Shown: positions 1 to 64,000 of the stretch, piece after piece
Layout: each line of letters starts with the position of its first letter
How positions within the stretch are numbered: the stretch's first letter is position 1
Assembly (NCBI GenBank): GCA_964400675.1
Contig: CAYNVO010000004.1
Coordinates: 77,723-141,722, forward strand
Length of the DNA: 64,000 nt
Direction: 5' to 3'
Source of the DNA: an uncultured Dehalococcoidales bacterium
Lineage (GTDB): Bacteria > Chloroflexota > Dehalococcoidia > GIF9 > UBA5629
Program-made: the position numbers and the translations under genes
Notes under the pieces: generated by a model
Database searches by the model: none
What the model was told of the DNA's origin: nothing
The model's input: the letters and a program-made list of their open reading frames with translations, nothing else

Positions 1-13
1 GGATGGCAAGGTT

Positions 14-1423
14 ATGTTTCGCAAAATTATGATTCCCAACCGCGGTGAAATAGCGATCAGGATAATACGTACCTGTAAAGAGATGGGGATAAGCACGGTT
101 GTAGTTTACTCTGACGTTGATGCCGAGTCGCTCCATGTTAAACTTGCTGATGAGGCCTATCATATCGGGCCAGCAGATGCTGCCCAGAGCTACCTGAACA
201 CGGAAAAGCTACTCGAAGTTGCCATGCGGAGCAAAGCCGAGGCTCTTCACCCTGGCTATGGCTTTTTAGCCGAGAATCCTGAATTCGCAGAAATGTGCGA
301 AAAGCATGGAATTGTCTTTATAGGTCCTACCAGCGAATGCATGTATAAAGTCAAGCCAAAGCACAGAGCACGGCAGTTGATGAGGATGCTTAATATACCT
401 GTAGTCCCGGGTTCTGATGAGCCTTTTACGGGCTTATCTAAAGCGAAAATTGCTGAAGTTGAGCAAGCGGCAGAAAGCATTGGCTATCCTGTTATTATCA
501 AGCCCTCTGGTGGTGGTGGCGGTATTGGTATGGTCGTGGCTGGAAACAGAGCGGAGCTGGGAGAAGCTGTGCGTTTTGTGGAGGAGAGAGGCAGAAAAGC
601 TTTCGGTGTACCCTCATTTTATGTTGAGAAACTTCTCACCGGTGTGAAACACATAGAGGTTCAAGTTCTTGCCGATAAGCATGGCAATGTTATTCATCTG
701 GGCGAAAGGGACTGCTCCGTTCAGAGAAGGTTTCAAAAGCTCATAGAGGAAGCGCCGTGCCAGATTTTATCGCCGCACTTGAGAATGAAGATGTATGTAG
801 CCGCACTCGATGTAGCCGTAGCGCTACAGTACATAAATGCCCTGACCGTAGAGTTCTTTTACGTGCCGGACACTCAGGAATTCTACTTTAATGAGGTGAA
901 CTCTCGCTTACAGGTGGAGCACTGCGTAACTGAGCTTGCTTTCAATGTGGATATAGTCAAGGAGCAAATCAGAATTGCTGCTGGAGAGAGGTTGAGTTAT
1001 AACCAAGATGAGGTTGTCCTCACTGCTCCTTCCATAAATTGTCGGATAACAGGGGAGGATGCTTCGCGTAACTTTTTCCCCTGTCCCGGTAAAATAACGA
1101 GCCTGCGACTTCCTCATGGTTTGGGAGTCAGAATTGATGAAGGTGTATATGAGGGATACGAACTTCCCCCTGATTATGACTCTTTGCTGCTTAAGCTAAT
1201 GGTAAGAGGACAGACAAGGGAAGAAGCTATTTTGCGCATGCAGAGAGCTCTTAGCGAGATGAAAATTGAGGGAATAGAGACAATAATTCTGTTTCACCAG
1301 GTGGCGCTGGACGATGAAACATTTAAAGCAGGAAAGCACACAACAGATTTCATCGAAAAACGAGATATTATAAAGAAGGTTCAGGAGAGAGCAAAGATTA
1401 TGCGGCGGTTGGCCAGTCGGTGA
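14..1423 (+). CDS. accC: Biotin carboxylase subunit (acetyl-CoA/pyruvate carboxylase type)
   Basis: NRGEIA, HPGYGFLAENP, GGGGIGM, ERDCSVQRR and RLQVEH motifs of the ATP-grasp biotin carboxylase. Confidence 0.93.
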   Translation: MFRKIMIPNRGEIAIRIIRTCKEMGISTVVVYSDVDAESLHVKLADEAYHIGPADAAQSYLNTEKLLEVAMRSKAEALHPGYGFLAENPEFAEMCEKHGIVFIGPTSECMYKVKPKHRARQLMRMLNIPVVPGSDEPFTGLSKAKIAEVEQAAESIGYPVIIKPSGGGGGIGMVVAGNRAELGEAVRFVEERGRKAFGVPSFYVEKLLTGVKHIEVQVLADKHGNVIHLGERDCSVQRRFQKLIEEAPCQILSPHLRMKMYVAALDVAVALQYINALTVEFFYVPDTQEFYFNEVNSRLQVEHCVTELAFNVDIVKEQIRIAAGERLSYNQDEVVLTAPSINCRITGEDASRNFFPCPGKITSLRLPHGLGVRIDEGVYEGYELPPDYDSLLLKLMVRGQTREEAILRMQRALSEMKIEGIETIILFHQVALDDETFKAGKHTTDFIEKRDIIKKVQERAKIMRRLASR

Positions 1424-1617
1424 GTTGTGGGCCAGCACCAGCATAAAAGATTCGTCACCTTACTAAATACACTGATGGTTCTTTCTCAGAATTAGCTGGT
1501 TAAATTGTTGTCTTAATTACTTTTACGCGGTGATGGAGGCATGGCGAAATATTGGGGGAAGTCGGTATCAGAGGCAGGAGGGAAAGGAGTGCTGGATTTG
1601 TCGTGGCATCAGGCTGT

Positions 1618-2268
1618 TCATTCCAGTGGCATGCGCAGCACCATCTTAGCTAGGTCCCAGCAGTGTTCATATAGATGAAGCCCTTTGCTGAAGGCGATCA
1701 GGTAACCGTCATCTACCCCAATCTCCTTTGACATATGCTCTTTTAAGAGCTGGAGGCCGCCCATGTTTGTAGGGAAACCGCCCCATAAATCCCAGCTCCT
1801 GAAGTAAACAACGAAATTTAGGCGGCCATCCTGAATGCGAGTGTCCACTAACCTCAGGCAAGGAGGGTCTTTCAAGTAAATGCTGTTGCGGTTACCAACC
1901 GTCATGCACATCTGGTTGGTGTCAAAACCTTGCTTATAGCGCCTGGTTACCTCATCAATTTGTTCAGCCAGGTCTTCCCCGTAAGTGTATTCTTCGTTCT
2001 CCTGCTTGGTGGCAGTCATCAGATATGACATGTATTCTTCGATAACTTCGTCTGTTGTAGGTGACGGCACTCCCATAGGTATATCAGGTCTCAATGGTCT
2101 TACCCAGGGAGTGCGGATTATAACTGCGACCAGAGGTATCTCTTTCCGGTGAGTGCCCTCAAAACTACCTTGCTCTATGCGATATGTCCTTCCTTCCAAA
2201 AGAGCTTTCTCAAGACATTGGAACCAGGCATCTCCAATAGTGTATGCTTCAATTGTTGTTAAATTCAT
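1618..2268 (-). CDS. thyA: Thymidylate synthase, short archaeal-like ThyA
   Basis: PPC catalytic Cys, FRSWD..GFPTN motif, LHLY; GGAGG RBS upstream. Confidence 0.85.
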   Translation of the reverse strand: MNLTTIEAYTIGDAWFQCLEKALLEGRTYRIEQGSFEGTHRKEIPLVAVIIRTPWVRPLRPDIPMGVPSPTTDEVIEEYMSYLMTATKQENEEYTYGEDLAEQIDEVTRRYKQGFDTNQMCMTVGNRNSIYLKDPPCLRLVDTRIQDGRLNFVVYFRSWDLWGGFPTNMGGLQLLKEHMSKEIGVDDGYLIAFSKGLHLYEHCWDLAKMVLRMPLE

Positions 2269-2420
2269 TTATTACCTCCAGTCATCTGCAGTTTGTTATC
2301 CAAATACAAGTGTATAAGGCCCAGTATTTTTAAAATTGGCTTAAGAAGGCAGCCGGGGAACCGTGGGATTTATCAAGAAAAACGCAACTCCCTTTACTGC
2401 TCAGAATATCTTTGTAAGGC

Positions 2421-2449
2421 AGATTAGCACGGAGGCGTGTAACTGTCAA
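2421..2449 (-). promoter_or_regulatory. Sigma70-like promoter for thyA
   Basis: Minus strand reads TTGACA-17 nt-TAATCT with TG extension. Confidence 0.55.
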
Positions 2450-2507
2450 TCTCTGACCACGATAGGTTGCCGTAAGAAGTTTTGTTACGAGGTATGACTC
2501 AGGCTGG

Positions 2508-3290
2508 CTAATCTTGGGAGGCGACGAAGTTTTTCAGCGTGCCGATGTTTTCGATTTTTACTTCGACAACGTCGTCCGGGTTCATAGGGCCGATTCCTGA
2601 CGGTGTGCCTGTGGCGATAACATCGCCCGGTAGCAGCGTCATTACACTGGAGATAAAGCTTATCAGTTTGGATATTCCGAAGATGAGGTCGCTGGTGGAA
2701 GCAGACTGGCGGAGTTCGCCGTTGAGGTAGGTTTCAATTTTAAGGTTATCCGGGTTAACTTCAGTCTCTATCCAGGGACCTATCGGGGCGAAAGTGTCAT
2801 AGCCCTTGGCTCTGGTCCACTGGCCATCGGCAGCCTGGGCATGTCGGTCGGAGACATCGTTGAAACAGGTATAGCCGAGCACGTATTCCTTTGCTTCCTC
2901 TTCTGGAACGTCTTTTGCCTTCTTGCCGATTACTACGCCCAGCTCGCCTTCGTAGTCGATGTGTTTCCGCCCGCGGGGCAGAATGATGTTGTCATCAGTG
3001 CCGATGACGGCAGTAGATGGCTTGAGGAAGATGAGCGGTATGGTAGGCACAGGCAGTTTCATTTCCTCGATGTGGCTGCGATAATTGAGCCCGAGGCAAA
3101 CTATCTTGGAAGGAAGACAGGGGGCTAATAGCCTGACCTTATCCGGTGCGTAGTTGCTGCCATCGAGTATAGATGGGCTACTCAGATTCTCAAAATGAGA
3201 AAAGGGGCTACCGCGAAATCCGCTTATGTTATTTTTGGTTAGCAGGCCATATTTGGCTCTACCCCGGGCTACAAAGCTAACGATGCGCAC
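2508..3290 (-). CDS. Fumarylacetoacetate hydrolase family protein
   Basis: KIVCLGLNY, FLKP, DYEGEL, NDVSDR, AKGYDTF and GDVIATGTP motifs. Confidence 0.92.
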   Translation of the reverse strand: MRIVSFVARGRAKYGLLTKNNISGFRGSPFSHFENLSSPSILDGSNYAPDKVRLLAPCLPSKIVCLGLNYRSHIEEMKLPVPTIPLIFLKPSTAVIGTDDNIILPRGRKHIDYEGELGVVIGKKAKDVPEEEAKEYVLGYTCFNDVSDRHAQAADGQWTRAKGYDTFAPIGPWIETEVNPDNLKIETYLNGELRQSASTSDLIFGISKLISFISSVMTLLPGDVIATGTPSGIGPMNPDDVVEVKIENIGTLKNFVASQD

Positions 3291-3311
3291 AGCTGCCCCC
3301 TTATCCGGCCA

Positions 3312-4178
3312 TTACAAATTTGCGGCGTCGAGGATTGCTGGTATTTTAGATTCCAGGCCGATAGCCATGATATGAGTACCTTGGCACATGTCCTTCGTCT
3401 CATTGATGAGGCGGGCAGCTATCTCTATGCCCTTCTGCAATTTATTCTCGGCTTTGTCCATTTCGTCAATAAGCTCGTCCGTGACATGTATGCCGGCTAC
3501 GTTCTTATTCATGAATCTTGCCATAGCTGCTGACCTGAGCACTACTATACCGACAAGGACCGGCACGCCGAATTTTTTAGCCTCCTTCATAAAGGCTTCG
3601 AAAGTTTTGGGCTCGTAGATAGCCTGGGTCTGGAAGAACTGGGCACCCGCCTTTACCTTTTTCTCCATTTTGATAAGCTGTGGTTCCAGAGGGTCAGCTC
3701 CCGGGGTTACACAGGCGCCTAGAAAGAACTTTGGTGTGCCTTTCAGCTCCTTGCCAGCTAAGTCTTTGCCCTGCTCAAGTTGTCGGGCAGCATACAGCAA
3801 GGTGACAGAGTCCAGGTCAAATACCGGTTTAGCTTCAGGGTGGTCTCCCAGTGTAACATAATCTCCAGTGAGACAAAGTACATTCTCAACACCGAGGACA
3901 TAAGCGCTTAGCAGGTCAGATTGGAGAGCGATTCGGTTGCGGTCTCGGCATGTCATCTGGAACACGGGCTCTATGCCTTTTTGCTTAAGCAAAAGGCATG
4001 CAGCCAGTGAGCCGAGCCTCATCACAGCGCTCTGCTGGTCGGTGCAGTTTATGGCATCAACTCTGTCTTTTAGTAAATCGGCATTTTCATTGAACTCGTG
4101 GATGTCCACGCCTTTGGCTGGTCCGATTTCAGCGGTAACCACAAACTTTCCGCTCTTAACTGCTTCACGTAAACTCAT
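3312..4178 (-). CDS. metF: Methylenetetrahydrofolate reductase, flavoprotein subunit
   Basis: TCRDRNRIALQSDL, LTGD, GAQFFQTQ; adjacent to metV. Confidence 0.93.
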   Translation of the reverse strand: MSLREAVKSGKFVVTAEIGPAKGVDIHEFNENADLLKDRVDAINCTDQQSAVMRLGSLAACLLLKQKGIEPVFQMTCRDRNRIALQSDLLSAYVLGVENVLCLTGDYVTLGDHPEAKPVFDLDSVTLLYAARQLEQGKDLAGKELKGTPKFFLGACVTPGADPLEPQLIKMEKKVKAGAQFFQTQAIYEPKTFEAFMKEAKKFGVPVLVGIVVLRSAAMARFMNKNVAGIHVTDELIDEMDKAENKLQKGIEIAARLINETKDMCQGTHIMAIGLESKIPAILDAANL

Positions 4179-4295
4179 GCTGCCGTTTCCTCCTTATAGG
4201 GGCACAGGTAATCATTGTATCTTTAATCTTGCGCCCCTGTGCAATTTACAAATTACAAATACTGGCTCTGGCAAGCCTCCAGTAACCCTTACAAT

Positions 4296-4991
4296 TTATT
4301 TCTTGCCGTGGGCTCCGGTCATTTCTGGCTTTACGTAGGCTTCATTAACCTGGCGGGCCGGATGAGTCTGAGTCCGGTAATTCTTGAGCTTTGTGGGCAT
4401 ATCTCGAATAGTATCAAGCTTATTCTGCTTGCGCAGGCGGTCATAAATTAGTATCCAGGCACAATCTCTTTCGCTGCTGGTCTCGCACTTGCCATCTTTG
4501 CTGCCACCGCATGGGCCGTTGACGAGGCTCTTCGGGCACATAGTCATAGGGCAAATACCACCGTAATCTCCAAGGACGCAATTACCGCAGGCACGGCAAC
4601 GTTCTGACCAGACCCCTTCAGCCTGGGTCACACCGATGAAGCGTGTGTTCAGCGCCGGGATGACTGGTATGGGCTCCACCATGTCAGCTACAAACTGGAC
4701 GCCGGCGCCGCAGGCCATTGATAGAACGGCATCGCATTCCCTGGCCATCTCAATTACTGGTTCGATGTATTCAGCATCGCACTGGCGCTGAATAGTTGCT
4801 TCTTTTATCTTTATGTCTTTGCCGTCAAGTCGGTTTGCCATTCGCAATTCGCTGGCGAGAAGCTCGACCTCCTTTTCACCGCCTGCCATACACACTGCCA
4901 CACACGTGCCACAGCCCAGCACCAGTACCTTTTTGTAGCCTTGAATAGCCTCTTTTATTTCTTCAAATGGTTTTCTCTCTCCGACAATCAT
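4296..4991 (-). CDS. metV: Methylene-THF reductase Fe-S/Zn subunit MetV
   Basis: Cys-rich C-terminus CRACGNC...CPMTMCPKSLVNGPCGG...C...CAW. Confidence 0.88.
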   Translation of the reverse strand: MIVGERKPFEEIKEAIQGYKKVLVLGCGTCVAVCMAGGEKEVELLASELRMANRLDGKDIKIKEATIQRQCDAEYIEPVIEMARECDAVLSMACGAGVQFVADMVEPIPVIPALNTRFIGVTQAEGVWSERCRACGNCVLGDYGGICPMTMCPKSLVNGPCGGSKDGKCETSSERDCAWILIYDRLRKQNKLDTIRDMPTKLKNYRTQTHPARQVNEAYVKPEMTGAHGKK

Positions 4992-5416
4992 TCTGCTTTC
5001 CTCCTCTCCTTCAATGGATTTGGGCCCAGGCGCCGCGCTCTATCAGTCATCTCTTTAGCAGCAGCCACGAACAGCGGGGCGTCAGAGGCGCCCATATTAA
5101 ACATCTCCACTCGTTCCTCCTCCAACCCCACCTCTTTGAGCAGCTTTTTTGCCTGTGCTACTCTTTTTTTTGCTCTCAGATTTCCTTCCAGGAAATGGCA
5201 ATCGCCTTCCTCTCAGCCGGCGACAAAAATAGCATCAGCGCCATCTTCAATAGCCTTGAGCAGGTGTATTGTATCCACCCTGCCAGTGCATTCAACCTTA
5301 ACTATGCGCACGTTGGGGTCGTATTCCATCCGCATTGAGCCTGCCAGATCAGCAGCCGAGTAGGCGCAGTAGTTGCAGCAAAACGCTATAACCTTGGGAC
5401 TGTAAGAGTCACTCAT
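4988..5416 (-). CDS. mvhD: MvhD/FlpD [2Fe-2S] subunit, selenoprotein (in-frame UGA at 5213-5215)
   Basis: FCCNYCAY...CTGRV...VAG(UGA)EEGDCHFLEGN; the frame continues to TGA 4988-4990, overlapping the metV ATG; 142 aa in total. Confidence 0.9.
5180..5196 (-). promoter_or_regulatory. Putative bacterial SECIS hairpin of mvhD
   Basis: ATTTCCT-GGA-AGGAAAT perfect stem with G-containing loop, starting 16 nt 3' of the in-frame UGA. Confidence 0.65.
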
Positions 5417-5434
5417 GATTTGCTACCTCCTTGC

Positions 5435-8400
5435 TCAGACCGAACATATTACAGAACTCTTAGCGGTGATTTGCCTGTCAGCATAGTGTTGTACCTTTAT
5501 AGCCTTACGGGGACATACGCTGGCACAAATACCACATCCCTGGCAGGCCGCAGCTTCTATGTAAGCCACGCCTTCCGCGTTTATCTTTGGCACGCCGAAG
5601 GGGCAGGAACGCACGCAGGTGAGACAGCCAACACAGTTTTCCGGGTCCACTACTGATATAATGCCTCCCACCATAAGATGAGGCTTGGATAAAATGGTAA
5701 CCGCCCTCGAAACGGCACCCTTCGCCTGGACTATTGACTCCGAGATAAATTTGGGAGCATGAGCCAGGCCACACAGGAACATGCCTTCGTTTACAAAATC
5801 GAGCGGGCGTAGTTTCATATGGGCTTCCATGTAAAAGCCATCCTGTGTGAGCGGCAGCTTCAATTTGCTGGCAAACTCCGTAGCATCAGGTTGCGGGCGT
5901 ACGGCGCTGCTCAGGATAAGTAAATCTGGTGCCAGCAAAATGTCCCGGTTCAACACAGTATCAAAGACCGCTACCTTTAGCCTGCCATCTTCTTCATCTA
6001 CAGCGGGCTTCCTGGTGATATCGTACCTGATGAATGTCACCCCCCTGTCCCTGGCTTCGCGATACTTTAGCTCTTTCATGCCGTAGGTGCGTATATCGCG
6101 GTAGAGAATATAGATTTCTGCATCAGGATTGATGTCCTTAATCTTGAGGGCATTCTTGATAGCCTGGCTGCAGCATATACGGCTGCAGTACATGTGGTCT
6201 TCTTCTCTTGAGCCAACGCACTGTATCATGGCGACCGAGTCCAGCTTTTTGGCGTCAAGCTTACCTGATATAAGCATTTCCTCGAACTCGTGCTGGGTCA
6301 ATACACCTTTAGACTCCCCGTATCTATATTCCGCTGGCTTATATTCCGTGGCTCCAGTTGCCAGAATAACCACGCCATGCTGAATTTCTTCGGTCTTTCC
6401 TTCTGAAGTGGTAATCACCGTCTTATAATTACCTACATAGCCGGCGAAGTCCTTAATCGCGGCGCCTTTATATACCTTTACCCGTGGCTCTTTTTCTATC
6501 TGTTCCAGTAGCGAAGCCAGTAATGCCCGCGGGTCAGAGCCCTCCAGGGTATAATAGATATTTTTCAGGTTTCCACCCAGTTCTTTTTCGCGTTCAACGA
6601 GGGCAGCCTCGAATCCCTGTGAAGCCAGCCCCAGTGCAGCGGTCATACCTGCCAGCCCTCCGCCGATGACCAACCCGCTGCGCGTAAGAGGTGCCGGTGA
6701 CATGTGCAACGGCTCAAGAGTTACAGCCCTGGCGACAGCCATTCTAACCAGGTCTTTTGCCTTGTCAGTGGCTTCTTGCGGGTGGGTAGCATGCACCCAT
6801 GAGCACTGGTCCCTGATGTTTGCCATTTCAAAGAGGAATTTGTTCAGTCCTGCCTCACGTATAGTTTCCTGGAAAAGCGGCTCGTGTGTACGTGGGCTGC
6901 AAGATGCTACCACCACGCGGTTGATACCTTTCTCGTTGATGGCGTCGATGATCCTTCTCTGTGTATCGGTGGAACAGGTATAGAGGTTCTCTTCTGCGTG
7001 TACGACGTTGGGCAGAGTGCTGGCGTATTCGGTCAGGGTGGGCACATCAACCACACGCGCAATATTTGAGCCACAGCGGCAGACGAAGACTCCCACGCGG
7101 GGCTCCTGCTCACTGGTATCCATCTCTTGGGGATATTCTTTTTCAGTGACCATTGTGCCACGGGCGGCAGCAATGCCTTCCGATGCTAGGGCAGCAGCGC
7201 TGCTGGCATTCATCACAGATTCGGGTATATCCATTGGTGCTTCAAAAGTACCGGCGACATAGATGCCGGGGCGTGAGGTCATATTCGGCTTTAGCTCGTC
7301 AGTCTTGCAAAAGCCGAACCTGTCAAGGTTTATGGAGAGTCTTTCCGCCAGGTCTTTCGTACTTGGAGAAGGAACCAGTCCCACGGAGAGCACCACCATG
7401 TCAAATTCCTCCTGAACCTTCTGGCCATCCTCGGTGCTGTATTCAAGTAGAAGATTATTGCTCTGCTGCAATTCCTTGACGGCAGATACGATACTCCTGG
7501 CATAACGGACGCCAAAGTTATTTTTTGCCGATTCAAAATATCGTTCAAAGCCCTTGCCGAAAGCTCGCATGTCGTTGTAGAAAATTGTCGGCTGGATATC
7601 GCTGGAGTGCTCCTGGGCGATGATGGCTTCTTTAGTTGCATACATGCAGCATACTGAGGAGCAGTAGTCATGCCCGCATGTCTCGTCTCTCGAGCCGACA
7701 CACTGAATCCAGGCTATTTTCACGGCGTGCCTGCCGTCGGAGGGGCGCAGAACCTGACCCTGGAACGGGCCTGACGCAGAGAGGATGCGCTCGAATTCCA
7801 TGCTGGTGACCACATTTGGCATCCGGCCATAGCCGAATTCCCCTTTAAGTGTAGCATCAAATGGCTCAAAGCCGGGTGCCAGGACAACCGAGCCGACCTC
7901 GATCTCAAGCTCTTCCATTCGCATATTATGGTCAATGGCTTTTGCCTGGCACACTGCAACACACTGGTAGCATTCGCTGCAAATCCCGCAACTAAGACAG
8001 CGCTCAGCCTCTGCCCTGGCTTGCTCCTCAGTGAAATTGAGGGCAACCTCGCTGAAATTTCCGTTTCTCTCCGCAAGGGAAATCGTTGGGATTTCATGTC
8101 GCGGTCGTTTCTCAACTCCCTCGATAGTGGCTTCTGCTTCGGTAAAGATTCGCTCGCGACCGGCCTCCAGGTCTTCTCCCTTCAAATACCTGTCGATGGA
8201 TATAGCGGCTTCTTTTCCGGCAGCGATAGCCTCAATTACATACTTTGGCCCAGTTACCACATCGCCACCGGCAAACACGCCTTGCTTACTGGTAGCCAGC
8301 GTCTTGCTGTTCACCTGAATAACATCTCCCTTGCCAAGATGGATTTTGAAACCCGCGGGAATATCGGTAGCCTGACCTATACTTGATATGATGTTATCGA

Positions 8401-9874
8401 ATTCCATTACGAACTCGCTGCCAGGCACTGGCACGGGACGGCGTCTGCCGCTGGCATCGGGCTCGCCGAGCTCCATCTTTATACATTCTAGTTCCAGACG
8501 CCCGCCTTTCTTTTCACGTATTTCACTGGGCGCCGCCAGAAAGATGATATTTATGCCTTCGTGTAAAGCTGCTTCAACCTCTTCCAGGGCAGCCGGCATC
8601 TCATCACGGGTGCGGCGGTAAATTATAGTGACCTTTTCGGTTCCAGTTCGAAGGGCACTCCGGGCACAGTCTATGGCGGCATTGCCACCGCCGATAACAG
8701 CTATGTTCTTGCCGATTTTTACTTTCTCACCGAGGTTAACCTTTCTTAGAAAAGCCACGCCGTCTATCACGGCCGGATTGTCTTCTCCCTTGACGCCTAT
8801 CTTGACTCCTTTGTGGGCGCCAGTGGCGATGAATACAGCATCATAGCCGCTGCTGAAAAGCTCATCCAGCGAATCGACTCTGTGGCTGGTTTTTATCTCG
8901 ACGCCCATGCCTTCGACTAATTTTATCTCGGCATCGAGGATGTCGCGCGGCAGGCGATAAGCAGGGATGCCGACACGCATCATCCCGCCGGCTTGCGGCA
9001 GAGCTTCGAACACAGTTGGCTGATATCCCCACAAGGCCAGGTAGTGAGCAGTAGTAAGTCCCGCTGGCCCTGACCCTACAACGGCTACTTTCCTGTTATT
9101 GCTCGGCGCCCGCTCGGGTAGGCTTAACTCACCAGCCTGCATCACCTCGTCAGCAGCAAACCTCTTGAGGTGGCATATAGCAAGGGGCTCATCCACTTTT
9201 CCGCGCATACAACTGGTCTCGCAGGGATGAACGCAAACCCTGCCGCATACTGCCGGGAAGGGATTTTCCTCCCTGATAAGGTTCAGTGCCTCACGGTATT
9301 TTCCCTGCGCGATTAGCGCGACATAGCCCTGGACGCTGATATGAGCAGGACAGGCGATGGTACATGGCGAAGTCCCTCTTTTGCTTATTGCCAGGGCGTT
9401 GGGGATGGCCTGAGGGTAACGCTTGTAAATCGCTTTGCGCTTGGCAATGCCCTGCTCAAACTCGCTGGGTAATTGCACCGGGCATACGTCAACACAATCA
9501 CCGCAGGCGCTGCATTTTGCCAGGTCGACAAACCTCGGTCGTTTCAGCACCCTTGCCTTGAAATTGCCCTCTTCTCCTTCTAGAGCCATGAGTTGAGCAT
9601 TGGATATAATTTCTATGTTTAAATGCCTTTCTACCTCTATCAGCTTTGGGGAAATCATGCACATGGAGCAATCGTTTGTGGGGAAGGTCTTGTCGAGCTG
9701 TGCCATCCGTCCGCCGATAGATGTGGTCTCTTCAACCAGATAAACCTTGAAACCTGAATTTGCTAGGTCCAGGGAGGACTGCATGCCGCAGATACCTCCT
9801 CCCACCACCATGACGGCTCCCACTTTTTTACTGTCCTTGCTTCTGGATTTTGCTACCTTTGCCATGTTAAACAT
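5435..9874 (-). CDS. hdrA: Large heterodisulfide reductase A-like flavoprotein (HdrL type: split HdrA modules plus a GltD-like NAD(P)H module and ferredoxin domains)
   Basis: KTFPTNDCSMC, two QCVGSR..CS..CC motifs, CGRVCVHPCE/GSGPAG/GGGNAA/YRRT GltD-like module, several CxxCxxCxxxCP; start taken at 9874, after hdrB. Confidence 0.9.
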   Translation of the reverse strand: MFNMAKVAKSRSKDSKKVGAVMVVGGGICGMQSSLDLANSGFKVYLVEETTSIGGRMAQLDKTFPTNDCSMCMISPKLIEVERHLNIEIISNAQLMALEGEEGNFKARVLKRPRFVDLAKCSACGDCVDVCPVQLPSEFEQGIAKRKAIYKRYPQAIPNALAISKRGTSPCTIACPAHISVQGYVALIAQGKYREALNLIREENPFPAVCGRVCVHPCETSCMRGKVDEPLAICHLKRFAADEVMQAGELSLPERAPSNNRKVAVVGSGPAGLTTAHYLALWGYQPTVFEALPQAGGMMRVGIPAYRLPRDILDAEIKLVEGMGVEIKTSHRVDSLDELFSSGYDAVFIATGAHKGVKIGVKGEDNPAVIDGVAFLRKVNLGEKVKIGKNIAVIGGGNAAIDCARSALRTGTEKVTIIYRRTRDEMPAALEEVEAALHEGINIIFLAAPSEIREKKGGRLELECIKMELGEPDASGRRRPVPVPGSEFVMEFDNIISSIGQATDIPAGFKIHLGKGDVIQVNSKTLATSKQGVFAGGDVVTGPKYVIEAIAAGKEAAISIDRYLKGEDLEAGRERIFTEAEATIEGVEKRPRHEIPTISLAERNGNFSEVALNFTEEQARAEAERCLSCGICSECYQCVAVCQAKAIDHNMRMEELEIEVGSVVLAPGFEPFDATLKGEFGYGRMPNVVTSMEFERILSASGPFQGQVLRPSDGRHAVKIAWIQCVGSRDETCGHDYCSSVCCMYATKEAIIAQEHSSDIQPTIFYNDMRAFGKGFERYFESAKNNFGVRYARSIVSAVKELQQSNNLLLEYSTEDGQKVQEEFDMVVLSVGLVPSPSTKDLAERLSINLDRFGFCKTDELKPNMTSRPGIYVAGTFEAPMDIPESVMNASSAAALASEGIAAARGTMVTEKEYPQEMDTSEQEPRVGVFVCRCGSNIARVVDVPTLTEYASTLPNVVHAEENLYTCSTDTQRRIIDAINEKGINRVVVASCSPRTHEPLFQETIREAGLNKFLFEMANIRDQCSWVHATHPQEATDKAKDLVRMAVARAVTLEPLHMSPAPLTRSGLVIGGGLAGMTAALGLASQGFEAALVEREKELGGNLKNIYYTLEGSDPRALLASLLEQIEKEPRVKVYKGAAIKDFAGYVGNYKTVITTSEGKTEEIQHGVVILATGATEYKPAEYRYGESKGVLTQHEFEEMLISGKLDAKKLDSVAMIQCVGSREEDHMYCSRICCSQAIKNALKIKDINPDAEIYILYRDIRTYGMKELKYREARDRGVTFIRYDITRKPAVDEEDGRLKVAVFDTVLNRDILLAPDLLILSSAVRPQPDATEFASKLKLPLTQDGFYMEAHMKLRPLDFVNEGMFLCGLAHAPKFISESIVQAKGAVSRAVTILSKPHLMVGGIISVVDPENCVGCLTCVRSCPFGVPKINAEGVAYIEAAACQGCGICASVCPRKAIKVQHYADRQITAKSSVICSV

Positions 9875-9882
9875 TGCACCTT

Positions 9883-10737
9883 CTAAATTAATTCTGCTCG
9901 ACTTAACAGAGGCTGAGGGTCTAATGTGTGCCTGCGAAGCCACTTCTTAAATGATGGAATTTGAAAGGATATGCCCATTAACTCGGTCACATAAAGTATG
10001 GGGATATGGTACTCCTTGCCGGTTTCCCTTGAGATTTCCTTCTGTGTACTATCCAGATTTGTCATACACATAGGACAGCTAACGGCGATGCAATCAGCAC
10101 CCGCCTCTGTGGCCATGTCCAGTATCCTCTGCACCAGTTTCCAGGCCACATCCGGGCGTGTGAGGAGCAGACTGCCGCCGCAACAATCAGTCTTGTATGA
10201 CCATTTCTTGACGTTGGCACCAAGGGTCTTGAGCACGTTGTCCATGCTTTGGGGGTCCTCTGGATTTCTGGCGTCAGTTACCCGTGGTGGCCTGGATGTC
10301 AGACAGCCATAGTAGCAAACCGGGCTCAAAGTGCTCAGGCTTTTTTTAGCCTTTGCGCTAATTAATTGCTCGCCCACATTTTCCCAGAAGAAATCGGAGA
10401 TGTGCTTGATCTGGATGCCTCCCTGTAACTTCTTCGAAACTTCTTCTACTTTTTCCCCGGCTGCGAGCTCTTTTTCGGCGACTTTCAATCGCTGGTAACA
10501 GGCTGCACAGGGGACTACCAGGTCCATTCCTGCGCTGGCAGCAATCTCGAGGTTTCGTGCGGCGAGAGATACAGCCAGCATGTCGTTGCTTGCATGGGCT
10601 GAAGAAGACCCGCAGCAGCTCCAGTCCTCCAACTCTTCCAGTTCAACTCCCAACTCCCGGCATACCATCTCAACGGATTCACCGTATTCTCTAGCAGTGC
10701 CGTCAAGAGAACACCCAGGATAGTAAGAGACTTTCAT
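9883..10737 (-). CDS. hdrB: Heterodisulfide reductase subunit B (CCG domains)
   Basis: YYPGC, WSCCG, PCAAC, YYGC, DCCGG, CPMC. Confidence 0.93.
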   Translation of the reverse strand: MKVSYYPGCSLDGTAREYGESVEMVCRELGVELEELEDWSCCGSSSAHASNDMLAVSLAARNLEIAASAGMDLVVPCAACYQRLKVAEKELAAGEKVEEVSKKLQGGIQIKHISDFFWENVGEQLISAKAKKSLSTLSPVCYYGCLTSRPPRVTDARNPEDPQSMDNVLKTLGANVKKWSYKTDCCGGSLLLTRPDVAWKLVQRILDMATEAGADCIAVSCPMCMTNLDSTQKEISRETGKEYHIPILYVTELMGISFQIPSFKKWLRRHTLDPQPLLSRAELI

Positions 10738-10740
10738 GGC

Positions 10741-11313
10741 TTACCCTCGTTTCTCCGCCTTCTTGAACAAAGATTTCACCTGCCCCAGCCCCCTGACTCG
10801 ACTTGGTATTGGTTTAATTTTGCCTTTAAGGAACATCCCCAGTCCTTTGCTGGCTTGCTTTATTAGCCCGGCGGGCCCCTCAGCTTTCAGATAATAGGTG
10901 AGAGCCATTTCCATCTCGGCTACACGCCCGTGCCTGCGTATTGAGGAAAGGAATGCTGAGTGGAAGACGGGGATATTATGCTGTGATGTTTTATTTCCTT
11001 TGCGCTGTGCCATCTGCCTGAGTGTATCCATAATATGGGCAATGTCGATGCCGTTAGGGCATCTGGTGGTACATGTCTCGCAAGAAGCACAGACCCAGAT
11101 AGTGTCGCTACTCAGGACCTCGTCTTTTAGACCCATGTGGACTGAGCGGATAAGCTTATGGGGGACTATGTCCATGGCGAATGTGACCGGGCAGCCGTTG
11201 GTGCATTTTTCACATTGAAAACAGGCAGAGACCTTTTCTCCGCTTAGCTCCTCGACTTCCTTGCGAAACTTAGAATCAGGTTTGACTGGTTGAGGTAATT
11301 GTGCAATCACCAT
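10741..11313 (-). CDS. hdrC: Heterodisulfide reductase subunit C
   Basis: CFQCEKCTNGCP and WVCASCETCTTRCP. Confidence 0.93.
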   Translation of the reverse strand: MVIAQLPQPVKPDSKFRKEVEELSGEKVSACFQCEKCTNGCPVTFAMDIVPHKLIRSVHMGLKDEVLSSDTIWVCASCETCTTRCPNGIDIAHIMDTLRQMAQRKGNKTSQHNIPVFHSAFLSSIRRHGRVAEMEMALTYYLKAEGPAGLIKQASKGLGMFLKGKIKPIPSRVRGLGQVKSLFKKAEKRG

Positions 11314-11830
11314 ATATCTATATTCCTCTGCGGTTTATGTCAGCCTATCTAATGTGGAAGTAGTGCCAACCTCGAATCTCAGATGTTTACCTTTGAACAC
11401 ACATAATTATACATAAACGCACTCTAAATATATGAACATGAGTCCCCCGAAGAATGCGTACTTAAGCCGAGCCAACCAACAGCAAATTGTACATCTTTAC
11501 CACAGAACAGGTCAAACAGTTTTTAGCAGGTAGTGAGACACTCGAGTTCGGGGGAGTACCGGTTTTGACGCAACACGACGAGCATGTCGGGGGAAGAGGT
11601 TTTAAAGAGGGGCGAAACATATCTTTGGTCTTTAGTCTATGCTCCTCGTTACAATAGCCAGGGGAATAGGAAGTTTATGGCAACTTACCTCTTTTCATTA
11701 GCACCTTGCTTTTATGCTAACTGAGGTTATCTCGCTCGATGATTAGGATGTCAGAACCGTGGTTGCTTCGTTTCATCACCGCCTTAACAATGTCTTAATA
11801 TTTCCATGTTAGAGTGATATTTGCTAAACT

Positions 11831-13768
11831 GTGTGGAAAAACGTGGACAGAATAGTTAATAGATTAGTTACCATTATTTGCATATCTGCCCTCTTTGTTT
11901 CGGGTATTAGCTGCGCCTCAAAACCAAACTCGCCGGAAACAGCCAAGCAGGTTGCTACTGTTCAGCAAGGCAATCTTACAGTGTCTGTCTCGGTGGACGG
12001 CAGTCTGGTCATGCCCCAGGCGTTTAATTTGCTCTTCGGTGCCCCGGGCGATGTCAATGACGTGCTGGTGGAAGAGGGGGATTTCGTCAGGGAAGGGACA
12101 GTACTGGCATGGCTGGATAACACGACGCAGCGATTGGATGTGCAATCCTCCAATAACAGTGTGCAGACGGTTTTAAGCAACCTTTATCAGACCGTGCCGC
12201 TGCTGCCCCAGTTTCCGGATCAACTTTATGCTAGCACTACAACTCCTCCTGAGACCACTACTGTTTGGGGTCGTGTTCCGCTTCCACTTCCAGTGCCTCC
12301 TGGATACTGGGGTTTAGTGCCTAGTGGGACCGTTACCACGCCTGGCAAGACTACTATTAAACCTATACCTAATACACTCTTTTCAGGTGTTGGCTATCCA
12401 TCTTATTACCCCAATGCCACGGCTCTGTCGTCCTTTACATGGGCGCAGGATGAGATTATCCGGGCGCGTGAACTGTTGAAGGCAGATAACTATGCTGAGG
12501 CTGCATCTGAGTTGTATGTGGCTGTAGCCGACCTGGAAGCCTGTATACAAATACTTGAGGATACCATAAATAATCCAAAGTCGGGTCTGGGCAACACGGC
12601 GCAGTTTGTGCCCGATGATGAAGCTGGCATAATTGCTTTGCAGCTCCAGGCAGACCTGTCGTTCGCTGTATCTTATATCTTGGAGCTGCGCAAGGCGGTT
12701 GAACTGATAAAGCAGGGGCAGGCGGATATGGAAACGGTCAGGGGATTGATTGCCCAGGAGAAATATGAGGAAGCGAATGCCATGTTCGCCCCGCTTTTCA
12801 AGCGTACAAACGACATCGGCAAAGCAGTAGTCAACAATATCAACGTGATAAAAACGCACAACTATACTAGCGTTTACGGCGAAGACATAAGCCTGTATTT
12901 TTATGAAGCTGCAGAGGAAAAATTGAATGCGGCGCTTAAAGGCATAGAAAAGGATGGTCTGGACTCGCCTGAACTGCGTGACAACCTGCGTATCGCTCAA
13001 CACTATATGCAAATCTGCAACAGCATTTTAGGCAGCAACTACTATGTATTGCAGCATGGACTCTCCCTGCAAGACGAGCAGCAGTACAAGGTTGACCTGG
13101 CAAAGGCCTCAGTCACACTCGGGAACTCCAAGGACAACTTTCTCAAGACGGCGATACTGGCTCCTTTTGATGGCACGGTGGTCAGCGTAGGCGTCAAGAA
13201 AAATGACGTACTTTCTGCCGTCGACTACGCGTCCAAGGTTGCCGTACAACTTGTAGATACCAGCCAGATTAAGTTTCAGGGCTCGGTTGATGAGATAGAC
13301 ATTTTAAAAATAAAGGCGGGGCAAAAAGCCAGTATCACCGTGGATGCCGTGCCCAATACAACTTTTACGGGCACGGTTTCGTTCATTTCGCCCTATGGCA
13401 CGCCTGACGCTAATAATGTTGTTAAATTTCCGGTAACCATAAAGCTTGACCCCACTGACGTAGCGCTCAAGGGCAGCCTTACCGCCACGGCTGATATTTC
13501 TGTATACAGTGTGGAAAATGTGTTGCTGGTGCCTTTGTCGGCAGTTACCACCATCTCTGCTGGGTCTTTTGTCACAGTAATTGATGAAGCGACAGGCAAG
13601 ACGGAAGAAAGACAGGTTACCTTCGGTGGTAAAAACTTGCAGTTTGCCGAGGTATTATCAGGCTTAAGGGAGGGAGATAAAGTAATCGTCGAAGAGAAGA
13701 TAACAGGGGCACCTATAATAACTGGTTTTCCAACACGGTCTTCTGGAAGTCCGCCGCCGAGCAGATAG
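11831..13768 (+). CDS. MacA/HlyD-like adaptor (membrane fusion) lipoprotein with a long helical insertion
   Basis: Lipobox-like GISC, lipoyl halves (V.EGDFV.EG; APFDGTVV), VDEIDI..IK.GQ beta-barrel, EVLSGL.EGD end. Confidence 0.8.
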   Translation: MWKNVDRIVNRLVTIICISALFVSGISCASKPNSPETAKQVATVQQGNLTVSVSVDGSLVMPQAFNLLFGAPGDVNDVLVEEGDFVREGTVLAWLDNTTQRLDVQSSNNSVQTVLSNLYQTVPLLPQFPDQLYASTTTPPETTTVWGRVPLPLPVPPGYWGLVPSGTVTTPGKTTIKPIPNTLFSGVGYPSYYPNATALSSFTWAQDEIIRARELLKADNYAEAASELYVAVADLEACIQILEDTINNPKSGLGNTAQFVPDDEAGIIALQLQADLSFAVSYILELRKAVELIKQGQADMETVRGLIAQEKYEEANAMFAPLFKRTNDIGKAVVNNINVIKTHNYTSVYGEDISLYFYEAAEEKLNAALKGIEKDGLDSPELRDNLRIAQHYMQICNSILGSNYYVLQHGLSLQDEQQYKVDLAKASVTLGNSKDNFLKTAILAPFDGTVVSVGVKKNDVLSAVDYASKVAVQLVDTSQIKFQGSVDEIDILKIKAGQKASITVDAVPNTTFTGTVSFISPYGTPDANNVVKFPVTIKLDPTDVALKGSLTATADISVYSVENVLLVPLSAVTTISAGSFVTVIDEATGKTEERQVTFGGKNLQFAEVLSGLREGDKVIVEEKITGAPIITGFPTRSSGSPPPSR

Positions 13769-13769
13769 T

Positions 13770-15476
13770 ATGATGGGAAAAAGGCTGATAACTGTATTTG
13801 TAACAACTATGGGTTTGCTCTCCCTGTTGTTGGGTGGCTGCAGTAAAGCCGCGACAACACCCGGGCAGATTTTTGAGGTGACAAGGGGAGACCTCGATGT
13901 CATAGTGTCTGCCGATGGTAATCTGACGATGCCCGATGAGTTCGACCTGCGTTTTGGGACCAATGGGCAGGTCGATGAAATACTGGTGGAAGAAGGCGAC
14001 AAGGTCAATCAGGGTGCACTTCTGGCTAAGCTTGACAGCTCAGCCCAGATGAATGCAATTAAGACAGCACTGTTTAGCATACAGACGGCGCAAAACACCA
14101 TCGCATTTGGCTGTGGCACCGACCACCTTCCTTACAATTACCCGGATTTAAGCGTACCACGCATATTTGATGAGGCACAAAAAGATTTGAATAGAGCCGT
14201 TAGCTATTTCAAGCAGGGAAACTACAAGGACGCCGGGTATTATTTAATTATGGCTTATTTCGACGTCGAAGTTGGCGAAAATCTGATTAAATCCAAACCC
14301 AATGCCGCCGTGTTAGCCGGAGCTAAGATAAATTCAACTTACTATCCCGACCCTTATGCGGGCACCTCCGTAACTGCGCTGCCCAGTGATGAGAATGATA
14401 AGATGGTGGTTAAATACCTGCAGAGTTATCGGCAGAAGCTGCTGGATATCAGCAATAGCATGAAACTCGGGGATTATGAAAAAGTTGCACGTGAACTCGA
14501 TGCTGCCCAGCAGGAAATGTTAACCGCTTACCAGCTAGCCAAGAGCACGATATCTATCAAGAGCAGGTTCGTTTTTGAGTTCGCCGACACCCCCACCAGC
14601 GTTGCCTTTCTGCAATCGTCTCTGCGTGCATTGCAGGAGCTGGAGGATTATCTGGCACAGAATGATGCTCAAGCGATAGAGGCTGCCAAGCAGCTGTATA
14701 TCGCCAAGCTTAACCTGCTTGTTGGGCGAGATGTACTGGAAAATCAGACGCTGATTTTTGAGAGTGGAGGCGGTATCAACTGGAAGACATTGCAGCAATA
14801 CAACCTTAGCCTGCAAAGCGCCGAAATAGCTTTGTACAAGGCAAAGCAGGATATCATGAAGACAGCTATCATAGCCCCTTCCGACGGTACTGTGGTCAGT
14901 GTAGACCTTAAAAAATCCTCTGTCCTTTCTGCGCAGGACTATTCATCCAAGACAGCCATCAAGCTTGTCGATACCGGCTCGATAAGATTCCAGGGACTTG
15001 TTGATGAAATCGACATTATGAAAGTCCAACCCGGACAAAAAGCTAAAATCACCGTGGATGCGATACCGAACAAGGTATTTACCGGAATGGTGAAATTTAT
15101 CTCTCCCTTTGGTACGCAGTCCGGTAATGTTATTAAATTTGCTGTTACAGTTGACCTGGACTCATATGATGCAGAACTCAGGGGTGGCTTAACCGCCACT
15201 GCCGATATAGACATATACAACGCTAAGAACGTATTGCTGGTGCCAGTATCTGTAATTGTAAATACACCTTCGGGACATGTGATAGCAGTTGTTAACGAGG
15301 CTACTGGACAGCCCGAATTCAGGAAGGTTACTTTAGGGCAACAGACCTTCCAGTATGCTGAGGTGCTATCGGGGTTAAATGAAGGAGATAAAGTAACAGT
15401 TTCGGAATATGTACCCGGCACCAGTACATCGGGCCAGGGGACTCCGCGCGGAGCCCCCGGCGTTCCAATTCACTAA
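13770..15476 (+). CDS. Second MacA/HlyD-like adaptor lipoprotein (paralog)
   Basis: LLGGC lipobox and the same motif order as the upstream gene. Confidence 0.8.
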   Translation: MMGKRLITVFVTTMGLLSLLLGGCSKAATTPGQIFEVTRGDLDVIVSADGNLTMPDEFDLRFGTNGQVDEILVEEGDKVNQGALLAKLDSSAQMNAIKTALFSIQTAQNTIAFGCGTDHLPYNYPDLSVPRIFDEAQKDLNRAVSYFKQGNYKDAGYYLIMAYFDVEVGENLIKSKPNAAVLAGAKINSTYYPDPYAGTSVTALPSDENDKMVVKYLQSYRQKLLDISNSMKLGDYEKVARELDAAQQEMLTAYQLAKSTISIKSRFVFEFADTPTSVAFLQSSLRALQELEDYLAQNDAQAIEAAKQLYIAKLNLLVGRDVLENQTLIFESGGGINWKTLQQYNLSLQSAEIALYKAKQDIMKTAIIAPSDGTVVSVDLKKSSVLSAQDYSSKTAIKLVDTGSIRFQGLVDEIDIMKVQPGQKAKITVDAIPNKVFTGMVKFISPFGTQSGNVIKFAVTVDLDSYDAELRGGLTATADIDIYNAKNVLLVPVSVIVNTPSGHVIAVVNEATGQPEFRKVTLGQQTFQYAEVLSGLNEGDKVTVSEYVPGTSTSGQGTPRGAPGVPIH

Positions 15477-15525
15477 TAGGGCGGCCCTGTGCATGACATA
15501 ATCTTTATAAATTTGGTGTCAACGA

Positions 15526-16194
15526 ATGATTGAACTGAACAATGTAACCAAGATATACGACTTAGGCGAGATAAAGGTGAATGCCCTGGATAACGTCTCT
15601 TTTCGCTGTGAAAAAGGTGAGGTGGTTTCCATCATGGGCCCATCCGGTTCCGGGAAGTCTACGCTATTGAATATACTTGGCTGTCTTGACAAGCCGACCA
15701 GTGGCAAATACTCGCTGGAAGGGCAGGATGTATCCAGACTTACTGATAATCAACTGGCAGTGATACGAAACAGGAAATTGGGCTTTGTTTTCCAGTCTTA
15801 CAATCTCTTGCCGAAAATAACTGCGCTGGAGAATGTGGAATTGCCGATGGTATATGCTGGTCAGGGGCACAGGAGGGAGAGCGCCCTTGCGGCGCTGGAA
15901 TCGGTCGGCATTGGCAATAGGGCACGTCATCACCCCAGCGAGATGTCCGGTGGCGAGCAGCAGAGGGTGGCAATCGCCCGTTGCTTGGTAAATAATCCTC
16001 TGGTAATACTCGCTGATGAACCAACGGGTAATCTGGATACTCACTCGAGCCAGAATATCATGTCCATTTTGCTTGAGCAGAGCAATAAAGGCATAACCAT
16101 AATCGTGGTGACTCATGAAGAAGACATAGCGGCATATACTCAGAGGACTATATATCTCAGGGATGGGAATATAGTCGAGGAAAAAAAGCGATGA
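15526..16194 (+). CDS. MacB/LolD-family ABC ATPase
   Basis: [33 protein letters not shown]. Confidence 0.93.
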
Positions 16195-17396
16195 ACATAT
16201 GGGAGAGCGTGAGGACAGCCTGGAAATCCATATTTTCCAATAAGCTGCGGTCTTCTCTCACCATGCTGGGCATCATAATCGGTGTAAGTGCCGTGGTGCT
16301 GATGGTGGCTCTGGGTACGGGGTTTCAGGTCAGTATGCAGCAAACTTTCGAGAACTTGGGGGCTAGCGCTCTTTATGTATATAGCTCGACAGATAAGACG
16401 GTAAAAACTTTGCGCCCGCTCACGATTGAGGATGCGCAAGCCCTGGAAAATAAAGCATTAGCTCCGGCAATAGCCGTGGTTTCACCGGCGCTCAACGCAG
16501 GCGTAAGCGCGTCTTACGGTAACAACAATGTGAATGTGCAGGCTACTGGCGTCACTCCGATGATAACACAAATAAAGAGTTATAACCTTGAAGGAGGTAG
16601 ATTCATATCTGACCAGGATGTGACAGCAAGAGAGAACGTGGTGGTGCTTGGCTACCAGACAGTTTTGGACTTATTTGGCAGCCAGGCCCCTCTGGGTCAG
16701 AGCATACGTATTGGAGGCATGAAATTCCAGGTCGTCGGATTTATTGAAAAAATGGGCGGTTTTGCCGGGGATAGCTATATACTGATGCCTCTTACCACCA
16801 TGCAGTCCAAAATATCTGGCGGCAGCAGTATCCAACAGATTGCAGTAAAGGCAGTCAGCCCCGATAAGGTGGATGCTGCTATTGCGCAAATAACTGCAAT
16901 AATGCGAGCCCGGCATTATATCGCTCCGGGGGCTGCGGATGATTTCCAGATTAGAGACATGCGCGAGGTACTGGAAAGCATGCAAGACCAGCTGGCTGCA
17001 TTCTCGTTTTTCCTGAGCAGCGTCGGCGCCATATCACTGATTGTTGGTGGCATCGGCATCATGAATATCATGCTGGTTTCAGTAACGGAGCGCACACGGG
17101 AAATCGGCATACGTAAAGCTATCGGTGCAAAAAGGCGTGATATTTTAGTCCAATTCCTCATTGAAGCGGCGACTTTGAGTCTATCCGGCGGCTTGGTCGG
17201 CCTGCTACTGGCACTACTTCTATCGATGGGTATGCAAAATGTGCCTATGGGGAACTTGACTATCGCGGCTAAAATTTCGGTGGGTGTCGTTATCCTGGCG
17301 CTTACTGTATCAATTGGAATTGGCGTTATTTCTGGTACCTACCCTGCCTTCAGGGCTGCCAAGCTGGATCCCATAGAATCTCTACGGCATGAATAG
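16191..17396 (+). CDS. MacB/FtsX-family ABC permease
   Basis: NKLRSSLTMLGIIIGV; GGIGIMNIMLVSVTERTREIGIRKAIGA; PA.RAAKLDPIESLR. Confidence 0.93.
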   Translation: MNIWESVRTAWKSIFSNKLRSSLTMLGIIIGVSAVVLMVALGTGFQVSMQQTFENLGASALYVYSSTDKTVKTLRPLTIEDAQALENKALAPAIAVVSPALNAGVSASYGNNNVNVQATGVTPMITQIKSYNLEGGRFISDQDVTARENVVVLGYQTVLDLFGSQAPLGQSIRIGGMKFQVVGFIEKMGGFAGDSYILMPLTTMQSKISGGSSIQQIAVKAVSPDKVDAAIAQITAIMRARHYIAPGAADDFQIRDMREVLESMQDQLAAFSFFLSSVGAISLIVGGIGIMNIMLVSVTERTREIGIRKAIGAKRRDILVQFLIEAATLSLSGGLVGLLLALLLSMGMQNVPMGNLTIAAKISVGVVILALTVSIGIGVISGTYPAFRAAKLDPIESLRHE

Positions 17397-17517
17397 AACT
17401 TGTCTGCAGATGTCATGCTTTGCAATCCTTATACCCCTCTGGTTTATGATATCCTTGCACCGAATATGCGACTGTGCTAGGATTTCATACACAAAATAGA
17501 ACGAAAAGGAGGTTCAC

Positions 17518-18291
17518 ATGAAACTGGAGGACATCAAGACTGTTGGTGTTGTAGGTGGAGGAGTAATGGGAGGCGGGATCTCTCAAGTATCGATACTTGC
17601 CGGTTACAAGGTTATCACTCGCGATTTAAATGAAGAGATTCTTGCCAAAACAAAAGACGGCATGGTCAACGGGCGGTTCGGATTCAAGGGCGCAGTTGAA
17701 CGTGGGAAAATAACCCAGGAGCAAGTGGACAAGGCACTTGCTAACTTGACGCTGACTACAAAAGTGGAAGACCTTAAAGACGTGGATATACTTATCGAGG
17801 CAATTGGTGGAGGAGGTAGTGCGGAACTCGAGAACAAGGACCTTAAACTTAAGGTATTTAAGGAGCTGGACAATATCGTCAAGAAAGAGGCAATTTTTGC
17901 CAGCAATACCTCGTTTTTTACAATCCGTGATATAGCAGCTGTAACCAACCGTAAAGATAGATTCTGTGGCATGCACTTCTTTAGCCCGGTAAGTGTTATG
18001 AAGGTAGTAGAAGTCGTATGGACTCCTGAAGCTTCAAAAGAAATAATCGATACTGCGGTAGGATTTTGTCAAAAAGTCGGCAAAGTCCCGGTTCGTGTCA
18101 AAGACGTACCCGGCGATACCGGCTTCATAGGAAATCGCATCTATTTTGCTGCGGTGAGAGAAGCGCAGAAGGTACTTAAAGAGGGGATCGTAGAAAAGCC
18201 AGAAGATATCGATGCAGTCATGACTATGGGTTTCAACTGGCCCATAGGGCCCATGATGATGGGAGGCGGAGCTCGGTCTGGCTGGAAGTAA
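17518..18291 (+). CDS. 3-hydroxyacyl-CoA dehydrogenase
   Basis: GGGVMGGG, ASNTS, GMHFFSP, GFIGNR, P.GP. Confidence 0.9.
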   Translation: MKLEDIKTVGVVGGGVMGGGISQVSILAGYKVITRDLNEEILAKTKDGMVNGRFGFKGAVERGKITQEQVDKALANLTLTTKVEDLKDVDILIEAIGGGGSAELENKDLKLKVFKELDNIVKKEAIFASNTSFFTIRDIAAVTNRKDRFCGMHFFSPVSVMKVVEVVWTPEASKEIIDTAVGFCQKVGKVPVRVKDVPGDTGFIGNRIYFAAVREAQKVLKEGIVEKPEDIDAVMTMGFNWPIGPMMMGGGARSGWK

Positions 18292-18335
18292 GCCAAATAA
18301 AAGCAGGGATATTGGCTAAATCTAAATCATAATTC

Positions 18336-18377
18336 AAAATAGAAAGCTGGGTATTTAAATGCCCAGCTTTCTATTTT
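18336..18377. terminator. Bidirectional intrinsic terminator
   Basis: AAAATAGAAAGCTGGGTAT-TTAA-ATGCCCAGCTTTCTATTTT between convergent genes. Confidence 0.8.
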
Positions 18378-18406
18378 AGATTCTGTTTTTAGATTCTGTT
18401 AGGTAT

Positions 18407-18547
18407 TTAGCTCTTGCCGATGCGGAACATCTTGGTGCCGCACTTCGGGCAAGTGCCCTGTGTGGCTGGCTTACCATTCTTCATTTTGATGGCCTTCGGA
18501 TTGCTCATTTCCCTTTTAGTGCGGCATTTCATACAGTACGCTTGCAT
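18407..18547 (-). CDS. 46-aa basic zinc-ribbon protein (DUF5679-like); not in the ORF track
   Basis: MQAYCMKCRTKREMSNPKAIKMKNGKPATQGTCPKCGTKMFRIGKS; AAGGAGG RBS. Confidence 0.85.
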   Translation of the reverse strand: MQAYCMKCRTKREMSNPKAIKMKNGKPATQGTCPKCGTKMFRIGKS

Positions 18548-18636
18548 CTGTGTACCTCCTTTTATTATTTATGAACGATAGAATATACCTAAAAGTTTAT
18601 ATTGTCAATAGAATTTCTGTGAATTGCAGCGGTATT

Positions 18637-19644
18637 TTAGCAAATTCGAGGCAAAAGTTCTCCGCTGAGCATGTCTACGATGCGGGATGTTCCCAGCCGG
18701 GTTCTCATTATCACCTTGCCTTTATGCTCATCGGTAACCTCGCCGATAATTGAGGCTTCGGTACCGTAGCGATTACGTTTTATCTTCGCCAGAATTCTCC
18801 CGGCATCGCTCGGAGTCACTATAGCTACCAGCTTGCCTTCGTTGGCAACGTAGAGCGGGTCGAAGCCCAGAAGCTCGCAGGCAGCGCGTACTCCGTCATG
18901 CACCGGTATCTTTCCCTCTTCTATTCTTATGCCTACCTTAGATTGCCTGGCAAGTTCGTTAAGTGTGGTGGCTAAGCCGCCTCTAGTCGGGTCACGCATA
19001 CAGTGGATTTGCGATGAGGCTCCCAGCATTTGTGATACCAGCTTGTTCAAGGGGGCACAGTCACTTTGAACGGGGACTGAGAATTTCAGCCCTTCGCGCT
19101 GGCTTATCACTGCGATGCCGTGGTCGCCGATTGCGCCGCTAAGTATGAGCTTGTCGCCCATCTTGGCGTTAGCTCCTGATATATCTATGCCTTCAGGGAC
19201 GATGCCTATACCGGAGGTGTTGATGAACAGCTTATCGGCGCTTCCCCGGTTCACCACCTTGGTATCGCCGGTAATTACCTTCACCCCAGCTTCTTCAGCG
19301 GCGGCTTTTATTGATTTAATTACCCTGGCTAGTTCGCTAAGAGTCAAGCCTTCTTCTATTATGAATGATAGGCTCAGGTATAGAGGCGTGGCACCGCTCA
19401 TGGCCAAATCGTTAATTGTGCCGCAGACAGCCAGCTTGCCGATATCGCCGCCGGGGAAGAAGATGGGACTGACCACGTAGCTATCGGTGGTGAAGGCAAG
19501 GCGGCCGCTGAAGTCTAAAACCGCCGAATCATCCAGCTTGGCAAGTAACGGATTAGCCAGAGATGGCAGGAAATTTTTTTCAATCAGCTCATGGCTGAGC
19601 CGGCTGCCGCTGCCGTGAGCCAGCAATATGGTTTCATCATTCAT
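18637..19644 (-). CDS. hypE: Hydrogenase maturation protein HypE
   Basis: FFPGGDIGKLAV, RDPTRGG, C-terminal LPRIC. Confidence 0.96.
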   Translation of the reverse strand: MNDETILLAHGSGSRLSHELIEKNFLPSLANPLLAKLDDSAVLDFSGRLAFTTDSYVVSPIFFPGGDIGKLAVCGTINDLAMSGATPLYLSLSFIIEEGLTLSELARVIKSIKAAAEEAGVKVITGDTKVVNRGSADKLFINTSGIGIVPEGIDISGANAKMGDKLILSGAIGDHGIAVISQREGLKFSVPVQSDCAPLNKLVSQMLGASSQIHCMRDPTRGGLATTLNELARQSKVGIRIEEGKIPVHDGVRAACELLGFDPLYVANEGKLVAIVTPSDAGRILAKIKRNRYGTEASIIGEVTDEHKGKVIMRTRLGTSRIVDMLSGELLPRIC

Positions 19645-20728
19645 AGTCGGTTCCGTACTGATAATAAGCGGAGCAAGAACCCTCTGAAGATACCATGCAG
19701 GGTCCTACCGGGTGCTCCGGCGTGCAGACCTTGCGGAATAATTTGCAGTCGTTAGGAGTCTTGACGCCGCGTAGTATATCGCCGCAGATACAGCCCTTCG
19801 CCTCTCGAACTGGTTCCAGAGTTACAGAAAAGGCTTGCTCGGCATCAAAACGCTCAAATTTTTTCCTCAACTTTAACCCGCTGGCTGGAACCATGCCTAT
19901 GCCCCGCCAATCGGCGCTGCCAATCTCGAAAACACTTTCCATCAGCTCTAATGCTGTTTTGTTGCCTTCAGGACTAACTACTCGACGATATGCTATTTCA
20001 ACCGTCGGCTTGCCGCTTTCGATTTGCTCTACAAGCATGGCTACGGACTGCAGAATGTCCAGTGATTCGAAGCCTGAGACTACGCAGGCAACGCCGTAAT
20101 CGCGGGGGATGAAATCGTAGGGACGGGAGCCGATTACAGCGCTGACATGCCCGGGGCAGACGATGCCGTCCAGCTTAAGTTCACCTAAATCGAGTAGTGC
20201 TTTCATTATTGGTGGGCATAGTTTGGAAAGGCAGAGAACATAAAAATTTCTAATTCCTTCGTTTTCAGCCTGAAGTATGGAAGCGGCGATAGTTGGCGCT
20301 GTGGTCTCGAAGCCGATGCCGATAAAGATGACTGACTGTGTCGGATTGTCTCTGGCGATTTGAAGCGCATCCTGTGTGGAATATACGATGCGGATGTCGG
20401 CTTTGCCAGCTCTGGCATGTTGCAGGCTGGAATAGCTGCCGGGTACTTTCATCATATCGCCGAAGGTAGTTATGATGACGTCAGGCAGATGAGCTAAAGC
20501 GATAGCCTTATCTATGTCGGCATTAGCCGTGACGCATACCGGACAGCCAGGGCCCGAGAGCATCTCAACGTTTGGAGGCAGGAGCTGGCGGATACCGTTC
20601 ATCATGATAGAGACAGTATGTCCACCGCAGAACTCCATCAATCTGGTCGGTCTGGTAGATAGCTGCTTTATCCTGGATACCAGCTTTTTGGCCAATTCAA
20701 CATCACGGTACTCGTCAATGAACTTCAT
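19637..20728 (-). CDS. hypD: Hydrogenase maturation protein HypD
   Basis: CGGHT, GPGCPVC, GFETT, PGHVS, GPCMVSSEG. Confidence 0.96.
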   Translation of the reverse strand: MKFIDEYRDVELAKKLVSRIKQLSTRPTRLMEFCGGHTVSIMMNGIRQLLPPNVEMLSGPGCPVCVTANADIDKAIALAHLPDVIITTFGDMMKVPGSYSSLQHARAGKADIRIVYSTQDALQIARDNPTQSVIFIGIGFETTAPTIAASILQAENEGIRNFYVLCLSKLCPPIMKALLDLGELKLDGIVCPGHVSAVIGSRPYDFIPRDYGVACVVSGFESLDILQSVAMLVEQIESGKPTVEIAYRRVVSPEGNKTALELMESVFEIGSADWRGIGMVPASGLKLRKKFERFDAEQAFSVTLEPVREAKGCICGDILRGVKTPNDCKLFRKVCTPEHPVGPCMVSSEGSCSAYYQYGTDYE

Positions 20729-20942
20729 CCAGGCTTGCCATCTCCTCCAGTATTTTCAAGGTCTCCTGGGCTTCGGCTTCGTTAATGACGTTTATTGCGT
20801 AGCCGGTATGGAGTAATACATAGTCACCCACCTTGACTTCAGGGGTGAGCATTATGCTGACGCGGCGCTTCACACCACCGATTTCCACCTCGGCTTCACT
20901 TCCTTCTATTGAAACAACTTTTACTGGAACAGCTAGACACAT
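20715..20942 (-). CDS. hypC: Hydrogenase chaperone HypC
   Basis: MCLAVP...VGDYVLLHTGYA; start at MCLA (20942). Confidence 0.95.
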   Translation of the reverse strand: MCLAVPVKVVSIEGSEAEVEIGGVKRRVSIMLTPEVKVGDYVLLHTGYAINVINEAEAQETLKILEEMASLDEVH

Positions 20943-20952
20943 GGTTTTCCTT

Positions 20953-23262
20953 TCATCTGTAATTGGCGATGATGGCTTGGCCCAGAGAAATGCCACCGTC
21001 ATTACAGGGCACCTGCTTGTGGGTTAGCACAGCAAAGTCTGCAGCCTCAAGCAAAGGCACGATTTCTCTTAATAGCAAACGATTCTGGAAGACTCCACCA
21101 CTCAGGGCTACCTGGTTTATTCCTGTTCTCCCGGCTATTAACTGGCACATCTCGCATATCATTTGAGCTACTGTGTTGTGAAACCTGGCTGATATTGTAG
21201 CTTTAGACGCGCCTTGGCACAAATCATCGACTATCGCTGAAAGCAGCTCTTTGAGATGGATGATGTTTACCCCATCGGTATCGATTATGGAATATGGGTA
21301 GCTTTTGTTGCCGATTTTGTCGAGAGCATCATAGGCTGCCATCTCGAGCTCAATAGCCGCCTGACCTTCATAATCTATCTCGCCCCTGATGCTTATCAAG
21401 GCTGATACGGCATCGAAGAGGCGTCCCATGCTCGAACACAATGGTGAGTTGAGACCGGTCTGAATCTGCCGATTGATAAGCTCGATTTCAACGGCATTGA
21501 TTTGCTTTAGGAAAGCCAGTTTGTGGTTAATAGAGTTCTCTCCCAGTAGCTTGAGAAGATAACCTGCGGCGGTCCGGTATGGTTTTTTTATTGCGGCAGT
21601 TCCACCGGGCAAAGGCAAGTACTCAAGATGTCCCATTCTCTGGAAACTCTTGTAATCAGCGACTAGAAATTCACCTCCCCAGATGCGCCCGTCGCTGCCA
21701 TATCCCGTGCCGTCCAGAGCCACACCGATGACGGGAGAATCGACTGCGTTGTCAACCATACAGCTAACGATGTGGGCATGATGGTGCTGAACGGGAACGA
21801 GACTGAGATGGCTGAACTGACTGCCTAGCTCTTGTGCATATTTGGTGGAAAGGTATTCTGGATGCAGGTCATAGGCAATGGTTTCAGGCTCGATGCGAAA
21901 GAGCCTTTTATACAGAGCTAGTGTGTTTTCGAAGTGTTCCAATGTTTCCAGATTTTCCATGTCGCCGATGTGCTGGCTGATGAAGGCATAGTTGTCTTTG
22001 GTTAGACAAAAGGTGTTCTTCTCCTCGGCACCACAGCCGAGCACCTGTTTGGCTTTAAAATTCAGGTGAACAGGATAGGGGGCATAACTGCGCGCCCGCC
22101 GGGTAAGCTGAGCCATGCCTCGTTCTACGAAAGTCACGCTGTCATCATACCTGGCGTATATGTCGCGGTTGTGGACCAGGAAGCAGTCGGCAATACCTGA
22201 TAGCCGCCTGATGGCTTCGTCATTATCTTTAGCGATCGGCTCTTCGCTGATATTGCCGCTGGTCATTACCAATGGCAGACCTACCCCTCTGAGCAAGAGG
22301 TGATGCAATGGGGTGTAAGGTAGCATAAGTCCGAGGTATTTTAGATTGGGGGCTATTGTCTTAGTTACCGTGGAATCCGGTTTCCATGGCAATAGCACAA
22401 TAGGGCTCTGCGGTGATTTGAGTAGCTTTTCCTCTGCCTCGGATACCAAGCAATGGCTTCTGGCTTCTTCTATGTCTGCCACCATTATGGCCAGGGGCTT
22501 GAACTCGCGCCTTTTTCTCTGGCGCAGCACTTTAACAACCTTCTCGTTAGTGGCGTCACAGGCCAGGAGAAAGCCGCCCAGACCTTTGATGGCCATGATT
22601 TTCCCGTCTTTAAGAAGCTGGCTGGCGGTAACAATGATGTCTGATGCTTCGATGTGATTTCCCTTGGAGTCAAGCAGTTCCAGCCTTGGCCCACATTTGG
22701 GGCAGGCGTTGGGCTGGGCGTGAAAACGGCGGTCGAATGGGTTGTCGTATTCTGCCTGACAATCTGGGCACATTATAAAAGAGCGCATGGTGGTTTTGGG
22801 GCGGTCATAAGGCACATCTTCTATTATGGTGAAGCGGGGTCCGCAATTGGTGCAGTTGGTGAATGGGTAATGATAGCGTCTGTCTTCGAGGCTGAAAATT
22901 TCCCTGAGGCAAGCCTGGCAGGTGGCGATATCAGGGGACACAGGCTGATACTTTCCTTCTTCGGCGATGCTGTGGCGGATTTCAAAGCTTGTGTATTCTG
23001 CCGGAGGGTGATAGGTAACGGAGATGCTTTCTATGTGAGCCAGCGGAGGCGCGTTGTTTTGAAGCTCGGACAAGAAGCGCTTAATGTCTTTATTTTCACC
23101 CTGGACTTCGATTTTGACATCTTCGGAGGTGTTGCACACCCAGCCTTTCAGATTGTATTTGCTAGCTAGCTGGTAAACGAAAGGCCTGAAGCCAACTCCT
23201 TGCACTACGCCGCGAGCGCTGATTTGCACCAATTCTAATGTGACAACTTTAGCCATGAGCAT
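20953..23262 (-). CDS. hypF: Carbamoyltransferase HypF
   Basis: GVVQGVGFRPF, CTNCGPR, RRFHAQPNAC, QHHHAH, NDGGISLGQ. Confidence 0.96.
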   Translation of the reverse strand: MLMAKVVTLELVQISARGVVQGVGFRPFVYQLASKYNLKGWVCNTSEDVKIEVQGENKDIKRFLSELQNNAPPLAHIESISVTYHPPAEYTSFEIRHSIAEEGKYQPVSPDIATCQACLREIFSLEDRRYHYPFTNCTNCGPRFTIIEDVPYDRPKTTMRSFIMCPDCQAEYDNPFDRRFHAQPNACPKCGPRLELLDSKGNHIEASDIIVTASQLLKDGKIMAIKGLGGFLLACDATNEKVVKVLRQRKRREFKPLAIMVADIEEARSHCLVSEAEEKLLKSPQSPIVLLPWKPDSTVTKTIAPNLKYLGLMLPYTPLHHLLLRGVGLPLVMTSGNISEEPIAKDNDEAIRRLSGIADCFLVHNRDIYARYDDSVTFVERGMAQLTRRARSYAPYPVHLNFKAKQVLGCGAEEKNTFCLTKDNYAFISQHIGDMENLETLEHFENTLALYKRLFRIEPETIAYDLHPEYLSTKYAQELGSQFSHLSLVPVQHHHAHIVSCMVDNAVDSPVIGVALDGTGYGSDGRIWGGEFLVADYKSFQRMGHLEYLPLPGGTAAIKKPYRTAAGYLLKLLGENSINHKLAFLKQINAVEIELINRQIQTGLNSPLCSSMGRLFDAVSALISIRGEIDYEGQAAIELEMAAYDALDKIGNKSYPYSIIDTDGVNIIHLKELLSAIVDDLCQGASKATISARFHNTVAQMICEMCQLIAGRTGINQVALSGGVFQNRLLLREIVPLLEAADFAVLTHKQVPCNDGGISLGQAIIANYR

Positions 23263-23410
23263 ATGAATTTTACTTTAGATAGGTGACTGGAGCAAATTTG
23301 AGCCATTTTTTCAGAGGTGGCTACACTTGCTTGACATGAGTGATATCTGGTGCTACGATAGCCTCGCTACACGAGGCATAATAGACTATCATATGGGTAG
23401 CAAAGGTATA

Positions 23411-23713
23411 ATGGGCATCGCTATCATCGCTGACAGCATTTCCTGTATTACGAAAAAACAAGCTGAAGACTACGGGATTAGCATAATCCCGGTCAATATA
23501 CTGTTCAATGGTCAGATTTCTCGAGACGTTATAGACCTGAGTTCGGCTCAGACATATGAGTTTCTGGAAGAAGCCGAAAGGCTCAAGGAAAAAGTAGCCG
23601 CTGAATTCAATTGCGTTGAGAGTTTCATTACTGATTTAAGCCCTGTTATGGGTTATGCCACCGGGCGGGGGACACTCGCTCTGGCTTACTATAAGGAGGG
23701 CAGCTTTGCTTAA
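23411..23713 (+). pseudogene. Internally deleted DegV/FakB-like gene (N- and C-termini fused, ~100 aa)
   Basis: IAIIADS...YGISIIPV.I.F.G...RD..D joins directly to EAERLKE...LSPVMG.ATGRGTL; DegV is normally ~280 aa. Confidence 0.65.
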
Positions 23714-24299
23714 TGAGGTCATAGCAGTAGTTCTGGGTTATCTGATAGGTTCCATTCCGTCAGCTTATATTATCGGGCGTTTAGTGGGCAAGATAGATTT
23801 GCGTCCGGAGGGCGATGGAAAGATAAGCGCAGCGGCTGTGCACAGGAAGCTGGGCGTTGTGCCGTTTGTAGTGGTTGTCATAATGGATGTGGGCGTGGGG
23901 GTGTTGTCTGTTTTGATTGCCAAAATGCTCACCGATGCTCCATTAGACGTATTTACCGATTCTCAATTAGTTGTATTGATTGCTGGCTTTGCTGCGGTGG
24001 TTGGCCATAACTGGTCTGTCTTTTTGAAATTCAGAGGAGGGCTGGGTGCAACGACAATTTTTGGAGTGCTTGTTACCCTGGTGTGGTGGCAGTTTTTAGT
24101 AGTGGCGGCAGCAGCCTTCATTATATTCCTCATCATGAAAAGAAAGAAATCGGGGCTGATGACTGCAATTTTGATTGTTGCGTTATCTCTTCTTCTTTTT
24201 ATCCAGAGAGCACCCCTGATTCTGGTAATATATCCTTTAATTCTGATTCTGCTTATGCTTCTAAAGCGTTTTCAGATAAGCAAGACAGGTTCCCGATGA
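23706..24299 (+). CDS. plsY: Glycerol-3-phosphate acyltransferase PlsY
   Basis: GYLIGSIP and GHNWSVFLKFRGG.G motifs; TTG start after GGAGG. Confidence 0.85.
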   Translation: MLNEVIAVVLGYLIGSIPSAYIIGRLVGKIDLRPEGDGKISAAAVHRKLGVVPFVVVVIMDVGVGVLSVLIAKMLTDAPLDVFTDSQLVVLIAGFAAVVGHNWSVFLKFRGGLGATTIFGVLVTLVWWQFLVVAAAAFIIFLIMKRKKSGLMTAILIVALSLLLFIQRAPLILVIYPLILILLMLLKRFQISKTGSR

Positions 24300-24359
24300 T
24301 TCCTGGCCGGGTATTTATTTAGATGCCAGGTATTCAGTTTTCAGTACCGCCGCTATATT

Positions 24360-27020
24360 TTAATAAGCCTGCGTGTAAATTTGTAGAACTTCGTTCGGGT
24401 CATGGACAGGACGCCCATTGAATAGTACAGCCGTGTCTGCAATGGCATGAAAGGCGCATATTGCCAAGTTATCCTCCGGTACGCCCATATCACGCAGCCT
24501 CATGGGATGGCCTACTTTCATCATCAGTGCTTCTACTGTGTCTGCTGCTGCCAGGGCGGCATCCCGCTCCGTCATGCCAGCAGTGTTAACGCCCAGGGCC
24601 TGTGCTACCAGAGCCAGTTTGTCAGTGGCATGATCAACGTTGTACCGCATCACCTTGGGGAGAATTATGCCGCAGGCCGCTCCGTGTGGGACATGGTGCA
24701 GTGTTCCTATGGTATGTGCCATGCCATGCGCCAGGCCGACCTGGGCAATGGTGAAGGCCCATCCTGCCATGGTAGCCGCTAGCTGCATGTTGAGCCGTGC
24801 CTTTTCATTCTTGCCATCAGCTATGACGAGCGGCAGATTCTCGTTGATAAGGCGTATAGCCTGCAATGCCTGACCATCACATATCTGGTTTGCCATTGTG
24901 CTCGTCATCGCCTCAATGGCATGTGTCATGGCATCCATAGCTGTACTAACAGTCATATCTTTAGGCAGGGATATGGTAAGGCGCGGGTCCAGAATAGCCA
25001 CATTCGGCATTATTCGTGCGTCTACAATGAAGAGTTTACGCCCGGCACTCTTGCTTGTAAGGACAGCAATATTTGTTACTTCGCTGCCAGTTCCCGCTGT
25101 TGTTGGAATGGCGATATGAGGGGTCTGCGGCTCAGTAAGTACCAGGAAGTTTAGGTAATCGTTTGCCTTGCCGCCATTATTTAAGGTTACACAGACCCCT
25201 TTGGCAGTATCGATAACGCTGCCGCCGCCGATGCTGACGATGCAGTCCGCCTTCAGTTCACGGGCCATGGCGGTGGCTGCATCTACAGTTTCCAGGTCAG
25301 GGTCCGACGGGATCTTGTCATATATGCCCACACAGAAATCGGCAAGTGCGTTTTTAACCAGTTCGGCAAGCCCTGCCTGCCTTACGCCGGGATCGGTGAG
25401 AACCAGAGCCCGGAGACAGCCAAGGTCGACAACAGCCTTGCTGATTGAAGCCAGTGACCCATGGCCAGCGACTACATTAGTGGGGCAGTTGTATCCAAAA
25501 CCGTCTACTTTCTTATAGTCTGACAAAAGCTGGAAGTACATATTGCTCTTCGCATCCGCCATAGAGCTAATATGTATTCGCTTGACCTGTGTATATTCGC
25601 GCAGGCTTTCCAGACCGAATTCACGGCCCACACCAGACTGCTTGTAGCCGCCAAAGGGGCAGAAATCGGAAAAGATATGGTAATTGTTTATCCACATTGT
25701 GCCGGTGCGGACGCCGCGGGCTACAAGCTCGGCCCTGGCCGTGTTGGTCGAAAATACTCCGCCTGCCAGGCCGTATGTGGAATCATTGGCTATGGCTACT
25801 GCCTCTTCGTCGCTGTCGTATTTTATGAGGCAGACAACCGGGCCGAATATCTCTTCCTGCGCAATGCGCATTTTGTTATTTACATTGGCAAAGATGGTTG
25901 GAGCATAGTAGAACCCTCCGTTGATTCCTGCAACCTCGACACGTTTGCCGCCGGTTATTAATTCCGCACCCTCTTCCTGCCCCAGTTTGACGTAACGTTC
26001 GACCGTGGCCAGTTGTTCCTTGCTGACGAGAGGCCCCATGTGAGAGGTCGGGTCCATCTGGTATCCGATACGTAGAGATTCAGCTCGTTTTTTCATCATG
26101 CCAAGAAACTCATCGTAGATTTTTGAGGCGACCAGTACGCGGGTGCCAGATGAGCATACCTGTCCCTGGTGGAAGAAAGTGCCGTAGCAGGCGCCTTCCA
26201 CGGCTAGGTCCATATCCGCATCGTCGAGGATTATATTGGCCGACTTACCGCCGAGCTCGAGGGTAACCTTTTTCACCGTATCGGACGCCATTTTCATGAT
26301 TTCACGCCCGACTTCTGTGCTTCCAGTGAAGGCTATCTTGTCCACATCCGGGTGTGTACAGAGGACTTTGCCCAGCTCTCCTCCAGGTCCGGTTATGACA
26401 TTTACTACCCCATTGGGAATACCTGCCGCTTTGGCGGCTTCAGCAATGATAAGTGAACTCAATGGAGTCACCGAAGCTGGTTTCAAAACGATGGTATTCC
26501 CCATTATAAGAGCCGGGGTGAGCTTCCAGAAGGCTATATACATGGGGAAGTTCCAGGGGACGATTCCCACACACACTCCAACCGGCTCCCTGCGGATAAA
26601 TTCACGGCCAGGAGCAAACGCATTCCCGGATACCGGTATTTCCTCCTCCCAGGGAAATTTTGTGACTGCTGCCAGGCTCAAATTGCGTATCAAAGTTATA
26701 CTGATTAAGGGCATGAACTTGGCCAGCGACATGACCTGGCCTGAGTCCATGCACTCGGTTGCAGCCAGACGCAGTCCCTGCTGTGCTATCTGATCTGCAA
26801 AATCCTGCATTTTTGCCAGCCGCGTGGTCGGAGTAAGACCGCTCCAGATTCCACTATCGAAAGCCTTACGCGCCGCCGCTATAGCCGCCTCTGCATCGGC
26901 TTTTCCTGCCTGCGCTACTGTGGCTATAGGAGATTCAGTACCGGGATCGATCGATTCGAAGGTCTTTCCGTCTGCGGCATCGACAAATTCACCATTGATA
27001 AACAGTTTATAGTGCTCCAT
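24360..27020 (-). CDS. Fusion of a non-acylating aldehyde dehydrogenase and an iron-type alcohol dehydrogenase
   Basis: PWNFP, FTGS, LELGGKS, GQVC, EEIFGP, PFGGYKQSG followed by GGGSVID, PTTAGTGSE, DAMTHAIE, H...H...HG. Confidence 0.9.
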   Translation of the reverse strand: MEHYKLFINGEFVDAADGKTFESIDPGTESPIATVAQAGKADAEAAIAAARKAFDSGIWSGLTPTTRLAKMQDFADQIAQQGLRLAATECMDSGQVMSLAKFMPLISITLIRNLSLAAVTKFPWEEEIPVSGNAFAPGREFIRREPVGVCVGIVPWNFPMYIAFWKLTPALIMGNTIVLKPASVTPLSSLIIAEAAKAAGIPNGVVNVITGPGGELGKVLCTHPDVDKIAFTGSTEVGREIMKMASDTVKKVTLELGGKSANIILDDADMDLAVEGACYGTFFHQGQVCSSGTRVLVASKIYDEFLGMMKKRAESLRIGYQMDPTSHMGPLVSKEQLATVERYVKLGQEEGAELITGGKRVEVAGINGGFYYAPTIFANVNNKMRIAQEEIFGPVVCLIKYDSDEEAVAIANDSTYGLAGGVFSTNTARAELVARGVRTGTMWINNYHIFSDFCPFGGYKQSGVGREFGLESLREYTQVKRIHISSMADAKSNMYFQLLSDYKKVDGFGYNCPTNVVAGHGSLASISKAVVDLGCLRALVLTDPGVRQAGLAELVKNALADFCVGIYDKIPSDPDLETVDAATAMARELKADCIVSIGGGSVIDTAKGVCVTLNNGGKANDYLNFLVLTEPQTPHIAIPTTAGTGSEVTNIAVLTSKSAGRKLFIVDARIMPNVAILDPRLTISLPKDMTVSTAMDAMTHAIEAMTSTMANQICDGQALQAIRLINENLPLVIADGKNEKARLNMQLAATMAGWAFTIAQVGLAHGMAHTIGTLHHVPHGAACGIILPKVMRYNVDHATDKLALVAQALGVNTAGMTERDAALAAADTVEALMMKVGHPMRLRDMGVPEDNLAICAFHAIADTAVLFNGRPVHDPNEVLQIYTQAY

Positions 27021-27136
27021 TTGCTACCTCCTTTTAATGTTTAATGTGCTTCTAAATGGCGGCAAAATATCAATTGTCATAGGACGGACTTTAAACAGGC
27101 TGTTTTTACCAGTACCACCAACTTTGAATATAGTTA

Positions 27137-28156
27137 CTATTCTGACGCGTATTTGCCGTTTTTGATGGCTTCGACTATTCTCTGCTTTGCGGAGTGATAG
27201 GCAAGATAGATGGCGCTGGTGATAGCTTTGGCCCGGCTACGGCCATGAGCTACGACGATGTTACCTTCCAGCCCCAGAAGACAAGCTCCGCCGTATTCTT
27301 TGTAGTCCAGATTTTTAACAGTCGCATTCAGTTGTACGTACTGCGCTAGTGCGGCACCCGTGAGGTAACGGTCGATTTGAGCGGCTTGTCCCAACTCCAA
27401 CAAACTCTGGACAACTTGCGAATATCCCTCTATAGTCTTAACCAATACGTTACCGGTGAAGCCGTCAGTAACAATTACATCAGCCTTCCCCTGCAGGACA
27501 TCAAAACCTTCTATATTGCCGATGAAGTTCAGGTCGGTCTTCTTTATGAGCTGGTAAGCCTCCTTAGCCAAAGTGCTGCCTTTAAGTTCCTCTGCGCCGA
27601 CGTTTAATAGTCCCACTCGTGGTGAGCTTATATCGATAACCTTTTCGGCTAGAATGCTGGCGAGTTGGGCGAACTGAACCAGAAAGATGGGGCGACAGTT
27701 GACGTTGACCCCGCCATCAATAATTAGAGTCGGCTGAGGTTGGTTGAGATAGGCTACGGCGCATAATGCCAACCGCTGGACGCCCTCTATCGCTTTCAGA
27801 TTGAGAAAGGAGGCGACTACTGTGGCTCCTGTACTGCCAGCGGAGACGAAGCCATCGGCAATGCCATCTTTTACCAGCCTGACTCCGACCGCTACTGACG
27901 AATCCGGCTTGTTCTGTACTGCCTGTATTGGCTCTTCGCCGTCCATGACGACCTGGCTGGCCTGGACGATGGAAATGTTTGACTTTCTCGCGGAGCGCCT
28001 TAGCAGCATCTCGAGTACGGTTTTATTGCCCACGAGAGCGATATCTATCGGGAACTCTTTAACTGCTTCGATGGCTCCTTTAATTACTTCCCGTGGAGCG
28101 TATTCACCGCCTGCAGCATCTACGGCAATTAGCAATTTGTTTACCTCGTCTATCAA
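27137..28156 (-). CDS. plsX: Phosphate acyltransferase PlsX
   Basis: AVDAAGG, SAGSTGA, LLNVGAE..KG, VTDGFTGN, GG..LLGL, HGRS. Confidence 0.93.
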   Translation of the reverse strand: MIDEVNKLLIAVDAAGGEYAPREVIKGAIEAVKEFPIDIALVGNKTVLEMLLRRSARKSNISIVQASQVVMDGEEPIQAVQNKPDSSVAVGVRLVKDGIADGFVSAGSTGATVVASFLNLKAIEGVQRLALCAVAYLNQPQPTLIIDGGVNVNCRPIFLVQFAQLASILAEKVIDISSPRVGLLNVGAEELKGSTLAKEAYQLIKKTDLNFIGNIEGFDVLQGKADVIVTDGFTGNVLVKTIEGYSQVVQSLLELGQAAQIDRYLTGAALAQYVQLNATVKNLDYKEYGGACLLGLEGNIVVAHGRSRAKAITSAIYLAYHSAKQRIVEAIKNGKYASE

Positions 28157-28310
28157 AACAGCCCTGAATATTCAGAGCTATGATGGTGATTAAAGACTTT
28201 AGCGAGTCCGCCCCTTTTTGTCAAGGACGAGTATCCCGTATTTTTGAAAAGCTGAAGGCGAAAGCCTATAATTCAAAGGTTAAGTTTAAGGAGGTTTCAC
28301 AGCTAATACG

Positions 28311-28655
28311 GTGCATGAATTAGCCATTACACAGAATATACTGGATATTGTCTTAAAAGAGGCAGAATCGGCTCAGGCGAATAAGGTCACCAAGATAAAT
28401 TTGGTCATCGGCGAGTTGTCAGGGACTGTCAGCGATTGCGTGCAATTCTACTTCGATTTTCTTAAGAAAGGCAATGCAGCCGAAGTGGCCGTACTTGATT
28501 TTAAACTGGTGCCAGCAGAGCTGCGATGTCGAGATTGCCTGACTACCTTTAAGCCGAAGGATTCAGCCTGGGTCTGCCCGAGTTGCAAGGGCACTAGCCT
28601 TGACGTGATTAGCGGACGAGAATGCTACGTGGAAAGTATAGAGATCGAACAATGA
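28311..28655 (+). CDS. hypA: Nickel metallochaperone HypA
   Basis: MHELAI, CxxC...CPxC, GRE. Confidence 0.95.
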   Translation: MHELAITQNILDIVLKEAESAQANKVTKINLVIGELSGTVSDCVQFYFDFLKKGNAAEVAVLDFKLVPAELRCRDCLTTFKPKDSAWVCPSCKGTSLDVISGRECYVESIEIEQ

Positions 28656-29785
28656 ATACACCGGAGGTAATCGTTAAGGCAGAAGATAATGGGGAAGGTA
28701 TGGTTATACACTACAAGACCAGCAAAGGGACCGATGTCTTTGGACTTGCCATACCTAACATATATACCCATACCGATTGGGACCTTGGGCCTACGTGGTG
28801 CTATTTGATTGCTGGCCGGAAGACTACTCTTATTGACACTGGCAGGATTGGAAACTTTGAGGTTTTTGGTTCTCTTCTAAAGTTGACTGGCAAGGGATTT
28901 TCGGATATTGATAGAATCGTTATTACCCATAGCCATGAAGACCATGATGGCAATTTGGCTGAAATAATCTCTGTATCGGAGGCTGAGTTGTGGGCACACA
29001 CAATTTACCGCCAGATGATTTCTTATCATCCTCATGTAACGGATGGTGCCCCGCATCCTGAGCTACCTGGGTCTTGTCGTCTCTGTACAATGCCTGAGGT
29101 CTTCTATTCTGAGAACTGTCTGACATATCATAAGGCAAGAAGTTCCCTCAAAGTCGACTTTGCTATTAAGGATGACCAGGAACTGCCGGACGAGGATCTA
29201 AACTTCTTATTTACCCCGGGGCACAGTCCTGACTCGCTGTGCATCGTTTTAGAGGAGGAAGCTATATTTCCCGGTGATACTTTGTTGCCTGGTATTACTT
29301 CTCATCCTTCCCTGGCGTATGCTTTTAAGGTCAATCATCGGATTTTGCCAGAAGAATATCGACAAAGAAATGATGTATATGGGCTGATGAACTATATCAA
29401 GTCTTTAAGCAAGATAGCCCATCTTGCTGCTCGGTCACTTAAGGCTACCTTCCCCGCCCATCGCCTGTTTGATAATGGTCAGTTCAATCTGCTTGATAGT
29501 TCTGAGAGGGCTAAGGAAGCCATCCTGTTTCATATTGACCGCTGCCGCGATATCCTGAGAATTATTGACGGCAGACCGACTAGCATAGAAGATATTGTAG
29601 TCCAGCATTTTCCTCCTTCGCGGCTCTCTGGTATGGGGAAAGCATTGGCGGAAAATGAAATCAGGGCTCATCTCGAGATTATGATGGAGTGTGGCGATAT
29701 TCGCTGGACTGGCGAAAATAAAAAGCTAGTCCAGCACACCGGGTCGGGAAATTGCCTGGGTGTCATAGGCTCTTACTTGGGCTAA
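28652..29785 (+). CDS. MBL-fold metallo-hydrolase
   Basis: LIDTG, THSHEDHDG, TPGHS, GD, PAH. Confidence 0.85.
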   Translation: MNTPEVIVKAEDNGEGMVIHYKTSKGTDVFGLAIPNIYTHTDWDLGPTWCYLIAGRKTTLIDTGRIGNFEVFGSLLKLTGKGFSDIDRIVITHSHEDHDGNLAEIISVSEAELWAHTIYRQMISYHPHVTDGAPHPELPGSCRLCTMPEVFYSENCLTYHKARSSLKVDFAIKDDQELPDEDLNFLFTPGHSPDSLCIVLEEEAIFPGDTLLPGITSHPSLAYAFKVNHRILPEEYRQRNDVYGLMNYIKSLSKIAHLAARSLKATFPAHRLFDNGQFNLLDSSERAKEAILFHIDRCRDILRIIDGRPTSIEDIVVQHFPPSRLSGMGKALAENEIRAHLEIMMECGDIRWTGENKKLVQHTGSGNCLGVIGSYLG

Positions 29786-29805
29786 TAGCGGTCGGATTGC
29801 TGAGT

Positions 29806-30882
29806 TCATCTTCTTATGACGTGTATTGCCGTGGCTTTGAAGCTGCCGTAAACTTTCTTGCCGATGTCAATGTCTAGCTCTTCTGCCGATGTCTTTGTTA
29901 TTACACCGAGCAAACCAAAGCCGCAGTCCGCCTCGATTCTCACAAGCTGTCCCACCTGGGTCATTCTTGTTATCTCCCCACGAAACATGTTTCTGGCACT
30001 GGTCTTGCCTTTTGTCGGTGTAAAGGTTATGTCTTCGGGCCTGATGAGTGCATAGACCTCCTCGCCTATCGCACAATCTGAGACAGCCTGGATGGCGCTA
30101 TCGTTCACCTTTATTGTCACCAGACTGCCATCTTTGTCTTCTATGACTCCCTTGAGGATGTTTTCTATGCCGACGAACTGTGCCACCTCCATATTCCTGG
30201 GCATACAGAATATTTCGTTTGGGCTGCCTATCTGCAATATCTCGCCACCTACAAGCACTCCGATTCTGTCGGCAAGGCGTTGCCCCTGGGGCATATCGTG
30301 AGTAGCCATTACCACAGTTGCCCTGTGCTCAAGGATAATGTTGCTCAAGATTTTCTCTACCTGTGATGCCGAGACGGGGTCGAGGTTAGCGGTAGGCTCG
30401 TCTAAAAAGAGTACCTCTGGCTCCGTAACTAATGCTCGTGCAATAGCAACCCGCTGTGTCTCGCCTCCGGAGAGCGTTTTGGCATTTCTGTTCCTGTACT
30501 CGGTCAGATTGACGAGCTCCAGCGCATTATCTGCCTTCTTACGGATAGTATCATTCTCTTCCCGTCTCCATCTGAGACCACAGGCGACGTTGTCGTAGAC
30601 ACTCATGGTGAACACCATGGGCTTTTGCTGCACAAATGACATCCTGCGACGTGTCTCCAGTCTGCTCTTTCCGGAGCGGGTCACATCCACACCCTCGAAA
30701 TAAATTGTGCCTGAAGCGGGCACCTCAAGGAGGTCCAGCAGTCTGAGCAGTGTCGTTTTGCCGGCGCCTGTGGGGCCGATTAGACAGAAAGCCTCACCCC
30801 TGGAGACATTCAGGCTTATGTCTTTTAAGACCTGGCGCCCATCGTATTTTTGTACCAAGCTTACGGTTTCTAGTAACGCCAT
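29806..30882 (-). CDS. tupC: Tungstate ABC transporter ATPase with TOBE domains
   Basis: GPTGAGKT, LSGGETQR, C-terminal TSARN and FKATA TOBE motifs. Confidence 0.85.
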   Translation of the reverse strand: MALLETVSLVQKYDGRQVLKDISLNVSRGEAFCLIGPTGAGKTTLLRLLDLLEVPASGTIYFEGVDVTRSGKSRLETRRRMSFVQQKPMVFTMSVYDNVACGLRWRREENDTIRKKADNALELVNLTEYRNRNAKTLSGGETQRVAIARALVTEPEVLFLDEPTANLDPVSASQVEKILSNIILEHRATVVMATHDMPQGQRLADRIGVLVGGEILQIGSPNEIFCMPRNMEVAQFVGIENILKGVIEDKDGSLVTIKVNDSAIQAVSDCAIGEEVYALIRPEDITFTPTKGKTSARNMFRGEITRMTQVGQLVRIEADCGFGLLGVITKTSAEELDIDIGKKVYGSFKATAIHVIRR

Positions 30883-31575
30883 CTATTGCCACCTCTGCTG
30901 TAGTCTACTGAGAGCGAAGTTAATGATTAGCGCCAGACTGATCAGTATTATTCCGAGCGCGATGGACAGCACGATATCTCCCTTCGACGTCTCCAAAGAA
31001 ATAGCCGTGGTCATTACCCTGGTGTATCCACGTATGTTACCACCTACCATTAAAGCCAGGCCGACTTCTGATATAGCTCTACCAAACCCCATTATTAGAG
31101 CAGAGTAGATGGCATATCTGGCTTCTCTTATGACAATGGTTGTCGCCTGAAATTGACTGGCGCCGATGGCTACTGCGGTTTCATGTGTAGCTTTATCAAC
31201 ACCACTTAAAGCAGCTATCACCAGCCCCAGCATTATCGGCGATATAAGTATTACTTGACCTATTATCATGACTTGAGGTGTGAATAGGAGTTCCAGAAAA
31301 CCCAGTGGTCCGAAGCGGGAGAAAATCAAGAATATGATTAAGCCAACCGCCACCGTGGGCACACTGTAGAAAGTCTGTATCAAGTTTATCAGAGTCCTCT
31401 TGCCATGGAAGTTGTTGAAATGAATCAGGCTGCCAAGAGGTAAGCAAATCAAGCTGGCGATAATGGTTGAGGAAATGGAGATTGCCAGCGTTCTACCGGT
31501 GATCTCCAAAACTTCAGGGTCGAGCGTAACAATAAGTTGGATTGCTTTTAGAAACCCTTCCCATATTGCGGCCAA
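30883..31575 (-). CDS. tupB: Tungstate ABC transporter permease
   Basis: FGRAISEVG..LMVGGNIRG.TRVMTTAI. Confidence 0.9.
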   Translation of the reverse strand: MAAIWEGFLKAIQLIVTLDPEVLEITGRTLAISISSTIIASLICLPLGSLIHFNNFHGKRTLINLIQTFYSVPTVAVGLIIFLIFSRFGPLGFLELLFTPQVMIIGQVILISPIMLGLVIAALSGVDKATHETAVAIGASQFQATTIVIREARYAIYSALIMGFGRAISEVGLALMVGGNIRGYTRVMTTAISLETSKGDIVLSIALGIILISLALIINFALSRLQQRWQ

Positions 31576-31652
31576 TTTATGTTACCACCCTGAATGATTG
31601 TAGAATCAATTTGGCAGGGCTATTACAGCCTTTTCAACTTTCTATAGACCTG

Positions 31653-32618
31653 TTAGGGAACCGGTTTCGTATATTCTTCAAGTGACGGACAACCTTCCAT
31701 ATTGCAGCCACCGTCAGCCAGTGGGAAGAAAAGAGACCTGCCGTATTCAGCTTTACCATAAGTCCCGATTAAATTCTGGATTTCGGGTGAGATGAGCCAG
31801 TTGATGAGCTTATTGGCAATATCGATGTTTGCCACATTTGTCGTATCAGGGTTGACAGCGATAGCTGCATATACGTTGAGGAACACAGGGTCCTCCTCTA
31901 CTATGGGTGCAATGGTTAAGTTAGTTTTCTTTGTATAGGCGAGAAAGGTGGATATGTCGACAAGTACATATGCCTGCTCTTCGTTAGCCATCAGCAGGGT
32001 AGTGCCCATTCCTTTACCAGCTTCTACATACCATTTCCCGGACTTCTCGACATCCTCATACTTATACCCGGCTTTACTCCAGATAATTTTTTCCTTGGAG
32101 TGAGTCCCGGAGTTATCGCCCCTGGAAATAAACTTGACGGTATCCGGGTCTTTCATGCCTGCTTCGTATATCTTCTCGAATGCCTCGGTTGCTGTTGAAC
32201 CTTTAATGCCGGCAGGGTCTCCGGGCGGACCGGCGATAAGGAAGAAATTATAGGCAAAGTTTCTTCGGTTCAGTCCGTAACCTTCGGCAATAAACTTATC
32301 TTCAGCGGCACGGTCATGCACAATAACCGCGTCCACGTCACCTCTCTTGCCATATTCAAGTGCTATTCCCGTGCCCGCATAGATGATATCCATTTCTACA
32401 TCAGCATATTCCTCAAACATGGGCTCCAGATAATACCACAGCCCTGTGTCGTATAGACTGGTCGTGGTAGCGATTTTGAACCTTGTTTCAGGGGCATGCA
32501 GTGGATATTGCGCGGCTGCTTGTTCAGGTTGGGTAGCAGGTGCGCATCCAATCAAAAGTGCAAACAGTACTATTGCTGTGGTAAGTATTCCTAATTTGCT
32601 AAAAAACCTTTTATTCAT
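31653..32618 (-). CDS. tupA: Tungstate-binding lipoprotein
   Basis: ATTTSLYDTGL, GTG.AL...G..GDVD..VH, FISRGDNSGTH; lipobox LIGC. Confidence 0.92.
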   Translation of the reverse strand: MNKRFFSKLGILTTAIVLFALLIGCAPATQPEQAAAQYPLHAPETRFKIATTTSLYDTGLWYYLEPMFEEYADVEMDIIYAGTGIALEYGKRGDVDAVIVHDRAAEDKFIAEGYGLNRRNFAYNFFLIAGPPGDPAGIKGSTATEAFEKIYEAGMKDPDTVKFISRGDNSGTHSKEKIIWSKAGYKYEDVEKSGKWYVEAGKGMGTTLLMANEEQAYVLVDISTFLAYTKKTNLTIAPIVEEDPVFLNVYAAIAVNPDTTNVANIDIANKLINWLISPEIQNLIGTYGKAEYGRSLFFPLADGGCNMEGCPSLEEYTKPVP

Positions 32619-32821
32619 TGGCTATCCTCCTTGTAATTTTTTAATTGGATTTAATGCTTTTAATTAGAAAACTAACAAATTTAAGCGGGATACTGAAATG
32701 TTTAGAGCGGAGAAACGGTCAGGTAAGAAAGCGCAAAAATATGAGCGGATTCTGTCCCAAGAATAAAACGCCGCTGTTATCAGGGCGTTTCTAATGGCAA
32801 ATTTAAATATTTCCAATTCGG

Positions 32822-32918
32822 CTCTCCTTTCCAAACATGGGAGGCGTCACCGTTTCCAGCGGCACCCTACCGGCCGATGCCCCTGGCTATTCCTTTAGGG
32901 CAAAAGGCTCGGAAAGCT
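32822..32918 (-). ncRNA. Moco RNA motif riboswitch, likely the tungsten-cofactor (Tuco) variant
   Basis: Minus strand TTCCGAGC...CCTAA...TAGGGTG..GGAAAC..GCCTCCC.TGTTTGGAAAGGAG in the tupA leader. Confidence 0.85.
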
Positions 32919-33058
32919 ACTATTGAACTTGCGGCATTATAGCACGATGATTTCCAGATTACAATGCTCACTAAGATTTTCCGTTGCACGTGTTTTCTTA
33001 TCACCCCGTGGTAGAGAACAGGCAGTTAAATTTGCAAAAAGTCTAAAGCGCGTCAAGT

Positions 33059-34381
33059 TTGTTTGTCTCTATGCGATTATTGCCAAGAATTAAAGTTAGT
33101 GCTAACATGTCAGCGGCATTAAAGAAGATATTCATGAGCCATAAGCCACCACTAATATCTCCACAGGGCCTTTGGTTCGGCGGGAAAGTGTTGAAGTATT
33201 TTCTCGCTATATTTTTGTCTCTGACAGTTCTGGTGGTAGCTGTTCTGATTTTATTCTACTATCAAGCCACGCCTCTCAGTTCCTCGAACCCTTTCCGGAT
33301 TGTCATTGATGCCGCATCTGCTAGGCTTTTTCTGGCGGCGTTGGCAATCACGCTTATCCCGGGGGCTGTGGGGTCGTGGTTCTTGGCACACATTATTGGC
33401 AGACATGAACTATTAAAGGATCAGATGGAGTTCAATGTCCAGCTTTTCAGTGCCGCCACCGATTCAGTCATGGTTCATGAATTGAATGGCAAATGCATCT
33501 ACGCAAATGATGAGGCTTGCAGGTGTCACGGTTATGAAGAAGAAGAACTGGTGCGGATTAACTTTTATGAGCTTAATGCCCCGGAATATGTCAATACCGT
33601 TGAGGCAAAAATTGAAGAGTTGATGAAAAAAGGCAGGTTAACCTTCGAGTCGACTCATATCCGTAAAGACAACTCTTTGATGCCGGTGGAGGTAAAGAGT
33701 CGCATTATCAAGGCGGGCGGTCGCAAGTTGATACTGAGCGTTATACATGATATCACTGAACGCAGAAGGACAGAAGAAGAGCTAAGGCAAAGCTCGGAGA
33801 GATTACAAAGGGCTATCGAAGGTACCATCAATGCCGTTGCTTTGACAACCGAGTTCAGAGACCCTTATACCGCTGGTCATCAGCACCGCGTGGCTAAGCT
33901 AGCCTGTGTTATCGCCAAGGAACTTGGCCTTACCGAAGAGCAAATCGAAGGGGTACGTGTTGCCGGCACGTTGCACGATATCGGCAAAATATATGTGCCC
34001 GCGGAGATTCTCAGCAGGCCGGGACGACTAAGAAAAAATGAAATCAATCTGGTCAGGGACCACGCTCAGGTGGGCTATGATCTGCTTAATAAGATAGAAT
34101 TTCCTTGGCCTGTTGCCCAGATAGTTTTCCAACACCACGAGAGGATGGATGGCTCTGGATATCCTCTCGGGATTTCCGGCGGCGAAATTCTGGTCGAGGC
34201 GCAGATAATGGGTGTGGCTGACGTCGTTGAAGCTATGGCCTCTCATAGGCCTTACCGTCCGGCTCTAAGCGTGGAAGAGGCCCTTTTAGAAATCTTGCAG
34301 CAAAAAGGCGTTCTCTATTACCCGGAGGTGGTGGATGCTTGCATAAGCCTCTTTACTAAGAAGGGGTTTACCTTCGAGTAA
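33059..34381 (+). CDS. Membrane-anchored PAS + HD-GYP phosphodiesterase (start may be 33107 or 33134)
   Basis: Two TM segments, PAS domain, RDPYTAGH, HDIGK, HHERMDGSGYP. Confidence 0.9.
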   Translation: MFVSMRLLPRIKVSANMSAALKKIFMSHKPPLISPQGLWFGGKVLKYFLAIFLSLTVLVVAVLILFYYQATPLSSSNPFRIVIDAASARLFLAALAITLIPGAVGSWFLAHIIGRHELLKDQMEFNVQLFSAATDSVMVHELNGKCIYANDEACRCHGYEEEELVRINFYELNAPEYVNTVEAKIEELMKKGRLTFESTHIRKDNSLMPVEVKSRIIKAGGRKLILSVIHDITERRRTEEELRQSSERLQRAIEGTINAVALTTEFRDPYTAGHQHRVAKLACVIAKELGLTEEQIEGVRVAGTLHDIGKIYVPAEILSRPGRLRKNEINLVRDHAQVGYDLLNKIEFPWPVAQIVFQHHERMDGSGYPLGISGGEILVEAQIMGVADVVEAMASHRPYRPALSVEEALLEILQQKGVLYYPEVVDACISLFTKKGFTFE

Positions 34382-34475
34382 GTTGCTAAACATAGTACAA
34401 ACCTTTTGACAAAAGAAGTCCTGTCTCTTAATCGTAAGATTATGCTACCATTTGCCTGACTACCAGATATAATAT

Positions 34476-34505
34476 TTGACAAATCAAGCTAAAATGTGCT
34501 ATCAT
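34476..34505 (+). promoter_or_regulatory. Sigma70-like promoter of the orphan ncRNA candidate
   Basis: TTGACA-18 nt-TATCAT with TG extension. Confidence 0.6.
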
Positions 34506-34509
34506 TATT

Positions 34510-34670
34510 AAAGTCCCGAGTGGTCAAGCTTAGACTTGGCAGGATGGAGTTCGGTAGAGGCTGAGAGGTGTGTGGTAGCCGGGCGGGCACAAGCAAGGTA
34601 AGCCGAAACCGAGAGGAGAGATGGAGGGAAAGCCAGGAACGGGTGAGGTTACTCGGGGCTTTTTGTTTTT
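34510..34670 (+). ncRNA. Candidate rod-shaped small RNA (6S-like architecture, GGA-rich)
   Basis: Terminal stem AAAGTCCCGAGTGGTC/GGTTACTCGGGGCTTT plus U tract; nested CTTGGC/GCCAGG and TTCGGT/ACCGAG stems around a purine bubble. Confidence 0.6.
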
Positions 34671-34826
34671 GTTAGAGTGCATGTATGAATAAGGCTTTAA
34701 CTTCACCATCGTTCCTCCAAGCGACCTAGAGGAACCGCCATCAGATTACCAACATAGTTTCCAATCCATCTATGTCTGTGTCTCTTATTGAAACTCACCT
34801 ATGCCGGGTGGTAAAGTAGAGCCATT

Positions 34827-35621
34827 GTGAAGATGCTGGCAATGGAAACCGTTTTCGAAATCACAAATACGACGTTCAGAGAAGCATTATCAAAAAGAGG
34901 CTCCATTTATTTCAACTATATTGACGTCGTTTTCAAGTATCCATGGCTCTGCTTATACAACATAGGTCTCATGTTAAAGGCGAAATTATTTAATCTAGCC
35001 ATAATTCATGTTATAGGTGACAGTCATTTGAAGCCATTTGTTTTTAGGAGCCCTTTTTTGTTACATCACATATCACAGGCGACTGCCTACAACCTGAACA
35101 AAGATGACAGCTTCTCCCAGTCAAAGAGGTACTTGAACTCATTCTTGCCCGGCATAGACAAAGAAAGAGACGTTCTACTTCTGGTTTTCGGCGAAATAGA
35201 CGCTCGGGTGCACATTTATCTTCAGTATAAGAAAAACAATGAAAAGATGAGCATCAATAGAATTATAGAGAAAACCGTGGAGAAATATGGAGAGACTATC
35301 ATAAGATTAAAGGACGATGGATTTACGGTTTGTGTTCATGGCATCCCGCCAGCGGCACGAGAAAACTTTGTGTCAAACTTACCATTCCTCGGTACCCCGG
35401 AAAAACGTGGTGAAATATCCAGAGACTTTAACAAGCAGCTGGGAGAATTTTGTCGGGAGAGAGGCATTCCTTACATAGATGTGCAGTCGATTTCCGCGGA
35501 TGAAAATGGGTTTATGAGGAAGGCATACGCTGCCGATGAAGTACATCTCAATGGAAAAGTCGTCCTTTTTGCGCGCGACAGAATAATCGAAGCATTCAAG
35601 GGCAGCAGGAATTTTAGGTAG
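34827..35621 (+). CDS. SGNH/GDSL-like hydrolase
   Basis: IGDSH, FGEID, DEVH motifs. Confidence 0.65.
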   Translation: MKMLAMETVFEITNTTFREALSKRGSIYFNYIDVVFKYPWLCLYNIGLMLKAKLFNLAIIHVIGDSHLKPFVFRSPFLLHHISQATAYNLNKDDSFSQSKRYLNSFLPGIDKERDVLLLVFGEIDARVHIYLQYKKNNEKMSINRIIEKTVEKYGETIIRLKDDGFTVCVHGIPPAARENFVSNLPFLGTPEKRGEISRDFNKQLGEFCRERGIPYIDVQSISADENGFMRKAYAADEVHLNGKVVLFARDRIIEAFKGSRNFR

Positions 35622-35639
35622 AGCCTTGGGCCAGCACAG

Positions 35640-36494
35640 CTAAAAGGTGGTTACTGCATCCAGCTTGGTCTCCGGATAGATTTGCTCCGGCTTTGGTGGC
35701 ATGGGGCTGTAGGCCCAGTTGATTGAGATGCTGCCACACTGCATGCCGCCTACTCGCTGTATCCCCTGATATATGCCTCTCAGCAGTACATCCTCCATAT
35801 CGAACGACATGCAGAAGAAAGCAACCGTCGCGTTGACGGGTATCGCCTTGATAGCTTCATTGAATACCGAAGCCGAGAAAATTACATGTTCGGTGCCAGA
35901 GGTCTGGGCTTGAATGACAGGGACAATCGTAGGGTAGCCATCCTCGGCGATATAAGCTAGGAATTTCAAATTCGCGATTTTATCTATGAGCTGGCGTGTC
36001 CACACATTGAGAACGTCTTCCCCCCCTCTTTTAGGGGCGAACATTTTTGCCGCCAACGTTTTCAAAGCTGCTTGTACAATGCTGCCCATGGGCAGAGGCT
36101 CTTTGCCGTATTGCTCTAATAGGTCGAAGTAATAAACTGTGTGTATACCAAAATAAGAGTTATATCGGAACATAGGCATATTGTTGAACATGTCGAAATT
36201 CTTGCCGCTTCTTTCTGAGTGTGTAAAACTTGCCTTTCCCCGCCAGGTGTTCTTGTCCAACGTCAGGATGAGAAATCCGACCTTCGGGTTTTTCCTGATG
36301 TTGATTTTGCTTAAGCCCTCGGAGAATTGTCCGAAGACCAGCCCTGTAGGCGAGCTAGCTCGCAGCGTAGAAAGCAAGGTGATGTGTGGTAGACCATCTC
36401 CGTTTGTGGTGGCCAGTAGCCCCACCTTCATCTCCGGTTCGAAGCTCTTTATATCTGATTCGGAAAAAGTTTTATGTACCTCTTTGTTGCTCAT
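35640..36494 (-). CDS. Tandem split-barrel (pyridoxamine 5'-phosphate oxidase-like) protein
   Basis: LATTNGDGLPHIT...NIRKNPKV and a second repeat LAYIAEDGYPTIVP. Confidence 0.7.
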   Translation of the reverse strand: MSNKEVHKTFSESDIKSFEPEMKVGLLATTNGDGLPHITLLSTLRASSPTGLVFGQFSEGLSKINIRKNPKVGFLILTLDKNTWRGKASFTHSERSGKNFDMFNNMPMFRYNSYFGIHTVYYFDLLEQYGKEPLPMGSIVQAALKTLAAKMFAPKRGGEDVLNVWTRQLIDKIANLKFLAYIAEDGYPTIVPVIQAQTSGTEHVIFSASVFNEAIKAIPVNATVAFFCMSFDMEDVLLRGIYQGIQRVGGMQCGSISINWAYSPMPPKPEQIYPETKLDAVTTF

Positions 36495-36506
36495 TTCTGT
36501 CTCCCT

Positions 36507-37535
36507 CTATGAATTTTCCAATTTTGTGGGGCCAGTGGCGAACACAATCTTGGGGTCAATGCCGGACTGCTTGGCATATTGCTCCATCTCGCTAATGTTA
36601 GCTTTGGTCATCAGCGGTGTGCTGGCATATTGCCAGGCAACCCCTAGCCTGCGGTACTTATCCCGGCAGAAATTGTTGAAGGCGCATAGTTCCCACCGGT
36701 GAACGATGCCTGCCAGGTTTTTGGCGATGAAAGCGCCCAGTCCGGTGATGTTATCGCACGTGGCTGTGGCTTCAGGAATCAGCGGAGTCCTGACCCATAA
36801 TACCTTTTCAGGAGCCACATTTAGGATATAATCACGTATATACAGGAGATTTTCGAAAATCCTCTGATTATGCAGTCCGGTGAAGTTGTAATGCTTTTGA
36901 GGTTCTCCTTCTTTTAAATCAAACAGCACGTTGTCGGTGTAGGGCAACACTTTATCGAGAGAGCTGGTGGAGCATACTCCACAGGTATCAATGGCGGTGT
37001 TGATTCCTGCTTCTTTCAAGCTACGGAGTAGTGCGGCAGCAAAATCTGGCTGCATCATAGGTTCTCCGCCGGAAAGTGTGACACCACCTTCGGATTTTTC
37101 AAAATATATCTGGTCTTTAATCAATTCGTTGAAAAGCTCATCTATGCTGGCTGTCTTGCCTAGAAGTTCCATAGCATTTGCCGGACAAGCTTCAGCGCAA
37201 TCACCACAGCCGGTGCAGAGTTCTCGGTTTATAACAATTCCCTGTTCTGTTTTAGTCAGGCACAGTTGGGTGCAAGTTTTGATACATGTACCGCAGCCAA
37301 TGCACCGGTTTTCCAGCCACTGTATTTGGGGCTTCATTGATATGCTTTCAGGGTTGTGGCACCATAGACAGCGTAGTGGGCATCCTTTGAAGAATACGGT
37401 GGTGCGTATGCCAGGGCCGTCTTCTGTCGAAAATCTCTGCAAATGCAGTATCATCCCCTTGAGGTTCTTCTTTGTATCCTCTCGGGTTCTGGCTTTGGTT
37501 ATCACGTGGTCATCAGGCACGGCGTTTGCACACAT
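36507..37535 (-). CDS. Glycyl-radical enzyme activating protein with ferredoxin insert
   Basis: DGPGIRTTVFFKGCPLRCLWCHNPE, two CxxCxxCxxxC, GGVTLSGGEP. Confidence 0.93.
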   Translation of the reverse strand: MCANAVPDDHVITKARTREDTKKNLKGMILHLQRFSTEDGPGIRTTVFFKGCPLRCLWCHNPESISMKPQIQWLENRCIGCGTCIKTCTQLCLTKTEQGIVINRELCTGCGDCAEACPANAMELLGKTASIDELFNELIKDQIYFEKSEGGVTLSGGEPMMQPDFAAALLRSLKEAGINTAIDTCGVCSTSSLDKVLPYTDNVLFDLKEGEPQKHYNFTGLHNQRIFENLLYIRDYILNVAPEKVLWVRTPLIPEATATCDNITGLGAFIAKNLAGIVHRWELCAFNNFCRDKYRRLGVAWQYASTPLMTKANISEMEQYAKQSGIDPKIVFATGPTKLENS

Positions 37536-37550
37536 GTTTAAGTAGCTTTA

Positions 37551-40067
37551 TCAAATCTGGTGACTTTCGCGGGCTATAATCTCGTTCTGTAGCTCTCTGC
37601 CGATGGCGGTGAAATAGGCATTGTAGCCGGTGACGCGAACCAGCAGATGCTTGTAGTTCTCAGGGTATTTCTGGGCGTCGCGCAGCATGTCGGCATTGAC
37701 CATGTTGATTTGCAGGCAAGTACCGCCGTTTTCTACGTAGCCGTGTAGGAATGCCTTGAACTTTTCCTTATGCTCTTGGTTGCGTATGAGCGAGGGATTG
37801 AAAGTGATGGTGTGGCTGGCACCGTTGGGCAGCAGGTTGTAGTATTCCATCCAGTCTCCATTGCCTAGAGGGGCTTTACCGCCAATGACTTTGCCTACCG
37901 AATTTACGTTGGCCGTCGGCCCGTTGATATCAGCACCGTTTGAGGGGCAGATGGCATTTGATAGGAATTTGCCTTTAGGCCTTCCGTCAGGACTTGCTGC
38001 CAAAATGTAACCATCGGAAATCCAGTAGTTCCAGCTAAGCATACCTGGGCGGAACTGCTTGCCGGTAGGTTTAGACTTGTATTTCCAGGTTTCCTCTGTC
38101 CAAAGTTCCATCACCTTTTTGCCAATTTCGTCAGCGGTGTCATCGTCCCTGCCGTATTTGGGCGTTTTATTGAGAGCTTGGGCTTGCAGCACCTCGCAGC
38201 CTGCCCAGTTGGCTTTCAGTGCATCTATTAGCTCTTTCATAGTGCAAATCTTCTTATCGAATACCAGGCATTTCACAGCCAGCAGGGAATCAACCGTCGT
38301 GGCATAAGTTACTGCTTCGAGCGTTGTGAAGCAGAGCTCGGCACCGCCTTCATTGATGTCCTTACCCTTTTCGGCGCAACCCTTGACTAGGCACGAGAGA
38401 TAAGGGGTTGGCAAAAATTTTGCTCTTATCTCGTCAGTTCTTTCGTAAAGTTCGGCAATCTTTCTGACTATATACTTAGTCTGGGCAACATAGGCATTCC
38501 AGAATTCTTCCCAAGTCTTGAAGCTATAGGTATTGCCTGTATCGAGACCCCATCGTTTGTGCAGCTCCGTCTTCCCTGTCATCGGGTCTGTGTAGGGGAT
38601 GAGGTCATATCCACCGGTAAGAGCCAGTTCCACCGCTTTCAAAAGGTTGAGATTAATGTCAACAGTGCCGGAGCGGTCGTTGCCGCACATTGTGTTTTCC
38701 AGGCAGCCGACCGGCGCGTAATCATAAACATTGTTCTGATTGATAAGTTGCTCGACACCGGCTGTGTTGGCTTCCCGCATCATTCCAGCAATGGAGCGTT
38801 CATCGAAATTTATGAGGAATGGCGCCCCCTGGCTTGAGGAAATCATGTCTATAATCTTGTCATAGAGCTGGTCGGGAGTATTTCTGTGCAGCCTAACATT
38901 TGGCTTTGGCTCCAAGATTGGCGTCAATTCGTCGATCACCTCGAGCATAGCATAAGTAAGGTCATTGGTCATGTCTTTGCCATCGGGGCCCATGCCGGAG
39001 ATGGTAACTACCTGTCCAAAGCCGGAAGTTATACCCTGGTTGCCACCGGTACGGATCATGGCATCATAGGCTGTGTTACAGTGAATCCAGAAGCACTTTA
39101 ATATTTCCTTGCCGAATTCTCTGTCCATACCCTCACCGATTGATTTTTGCCATAGTGGATATAGATACTGGTCTATCCTGCCGAATGAGAGGCCGGGGCC
39201 TGGATAGCTCTCATCGCTCATGATAAGCATATGGGTGAGCCACAGAGATTGCACACCCTCCCAGAAAGTTTGTGATGGCTCCCAGGGAACCATTTTCAAC
39301 ATTGTTGCCATCCGGAGTAGTTCGCCTTTTCTGGTCTCATCAGACTGTTTAGCGGCAAGCTCGGCGCAGACCTGACTGTATTGTGCTGCCAAGTCTTGAG
39401 CCATGGTTGCTGCAGTCAGCATGGCTCTGAGTTGCGCGGCCTTCTTTCCCTTCTTTTCAGCCTCGGGGAGTGCTTTATAGTAGTACTCGATGTCGGCGTA
39501 GATATTCTTCCAGCCTTTTTCGATGATTGTCGCGTAGTCAGGTATAAGATGACCGCTGGTGGCGCCGACGTTCCCATAGCCGTGGTTGTGAAGCCAAAGA
39601 ATGGCGGCTCTGACTCCATTTTTGCCATAGACCAATTTCCGATACTGCTTGGCCTCTTTTTTGTTGAGGCAGGTGGATGCCTGTAGATTGAAACGTGCCC
39701 CGGCAATAAGATCGCCGGGCAGAATCTCGTGTGGCATATAATGCACCATCACTTCTTTAATAAACCAGGCGTGGCGCTCTGGCAGGCTCCATTTCCAGAA
39801 ATCGGGGTGTAACTTTACCTTTTTCGCCGTCTGCTTGAAGGCACCGGTGAAGGTTGAAAAGAAAGCGTAAGTCTCGGGAACTATGTAGTACTGCCCTTCC
39901 TGAAACTGGAAGTCCCAGGGAGTTCCCGTAGTCCAGGCAGTAAACTCGTTGTTCCATCTGCGGTTGATGCCCTGGAAGTAATAGTCACGGAGCCATTTAA
40001 TTCGCGATGATAGATTCTTCGGTTCCTTGATAACGAATCTTGGTTTTTCAGGTATCGCTGTGGTCAT
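37551..40067 (-). CDS. Glycyl-radical enzyme (PFL2/eliminase-like) of unknown substrate
   Basis: GRIDQYLYP, Cys loop GCLE, Gly loop LLVRVTGYNAYF. Confidence 0.9.
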   Translation of the reverse strand: MTTAIPEKPRFVIKEPKNLSSRIKWLRDYYFQGINRRWNNEFTAWTTGTPWDFQFQEGQYYIVPETYAFFSTFTGAFKQTAKKVKLHPDFWKWSLPERHAWFIKEVMVHYMPHEILPGDLIAGARFNLQASTCLNKKEAKQYRKLVYGKNGVRAAILWLHNHGYGNVGATSGHLIPDYATIIEKGWKNIYADIEYYYKALPEAEKKGKKAAQLRAMLTAATMAQDLAAQYSQVCAELAAKQSDETRKGELLRMATMLKMVPWEPSQTFWEGVQSLWLTHMLIMSDESYPGPGLSFGRIDQYLYPLWQKSIGEGMDREFGKEILKCFWIHCNTAYDAMIRTGGNQGITSGFGQVVTISGMGPDGKDMTNDLTYAMLEVIDELTPILEPKPNVRLHRNTPDQLYDKIIDMISSSQGAPFLINFDERSIAGMMREANTAGVEQLINQNNVYDYAPVGCLENTMCGNDRSGTVDINLNLLKAVELALTGGYDLIPYTDPMTGKTELHKRWGLDTGNTYSFKTWEEFWNAYVAQTKYIVRKIAELYERTDEIRAKFLPTPYLSCLVKGCAEKGKDINEGGAELCFTTLEAVTYATTVDSLLAVKCLVFDKKICTMKELIDALKANWAGCEVLQAQALNKTPKYGRDDDTADEIGKKVMELWTEETWKYKSKPTGKQFRPGMLSWNYWISDGYILAASPDGRPKGKFLSNAICPSNGADINGPTANVNSVGKVIGGKAPLGNGDWMEYYNLLPNGASHTITFNPSLIRNQEHKEKFKAFLHGYVENGGTCLQINMVNADMLRDAQKYPENYKHLLVRVTGYNAYFTAIGRELQNEIIARESHQI

Positions 40068-40251
40068 GATATCGATCCCCCTTCAAAAGTTTGACTGGCT
40101 CGGCGCAACGAACCAGCGGCAAGAGTGCTGTATCCTTAGAAAACTATATCACAGGCAATATGAAACTACCAATAATGCTCCAATGTTAAAGCCTGAAGGG
40201 TTTGACAAAAACGGGCTTCCCGATTAAAGTGTGAATCGCCCGGTGTAACAG

Positions 40252-41400
40252 ATGCTTGAGTTTTTGACCGTTAACTGGCAGTGGATATTGCTAGGCTTAA
40301 TGTTTTTTGCTTTGCTGGCAATAGCTCTGCTAGCCAAGCCGGTTCGAGTATGGTTCAAGGTCACTGCTTTCATTTTGGACCTGGGTGCTAGCTACAAGCG
40401 GAATACTAAAATCATACCCAGAAGCATTCTTGTCTCCGAAGTCACCTATGGCTGCGGTAGCCGAGATGTGGTAGCCGATTTGTACCGTCCGGATGGCCGG
40501 GGGCGACATTCCGGTCTAATCCTGGCTCACGGCGCTATCAAGGATGGGAAAAATGACCAGGCGTTGAGGTTAGCCGGCCAGAGCCTGGCCCGCGCCGGCT
40601 ATGTAGTTCTGGTGCCTCAACTGGATAACTTGTGTAAGTTTCGGCTTCACCAGAATGATATAGATGTTTTGATTGCCAGCTTTCAATATCTTGCCACACA
40701 GGAGTTCAACAATGGCAAGATAGGCATGCTGGGCGTCTGTATAAGCGCTCCGCTGGTGCTGCTGGCTGCCACTGAGCCTGACGTTAGGCGGGGTTTAGCT
40801 GTTGTCAGCTCCTGGGGCGGCTTTTACAACATTAATGACTGGCTGCAGGCTGTTATAACGCGGCACTATACTGATGATGGTGAGCTTAAACCATGGAAAC
40901 CTCGCCCCGTTTTGATACAGGAAACCCCTAAATGGCTCATCGAGCTTTTGCCGAATACCTCGGACAGAGCCTGCCTTGAGAAGATGCTAGCGGGTGACTC
41001 GCCGGATTTTGTTAAGAGCAACCTTTCTCCTTCAGGACAGGCTATGTATGAGCTGCTTGCTAATCGTGAACCTGAACGGGCAGGAGAGCTCTGGGTAAGG
41101 CTCGACCCAGAAATACGCCAGACTCTTGATAATCTGTCACCACACACGAAGATTGGTCAGCTCAAAACAAAAATTGCCATTATCCACACCCTTACCGATG
41201 ATGTCATACCATGGGTAGAATCCTGCAAGCTGGCCGACGCTATCAATAGTGAGCACAAGGTTTATTTCAAGGTTTTTGAACAGTTCTACCATGTTAGCAT
41301 TGAGGACCTGTTGAAGGCGCGGATATCAAATCTCCACGATGCTGTCTCCGAGGCTGTCCAACTGTGTCTTTACATGTATTCTATCCTTTACCGGTTATGA
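40252..41400 (+). CDS. Membrane-anchored alpha/beta hydrolase
   Basis: N-terminal TM, DLYRP...LAHG, LARAGYVV, GVCISA elbow, IIH...DDVIP. Confidence 0.7.
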   Translation: MLEFLTVNWQWILLGLMFFALLAIALLAKPVRVWFKVTAFILDLGASYKRNTKIIPRSILVSEVTYGCGSRDVVADLYRPDGRGRHSGLILAHGAIKDGKNDQALRLAGQSLARAGYVVLVPQLDNLCKFRLHQNDIDVLIASFQYLATQEFNNGKIGMLGVCISAPLVLLAATEPDVRRGLAVVSSWGGFYNINDWLQAVITRHYTDDGELKPWKPRPVLIQETPKWLIELLPNTSDRACLEKMLAGDSPDFVKSNLSPSGQAMYELLANREPERAGELWVRLDPEIRQTLDNLSPHTKIGQLKTKIAIIHTLTDDVIPWVESCKLADAINSEHKVYFKVFEQFYHVSIEDLLKARISNLHDAVSEAVQLCLYMYSILYRL

Positions 41401-41475
41401 GGCTGAACGAAGTCTACAGTTGTGCCAGGCTGACCACTTGACATCGCCTATTAGAAGTATTAGTCTACTACCGCA

Positions 41476-41586
41476 ATGAGGACGCGAAAGTTCGACTGGG
41501 TCGCATTTTACGCACTGTGGGCACTCTGGGTGTTCCTCTTGCCATTCATGTATCTCCTGGCTGCTGTGAAAACTCGAAAGAGTTGA
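41476..41586 (+). CDS. Putative leaderless 36-aa membrane peptide
   Basis: MRTRKFDWVAFYALWALWVFLLPFMYLLAAVKTRKS, 9 nt after TTGACA-17-TAGTCT. Confidence 0.4.
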   Translation: MRTRKFDWVAFYALWALWVFLLPFMYLLAAVKTRKS

Positions 41587-41721
41587 AAGACACGAGTCCC
41601 GACCTTAAAAGCAACGGCGTATTCTGCTTGCAAAACTAGTCAGCAAGGCGCGCTATTTATGTGACAGATACACCTGCAGATATCGCGTTTCGGCAAATTA
41701 TAAGAGAAAGGAGCCGGGCAC

Positions 41722-42555
41722 ATGAAACATAAAGAGGGTAAATTCAAAGGGCTTAAAGGCTTTGACTTATATTACCAGTACTGGCTGCCTGACAAGAGCC
41801 CAAAGGCGGTGCTGCTGGTGGCGCATGGCCTGGCTGAACACAGCGGACGCTATAAAAACCTGGTCGATTACTTCGTTCCCAAGGGTTATGCTGTCTATGC
41901 CATTGACCACCGCGGTCATGGCAAGTCAGAAGGTGTGCGCTGCTACGTTGACCGGTTCTCTGATTACCTCACCGACCTGAAAACCTTTTTCGGTATAGTG
42001 CGCAAAGAGCATAAAGATGCCAAGATTTTCCTTGTCGGTCACAGCATGGGAGCGACGATTGCTACTGCCTATGCCGTCGGCCATCAAAAGGAGCTGGACG
42101 GGCTAGTAGTTTCCGGGGCAAGTCTTGTGGCAAGCTCTAGCGTGTCGCCAGTGCTACTTGCTATAGCCGGGGTAATCTCGGCGTTAGCCCCGAAGATGGG
42201 TGTAACTGTGCTTGATGCTTCTGCCATCAGCCGGGACCAGGCCGTTGTGGACGCCTACGTTAATGACCCGCTCGTATATCGTGGCAAGCTCCCGGCTCGG
42301 ATGGGTGCTGAGCTGGCTAAAATGTGGAAGACGCTGCCGGAGCAGATGCCGGAGATAAAGCTGCCTGTGCTGATTATGCACGGAAGTGCCGACCGTTTAG
42401 CTGACCCCCGAGGCAGTGAGCTGTTGTATGAACGAGCGGGCGCAAAAGATAAGACACTGAAATTATACGATGGTTTCTACCACGAAATCTTCAACGAGCC
42501 AGAGCACAAGCTGGTTATGGCTGATGTGGAAGCCTGGCTAATCAAGCACATTTGA
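41722..42555 (+). CDS. Lysophospholipase/monoacylglycerol lipase (alpha/beta hydrolase)
   Basis: HGLAEHSGRY, DHRGHG, GHSMG, HGSAD, YHEIFNEP. Confidence 0.92.
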   Translation: MKHKEGKFKGLKGFDLYYQYWLPDKSPKAVLLVAHGLAEHSGRYKNLVDYFVPKGYAVYAIDHRGHGKSEGVRCYVDRFSDYLTDLKTFFGIVRKEHKDAKIFLVGHSMGATIATAYAVGHQKELDGLVVSGASLVASSSVSPVLLAIAGVISALAPKMGVTVLDASAISRDQAVVDAYVNDPLVYRGKLPARMGAELAKMWKTLPEQMPEIKLPVLIMHGSADRLADPRGSELLYERAGAKDKTLKLYDGFYHEIFNEPEHKLVMADVEAWLIKHI

Positions 42556-42634
42556 CCTGACCAAGTCGCTGAGCCAGGTTCAAGTCTCGTACTACGTTGG
42601 TAAAAATCTCAATGCTTCGAACAAGGAGGAAAAG

Positions 42635-42964
42635 ATGGCTGATTGTCATTACCACAAAGAGAGCATCTCGAAGCTTGGCAAGTTGTATGAGCTGAAGCCG
42701 GAGCTTTTGCAAGCCTTTATGGCTTTCGATGGCAAGGTCTTCGCTGAAGGCGCCTTGAGCGCTAAGGCAAAAGAGCTGATTGCTGTGGCTTGTGCTCACG
42801 TTACCCAGTGCCCCTACTGTATTGATGGACATACGAAGAAGGCAAAGAAAGCAGGTGCCACGGCTGAAGAGCTGGCTGAGGCGATATTTGTGGCTGCATC
42901 CCTGCGTGCCGGCGGTGCTCTGGCACATAGCTGCATAGCAATTGAAGCCCTGGAAGAAAAATAA
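42635..42964 (+). CDS. AhpD/carboxymuconolactone decarboxylase family protein
   Basis: KELIAVA...QCPYCIDGH...AGAT.EE. Confidence 0.9.
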   Translation: MADCHYHKESISKLGKLYELKPELLQAFMAFDGKVFAEGALSAKAKELIAVACAHVTQCPYCIDGHTKKAKKAGATAEELAEAIFVAASLRAGGALAHSCIAIEALEEK

Positions 42965-43005
42965 AGCCGGAATTGGGCATTGTACTCAACTCTAGACTAT
43001 ACCTT

Positions 43006-44424
43006 CTAGCCTGTATTTTTAGCTCGCCGGATGATGTCCCAGTAGGCTCCTCGGCTACCTGCTTCTATCAACTTACAAAGGAAATCATCGTCAGCGTAGT
43101 TGTAGCTTTCCTTATCTGAAGGTGCAGCCAGGAACAGGAAACGAGGGTCGTCAGCAACAAGATGTTGGACTAAGGTTAAGGGCTCGTTGCCCAGCAATGG
43201 AGATAAATAGAAAACGGGCTCGGACAGTGAAGCTGTCACGGGGTGCAGCCCTTCGTTGCCAAAGCCGCTTATCACAGCTTTACCGAGAGGAGTGTTGGGG
43301 TATACCCTTACACCCACTGAGATTCCAGTCAATGGAATATCCAGCTCTTTTACCTTGTTGATTGTCGTGGTCACCGTTTGCTCTGTCTCGCCAGGTCCGC
43401 CTACGAGCAGGTCGAACATGAAGTTAATCTCTTCCTGGCGGAGAATGCTCACCAACTCGGCAATGTCTTTTAGTCTGTGCCTCCTGCCCAGCCTGAGCAA
43501 CTGCTCGTCGCATAGAGAGTCGATACCAAAGTTCACACCGGCACAACCTGAGCCTTTCATGAGCCTGGCAAGCTCGCGGTCGAATGATATCGGCGAGCAG
43601 TAGCAATACCATCTTAGCCTGTCATTTAACTGGTGCCGTATAATGGCCTGACATATTTCTTTGGCGTGTGTTATGGGCAGGTTGAATTCGCTATCGCAGA
43701 GATGTAGCCACGATATACCTTGTTCTGCAAGGTCTTGAAGCTCCTGAACTACGATAGCGGCTGGCCTAAAACGCACCTTTTTCCCTTTGGCTACCGGGTC
43801 AGCGCAGAAAATGCATGCTTCCGAGCAACCTCGTTTTGTCTCTACACCTACCATAGCACCCACCTGCTCGTATTTTCGGTTATCGAATAGTCTGCGGTGA
43901 GGCTGCGGAAAGTGGTCGAGGTCAACATCAACCCTGGGATTGCGCACCATCTTTCCCCCATACTGATAGACGGTATTAGGTAGAGTTGAAATGTCTTCAC
44001 CTGCGATAAGGGACTGAGCCAGGAGTAGTGTTGTCTCTTCGCCATCGCCATAAATTCCGATGTCGGCACGGACAACCTCAAGGACAAATTCGGGCATTAC
44101 GGAGAAGCCGATACCGCCAAGTATGATAGGCGCTGCAGTTAGTTTTTTGGTCTCCTCTACAAGCTCGGAAATCCACGGTAAAAAAGACTTTTTCGACACA
44201 AAGGATGAATCATCGACATTGCGCACGGTCAGGCCTACAGCCAGTGGCTCATTATTCCTTAGCTCTTTGATTATAGCCTTCCGCCAATCGGCTTCAAAAA
44301 CGAGGTCGAGGATGTGTATGGGAACTCCTGCCTGGTCTAGCGTTTCGGCTACATATTCAAGCCCCACTGGACTGACCGGGGGGCGGGTGACGTTAGTATT
44401 TATTAAGACAAAAGGTCTCATCAT
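43006..44424 (-). CDS. Cobalamin-binding radical SAM protein
   Basis: N-terminal P.GLEY/B12 domain, GDGE, ETKRGCSEACIFC, GGPGET. Confidence 0.85.
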   Translation of the reverse strand: MMRPFVLINTNVTRPPVSPVGLEYVAETLDQAGVPIHILDLVFEADWRKAIIKELRNNEPLAVGLTVRNVDDSSFVSKKSFLPWISELVEETKKLTAAPIILGGIGFSVMPEFVLEVVRADIGIYGDGEETTLLLAQSLIAGEDISTLPNTVYQYGGKMVRNPRVDVDLDHFPQPHRRLFDNRKYEQVGAMVGVETKRGCSEACIFCADPVAKGKKVRFRPAAIVVQELQDLAEQGISWLHLCDSEFNLPITHAKEICQAIIRHQLNDRLRWYCYCSPISFDRELARLMKGSGCAGVNFGIDSLCDEQLLRLGRRHRLKDIAELVSILRQEEINFMFDLLVGGPGETEQTVTTTINKVKELDIPLTGISVGVRVYPNTPLGKAVISGFGNEGLHPVTASLSEPVFYLSPLLGNEPLTLVQHLVADDPRFLFLAAPSDKESYNYADDDFLCKLIEAGSRGAYWDIIRRAKNTG

Positions 44425-44556
44425 AAAGCCTTCTAATTTACAGCGTAGCATGACAGGCATAGAGAAGCAACCGACTTACTGAAATCAAGACTATCAGTTG
44501 CCGTTCGTTTGTGCTATACTATGCCCGTTTAAAAATCATCTCGTCGAGCATGCTTT

Positions 44557-46059
44557 ATGCCCGGTAACGGCTACATCTTAGTTATCGACCAGGGAACCAC
44601 GGGGAGCGCCGCTCTTCTCTTCGATGAGGAGGGACAGGTTGTTTCCATTGCAGATAGTGAAATAACCCAGATATATCCTCAGCCCGGTTGGGTGGAACAC
44701 GACCCCAAAGAGATTTTCCGCACCTCGCTGGCAGTAGCCAGGGAGGCTCTCCAAAAAGCCAAAGTGTCCGCCTCTAATGTTAAAGGCATGGGCATCACCA
44801 ATCAGCGGGAGACCACCGTGGTGTGGGACCGCCGCACCGGTGAGCCGGTCAGCAATGCCATTGTCTGGCAGTGCCGTCGTACCGCATCGATGTGTGAGGC
44901 ACTTAAGCAAAAAGGATTGAGCGGGCTTATTAAGGAGAAGACCGGGCTGCCCATAGACGCCTACTTTTCTGCTACTAAACTCCGCTGGATTTTAGACCGC
45001 ATACCCGAGGGGCAGCGCCGTGCCCAGCAGGGCGACCTGTTGTTCGGCACCATAGATAGCTGGCTCGTCTGGAATCTTACCCGTGGCGCTGTACATATCA
45101 CCGACTACAGCAACGCCTCCCGTACCATGTTATTCAACATCCACACTCTTAAATGGGATGAAGAGATTCTTAATATACTGGGCATACCGGAGGCTGTTCT
45201 TCCCAAGGTTATGCCTTCCAGTCAGGTTTATGGTGAGACTGCTGCTGGGCTGCTGGGAAATGCTCGTGTGCCTCTGGGAGGCATAGCTGGCGACCAGCAG
45301 GCAGCACTGTTTGGCCAGGCATGTTACGATGCCTGCATGGCAAAGAACACCTATGGCACGGGCTCTTTCATCCTGCTCAACACCGGTGATAAGCCGACTC
45401 CTTCCGAGAAAGGGCTGGTGACAACACTTGCCTGGGGATTAGATGGCAAGTTTACTTATGCCATGGAGGGGAGCATCTTCATCACCGGCGCTGCCATACA
45501 GTGGTTGCGTGATGGCTTGGGCTTGATAAAAAGTGCTGCTGAGAGCGAGCCGCTTGCCCGCTCCGTTACTCATAATGACGGAGTTTACTTTGTCCCTGCT
45601 TTTGTGGGTCTGGGTGCTCCTTACTGGGACATGTATGCTCGTGGCACCATCGTCGGTCTGACTAGAGGCACCACTGCAGGACATCTGGCAAGGGCTACCC
45701 TGGAAGCCATTGCCTACCAGGTTCGTGACGTAATAGATGTGATGAGCGATGAAGCCTGTATTCAATTGGCATTGCTCAGGGTAGATGGTGGAGGCACTGC
45801 CAATGACTTCCTGATGCAGTTTCAAGCTGATATGCTGGGAGTACCCATTCAGCCGTCATCAGTGGCTGAGACTACGTCTCTGGGTGCTGCTTATCTGGCA
45901 GGCTTGGCGGTGGGCATGTGGAAAGATACTGCTCAACTCGCCCAAATGTGGCGTGCTGCTAAGACCTACGAACCAAACATGTCTGCCGACGAGCGGGAAA
46001 CACTTTATTCCGGTTGGAAACGCGCCGTGGAACGCGCCCGCGGCTGGATAGAAAGCTGA
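44557..46059 (+). CDS. glpK: Glycerol kinase
   Basis: [35 protein letters not shown]. Confidence 0.96.
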
Positions 46060-46100
46060 GTTCATCTCATAGAATAATCCCCCTTTGGGAGAGAAACTAT

Positions 46101-47738
46101 ATGAAGAGAGATTTTGACGCCATCGCACGGGAAAAATTCGACTTGATTGTCATAGGCGGCGGCATCATAGGCACAGGCATCGCCCGTGATGCCTCTCTAC
46201 GCGGCATAAAGACTTTGCTCATTGAAAAGGAAGACTTTGGCTACGGTACCACTTCTCGTTCCTCGCGCTTGATTCACGGAGGTCTGCGTTATCTGCGTAT
46301 GCTGGAGTTTCACCTTGTGGGTCAGGACCTGCACGAGCGAGAAGTTTTATTGAAAATCGCACCTCACCTGGTGCATCCCTACCCTTTCGTCATACCACTG
46401 ACCAACCTTTATTACCAGATAACTCTGAGCCTGGGCGTGCGGCTGTATGATTTTATGGCTGCGGGCAAGTCTATGCCCTCCCATCAGCATCTGTCGCGGC
46501 GTGAGACTCTGGACATGGAGCCGGAGCTTGCGGAGATAAAGGGCTTGAAAGGTGCCATAGTTTACTACGATTGCCAGGCGCCGTTTACGGAGCGTCTGGG
46601 CGTAGAGAATGTGCTCTGCGCTTCGGAGCATGGTGCCACCATCATAAACCATGCTCAGCTTACCGGATTTCTCAGAGATGGTAACGATGTCTGCGGGATA
46701 GAAGTACTTGATTGTATATCAGGAGAGACCTACAAGGTGAAGGCGCGGCTGGTAGTTAATGCCGCCGGTCACTGGGTTGACTGTGTCAGGGATTTGCTTC
46801 ATGGCGGCCCTGCCAGCACGGTACGCCGAACCAAGGGCATACATCTGCTTACACCGAAGCTGACAAACAAGGCACTGGTTCTCTTTTCTCCCACAGATGG
46901 TCGCCTTTTCTTCGTCATGCCCTGGCTGGGCTACACTCTTATAGGCACCACAGACACCGACTATAATGGAGACCTTGACGCTGTTTGCGCTGACGAATCT
47001 GACGTGGCATATATGCTTAATGGACTACACCAGGCATTTCCCAGGCTGTGTGAAGAAGACATAATTTATACTACCGCCGGGTTACGTTCCCTGGCTCACA
47101 TTGGCGGTGAAAGGGCGTCGAATATTACGCGTGAACACAAGGTGCTTGACCATAAAGGGAGGGATGGAATAGAAGGCTTAATCACAGTGCTCGGAGGCAA
47201 GATAACCGCCTACCGCGCCGTGGCTAAGGATGCTGTTAACATGGTCTGTCGCAAGCTCGGCGTGAAGGCAGAGTGTACCACAGCGGAAGTTCCTCTCCCC
47301 GGGGCACCGGCTGTGCCTCAGCCCAGGGTGGCGAAAGCAGCTAGAGATAGCGACCTCCCCGTTGAGACGGTAAAGCACCTTGCCGACCTGTATGGCTCAC
47401 GCTTCTCGCAGGTGTTGAATTTGGCGAAGCGTGACAAACGAGCCGGTCAGCCCATCTGCCCTCACTGTAAGGATATTCTGGCGCAGGTAGAATACAGCGT
47501 AAAAGAGGAAAGTGCCCTTACAGTAAGTGACTTTATGCTGCGGCGCAGTGCCGTGGGATTTGAGGCATGTCAGGGGCTGGATGGCGTGGAGGCGGTGGCA
47601 AAAGAGATGGGGCGCCTGCTGGGGTGGAGCAAGGCTGAACAGCAACGACAGGTTGAAGCCTACCGCGCCCAGGCAGCGCTGGGTCAGCATTTCAGGACAG
47701 GCTCAAAGAAACGGCCGAAGAAGACCATCAAGGTTTGA
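46101..47738 (+). CDS. glpD: FAD-dependent glycerol-3-phosphate dehydrogenase
   Basis: GGGIIG, GTTSRSSRLIHGGLRYL, GTTD, GGKITAYR; start MKRDF. Confidence 0.92.
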   Translation: MKRDFDAIAREKFDLIVIGGGIIGTGIARDASLRGIKTLLIEKEDFGYGTTSRSSRLIHGGLRYLRMLEFHLVGQDLHEREVLLKIAPHLVHPYPFVIPLTNLYYQITLSLGVRLYDFMAAGKSMPSHQHLSRRETLDMEPELAEIKGLKGAIVYYDCQAPFTERLGVENVLCASEHGATIINHAQLTGFLRDGNDVCGIEVLDCISGETYKVKARLVVNAAGHWVDCVRDLLHGGPASTVRRTKGIHLLTPKLTNKALVLFSPTDGRLFFVMPWLGYTLIGTTDTDYNGDLDAVCADESDVAYMLNGLHQAFPRLCEEDIIYTTAGLRSLAHIGGERASNITREHKVLDHKGRDGIEGLITVLGGKITAYRAVAKDAVNMVCRKLGVKAECTTAEVPLPGAPAVPQPRVAKAARDSDLPVETVKHLADLYGSRFSQVLNLAKRDKRAGQPICPHCKDILAQVEYSVKEESALTVSDFMLRRSAVGFEACQGLDGVEAVAKEMGRLLGWSKAEQQRQVEAYRAQAALGQHFRTGSKKRPKKTIKV

Positions 47739-47774
47739 CACTCAAAGTCAAACTGTGCTAACTTTTTAACGCTT

Positions 47775-47846
47775 GGCAGCGTAGCTCAGTGGCAGAGCAG
47801 GGGACTCATAAGCCCTTGGTCGCTGGTTCAAATCCAGCCGCTGCCA
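47775..47846 (+). tRNA. tRNA-Met (CAT), elongator type; CCA not encoded
   Basis: GGCAGCG acceptor stem, D-arm AGCTCAGTGGCAGAGC, CTCATAA anticodon loop, GCTGG-TTCAAAT-CCAGC T-arm; TTGACA upstream. Ile2 not fully excluded. Confidence 0.9.
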
Positions 47847-47852
47847 CTTCTT

Positions 47853-48446
47853 TTATTTCGATTTTACTATTTTGGGAATTCCTATCCATCTTGGGGTTCT
47901 ATTCACATATTTAAGATAGGTATCACCATATTTTTCAAGACAGAACCGTTCTTCGGCAGGTGCACAGAGAATTGCAAGGATTATATGTACGATTATAAGC
48001 AACAAAAAAAGCCAAGAAGCAGAAGCAATGCCAATGCCTATGTATTGTACAAATACCCCGATGTATATTGGATGCCTTGAATATTTGTATAGTCCCTTGG
48101 TAATAGGTTCATCTATAGGAGTAGTCCTCCAAGATATTCTTGCAATCACACAAATTATCAGTCCCACTACGAAGAGGGCGATACCTGCATAAAGCAATGG
48201 CGTCCCCAAGGGCAGTGGCAGGAAGATGGAGTATATGATTAGAATAATCAAAATTGCCGTCCCAAAGTTGTTCATTATTTTTTCTGATTTGTTGGGTGGG
48301 GGATAGGCAGCCGACTTTTTGAACTGGGCTTTGTAGTCATACCTGAATATCGGCCAATCAAGAGGCACTACATGAAAAAACACCCAGGCTACCCAGAAAA
48401 TCCACAGATTCCATACGCCTATCTCAAAAGCTGGTATAAGTGACAT
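47853..48446 (-). CDS. Isoprenylcysteine carboxyl methyltransferase/PEMT family membrane protein (cassette 1)
   Basis: ITKGLYKYSRHPIY, EERFCLEKYG..Y..Y...TPRW. Confidence 0.85.
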   Translation of the reverse strand: MSLIPAFEIGVWNLWIFWVAWVFFHVVPLDWPIFRYDYKAQFKKSAAYPPPNKSEKIMNNFGTAILIILIIYSIFLPLPLGTPLLYAGIALFVVGLIICVIARISWRTTPIDEPITKGLYKYSRHPIYIGVFVQYIGIGIASASWLFLLLIIVHIILAILCAPAEERFCLEKYGDTYLKYVNRTPRWIGIPKIVKSK

Positions 48447-48627
48447 GATTCACCTCTATCCAGTCAACGTCTCGCTATTATAGCACCGTCGTTATCTCGA
48501 GTATACATGGTTATTTTACTCCTAAGCTTATATCTACATCCCTATTGACCTTCTCCTGATTCTTATTTATCGTCGCGTTGAAGGAGGTCAATATGAGTGG
48601 TACAATACCAACTATAGCGGCACTGGC

Positions 48628-48673
48628 ACTCATAAGCCCTTGGTCGCTGGTTCAAATCCAGCCGCTGCCACCA
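48628..48673 (+). repeat. tRNA-Met 3' fragment, copy 1 (anticodon loop to CCA; att-like)
   Basis: ACTCATAAGCCCTTGGTCGCTGGTTCAAATCCAGCCGCTGCCA identical to the tRNA, followed by CCA. Confidence 0.95.
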
Positions 48674-48824
48674 ATATCCCTAGAACACCTCATAAAGAAC
48701 AAGGATTTACCCAACATACTCAAGGCTATTTAGCTTCCCCGATTGAACAAGCAATTAACAGCTTGCTGTAATAGGGCAAATTGTCTACGAAGACAGGCTT
48801 TTATATTATCCTAGATGTTTCGAG

Positions 48825-49136
48825 CTATTTTTTCATCAATATTCGGCACGGGGCAACCATGACCAGCAGATAACCGATTATCCTGATGATAATTATGAAC
48901 GCTTCTAAACTCGCTGCCAGTCCCGCCAGCGTTAGAGCATGAGAAACGGCAAACAAACCGAAGGCGATGCCGATGTAAAGAGATACCTCAGGAATAGCCA
49001 TTGCCCTGCCAGGTGCTGAGGCTTCGCTACTACTGAGTTTGTGAAGAGCTATGTCAGACTTCCTCTTAATATACGCCCAGATGCCCAAAATGAATATTAC
49101 GGTAGTCAGGATCAAATTGATAATAGTAATCGTCAT
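48825..49136 (-). CDS. Small multi-pass membrane protein (cassette 2)
   Basis: Three hydrophobic segments; AAGGGG RBS-like sequence. Confidence 0.7.
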   Translation of the reverse strand: MTITIINLILTTVIFILGIWAYIKRKSDIALHKLSSSEASAPGRAMAIPEVSLYIGIAFGLFAVSHALTLAGLAASLEAFIIIIRIIGYLLVMVAPCRILMKK

Positions 49137-49437
49137 TTTTTATACCCCCTTTACTTTTGAAATTCAGCAACGTATGCAACACGGCTTCAAGCCATATCCA
49201 CATTATGTTGCCAGCCCGACATCGTACTAGCTTTGACCGACAAAGTAAATAGTGCCATACGATTATAAACTGTACGGCGAAGACTCTGGATAACTTTATT
49301 GCCACCATAATCCCGCCCACAAACCTGATTTATCCTCAGCAATCTCCTCGTTGCTTTTGATGGTTAAGAACGAATCTGTAGAAGTAATACGAGATTTTCT
49401 TGACCAGTTGGCTACTATTCTAGGCTTTACTCGACTT

Positions 49438-49471
49438 TTGGTCACTGGTTCAAATCCAGCCGCTGCCACTT
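49438..49471 (+). repeat. tRNA-Met 3' fragment, copy 2
   Basis: TTGGTCACTGGTTCAAATCCAGCCGCTGCCACTT; one mismatch to the tRNA. Confidence 0.93.
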
Positions 49472-49513
49472 ATGTTTTAGCTTCACCTAGCCATTTTGCG
49501 CCTGGTACGGTTA

Positions 49514-49888
49514 CTAGACTCCAGCCAACCCCTCTAACAACCCAAACTCTATAATAGATACAAGAACGGCGATACAAATACCGAAACCTATACCCTTCGC
49601 TATTTCCCATTTACGCGTAACTGCAAAACCAGCCAATGCTAGCAGAGCTGCACCAATGACAAACATGCCCGTAATAAAAAGATTGTTTGAGATGTCCGAT
49701 ACTTCAACGTTTCCAGTTGCATTTTGTAATAACTGGAAGACCACAGCGGTTACAGCTAAAACCAGAGATGGAAGTATTACTGACAATATTGCGTATTTAC
49801 GGGGTTTAGATAGGTTCTTTCGAGGTCTAAGCATCCAGGCAACAATGCAAACAGCGACAAATACAGGAATGGTAAATATCATAATCAA
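49514..49888 (-). CDS. Small four-TM membrane protein (cassette 3)
   Basis: Four hydrophobic segments; AGGAGG RBS. Confidence 0.75.
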   Translation of the reverse strand: MIMIFTIPVFVAVCIVAWMLRPRKNLSKPRKYAILSVILPSLVLAVTAVVFQLLQNATGNVEVSDISNNLFITGMFVIGAALLALAGFAVTRKWEIAKGIGFGICIAVLVSIIEFGLLEGLAGV

Positions 49889-49940
49889 TGCCTCCTATTT
49901 TGTGTTTCATCTTGCTTCTAGAATAGCACAACCTGTCAAT

Positions 49941-49975
49941 CTTGGTCACTGGTTCAAATCCAGTCGCTGCCACCA
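49941..49975 (+). repeat. tRNA-Met 3' fragment, copy 3
   Basis: CTTGGTCACTGGTTCAAATCCAGTCGCTGCCACCA; compensatory A:T pair in the T-stem. Confidence 0.93.
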
Positions 49976-50104
49976 TCAGGTATAAATCCACGCCTTTTTG
50001 ACCGCTGGTAGATCTACCATGACCATATGCTATACTTTTATGGTTAGGGATTAACTTGGAGAAAGGCATATGCAGTTCGCTTAGTGTTCGGAGCATTTCG
50101 TACT

Positions 50105-51238
50105 ATGGCATATAGGGCTGACATTACTATTATTGGGGCTGGCATAATTGGATTGGCGATAGCCGCACAAGTGGCGGAGGATGATAGAGATATTTATGTG
50201 CTGGAAAAGAATGAAATTTTTGGTCAAGAAACAAGTAGTAGACACAGTGGGGTTATCCACTCTGGCATCTATTATCCCGAAGGCTCACTAAAGGCGAAGA
50301 TGTGCGTAGCGGGGAATCAGATGCTCTACGAGCTTTGCGCAAAGTATTGTATAGGTCACAGGAGAATAGGAAAGTTGATAGTGGCAGTATGTGAGGAAGA
50401 AACTGATGAATTGGAAATATTGCTTGAGCAAGGCCAGAGAAACGGAGCAGAGGGGCTCAAGATACTTTCAAGACGAGAAATGAAGGAGTTGGAGCCAAAT
50501 GTAGAAGGGGTCGCTGCCATTCTGTCCCCTTCAACCGGCATTATTGACTCACATGAATTGATGAAATATTTCATTGCTAAAGCCGAGGGCCAAGGAGTTC
50601 AAATAGTTTACCAAACAAGGGTGGTGGGAATAGAAAAGGTATCCGGGGGATACAAAGTCACTGTACGAGATCGCACAGGAGAATTCCAATTCATCACGAT
50701 GATTCTTATAAATTGTGCTGGCCTCTACTCTGATAGGGTTGCCGAACTAGCTGGCATAAATATAGCAAAGGCGGCGTACAAATTGCATTACTGCAAAGGG
50801 GAGTACTTCAGCGTAGGCAGGGGTAAAAATGGGTTAGTTCAAAAGTTAATATTTCCACTACCACCACCTGGAGTCGCTGGCTTAGGGATTCATGTCACCA
50901 TTGATCTAGAAGGGGTGATGCGATTAGGTCCCAGTATCCACTATGTAGATAGTATAGATTATGCTATCGGCAATCAGCATAAACAGCTCTTTTATGACTC
51001 AGTAAGGAAGTTCCTACCTTTTATCCAGTATGACGATTTAGAACCCGAAATGGCTGGCATTAGGCCAAAGCTTCAGGGGCCTGGGGAAGAGATCAAAGAT
51101 TTTGTGATTAGGGACGAAGGTGATAAAGGCCTACCGGGATTTATCAATCTTATCGGGATTGAGTCGCCCGGCTTGACAGCCTCGCCTGCCATAGCTCAAT
51201 TTGTAGGCAGCTTGGTTAAACAGCTGACAGGCAAATGA
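50105..51238 (+). CDS. FAD-dependent oxidoreductase, L-2-hydroxyglutarate oxidase (LhgO)-like (cassette 4)
   Basis: IIGAGIIG, TSSRHSGVIHSGIYY, KGEYF, GIRPK, GIESPGLTASPAIA. Confidence 0.88.
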   Translation: MAYRADITIIGAGIIGLAIAAQVAEDDRDIYVLEKNEIFGQETSSRHSGVIHSGIYYPEGSLKAKMCVAGNQMLYELCAKYCIGHRRIGKLIVAVCEEETDELEILLEQGQRNGAEGLKILSRREMKELEPNVEGVAAILSPSTGIIDSHELMKYFIAKAEGQGVQIVYQTRVVGIEKVSGGYKVTVRDRTGEFQFITMILINCAGLYSDRVAELAGINIAKAAYKLHYCKGEYFSVGRGKNGLVQKLIFPLPPPGVAGLGIHVTIDLEGVMRLGPSIHYVDSIDYAIGNQHKQLFYDSVRKFLPFIQYDDLEPEMAGIRPKLQGPGEEIKDFVIRDEGDKGLPGFINLIGIESPGLTASPAIAQFVGSLVKQLTGK

Positions 51239-51299
51239 CATGGGCGTCTGGAAGCACGTCAAAAATGGGAGGTTTATTGTGTAACTTTTTAAGGAATAG

Positions 51300-51324
51300 G
51301 GTTCAAATCCAGCCGCTGCCACCA
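51300..51324 (+). repeat. tRNA-Met 3' fragment, copy 4 (T-loop to CCA)
   Basis: GGTTCAAATCCAGCCGCTGCCACCA. Confidence 0.9.
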
Positions 51325-51377
51325 TCTACTCCCGTGTTGACAACCGTATGCAATCGCCGTATCTTACAAATTGAGAA

Positions 51378-52124
51378 ATGAGAAAGTTGGGTATTTTCCT
51401 CCCCATTCTTATGATGGCGTTGCCTCTGTGTGCAGTGTCCTGTGTCACCGTGGAAGTTCCGGTGGTGGAGACTTATTACGATACCGAATACAGGACTGAA
51501 TACAAGACTGAAACCTACACGGAAACTGTGGATGCCGTCGTGAACTCTCGGCAGGGGAGAAAATATCTTAGACCCAGCGTAAAATGGTATACCGACCTGA
51601 TTGTCTCCGGGTATCAAGGTTCAGGCGGCACATACTACTATGGCTATCAGGTTGACCCATCGGGGCATTCTAAAGCCCAGGTGGAAGTCCGTGTTTCGTC
51701 AGGTGCGCAACAGCAAAAAGGGCTGGTGCGGGTTTACGACCTTACCGGCATAGGCCAGATTCCTCCACGCCCAACCCCGTTCAAAGAAATTTGGTATCAG
51801 CCGGATGAACTGAGCTGGTTGAATAGCCTTAATTACACGCTCAACGGTACACGCCTCCTGGGTGAGGTGCGCACTGGCGCAGGAATGGATGACTATATTA
51901 TCTTTGGTGCTGATGGAATAAGGGAGTTCGGCATATTCGCCACTACCTGGCACGCCTATTCCATAAGAAGTGTTCAACTGGTATGGGTCGATGAAACAAT
52001 GGGCAAAAAGACGGTCACCCTGGAAAAGCAGGTACCGTATCAGGTACCTTACCAGGTCGAGAAACAGCGGATGGTCTACAAAACAGAAAAAGTGCCTTTC
52101 TGGCAGGCTATCTTGGGTAGGTAG
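51378..52124 (+). CDS. Hypothetical lipoprotein
   Basis: Signal peptide ending AVSC; TEY/QVPY repeats at both ends. Confidence 0.7.
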   Translation: MRKLGIFLPILMMALPLCAVSCVTVEVPVVETYYDTEYRTEYKTETYTETVDAVVNSRQGRKYLRPSVKWYTDLIVSGYQGSGGTYYYGYQVDPSGHSKAQVEVRVSSGAQQQKGLVRVYDLTGIGQIPPRPTPFKEIWYQPDELSWLNSLNYTLNGTRLLGEVRTGAGMDDYIIFGADGIREFGIFATTWHAYSIRSVQLVWVDETMGKKTVTLEKQVPYQVPYQVEKQRMVYKTEKVPFWQAILGR

Positions 52125-52129
52125 CAGTC

Positions 52130-52384
52130 TCAGGATTGGGTGGTTTGTAATTTAAACGCGCTACCCACTCCGATTTGTATGGTAGCTAATTCGCCTAATC
52201 GTTTTGCCGCCCTGGCCGGAATCCAATTAGTGGGTTTCCAGGAGCCGTTATAGCCTGGCAACAAGATCGTATAGTAGCCATCATTGGTCGTTATACCTAT
52301 CTTGCAGCCGTCACCCAGGTCGATTATTTCCTTGGGCTGCCAGTTTACTTGATTTTCAGACTTTTCGGATTCGATGCTATACAT
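52130..52384 (-). CDS. Hypothetical protein
   Basis: 84-aa ORF with AAGGAG RBS. Confidence 0.55.
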   Translation of the reverse strand: MYSIESEKSENQVNWQPKEIIDLGDGCKIGITTNDGYYTILLPGYNGSWKPTNWIPARAAKRLGELATIQIGVGSAFKLQTTQS

Positions 52385-52544
52385 GCTTAACTCTCCTTCA
52401 CGTTAGTTGACTTTAGTTTACCATTGATATAGAGAAAGGGAATCATCATTAAGTACTGATTTTCAACACCTGATAGTACTGAGTATTTAATAGTACTATA
52501 TGATTATCAGGGCTTTATCGGTTGTTTGACCTTGTGCCTGTGCT

Positions 52545-52628
52545 GAAATCGCCACGGGGCTACGTCCCTGCGATGACAGGAAGAATTGCCATTGCCAGCC
52601 CTTCAGCGGAAGGGCGTGGCAATGTCTC
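52545..52628. repeat. REP-like paired palindromic element
   Basis: ATCGCCACG...GCGATGAC and an inverted GCCATTGC...CGTGGCAAT, each with an internal hairpin. Confidence 0.6.
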
Positions 52629-52650
52629 AAAAAAATCAAAGGTTATGCCA

Positions 52651-54108
52651 TTAGCGGCTGCTGAATTTGATAGCCCGGTCGTAAAGTAGCTCCGTATATG
52701 CTGGGCCCACCCTGGTAGCTGGCTCTAAATAGGCGCGAATCGCCACAAAGGCAGGCTCATCTAGTCCGACCCCATGTGCTTCGGGACCCGTTGGCACTAC
52801 AACACAGTTATTTTCAGAGCTACAGCTACGCGTAAACTTGCACACGTAAAGATATTTAGCCAGCGGGTTGCCGGGTAAATATTCCTCGGCGCTGCCTGTG
52901 TACTGGGTACTATAGATACCGGCTACCCCGTTCCAGCCAGCCTCGCCGTAGAAAGAGCAGTTCGAGTACGTGGCCTTTCCGCTGGCAGCATGGTTGACAC
53001 CGTATACAATGACAAACTCATCCGGGTCATCGCCCAGTGTAAAGGTATCGCAGCGCAGGTAGACCGTGTCGCGGCTCTCTCCTGCCACATAAGTCTCTGT
53101 CTGGACTGCCTCGTAGGATTCAGGAAGCCAGACAGAAGTTTCCAGCTCATTCGCCGAAAGATTGCTGTACTTTGCCAGTATAGCCCGGCGCAAGTCATCC
53201 AGCGCCGGCTGTAAGTCCACCTCGGTTTTGCCCGTACCCCTGACACGCAGCGCAGGCGCCGGAAACGGGTCGAGCTTTGTCTGTGATTTAGGTGTTACCC
53301 GAATGGCTGCCGATGGGGTATTTACGTATTCCTGCCCTGCTTTTTCATCAGCGAAGAGCGCCATGCGGTGCCCTAAGACAATGGTGTCGAACTCAGGGCC
53401 TGTGCCCAGCTTGACCATTGAACTCGGTATTATATACGTGTTTATGATATCTGCCGGATATCCTGCTGATGCAGCAGCACTGCGTATGCGCTGGTCAGTA
53501 CCCTTGTCAGCCGTGACGATGATGATGGTATCCTGGTTGAAGGGGTTACCCTTTGCCCCATCAGGTGTACCCGAAGTTTTGATAGTTAGGTTATTCAGCG
53601 GGTCGTTATAGCTGGTGAAAACCCATTCACGCTGCTGGTCTTTTTCGTAGTATTTATAGAAAATGAAGCCGCAGTAGCTGAAATAGGCGCATTCCGGAGG
53701 GGTCTTTGTGACCAGGATAATCGCCTCATCGGGATTCATCTGCCATCCCTGTATCAGCCCGGGAGTACCATATAGCCAACTTTCTATTTTGTCTTGAGCA
53801 TTAGATAGCTCCTTCACATCCTTTATGGCTATATTGTCTGGAATAGCACCGAACACCCCTTTATAAGGTGCGCCGGCGTTATTGCCGCAGGCATTGGCTA
53901 ATTTCCCGGCTTCGTATAGTTTAACTAAGTCCACATGGACAAACGGCGCCAGTTTCAAAGTGAAGTCGCTCTCTAGCGAAGAGTTGAAAGCCTCAATATC
54001 GCCGCTTGATAGACTGGTGGTAGGCACCGTGGGAGCGCAGGATGTTACTACGGATATGAGGACTAAGGAAATAATTGAAACTAAGGTAACCGGCAATAAT
54101 CGTGACAT
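52651..54108 (-). CDS. Hypothetical lipoprotein
   Basis: Signal peptide with VTSC lipobox, AGGAGG RBS, 485 aa. Confidence 0.8.
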   Translation of the reverse strand: MSRLLPVTLVSIISLVLISVVTSCAPTVPTTSLSSGDIEAFNSSLESDFTLKLAPFVHVDLVKLYEAGKLANACGNNAGAPYKGVFGAIPDNIAIKDVKELSNAQDKIESWLYGTPGLIQGWQMNPDEAIILVTKTPPECAYFSYCGFIFYKYYEKDQQREWVFTSYNDPLNNLTIKTSGTPDGAKGNPFNQDTIIIVTADKGTDQRIRSAAASAGYPADIINTYIIPSSMVKLGTGPEFDTIVLGHRMALFADEKAGQEYVNTPSAAIRVTPKSQTKLDPFPAPALRVRGTGKTEVDLQPALDDLRRAILAKYSNLSANELETSVWLPESYEAVQTETYVAGESRDTVYLRCDTFTLGDDPDEFVIVYGVNHAASGKATYSNCSFYGEAGWNGVAGIYSTQYTGSAEEYLPGNPLAKYLYVCKFTRSCSSENNCVVVPTGPEAHGVGLDEPAFVAIRAYLEPATRVGPAYTELLYDRAIKFSSR

Positions 54109-54241
54109 TTTCTTTACCCTCCTTATTATGTTTTGATTTTAACTCCAGGCTATCTGCTTAGTCAATGTGACAGCGTCTTGACTTTCGCCACGCTGTCGCT
54201 TATCGTAGGGCTGCGTATTGGTTCGGGAGCAATAGCCTGAA

Positions 54242-54457
54242 ATGAGCGGACGAGATAGTTTCATACTGGAGCTTATCTATTTTGCGGTAGGTTGCGCCGC
54301 ATTAGGAATAGTAATAACCTTCATTATGGTTTATATCTGCCAGTATTTCGGCATCGATATATACAAAAACACGTGGCTGCTGCTGGTACCCCTGTTTTTA
54401 TCGATTGCCTTGAATATCACCATTATTGAGCTGTACCGCAAGTACAGGAAGAAATAG
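54242..54457 (+). CDS. Small two-TM membrane protein
   Basis: Two hydrophobic helices and a basic tail RKYRKK. Confidence 0.7.
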   Translation: MSGRDSFILELIYFAVGCAALGIVITFIMVYICQYFGIDIYKNTWLLLVPLFLSIALNITIIELYRKYRKK

Positions 54458-54461
54458 CCAT
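54402..54461 (+). repeat. Direct repeat A, copy 1 (3' end of the 54242..54457 gene)
   Basis: 54/60 identity to 55661..55720. Confidence 0.9.
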
Positions 54462-54503
54462 AACAAATACATGTCTTCCTGCTATACTCTGATGACGGAA
54501 ATT

Positions 54504-55652
54504 ATGAACAAGGCAATAGTTGCTCTGGTAAGATGCGATACATACCAGGAGGACAGTGTCTTCGGGGCAGTTCAGGAAGGGCTCGACCTTCTCGGTGGAG
54601 CTTCCGTTTTCGCAAAAGGCAACGAAAAAATCGTACTGAAACCGAATGTGCTCATTGGCGCTAATCCAGAGAACTGCGTAACTACACATCCGTCAGTGTT
54701 CAAAGCGGTGGGGCGATCGCTCATGGAAGCGGGTGCCAGTGTCTACTATGGCGACTCACCGGCGTTTGGCAAGGCTGAGTTTAATATGAGAAGAGCCGGC
54801 CTGAAACAGGTCGCGGATGAGTCGGGGTTCAATCTGGCTGATTTTGACGCCGGCAGGCCGGTCAGTCACCCAGGTGGGTTACTGGTGAAGAGCTTCGTGA
54901 TTGCTAACGGAGTCCTGGACTCTGACGGGTTGGTAAGCCTGCCGAAGTTAAAAACGCACCCTCTTGTCCGGTTTACCGGGGCGGTTAAAAATCAGTTTGG
55001 CTGTGTACCCGGCTTGCTGAAAAGCCAGTACCATGTTAAGTTGCCCGACCCGTACGATTTCGCCACCATGCTTGTTGATTTGAATACTCTGGTCAAACCG
55101 CGTCTTTGTGTTATGGACGGCATTATGGCTATGGAGGGCAATGGTCCGCGAAGCGGCAAGCCAAAGAAGATGAACGTACTGCTATTATCCACTGACCCTA
55201 TTGCGCTGGATGCAACAGCTTGCAGGATAATAAACCTCGATCCCGCAGTTGTGCCAACATCTAAACCGGGGGAACAGTCCGGGCTAGGAACATACCATGC
55301 TGAGAACATCGAAATAGTCGGAGAAAATATCGAGCAGTTCTTCGATAGCAAATTCGAAGTAATCCGGACTCCTCCGGTGCCTTGCACCAGTAGCCGATTG
55401 AGAATCTTCGTCAAGAATCAAATATGCGAGAGACCGGTTATCGACGAAGCAAAATGCACCAATTGTGGCACCTGCGTTATGATGTGCCCAGTCGACCCAA
55501 AAGCTGTTAACTGGCACACAGTTGATACCTCCAGGCCACCCACACACAAATATGACCTCTGCATACGCTGTTACTGCTGCCAGGAAACGTGCCCTGAGGG
55601 AGCTATTCTGCTGGAGAGTCCATTGCTGGCTAGATTATTCTCCCGTATTTGA
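54504..55652 (+). CDS. DUF362 domain protein with C-terminal 2x[4Fe-4S]
   Basis: LKPN...TTHP, LPKLKTH...GAVKNQFG, MEGNGP, D.IALD, two CxxCxxCxxxCP. Confidence 0.88.
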   Translation: MNKAIVALVRCDTYQEDSVFGAVQEGLDLLGGASVFAKGNEKIVLKPNVLIGANPENCVTTHPSVFKAVGRSLMEAGASVYYGDSPAFGKAEFNMRRAGLKQVADESGFNLADFDAGRPVSHPGGLLVKSFVIANGVLDSDGLVSLPKLKTHPLVRFTGAVKNQFGCVPGLLKSQYHVKLPDPYDFATMLVDLNTLVKPRLCVMDGIMAMEGNGPRSGKPKKMNVLLLSTDPIALDATACRIINLDPAVVPTSKPGEQSGLGTYHAENIEIVGENIEQFFDSKFEVIRTPPVPCTSSRLRIFVKNQICERPVIDEAKCTNCGTCVMMCPVDPKAVNWHTVDTSRPPTHKYDLCIRCYCCQETCPEGAILLESPLLARLFSRI

Positions 55653-55660
55653 TGTTGCGG

Positions 55661-55720
55661 CGATTGCCTTGAATATTACCTTTATTGAACTGTATCGTAA
55701 GTATAGGAAGAAATAGCCAT
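55661..55720 (+). repeat. Direct repeat A, copy 2 (displaced gene 3' end)
   Basis: Encodes IALNITFIELYRKYRKK* versus IALNITIIELYRKYRKK*. Confidence 0.9.
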
Positions 55721-55759
55721 CGAGCTGGGGCAAGTTATTGATAGTAGGAGGCGCAAAAT

Positions 55760-55909
55760 ATGCAGACTAAATTTAATAAGTTGGGATGGTTGGGATTTCT
55801 TGGATTCTTAGGGTTCTCAGGATTCACAATGTCAAGGCTGTACTTTATTTTCTTTCTATTCTTCTTATTCTTTCTGTGCTTCTTACCAAGCCGACCTAAG
55901 TCGAAGTAA
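55760..55909 (+). CDS. 49-aa Phe/Gly-rich membrane peptide; not in the ORF track
   Basis: MQTKFNKLGWLGFLGFLGFSGFTMSRLYFIFFLFFLFFLCFLPSRPKSK; AGGAGG RBS. Confidence 0.65.
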   Translation: MQTKFNKLGWLGFLGFLGFSGFTMSRLYFIFFLFFLFFLCFLPSRPKSK

Positions 55910-55963
55910 AGGTTGACGTGTCTGTAGGTTAATCCGGCCTTGTTTTAGGGGCGTATCACAAAT

Positions 55964-57043
55964 TTATTTGAAAGGGTATTCTTTCCCCTTTTCCTTGCCT
56001 ATAACCTGCAGCATCTCCAGTTCATTGGAGAAAACGGCGGAAGCTTCATCGGGCGATTTTTTAGCCATGGAAATCGACCCTGTGGGACACGTAGATACAC
56101 AGAGCCCGCAGCCGATGCACTTCCCCCTGTCGATGACGGTAAGGTCGTTTTCGATTTTGATGGCGTTTACCTGGCACCGGTCCACGCAGACGAGACAGGT
56201 GATACAGGTGTCGACATCTTTAGTGGCGTAGTAGTTCGACCTGACAATGAATCCCGGGCTGTCGTATTTTGTTATGCTTGCCAAAGCCTTGCAGCAGCAG
56301 CCGCAACAGTTGCATATAAATATCTTGTTGCTGGCGTGGTTTGAGGAGAAGTGAATCAAGCCCGACTCCTCGGCTTTCTGAAGTATCTTTTTTGCCTCTT
56401 CCTTTGAAATCTCCCTGCCCAGTCCGTTCTCGATGTAGAAATCCGCCGCCGGTCCGAAGCTCATACAAGCCTCCAGCAGCTTGTCGCAGCCCTTTCCAAG
56501 CATTCTGGCTTCTTTCCGGCAGATGCAGTCGGCAACGGCGAACCTGGTGTTTGATTCGATTATCTGGGACACCTGCTCGTAAGGTTGGACTTCGCTGCCG
56601 CCCTGTATCTCCTTCTCCACGGGAATGACGCGGAAGCCACCCGTTTTTGAGCTTCTCCAGGCAGGTATCATTCCCTCCTGGTAGAACCTCTCGTACAGTT
56701 CGATATCTTCCTTGGTCATGCTATTCAACTGGAACTCCCAGATTCCCACCATCCACGGCATCAGGAAGTAATAAATCTCCTTATCAGGCGCTCTATAGCG
56801 CATTATAAGTCCCCGTTTCGACATGTCGTACAGGGTTTTCCCCAGTTCAGTTTCATCCTTACCCGTCCGCTGTGCTATAGTCGATACTTTGTCCGGGCGG
56901 GGTCCCATGTGCAGCATAATCTCGGCTTCATCTGGGCTGAGCAGATGTTGCAGTACCTCTATATCCACGCCGCTATCGGTTTTAGGGAACCCCTGGGGGA
57001 ACATATCCAGTCTCTGGCGAAGTCTCTCATAAACGTCAGACAT
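55964..57043 (-). CDS. 4Fe-4S binding protein with N-terminal wHTH-like region and CNCC motif
   Basis: CICR, ICNCCGCCC, two C-terminal ferredoxin motifs; start MSDVYERL. Confidence 0.85.
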   Translation of the reverse strand: MSDVYERLRQRLDMFPQGFPKTDSGVDIEVLQHLLSPDEAEIMLHMGPRPDKVSTIAQRTGKDETELGKTLYDMSKRGLIMRYRAPDKEIYYFLMPWMVGIWEFQLNSMTKEDIELYERFYQEGMIPAWRSSKTGGFRVIPVEKEIQGGSEVQPYEQVSQIIESNTRFAVADCICRKEARMLGKGCDKLLEACMSFGPAADFYIENGLGREISKEEAKKILQKAEESGLIHFSSNHASNKIFICNCCGCCCKALASITKYDSPGFIVRSNYYATKDVDTCITCLVCVDRCQVNAIKIENDLTVIDRGKCIGCGLCVSTCPTGSISMAKKSPDEASAVFSNELEMLQVIGKEKGKEYPFK

Positions 57044-57154
57044 TTCAGTCTCCTTTTGCAGTCCTGCCAGCATTGCGCAGGCAATCGATTAAACGCCCCT
57101 TATTGTATCATTTCTTAATTTAGTATTGCCTGGCTCTGTACTCGTCCGGCACGT

Positions 57155-57190
57155 TTCTCCCTCGATGGGGGAGGGTTAGGGTGAGGGTGA
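57155..57190. repeat. Short palindromic intergenic repeat
   Basis: TTCTCCCTCGATGGGGGAGGGTTAGGGTGAGGGTG; resembles a widespread CCCTCTCCC...GGGAGAGGG..GGGTGAGGG REP-like family. Confidence 0.5.
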
Positions 57191-57206
57191 ATCTGCCATT
57201 TTGTTT

Positions 57207-57815
57207 TTAGCTTTTAACTTTTGACTTTATTACCTGCAGATTCCCGCTCAGAAGCAGGGCTTCCTCTTGTGGAATGAGCTGGTTTTCATTCAATATCCCT
57301 TTAAGTCCGCCCTGAGCCAGGTAGTCCCTGAAGCATCTATGATTATCTCTTCCGGCGATGAATTCTATAGCCCTGATGAGATAGGCGGTGAGGTTTCCGG
57401 GTAATGGGACCTGGAAGTCGATGAACATCAAAACGCCTTGCTTTTTCACCACCCTTTTCATCTCGGAGATGGCTCTATTTTGCTCGTCTCTTTCCATCTC
57501 ATGCAGCCCCAACGATATGGAAGCGCAATCGAAGTAACCGTCCGGGAACGGCAGCTCGGCGGCGCTGGCCATACGGAAGGTGCTGTTAAATCCCTGTCTT
57601 TTCCTGTTCCTTTCCGCCAGCTCAATCATATTGGGGTTCTCATCCACGCCAATGGCAATGGCGCCCTTTTGCTCGTAGTGGAACACCTGGTCGCCCGTCC
57701 CGCAGCAGACATCCAGCACCATGCCGCCCGCTTTGACGCCGGCAAGTTCAATTACACAGGTCCTGATGTCCCTCAGTATCGGGTCGATAATGGTCGAATA
57801 GTTGAACAGAAGCAC
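57207..57815 (-). CDS. Class I SAM-dependent methyltransferase (UbiE-like)
   Basis: VLDVCCGTGD, LPFPDGYFD, GLHE, EMKRVVK. Confidence 0.88.
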   Translation of the reverse strand: MLLFNYSTIIDPILRDIRTCVIELAGVKAGGMVLDVCCGTGDQVFHYEQKGAIAIGVDENPNMIELAERNRKRQGFNSTFRMASAAELPFPDGYFDCASISLGLHEMERDEQNRAISEMKRVVKKQGVLMFIDFQVPLPGNLTAYLIRAIEFIAGRDNHRCFRDYLAQGGLKGILNENQLIPQEEALLLSGNLQVIKSKVKS

Positions 57816-57835
57816 GGTATGGATTATATCACTTC
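57793..57835 (+). repeat. Direct repeat B, copy 1 (methyltransferase start region)
   Basis: GTCGAATAGTTGAACAGAAGCACGGTATGGATTATATCACTTC. Confidence 0.85.
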
Positions 57836-57878
57836 GGTATTGCCAGATGGGGGGCTGGTATCAGGCTGGAAATAACAC

Positions 57879-57914
57879 ACGGTCATAACCCAAGCTAGGT
57901 TGGGCTATGACCGT
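57879..57914 (-). terminator. Hairpin terminator of the 57984..58355 gene
   Basis: ACGGTCATAACCCAA-GCTAGG-TTGGGCTATGACCGT. Confidence 0.6.
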
Positions 57915-57983
57915 ATTTATGCTTTCGGTAGTACCGGGATAGGGAATCCAGGCTATCTTCAATTAATAGCTATTATTAACTAA

Positions 57984-58355
57984 TTAACCAGGCCTTCCCA
58001 CAGCCCACAGCGCTTTTATTGCCGCAACAATCGCAGCCGGTGCCATCAAGGTGGCTATCAATGCCAGTATATTGTCCAGAATCATGCCGATGGCAAGTGT
58101 CTTAAGAGGTGCAAACACGCCTCCAACGACTATCAATGCAATGGTTGCCACCAGGAAAAGCAGAATTTCCTTTGCAGTGATATTCAGGAACCCTATAACG
58201 AGACCGAGAATAATTAGAATGATGATAACTGCGGACATAAAAGACGCCGCCATACCCAGAGCTGCCATGATGCCTACTACTACGGCAATCACCAGACCGA
58301 CGATAAATGCCCAGAAACCGATCATGCCTGCGATATTAGTATTCCCCTTCGCCAT
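57984..58355 (-). CDS. Four-TM membrane protein
   Basis: Highly hydrophobic, GLVIGFLNIT.KE...FLVA motif, AGGAGG RBS. Confidence 0.8.
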   Translation of the reverse strand: MAKGNTNIAGMIGFWAFIVGLVIAVVVGIMAALGMAASFMSAVIIILIILGLVIGFLNITAKEILLFLVATIALIVVGGVFAPLKTLAIGMILDNILALIATLMAPAAIVAAIKALWAVGRPG

Positions 58356-58466
58356 ATTTAGTTGACCTCCTCTATTTTTTTGGGTTGCTCCCCATTAGAA
58401 TTATCACACCGTTGTCGGGCGTTGTCAAGCCCCCCTTACGTTTGAGCAGCTCACCAGATTACGCAA

Positions 58467-58510
58467 GTCGAATAGTTGAATAGAAGCACAATTACGGATT
58501 ATATCACTTC
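58467..58510 (+). repeat. Direct repeat B, copy 2
   Basis: GTCGAATAGTTGAATAGAAGCACAATTACGGATTATATCACTTC. Confidence 0.85.
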
Positions 58511-58755
58511 CCTAATTAGGGCTACCGACCGCTAATGCTGCAATTCACATGCCATACGAGTGCATCGATAATACAACCCGGCTTCCGATAGGCATAATTG
58601 CTCTATATATTCAGTTTACTGATGGTTATAAATACCATGACGAGGACCTGAATTTTAGGTATTACCGGAAGTTGAGAATAGGTATCACAGCGGAAGTTAG
58701 TTTAAACAATAACTGGTAAGCTGGTAATAGAAAATAAAAGAAGGAGGTGACTAAG

Positions 58756-58926
58756 ATGGAATGGCAGATTATAGTAGCTCTAGTGATTGCGGTGCCAGTC
58801 ATTATGTTCCCTGCAGCTTTCGTGTGGTATACGAACCTGAGCGGAGTTTATGAGGCTGTTAAAGAAGCCAGAGCCAAGAAAGCTGCTCAAGAGAAGGGTG
58901 CCAAAGTAAAAGTCTACGCTAAATAG
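58756..58926 (+). CDS. 56-aa single-TM small protein; not in the ORF track
   Basis: MEWQIIVALVIAVPVIMFPAAFVWYTNLSGVYEAVKEARAKK...; AAGGAGGTGA RBS. Confidence 0.85.
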   Translation: MEWQIIVALVIAVPVIMFPAAFVWYTNLSGVYEAVKEARAKKAAQEKGAKVKVYAK

Positions 58927-58978
58927 AAACAGTACGTAAAGGAATGCACAGAAATAATAAAAAAGGAGGTTAAAAACA

Positions 58979-59140
58979 ATGCAGTTAGAATTGATAATAG
59001 CACTGGCGGTAACGATACCAGTAGTCCTCTTTCCAGCGGCTTTCGTGTGGTACCTGAACATCGGTGGTATTGTGCAGGCTATGCGTGAGGCAAGAGCTGC
59101 CCGAGAAAAGAAAGTTGCCACAGCAAAGACAACCGGCTAA
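58979..59140 (+). CDS. 53-aa paralogous single-TM small protein; not in the ORF track
   Basis: MQLELIIALAVTIPVVLFPAAFVWYLNIGGIVQAMREARAAREKK...; AAGGAGGT RBS. Confidence 0.85.
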   Translation: MQLELIIALAVTIPVVLFPAAFVWYLNIGGIVQAMREARAAREKKVATAKTTG

Positions 59141-59207
59141 GAAACATACTGTAAAACTCGAAAGAAGGAGGCAGGGAAGCTGAAGTTGAGCAGGGGCACA
59201 AAACCTT

Positions 59208-59245
59208 TAAGGCTGGATATCCGAAAAAGAAGATATCCAGCCTTA
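59208..59245 (+). terminator. Hairpin after the small-protein pair
   Basis: TAAGGCTGGATATC...GATATCCAGCCTTA, 14-bp inverted repeat. Confidence 0.6.
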
Positions 59246-59323
59246 TTAGAAATAGTCTATGCAAGGAAATTATAGCCATATTATACCCATTAAAAATAAT
59301 AGGGCGTTTATAGGAGGTAAAAA

Positions 59324-59560
59324 ATGAAATCTCTTCGCATCGTTATTCCGATTCTAATTACTGCTTTTGTGACAGCCATTGCCATATTTTCTGCTATCTG
59401 GTTAACCGGGTTGGTTCCCGCTGGACCATGGTCTGATTTAATTAAAGCGGCAATTGTGATATTTATTATCGGCTCTACTCTTGTGATAATAGCCTGGTCT
59501 GCGTATTTCACTTACATAATCAGGGGGACCGTCGAAAGGTTGGGATCTAAAAAAGATTAG
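59324..59560 (+). CDS. Small two-TM membrane protein
   Basis: AGGAGGT RBS, two hydrophobic helices. Confidence 0.75.
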   Translation: MKSLRIVIPILITAFVTAIAIFSAIWLTGLVPAGPWSDLIKAAIVIFIIGSTLVIIAWSAYFTYIIRGTVERLGSKKD

Positions 59561-59609
59561 TATTTTTGACAACGAGCATTTGAGTAACAGCATAACCAAC
59601 CTGTATGGC

Positions 59610-59678
59610 TTATCTCTTCCGGCAGGGAATTAGATAGTCCTGATGAGATAAGCTATGGTTTTTAGCTAGAGGGACCTG
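59610..59678 (-). pseudogene. Degenerate relic of the methyltransferase gene (matches 57343..57413)
   Basis: TTATCTCTTCCGGC....GAATT..ATAG.CCTGATGAGATA.GC...GGGACCTG shared with the gene. Confidence 0.7.
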
Positions 59679-59732
59679 ATATTGCCGGTCGGTGGGTTGT
59701 TTCAATAGCATTGTTGGGGGGATAAGCCAGAT

Positions 59733-59777
59733 AGTGGGAAAATCCCACTTGACATCTAATCCCACTCATGGTACGAT
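59733..59777 (+). promoter_or_regulatory. TA operon promoter with overlapping operator palindrome
   Basis: AGTGGGA-AAA-TCCCACT overlapping TTGACA (59749), extra ATCCCACT half-site in the 17-nt spacer, TACGAT -10. Confidence 0.7.
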
Positions 59778-59786
59778 ATCGCTGCC

Positions 59787-60068
59787 ATGGCTAAAATAAT
59801 AAGGGATGCAGACTTCGAGAAGGTAGCTGATAGCGTAAAACCGGACGCTAAAAGGCGCGTAGTTCTGCAAAAGGTTCAAGTGCAGGAAGGCGTCAGCTAT
59901 CATATATACCGCAACAGCATCGGGCAAATTTTACTGGACCCGCAGGTAACCATACCTGCTTCAGAGATATGGCTATTCAATAACCCGAAGGCTCTCGCCT
60001 CGGTCAGGCGGGGGCTTTCCGATGCTGCACGAGGCAGGGTGTCGAAAGTCGACCTCGACGCCCTGTAA
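59787..60068 (+). CDS. Putative antitoxin (AbrB-like N-terminus)
   Basis: D.KRRV.L...G.ILLDP N-terminus; WLFNNP.ALASVRRGL.DA..GRV tail; upstream of a RelE-like gene. Confidence 0.6.
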   Translation: MAKIIRDADFEKVADSVKPDAKRRVVLQKVQVQEGVSYHIYRNSIGQILLDPQVTIPASEIWLFNNPKALASVRRGLSDAARGRVSKVDLDAL

Positions 60069-60080
60069 GGTCAGGCGCTT

Positions 60081-60374
60081 TTGTTTGAATTACAATGGAC
60101 AGCGGAGGCAAGTAAAACCTACAATCTGCTTAAAAGTACTGCCTCCCAGAGGGAACGTTACCAAGCTGTCAAAAAGACCGTCAAGTTCCTGGCAGCGAAC
60201 CCTCGGCATCCCAGCCTCCAGCCCCATGAATATATCAGTTTGAAAAGTCCTGACGGGGAGAAGGTTTTTGAGGCATATGCAGAGCAGAGCACACCCGCAG
60301 CCTATAGAGTCTTCTGGTATTACGGTCCTTCCAAAGGCGTAATCACGATTTTTGCCATTACTTCTCACCCTTAG
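60081..60374 (+). CDS. Putative RelE/ParE-superfamily toxin
   Basis: L..NPRHPSL..H, FEAY, AYRVFWYY...ITIFAIT.HP. Confidence 0.65.
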   Translation: MFELQWTAEASKTYNLLKSTASQRERYQAVKKTVKFLAANPRHPSLQPHEYISLKSPDGEKVFEAYAEQSTPAAYRVFWYYGPSKGVITIFAITSHP

Positions 60375-60585
60375 TCACGCCCTGGCGAAGGGGCTCAAAT
60401 CCCCAACCAATTGTGTATCAGACAGCTGCCCTCCCATTGAGCTACCGGTATAACAAAGTCAGTAGCTGGTATGCATACGACGCTGATGATGATAACTAGG
60501 TATTACTAAGCGGTAGGTTGCCATGATGCGGTGGAGGCGCATAAGAGGTGTAGTCTTGTTGTGGTCTCAAAGCCCGAATGACCTG

Positions 60586-61200
60586 TCATCCGGCTTTCAG
60601 TTTCTTTATCGTTAAAATATATTGTGCTACTTCGTGCGTTTTATTTAAAACCATAGCTAATTCTTCAAATTTTATTTCGTAATTCGCAACTATAAGAGCT
60701 TCATCGTTTTCGCTAACAGTCAACATAATTGGTTTGCCTGGACCTATCTCACCCTTTTGAATTTTTTCGTCTATGTGCTCCACAGCATTTCGAATGTTTG
60801 CTATGGATTCACTTTTTGTTTCTAATAATCTTCGCAGTTCTCTTGGCCATCCTGGTGATTGCTTCTCTGACTTGATTCTTTCTAATAGATTAAATAGCCT
60901 TGAGACGGCATTAATGCAGGTTTCGATGTGGTCTGTAAACTCAATAACATGTATTTCCCGTCCTCGTTTTCTCAACTCTTTTACTGGACGATTTGCTTCT
61001 GCCACATCAGCAAGAATAGCTCCTCTCGCTTCTTTATATTCCCTTAAGGCTTTATCTACTAGGCGAATAAAATTTTTTCTGTAAAGCGCTGCTTTCCGAC
61101 TTAAACTAGGATCACCTATCAATATTTGAACAATCAAACGGTTTATAAGAGTGTCCAAACCTGACAAATCAGGCATTTTGCATTCTTTCGGAATTCCCAT
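60586..61200 (-). CDS. Hypothetical protein (HEPN-like R-N-x-x-E-H motif)
   Basis: AT-rich helical ORF containing IRNAVEH. Confidence 0.6.
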   Translation of the reverse strand: MGIPKECKMPDLSGLDTLINRLIVQILIGDPSLSRKAALYRKNFIRLVDKALREYKEARGAILADVAEANRPVKELRKRGREIHVIEFTDHIETCINAVSRLFNLLERIKSEKQSPGWPRELRRLLETKSESIANIRNAVEHIDEKIQKGEIGPGKPIMLTVSENDEALIVANYEIKFEELAMVLNKTHEVAQYILTIKKLKAG

Positions 61201-61466
61201 TATCTCGCTCCGATTCCTTTATGCGCAATAATTCATTGAAGGAAGAATATCTAAGGGTCGTCCCAGAATTTCTCTACAGGAAGAGCTATCTTTATGTCAA
61301 ATTTCTCTGCTTCCTTTAGCAGAAAGTCAGTGAACTTCTCCACCGTGTCAGTATGAATGAATATATAGTCTTGAAGATATTCCTCAAATTGCGCCTCGCA
61401 TTTTTCAGGGTCAGACTCGGCTTCAGGAACACTCCAAGCAAGTTTAGGTGCTTTACCATCTTCCGT

Positions 61467-61850
61467 TCACATAAAATTATGCAGACGGCTATAGATTGGC
61501 TTACTGTCAATGAACTCAATTGTGTTTGCTTCTATGAGTTCGATTTGATACACCCGTTTTCTATATTTATAGATCGTGATATCTCCCTCACGTAGTGCAT
61601 TGGAAACTTGCTCTAGACTTTTATTTCTAATGGCTTCAGCATGCTTCAACTCAAGCGTATATTCCCTAATCAAGACCGCCATTTCTTTTATTAACTCTAT
61701 ATCGTCTGTTTGTTCAGCCTCGGTTGTCGTTTCTGAGCTAGAGCCGCAACCTGCAATAGATATAGCTAATATCAAAACTAGTGCTATAATCAGAAGGGGA
61801 AACTGCCATCTTCTCATTTCAGCCTCCTTGACTGCCAGAAACATAGCCAA
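61467..61850 (-). CDS. Hypothetical lipoprotein, possibly truncated
   Basis: MRRWQ...IAGC lipobox (likely start 61817), AGGAGG RBS. Confidence 0.5.
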   Translation of the reverse strand: MAMFLAVKEAEMRRWQFPLLIIALVLILAISIAGCGSSSETTTEAEQTDDIELIKEMAVLIREYTLELKHAEAIRNKSLEQVSNALREGDITIYKYRKRVYQIELIEANTIEFIDSKPIYSRLHNFM

Positions 61851-61910
61851 GGCTATCTGGGAACATCTTCTTCCTTAACATATACTATGATTATTGGAGT
61901 ACTGGCCTGG

Positions 61911-62666
61911 CTAATGTTCGAATTCTTCGGAAATATTGTATTCAGGTTCGATAACGCAAATAGCGTAATGCTCCAGGAGCACGCGCTTCTTCCAGGGCTG
62001 CTTTCTTTGTTTTTCATCGAGTACGACCAGATGCCGAACAGTGCAGTTAGCGGATAAGTATTTCTGGGCTTCACTTGAGTCGGCACAAAGCTTTTTATCG
62101 ATTAGCCCTTTCTGAATCGGTTGACTGCTAAATCCAAACAGCCTGTTTTGATGTTGGGCGTGCTGCCGAATTCTTTTCTGTATATCCATAGTTCTGCCCA
62201 CATAGATACATTTCTTTTGCTTTCTATCGTAGACTAGATAGACTCCCGGTTTTGTGGGAAGATGTCCGCAAGCCTGTTCGTAGTCTAACTCCTCTGAGTT
62301 GAGCAACTTGCTGAGCAGGTGAATGACCTCATCATTAGGTTTTAAAGTCAGGCTCTCCTTAGTTATCATCAAACCTTTAGCCCATGAATCTAGCCCATCA
62401 CTATAGCCGCCTATTCGCGTGCCATTGCAATTAGTGGTGTGGCCCCAGCAGCAGGGGTAAATACGGGCAAACTCCCGCCCGCGCTGTTTGACTGCAATAA
62501 ACCTGGGGTCCTGGTCTTCCGGAGTCCTTTTACGCCGGGAAGCCAGCGCGATAAACTTGTGACCGTCTGGCGTTACCATCTGCTGTTCGCCGGCTTCATC
62601 CAGGCGCTGCCAGACAATATCGAACCGGCTCTGTAGTAGCTTTTGACTTTGATGCCGCACACTCAT
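61911..62666 (-). CDS. Protein with C-terminal GIY-YIG nuclease domain
   Basis: PGVYLVY...CIYVGRT..IQKRIRQH...E...I...P.YN. Confidence 0.75.
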   Translation of the reverse strand: MSVRHQSQKLLQSRFDIVWQRLDEAGEQQMVTPDGHKFIALASRRKRTPEDQDPRFIAVKQRGREFARIYPCCWGHTTNCNGTRIGGYSDGLDSWAKGLMITKESLTLKPNDEVIHLLSKLLNSEELDYEQACGHLPTKPGVYLVYDRKQKKCIYVGRTMDIQKRIRQHAQHQNRLFGFSSQPIQKGLIDKKLCADSSEAQKYLSANCTVRHLVVLDEKQRKQPWKKRVLLEHYAICVIEPEYNISEEFEH

Positions 62667-62796
62667 TCTTAGCCGCCTGTAAAAGAACTGGTCTGGCTAC
62701 GATTATACATCTACATATCTCGGAATGGAATACCCCCGAATGAAAATTCGGGCAATTTATCCGGAACAGGTCAAGCGGGGGAAGCCAGGTCTTCGT

Positions 62797-63999
62797 TTAG
62801 TAGGTTTTGGCCAGGGCTTCTGTCCAGGCGGTGAAGTCCTCGAGGTGCCTGCCGTTTTTATCCAGGCACTCGCCGGTGAACTCGTACACGGGCACGGCAT
62901 AAGCCTGCTTTTCAGAGGGCGGGTCCAGCCAGTATTTGAGCTGAACGTCCTCAATGACCACCCGGTCGCAGTCGAGCGGAATATCAAGGCTGCCTTTGCC
63001 CTGTATAAGGTCTTCATAGGCTTGCTTCTGGGAAATGATGTTTTCTGTGGTGCGTGGAGTCATCTGCCGCCACGGCCAGAGCAGCCTGACGACCTCGCCG
63101 TTATCGCCGATGCTGACCTCGATTTTCGAGCCGGGTCCCGTAGCCTCCATTCCGTCAACAAAGTACGGGAAGTCGACCAGCCAGTAGGTAGCGACGGGCG
63201 GCGCTGATGGTGCAGCTTCTTCCGATGGTGACGGCGCTTCCCATGGCCAGGACGGGGCAGATGGTGCTGCAGCGGCTGGTGGTGCGGCTTCCTCCGCGTA
63301 CCTCTCGCCGACGCTGTAGCTGCCGCCGGCGATTACGGTTGTCTCGTCTTTTATCTTAGCCAGACTCTGGTAGGAAGGCGGCAGCAGGTCTGCCTCTTCC
63401 AGGAAGTCATAGGCTATAAACTCTGCTTCCTGCTGCGACGGAAGGTCAGGCGAGTACGTCGGATAAAGCTTATCAGGCTCCACGTAGCCGTACTCAACGG
63501 CTCCGGAAGCGGTCCAGACGATAAGCTCACGCATCTCGTCGCCTTCGCCGTCAAACAGGGCAATTTTGTCTCCGCCGTCGATAAACCTGGCTTCGCCGCT
63601 GAATCCAAGCTTTCTTCCCAGCTCGGTAACGGACTCGATTGTTACCTCGGCGCTTTCTACCCTGTACACAGGTGCCTGTCCGGGTTTGGTTGGCAGCGAC
63701 GTCCTGGCAACGAAGGTCACGCCTTCCGGAGCGATATTCGATGGCAGGCTGACGGAGTATTTAGCCGCAGGCGGTGTTGGTGCTTCAGCCGGCATCGGTG
63801 CACCACCATATCTGGTGGAGTACCAGACAGTGCCGACGAATGCGAGCAGCACCACCAGCACGGTGGTGGTAACGCCGATTAAGATGGGTCTGGGAGGGAA
63901 CAGGTTCGTTGTCCATTCCCGGAAGCCACCTCTCTTTGCCGGGGCGGCGGCTTCTTCCTCAGCCAGTGTGCGGAGCAATCTGTCTTTCAGGCTTGCCCT
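62797..63999 (-). CDS. Single-TM protein with a large extracytoplasmic domain (anti-sigma-like topology); 5' end outside the window
   Basis: Frame is open to the window edge (RASLKDRLL), one TM, Pro/Ala-rich linkers. Confidence 0.65.
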   Translation of the reverse strand, partial: RASLKDRLLRTLAEEEAAAPAKRGGFREWTTNLFPPRPILIGVTTTVLVVLLAFVGTVWYSTRYGGAPMPAEAPTPPAAKYSVSLPSNIAPEGVTFVARTSLPTKPGQAPVYRVESAEVTIESVTELGRKLGFSGEARFIDGGDKIALFDGEGDEMRELIVWTASGAVEYGYVEPDKLYPTYSPDLPSQQEAEFIAYDFLEEADLLPPSYQSLAKIKDETTVIAGGSYSVGERYAEEAAPPAAAAPSAPSWPWEAPSPSEEAAPSAPPVATYWLVDFPYFVDGMEATGPGSKIEVSIGDNGEVVRLLWPWRQMTPRTTENIISQKQAYEDLIQGKGSLDIPLDCDRVVIEDVQLKYWLDPPSEKQAYAVPVYEFTGECLDKNGRHLEDFTAWTEALAKTY

Positions 64000-64000
64000 G

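Follow-up and report, generated by a model that had tools for sequence, protein, structure and literature searches.

Elements are known to accrete in tandem at tRNA and tmRNA genes. A review (PMC5704250) defines CIMEs as elements that are flanked by attL and attR, both copied from a tRNA 3′ end, that have no genes for integration or transfer, and that are stacked in tandem with related elements. In Dehalococcoides, the ssrA islands lie in tandem downstream of a single-copy small-RNA gene, carry 3′-end direct repeats and are inserted in the T-loop region; McMurdie et al. (2011, PMC3146451) describe a tmRNA target, a 20-bp repeat, a CcrB-like serine recombinase in a six-gene integration module and multi-gene islands with rdhA, and write of islands lacking such a module that they 'might be cis-mobilizable elements'. 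Tycheposons of Prochlorococcus are described as tyrosine-recombinase elements at tRNA genes of streamlined genomes, where newer integrations push older ones outward; their islands hold scattered partial tRNAs and fragmented integrases, and modules for replication or of a PICI-like kind are part of the elements (Hackl et al., bioRxiv 10.1101/2020.12.28.424599). Descriptions of the Xer-dependent dif modules of Acinetobacter plasmids and of IMEX elements depict small accessory-gene modules that lack a recombinase, bear short Xer-type sites and are shuffled between replicons (PMC13141974, PMC6449649).

We analysed a window (the whole stretch of 64,000 nt) in which four small foreign pieces of DNA lie behind a tRNA-Met gene. 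Our analysis suggests that they mark a site of gene exchange whose integrase the genome no longer encodes; new relative to the systems above are the one-gene scale and the apparent shuffling of cassettes. The units share attL/attR flanking, the lack of integration and transfer genes and tandem stacking at one tRNA with CIMEs and ICESt1-type streptococcal elements as described: tRNA-derived repeats bound each of them on both sides, retaining attL and attR, and integration and transfer genes are absent. They differ from CIMEs in being of one-gene scale (median about 1 kb, down to about 0.2–0.5 kb) in that integrase-free units exceed integrase-bearing ones by 55 to 3, and in the Xer-like type of the integrase. 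With regard to the origin of CIMEs by ICE/IME decay, one cassette keeps a leader/arm motif and decay products occur elsewhere, but the autonomous relatives show no conjugation or mobilization genes. Host class, tandem layout, 3′-end repeats and, probably, T-loop-region insertion are common to the published ssrA islands and this locus, whereas here the target is a tRNA(CAT), the candidate recombinase is a lone Xer-like tyrosine enzyme and the units mostly hold one gene. The account of tycheposons likewise has tRNA-targeted tyrosine-recombinase integration, outward displacement, partial tRNAs and integrase fragments, although it is not known to present integrase-less one-gene units as the dominant form, and the replication or PICI-like modules that it reports were not found here by Pfam. 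Finally, the published dif modules and IMEX resemble our units in lacking their own recombinase and in having short sites for a simple Xer-type enzyme; theirs are dif-like sites used with host XerC/XerD, whereas the sites here copy the T-arm and acceptor end of a tRNA, the units are chromosomal and tRNA-anchored, and the candidate enzyme, which elements encode, is one that the genome lacks.

The preliminary description had called the array integron-like. Integrons do have arrays of small, mostly one-gene cassettes with a recurring site and content that varies between relatives, and their recombinase also comes from the Xer-like branch of tyrosine recombinases. The label nevertheless had to be dropped: no IntI lies within or next to the array, an integron-integrase model with a cut-off of 265 gives the related tRNA-Met integrase 58.5 bits (31.6 on another, cut-off 435), attC sites are absent and the boundaries are tRNA 3′ copies. 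Cassette orientation is not uniform either, with 48 genes on the minus and 44 on the plus strand in 54 integrase-free segments, and three minus and one plus in the window itself; such random orientation implies no common promoter logic, unlike in integrons.

Anatomy of the tRNA-Met locus

The conserved left flank is glpD (46,014–47,738, + strand; Pfam DAO and DAO_C), followed by an intact tRNA(CAT) that ARAGORN called as tRNA-Met, the sole tRNA in the window (47,775–47,847, +). The order glpK–glpD–tRNA-Met is syntenic within the genus, with clusters c2 and c1 preceding the tRNA in 10 loci at genus level. CTT follows the 3′ end of the tRNA, so CCA is not encoded; 14 of the 48 tRNAs of G000, the genome of the window, lack an encoded CCA, and a CCA-adding enzyme family is present. 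Because G1 and C71 are paired, the tRNA is not an initiator, and its identity is Met or Ile2(k2C).

A repeat search found five direct copies of the tRNA 3′ end, including the tRNA's own, starting at 47,825, 48,649, 49,447, 49,951 and 51,300. Profile search with nhmmer delimited the tRNA-derived stretches as 47,802–47,849 within the tRNA (the putative recombination core, O), 48,626–48,673 (copy 1; 48 nt, beginning at the anticodon loop), 49,426–49,471 (copy 2; identity from about 49,438, with a hybrid T-stem ACTGG...CCAGC), 49,940–49,975 (copy 3; 36 nt, of the foreign ACTGG/CCAGT type) and 51,299–51,324 (copy 4; 26 nt, beginning at the T-loop). All copies are on the + strand and 3′ of the tRNA, the four distal ones being partial (26–48 nt). 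ARAGORN, the repeat search and nhmmer therefore agree with the earlier reading of an intact tRNA-Met followed by four copies of its 3′ end, and the spacings of 824, 798, 504 and 1,349 bp, which are the unit sizes, match its estimates of about 0.83, 0.80, 0.50 and 1.35 kb. The 23-nt repeat core occurs five times in the whole 2.18-Mb genome, always at this locus, and the same core read backwards gave 0 matches, so the array is not due to chance. GC content falls from about 0.52–0.58 in glpD to 0.40–0.46 over 47,850–51,320, confirming that the units are richer in AT than glpD. In the genus, the variable region ends at a conserved right flank encoding a 248-aa protein (51,378–52,124, +; cluster c4), and c4–c5–c13–c14 lie downstream of it in the window and in L047, L059, L061, L064 and L066. 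As in tRNA-integrated islands, insertion is at the 3′ part of the tRNA with an intact tRNA regenerated, and the tRNA 3′ end recurs as a distal direct repeat; the tRNA acts as attL/attB. An integrase of its own is lacking inside the window array and present in L098, L099 and L105.

Every unit in the window has one substantial ORF, low GC and no integrase. Cassette 1 (47,848–48,673, +; 824 bp including the distal repeat) carries a gene matching the PEMT/ICMT methyltransferase family (47,853–48,446, −). Cassette 2 (48,674–49,471, +; 798 bp) encodes a 103-aa membrane protein with four hydrophobic segments and no family match (48,825–49,136, −), and cassette 3 (49,472–49,975, +; 504 bp) a 124-aa membrane protein (49,514–49,888, −). 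Cassette 4 (49,976–51,324, +; 1,349 bp) holds an FAD-dependent oxidoreductase gene of the DAO family (50,084–51,238, +), LhgO-like in that its best model is L-2-hydroxyglutarate oxidase, with a score below the cut-off. The limits of all four are set by the repeats, and ORF and family searches bear out the view that each unit carries one unrelated gene. Pfam and NCBIfam revealed no recombinase or transfer function in the four ORFs; six-frame HMM and tblastn searches found no integrase similarity in the four units, and no remnant in cassettes 2–4.

Variation between relatives at the repeat boundaries

The clearest comparison is with G006, whose flanks are about 94% identical to the window. Homology ends at 47,847, returns at 48,624, ends at 49,975 and returns at 51,317; all four breaks fall at repeat edges, with differing cassettes in between. 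Cassette 1 is missing in G006, where two other cassettes occupy its place, and instead of cassette 4 there are 49 nt of sequence and a repeat end that is degenerate. Cassette 2 shares 96.7% identity with L047_c3, a cassette of G006, and the codon differences in its ORF are four synonymous and two non-synonymous. Cassette 3 is 92.5% identical to its G006 counterpart and 91% to that in G010, and its ORF is unbroken in all three genomes. In G010 the flanks are far more diverged (glpD is 74.8% and the right flank 63.9% identical) and cassette 3 has a different left neighbour; homology begins within the left repeat and ends within the right one. On this comparison, cassette 3 shows a signature of horizontal transfer as a discrete, repeat-bounded unit without an integrase. 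Two integrase-free segments from different genera, L099_c3 and L114_c2, are 91% identical over 1,574 nt. The proposal that cassette number and content vary between relatives at repeat boundaries is borne out, and order varies in one metagenome contig (run X17, below).

The cassette-1 gene is also present in G010 at 91–96% nucleotide identity, with no repeat nearby and homology confined to the ORF, and homologs of the cassette-4 oxidase occur in 65 of 119 f4 genomes versus 4 of 76 f1 genomes. To the question whether homologs elsewhere are also flanked by tRNA-Met 3′ ends, the more distant ones gave a negative answer: within about 1.5 kb, repeats flanked none of 29 oxidase and none of 29 methyltransferase loci.

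Metagenome contigs provided further arrangements. In run X17, a 637-nt contig with a depth of 6.35, like its neighbouring contigs, reads out of cassette 2, across a repeat and into the start of cassette 1; this joint could reflect the array order of another strain, a duplication or a circle. A contig from run X14 carries an oxidase cassette of about 90% identity, with homology beginning at 49,978 and different sequence upstream. No circle junction was demonstrated among the contigs (as opposed to reads) of these runs. Because the genome was assembled from metagenome data and many foreign contigs of the runs are drawn to the tRNA-derived repeat (depth spikes at 47,696–47,869 and 48,566–48,739), chimeric assembly or binning, joining reads of different organisms at conserved tRNA sequence, has to be weighed. 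We consider it hardly credible: Logan contigs from other runs, X15 record 18 (48,520–48,927, repeat copy 1) and X12 record 7 (48,644–52,200, copies 2–4), independently cross the repeats with 0 differences, the cassette 2–cassette 3 block was recovered independently in G006, and dozens of genomes share this architecture.

An Xer-like integrase family and its decay

Simple recombinases such as Xer and Cre need just a short core site. Directly 3′ of tRNA-Met in related genomes lies the gene for an Xer-like tyrosine integrase of 310–316 aa, in which Pfam recognizes a SAM-like N-domain and a catalytic domain and nothing more; its best NCBIfam models are XerA, XerC and XerD. It is the only gene shared by the complete autonomous units, which by Pfam have no conjugation, mobilization or replication module, and no relatives of it were found in a viral contig collection. 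The description of the window as integrase-free held for the four units and for PF00589, which has no match on the window's contig. It did not hold throughout, because a 29-residue 3′-end remnant of a tRNA-Met-type integrase gene lies outside the array, in another low-GC patch some 9 kb further on (60,474–60,560, +; 72–76% identity to residues 282–310 of full-length integrases by tblastn, 77.8% over 81 nt by blastn). In G000 (98.66% complete), C3 and C5 each carry an Xer-like gene; the genome has no cognate integrase, and the best full-length match, at 35% identity, belongs to recombinase-trio genes. Among the matches listed for the genus g1, there is no closely related open frame of at least 300 aa, and only remnants in G004 and G005. 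Internally deleted integrases adjoin the tRNA in G004, G063, G097, G062, G096 and G095. Integrase genes clearly undergo decay.

The array is part of a class-wide pattern in Dehalococcoidia-like genomes. The motif is present in 34 of 61 relatives, with at least two clustered copies in 14 of them, and in a class sample 11 of 40 motif-bearing genomes, from five further families, have at least two copies. Our census comprised 69 repeat-bounded segments from 40 loci and the window. No integrase trace was detected in 55 of them (194–4,817 bp, median about 1 kb), 11 contain integrase fragments and three a near-full integrase; the 30 largest cassette ORFs match no recombinase or transposase families. 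Integrase-free segments are compact: the median coding fraction is 0.82, and spacers of about 50 nt lie on either side. In L099, an integrase-bearing unit is separated from the tRNA by an integrase-free cassette of 1.07 kb.

One cassette in the window retains a trace of the autonomous layout. A conserved promoter-like motif lies in the P-arm of cassette 1 (48,541–48,573), 85 nt ahead of the distal repeat as against 119 nt in the complete elements of L098 and L099. The same motif is present in the integrase leader. Cassette 1 is the only window cassette with the canonical arm motif, which precedes just 14 partial repeat copies.

These observations bear on the alternative already raised in the preliminary description, decay of larger islands. 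On this account the units were once autonomous integrase islands that lost the integrase and most cargo, were never mobile alone, and differ between relatives through independent integrations followed by deletions, some between repeats. The frequency of integrase fragments (11 of 69 segments), the deleted integrases directly after the tRNA in several genomes, the integrase-tail fragments within arrays, the leader motif retained in cassette 1 and the lack of a cognate integrase in G000 and, among the matches listed, in its genus all fit such a history, and a streptococcal route from integration through decay to a CIME and further accretion has been described (PMC5704250). Yet the 55 segments without any trace are compact. 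The cargo ORF ends 3 nt past the tRNA-derived repeat both in cassette 1 and in the first cassette of G006, so deletion would have had to remove leader and integrase cleanly. Cassette 3 has the same limits in two species with flanks of about 75% identity and other neighbours, which would take two independent decays to equal end points, and deletion alone cannot yield the cassette 2–cassette 1 junction of X17. We regard decay as the whole explanation as rather unlikely, and as the main rival of the reading that we prefer.

Proposed crossover in the T-arm and recombination in trans

The repeats themselves point to where recombination may occur. T-stem hybrids in which the left half is foreign and the right half of host type were found in 12 repeat copies and the opposite in two, rows that are partly non-independent (L110 contributes a duplicated pair, and L052 and L055 have cassettes in common). 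This polarity is expected of attR sites produced by crossover in the T-loop. Read from the sequence, an imperfect dyad of 5–9 nt surrounds TTCAAAT in the T-arm, and we infer that crossover takes place in or near this arm, a natural short dyad-symmetric site. RecA-type homologous recombination would instead treat the repeats as old integration scars, with exchange through repeats of 23–48 nt or allelic replacement through the flanks after DNA uptake, and no site-specific enzyme. Repeats of up to 48 nt would suffice for rare events, glpD and c4 are conserved genus-wide, and orthologous repeat copies of G000 and G006 differ at covarying positions, as gene conversion could produce. However, the 12-to-2 polarity is unexpected under this process, as it is under mutation; identity at several boundaries extends over only some 23–26 nt; and cassette 3 moved between genomes with flanks of 64–75% identity, a poor substrate for allelic replacement. 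We judge homologous recombination to be improbable.

We lean towards CIME-like mini-elements that are not autonomous and would recombine at the T-arm of the tRNA with an integrase supplied in trans and absent here, a reading that we hold to be somewhat better supported than its negation. The tRNA(CAT) 3′ end would be an integration hotspot for a family of small integrative elements across the Dehalococcoidia-like class. The autonomous form runs from O through a promoter-like leader, the Xer-like integrase gene on the strand of the tRNA, miscellaneous cargo and the P-arm to a second O, and the window units are integrase-less, O-bounded mini-elements, mostly of a single gene. Whole units may be gained, lost and re-ordered by site-specific recombination between O copies, the Xer-like integrase of an autonomous relative being the probable enzyme. 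The earlier proposal of one-gene cassettes stacked by a recombinase acting in trans accordingly stands as regards repeat-bounded variation, the transfer signature and a candidate enzyme family; as the genome, and among the matches listed the genus, has no intact cognate integrase, and as no excised circle was demonstrated, movement of the units as such in trans is what we infer.

A broader and more speculative model, to which we give distinctly less credence, is that Dehalococcoidia-like bacteria run a tRNA-anchored, integron-like capture platform. Ordinary chromosomal genes would be enclosed in minimal circles with nothing more than a copy of the tRNA T-arm and acceptor end, and the Xer-like integrase of rare autonomous elements would insert, excise and shuffle them at any copy of the site. 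If so, populations whose streamlined genomes lack plasmids and conjugation would trade accessory genes one at a time at the tRNA-Met locus. Integrase-tail fragments recur inside some arrays, and the recurrent tail unit has no conserved hairpin (RNAalifold −0.19); under the platform model, these sharply bounded units could be a second site or a regulator. In cassette 1, a short ORF (48,578–48,733) reads through repeat copy 1.

Single-gene units bounded by tRNA-Met 3′ ends

The only tRNA gene that ARAGORN detects in the window, a tRNA(CAT) at 47775–47847 (+ strand), is followed by four direct copies of its own 3′ end. The repeat core starts at 47825 in the tRNA and at 48649, 49447, 49951 and 51300 downstream, giving spacings of 824, 798, 504 and 1,349 bp. 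A repeat profile places copy 1 at 48626–48673 (48 nt, from the anticodon loop onward), copy 2 at 49426–49471 (with true identity only from about 49438), copy 3 at 49940–49975 (36 nt) and copy 4 at 51299–51324 (26 nt, from the T-loop onward). In the 2.18-Mb source genome (G000) the 23-nt core has five occurrences, every one at this locus, and the backwards control gave none. Each of the four inter-repeat intervals contains one substantial open reading frame (ORF): a 197-aa membrane methyltransferase of the PEMT/ICMT family in cassette 1; small membrane proteins of 103 and 124 aa, each with four hydrophobic segments and no family match, in cassettes 2 and 3; and a DAO-family FAD oxidoreductase in cassette 4, for which the nearest model, L-2-hydroxyglutarate oxidase, scores below its cut-off. 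A further short ORF runs across repeat copy 1. GC content is 0.40–0.46 across the array compared with about 0.52–0.58 in glpD. No tyrosine recombinase was found on the window's contig, and the two large serine recombinases of the genome both lie on other contigs. The preliminary description, which had reported an integrase-less array of one-gene units, several of them AT-rich by eye, delimited by tRNA 3′-end copies, is thus borne out by ARAGORN, the repeat search, the ORFs and the base composition. It had also named assembly error as a way in which the array might be illusory; contigs of other sequencing runs span copy 1, and likewise copies 2–4, with no differences, so the array is real and an artefact is extremely improbable.

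At 47845–47850, the intact tRNA runs into CTT and has no encoded CCA, and CCA is kept in three of the four displaced copies (copy 1, 48671–48675; copy 3, 49973–49977; copy 4, 51322–51326). This arrangement fits a replacement of the original trailer by the arm of cassette 1. Encoded CCA is missing from 14 of the 48 tRNAs in the genome, which has a CCA-adding enzyme family. Sigma-70-like matches in the array are no more frequent than chance (9 found; 7.7 ± 2.8 expected); a promoter logic for the array was therefore dropped, and we make no claim about expression.

Cassette content at repeat boundaries

Within the genus, the frame glpK–glpD–tRNA ... c4–c5–c13 (the last three being protein clusters beside the locus) is conserved, and what differs is the content of the stretch from the tRNA to c4. 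For the window's glpK, the nearest named relatives come from a Dehalococcoidales MAG and a Chloroflexia MAG (67–68% identity), which makes the taxonomic assignment an approximate one. The closely related genome G006, with flanks about 94% identical to those of the window, shares 46001–47847, and homology stops at the end of the tRNA. Two different cassettes stand opposite cassette 1, cassettes 2 and 3 (48624–49975) are shared at 94.9%, the oxidase cassette is missing, with 49 nt and a degenerate repeat end in its place, and homology restarts at 51317, within the last repeat. In another relative, G010, cassette 3 is 91% identical, compared with 74.8% for glpD and 63.9% for the right flank; a TPR gene is its left neighbour, and both limits of homology fall inside repeats. 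The cassette 3 ORF is intact in G000, G006 and G010, and its codon differences between G000 and G010 (17 synonymous, 14 non-synonymous) include few at the second position. At the G010 locus (L061, on contig C6), a run of N comes right after the right-hand repeat of the cassette 3 homolog. Cassette content therefore differs at repeat boundaries in both relatives, as the alignment envisaged in the preliminary description was meant to reveal. Two integrase-free cassettes that belong to different genera match at 91% identity over 1,574 nt, and in G191 the tRNA is separated from an integrase-bearing unit by a 1.07-kb integrase-free cassette.

Joints in other sequencing runs count as supporting evidence only, because they come from metagenome contigs. 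A 637-nt contig of run X17, similar in depth to its neighbouring contigs, has the end of cassette 2 and the beginning of cassette 1 joined by a repeat, in that order, and run X14 contains an oxidase cassette of about 90% identity, with homology from 49978, just past repeat copy 3. The joints 47855>49941, 48675>49941, 48676>49945 and 47849>47810, which have short sides (24–30 nt) or fall within the repeats themselves, were treated as ambiguous and left out. Also left out was the X12 joint 47854>48542 (depth 22.3), which may represent another organism's tRNA and integrase leader. Parts of the window uncovered in X15 and X17 carry no evidential weight. Homologous recombination alone is an improbable account of the locus.

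The repeat motif occurs in 34 of 61 related genomes, with two or more clustered copies in 14 of the 61, and in 40 of 401 genomes evenly sampled across the class; 11 of these 40 have two or more copies, and the multi-copy genomes of that sample include five further families. Forty loci were fetched for comparison. The first 20 and the window yielded 43 repeat-bounded cassettes in 17 of 21 loci (220–6,095 bp; median 1,246 bp), and all loci together gave 69 inter-repeat segments. As judged by local six-frame searches of the fetched loci, three segments (7.2–8.4 kb) hold a near-full integrase, 11 hold integrase fragments only and 55 (194–4,817 bp) lack integrase similarity. A single ORF is present in 28 of the 54 analysable integrase-free segments, which have a median coding fraction of 0.82, spacers of about 50 nt on each side and random gene orientation (48 on − and 44 on +). 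The 30 largest cassette ORFs (those of at least 199 aa, out of 51 of at least 100 aa) encode transporters, binding proteins, dehydrogenases, hydrolases, TPR proteins and another ICMT, and none of the 30 matches a recombinase or transposase family. PEMT/ICMT-family methyltransferase genes turn up repeatedly as cargo, often as tandem pairs or triplets, and also within tRNA-Met arrays of other genera and families (G133:C91, G144:C3 and G016:C46; locus L058, 4037–4762; locus L116, 6426–6990).

An Xer-like integrase and its remnants

Short pieces of integrase C terminus, located immediately behind the tRNA or a repeat copy, were picked out by a local integrase profile, and with one of them as query, full-length open frames were found among 202 genomes of the order. 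In G194, G191 and G019 tRNA-Met is immediately followed, on its own strand, by the gene for an integrase of 310–316 aa, which starts about 115 nt past the tRNA in G194. The integrase's Pfam domains are a SAM-like N-terminal and a catalytic domain only, and its best NCBIfam models are XerA, XerC and XerD, all below cut-offs. The integrase gene is the sole element common to these three complete units. The remainder is cargo for an Mrr-type endonuclease, for TPR, HEPN and exonuclease proteins and for products of unknown kind, and modules for replication, transfer or phage functions were found in none of the three. A free viral form was considered and rejected, as the integrase has no relative in the viral contig collection and none of 11 pattern matches was confirmed. 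The C-terminal fragments directly 3′ of the tRNA or repeat, in open frame with it, had suggested an SSV-type split integrase with attP inside the integrase gene. This too was ruled out, because the full-length integrases have a start of their own some 115 nt past the tRNA, and the short pieces are genes with internal deletions in which the leader and the 3′ end are retained.

The complete units carry a promoter-like motif (TTGACC, 17 nt, TATCGT) at both ends. One occurrence, the integrase leader, lies about 49 nt past the proximal repeat and the other about 119 nt ahead of the distal one. The motif also lies 75–120 nt before the distal repeat in several integrase-free cassettes (85 nt in cassette 1) and precedes 14 partial repeat copies, 13 of them of the long class. 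The T-loop and acceptor end, the 23-nt minimum, are common to all copies, and the T-stem comes in covarying variants that differ from species to species. Of the 47 partial copies that could be classified, 26 are host-type and seven foreign on both sides; the hybrid T-stems, in which some rows are not independent, are foreign on the left and host-type on the right in 12 and the reverse in two. Copy 2 of the window is such a hybrid (ACTGG...CCAGC). The 12-versus-2 polarity is what would be expected if attR sites arose by crossover within or close to the T-loop.

The locus is certainly an integration hotspot made by an integrase. Beyond this, we lean towards the view that the integrase-less units recombine as whole units, with the integrase supplied in trans. 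This reading is favoured by indels between near relatives that end exactly at repeats, by one cassette with identical limits beside different neighbours in distant genomes, by the re-ordered X17 junction, by the 55 clean and compact segments, and by the conserved arm motif together with a simple Xer-like enzyme. Several findings count against unit mobility. No circle junction was seen among the run contigs, and G000 has no close homolog of the integrase, the best match being 35% identical and belonging to recombinase-trio genes; nor was an intact close copy found in the genus among the matches listed from the 202-genome search. In addition, homologs of cassette genes occur without repeats: the cassette 1 gene in G010 (91–96% nucleotide identity) has no repeat nearby, with homology confined to the ORF, and no repeat lies within about 1.5 kb in any of 29 oxidase or 29 methyltransferase homolog loci. 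The suggestion that homologs elsewhere might also be flanked by tRNA-Met 3′ ends was thus not upheld for these more distant homologs. The oxidase family is present in 65 of 119 genomes of family f4 and in 4 of 76 of the window's family, which suggests import from f4.

The alternative that the units are purely decay products of autonomous islands is possible, though we give it less credence. Integrase decay does occur: internally deleted integrases adjoin the tRNA in several genomes, and the 11 segments with fragments also speak for it, as do integrase-tail units that recur in some arrays. A 29-residue remnant of a tRNA-Met-type integrase tail lies in the window itself (60474–60560, +), within a second, separate low-GC patch (58500–62500; GC 0.39–0.46).

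Beside this remnant, a tRNA-like stretch that ARAGORN does not call lies at 60381–60470 (−), and ORFs at 59787–60068 and 60081–60374 in the same patch are toxin–antitoxin-like by size and arrangement only. The integrase-tail units comprise about 60–150 nt of the gene's 3′ end and about 40 nt downstream, and recur many times per array at intervals of 0.5–2 kb in the tRNA's orientation, often sharply delimited on the left, where unrelated sequence precedes them (loci L100–L104 in G024 and G190, L115 in G016:C46, L099 in G191 and L113 in G015). They contain CACATAAG, near to the tRNA anticodon-loop sequence CTCATAAG. An attC-like hairpin in these units was rejected for want of conserved structure (RNAalifold −0.19 on 57 copies).

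In G000, the full-length genes most closely related to the tRNA-Met integrase (31–35% identity) are those of two clusters of three adjacent, recombinase-in-trio-like tyrosine recombinase genes (C1:10018–14476 and C10:45188–46857). An Xer-like tyrosine recombinase adjoins the cassette 4 oxidase homolog in 9 of 29 fetched loci (L210, L211, L215, L220–L222 and others), which may reflect conserved synteny in f4.

Relation to known systems

The label 'integron-like' in the preliminary description does not hold. Unlike an integron, the array has no integron integrase (the integron-integrase model gives the tRNA-Met integrase 58.5 against a cut-off of 265), no attC and random gene orientation. Tandem accretion at a tRNA, with partial-copy repeats and integrase-less members, is known from streptococcal CIMEs (PMC5704250). 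The ssrA islands of Dehalococcoides accrete at the tmRNA gene with a serine recombinase, and their authors already suggested cis-mobilizable elements (PMC3146451); tycheposons have partial tRNAs and fragmented integrases within islands (bioRxiv 10.1101/2020.12.28.424599). For small modules that lack a recombinase and have simple sites at their boundaries, the closest parallel appears to be the dif modules (PMC13141974, PMC6449649). The novelty lies in the one-gene grain, in the preponderance of integrase-less units, in an Xer-like integrase that stands alone without further backbone genes, and in the spread of the pattern across the class at a single tRNA. The literature searched, supplements apart, yielded no description of one-gene tRNA-Met-flanked cassette arrays in Dehalococcoidia; small integrase-less units may figure in the supplementary material of the tycheposon preprint (Supplementary Doc. 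1) and of McMurdie 2011 (additional files).

The locus bears on the question of how uncultured environmental bacteria with small genomes trade accessory genes when they have neither plasmids nor conjugative elements. If the units move as units, the tRNA-Met locus would be a natural platform for single-gene exchange built from a tRNA site and a simple recombinase, a counterpart in function to integrons and dif modules that arose independently of them. Two further gains would be a compact pair of recombinase (314 aa) and site (about 23–48 nt) and a marker locus for strain-level gene flux in Dehalococcoidia populations. Were the units decay scars only, the locus would be an ordinary integration hotspot, though an unusually fine-grained one.

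Other tRNAs of G000 (Thr-cgt, Ala-ggc, Asn and Lys-ttt) also have extra direct 3′-end copies nearby, with sites at C2:36616/38198/43659, C1:267733/272011, C5:124395/124780 and C10:56448/47418. An integrase lies alongside the tRNA-Lys site, at C10:55681, and the tRNA-Ala island contains an integrase-tail piece at C1:269109–269222.
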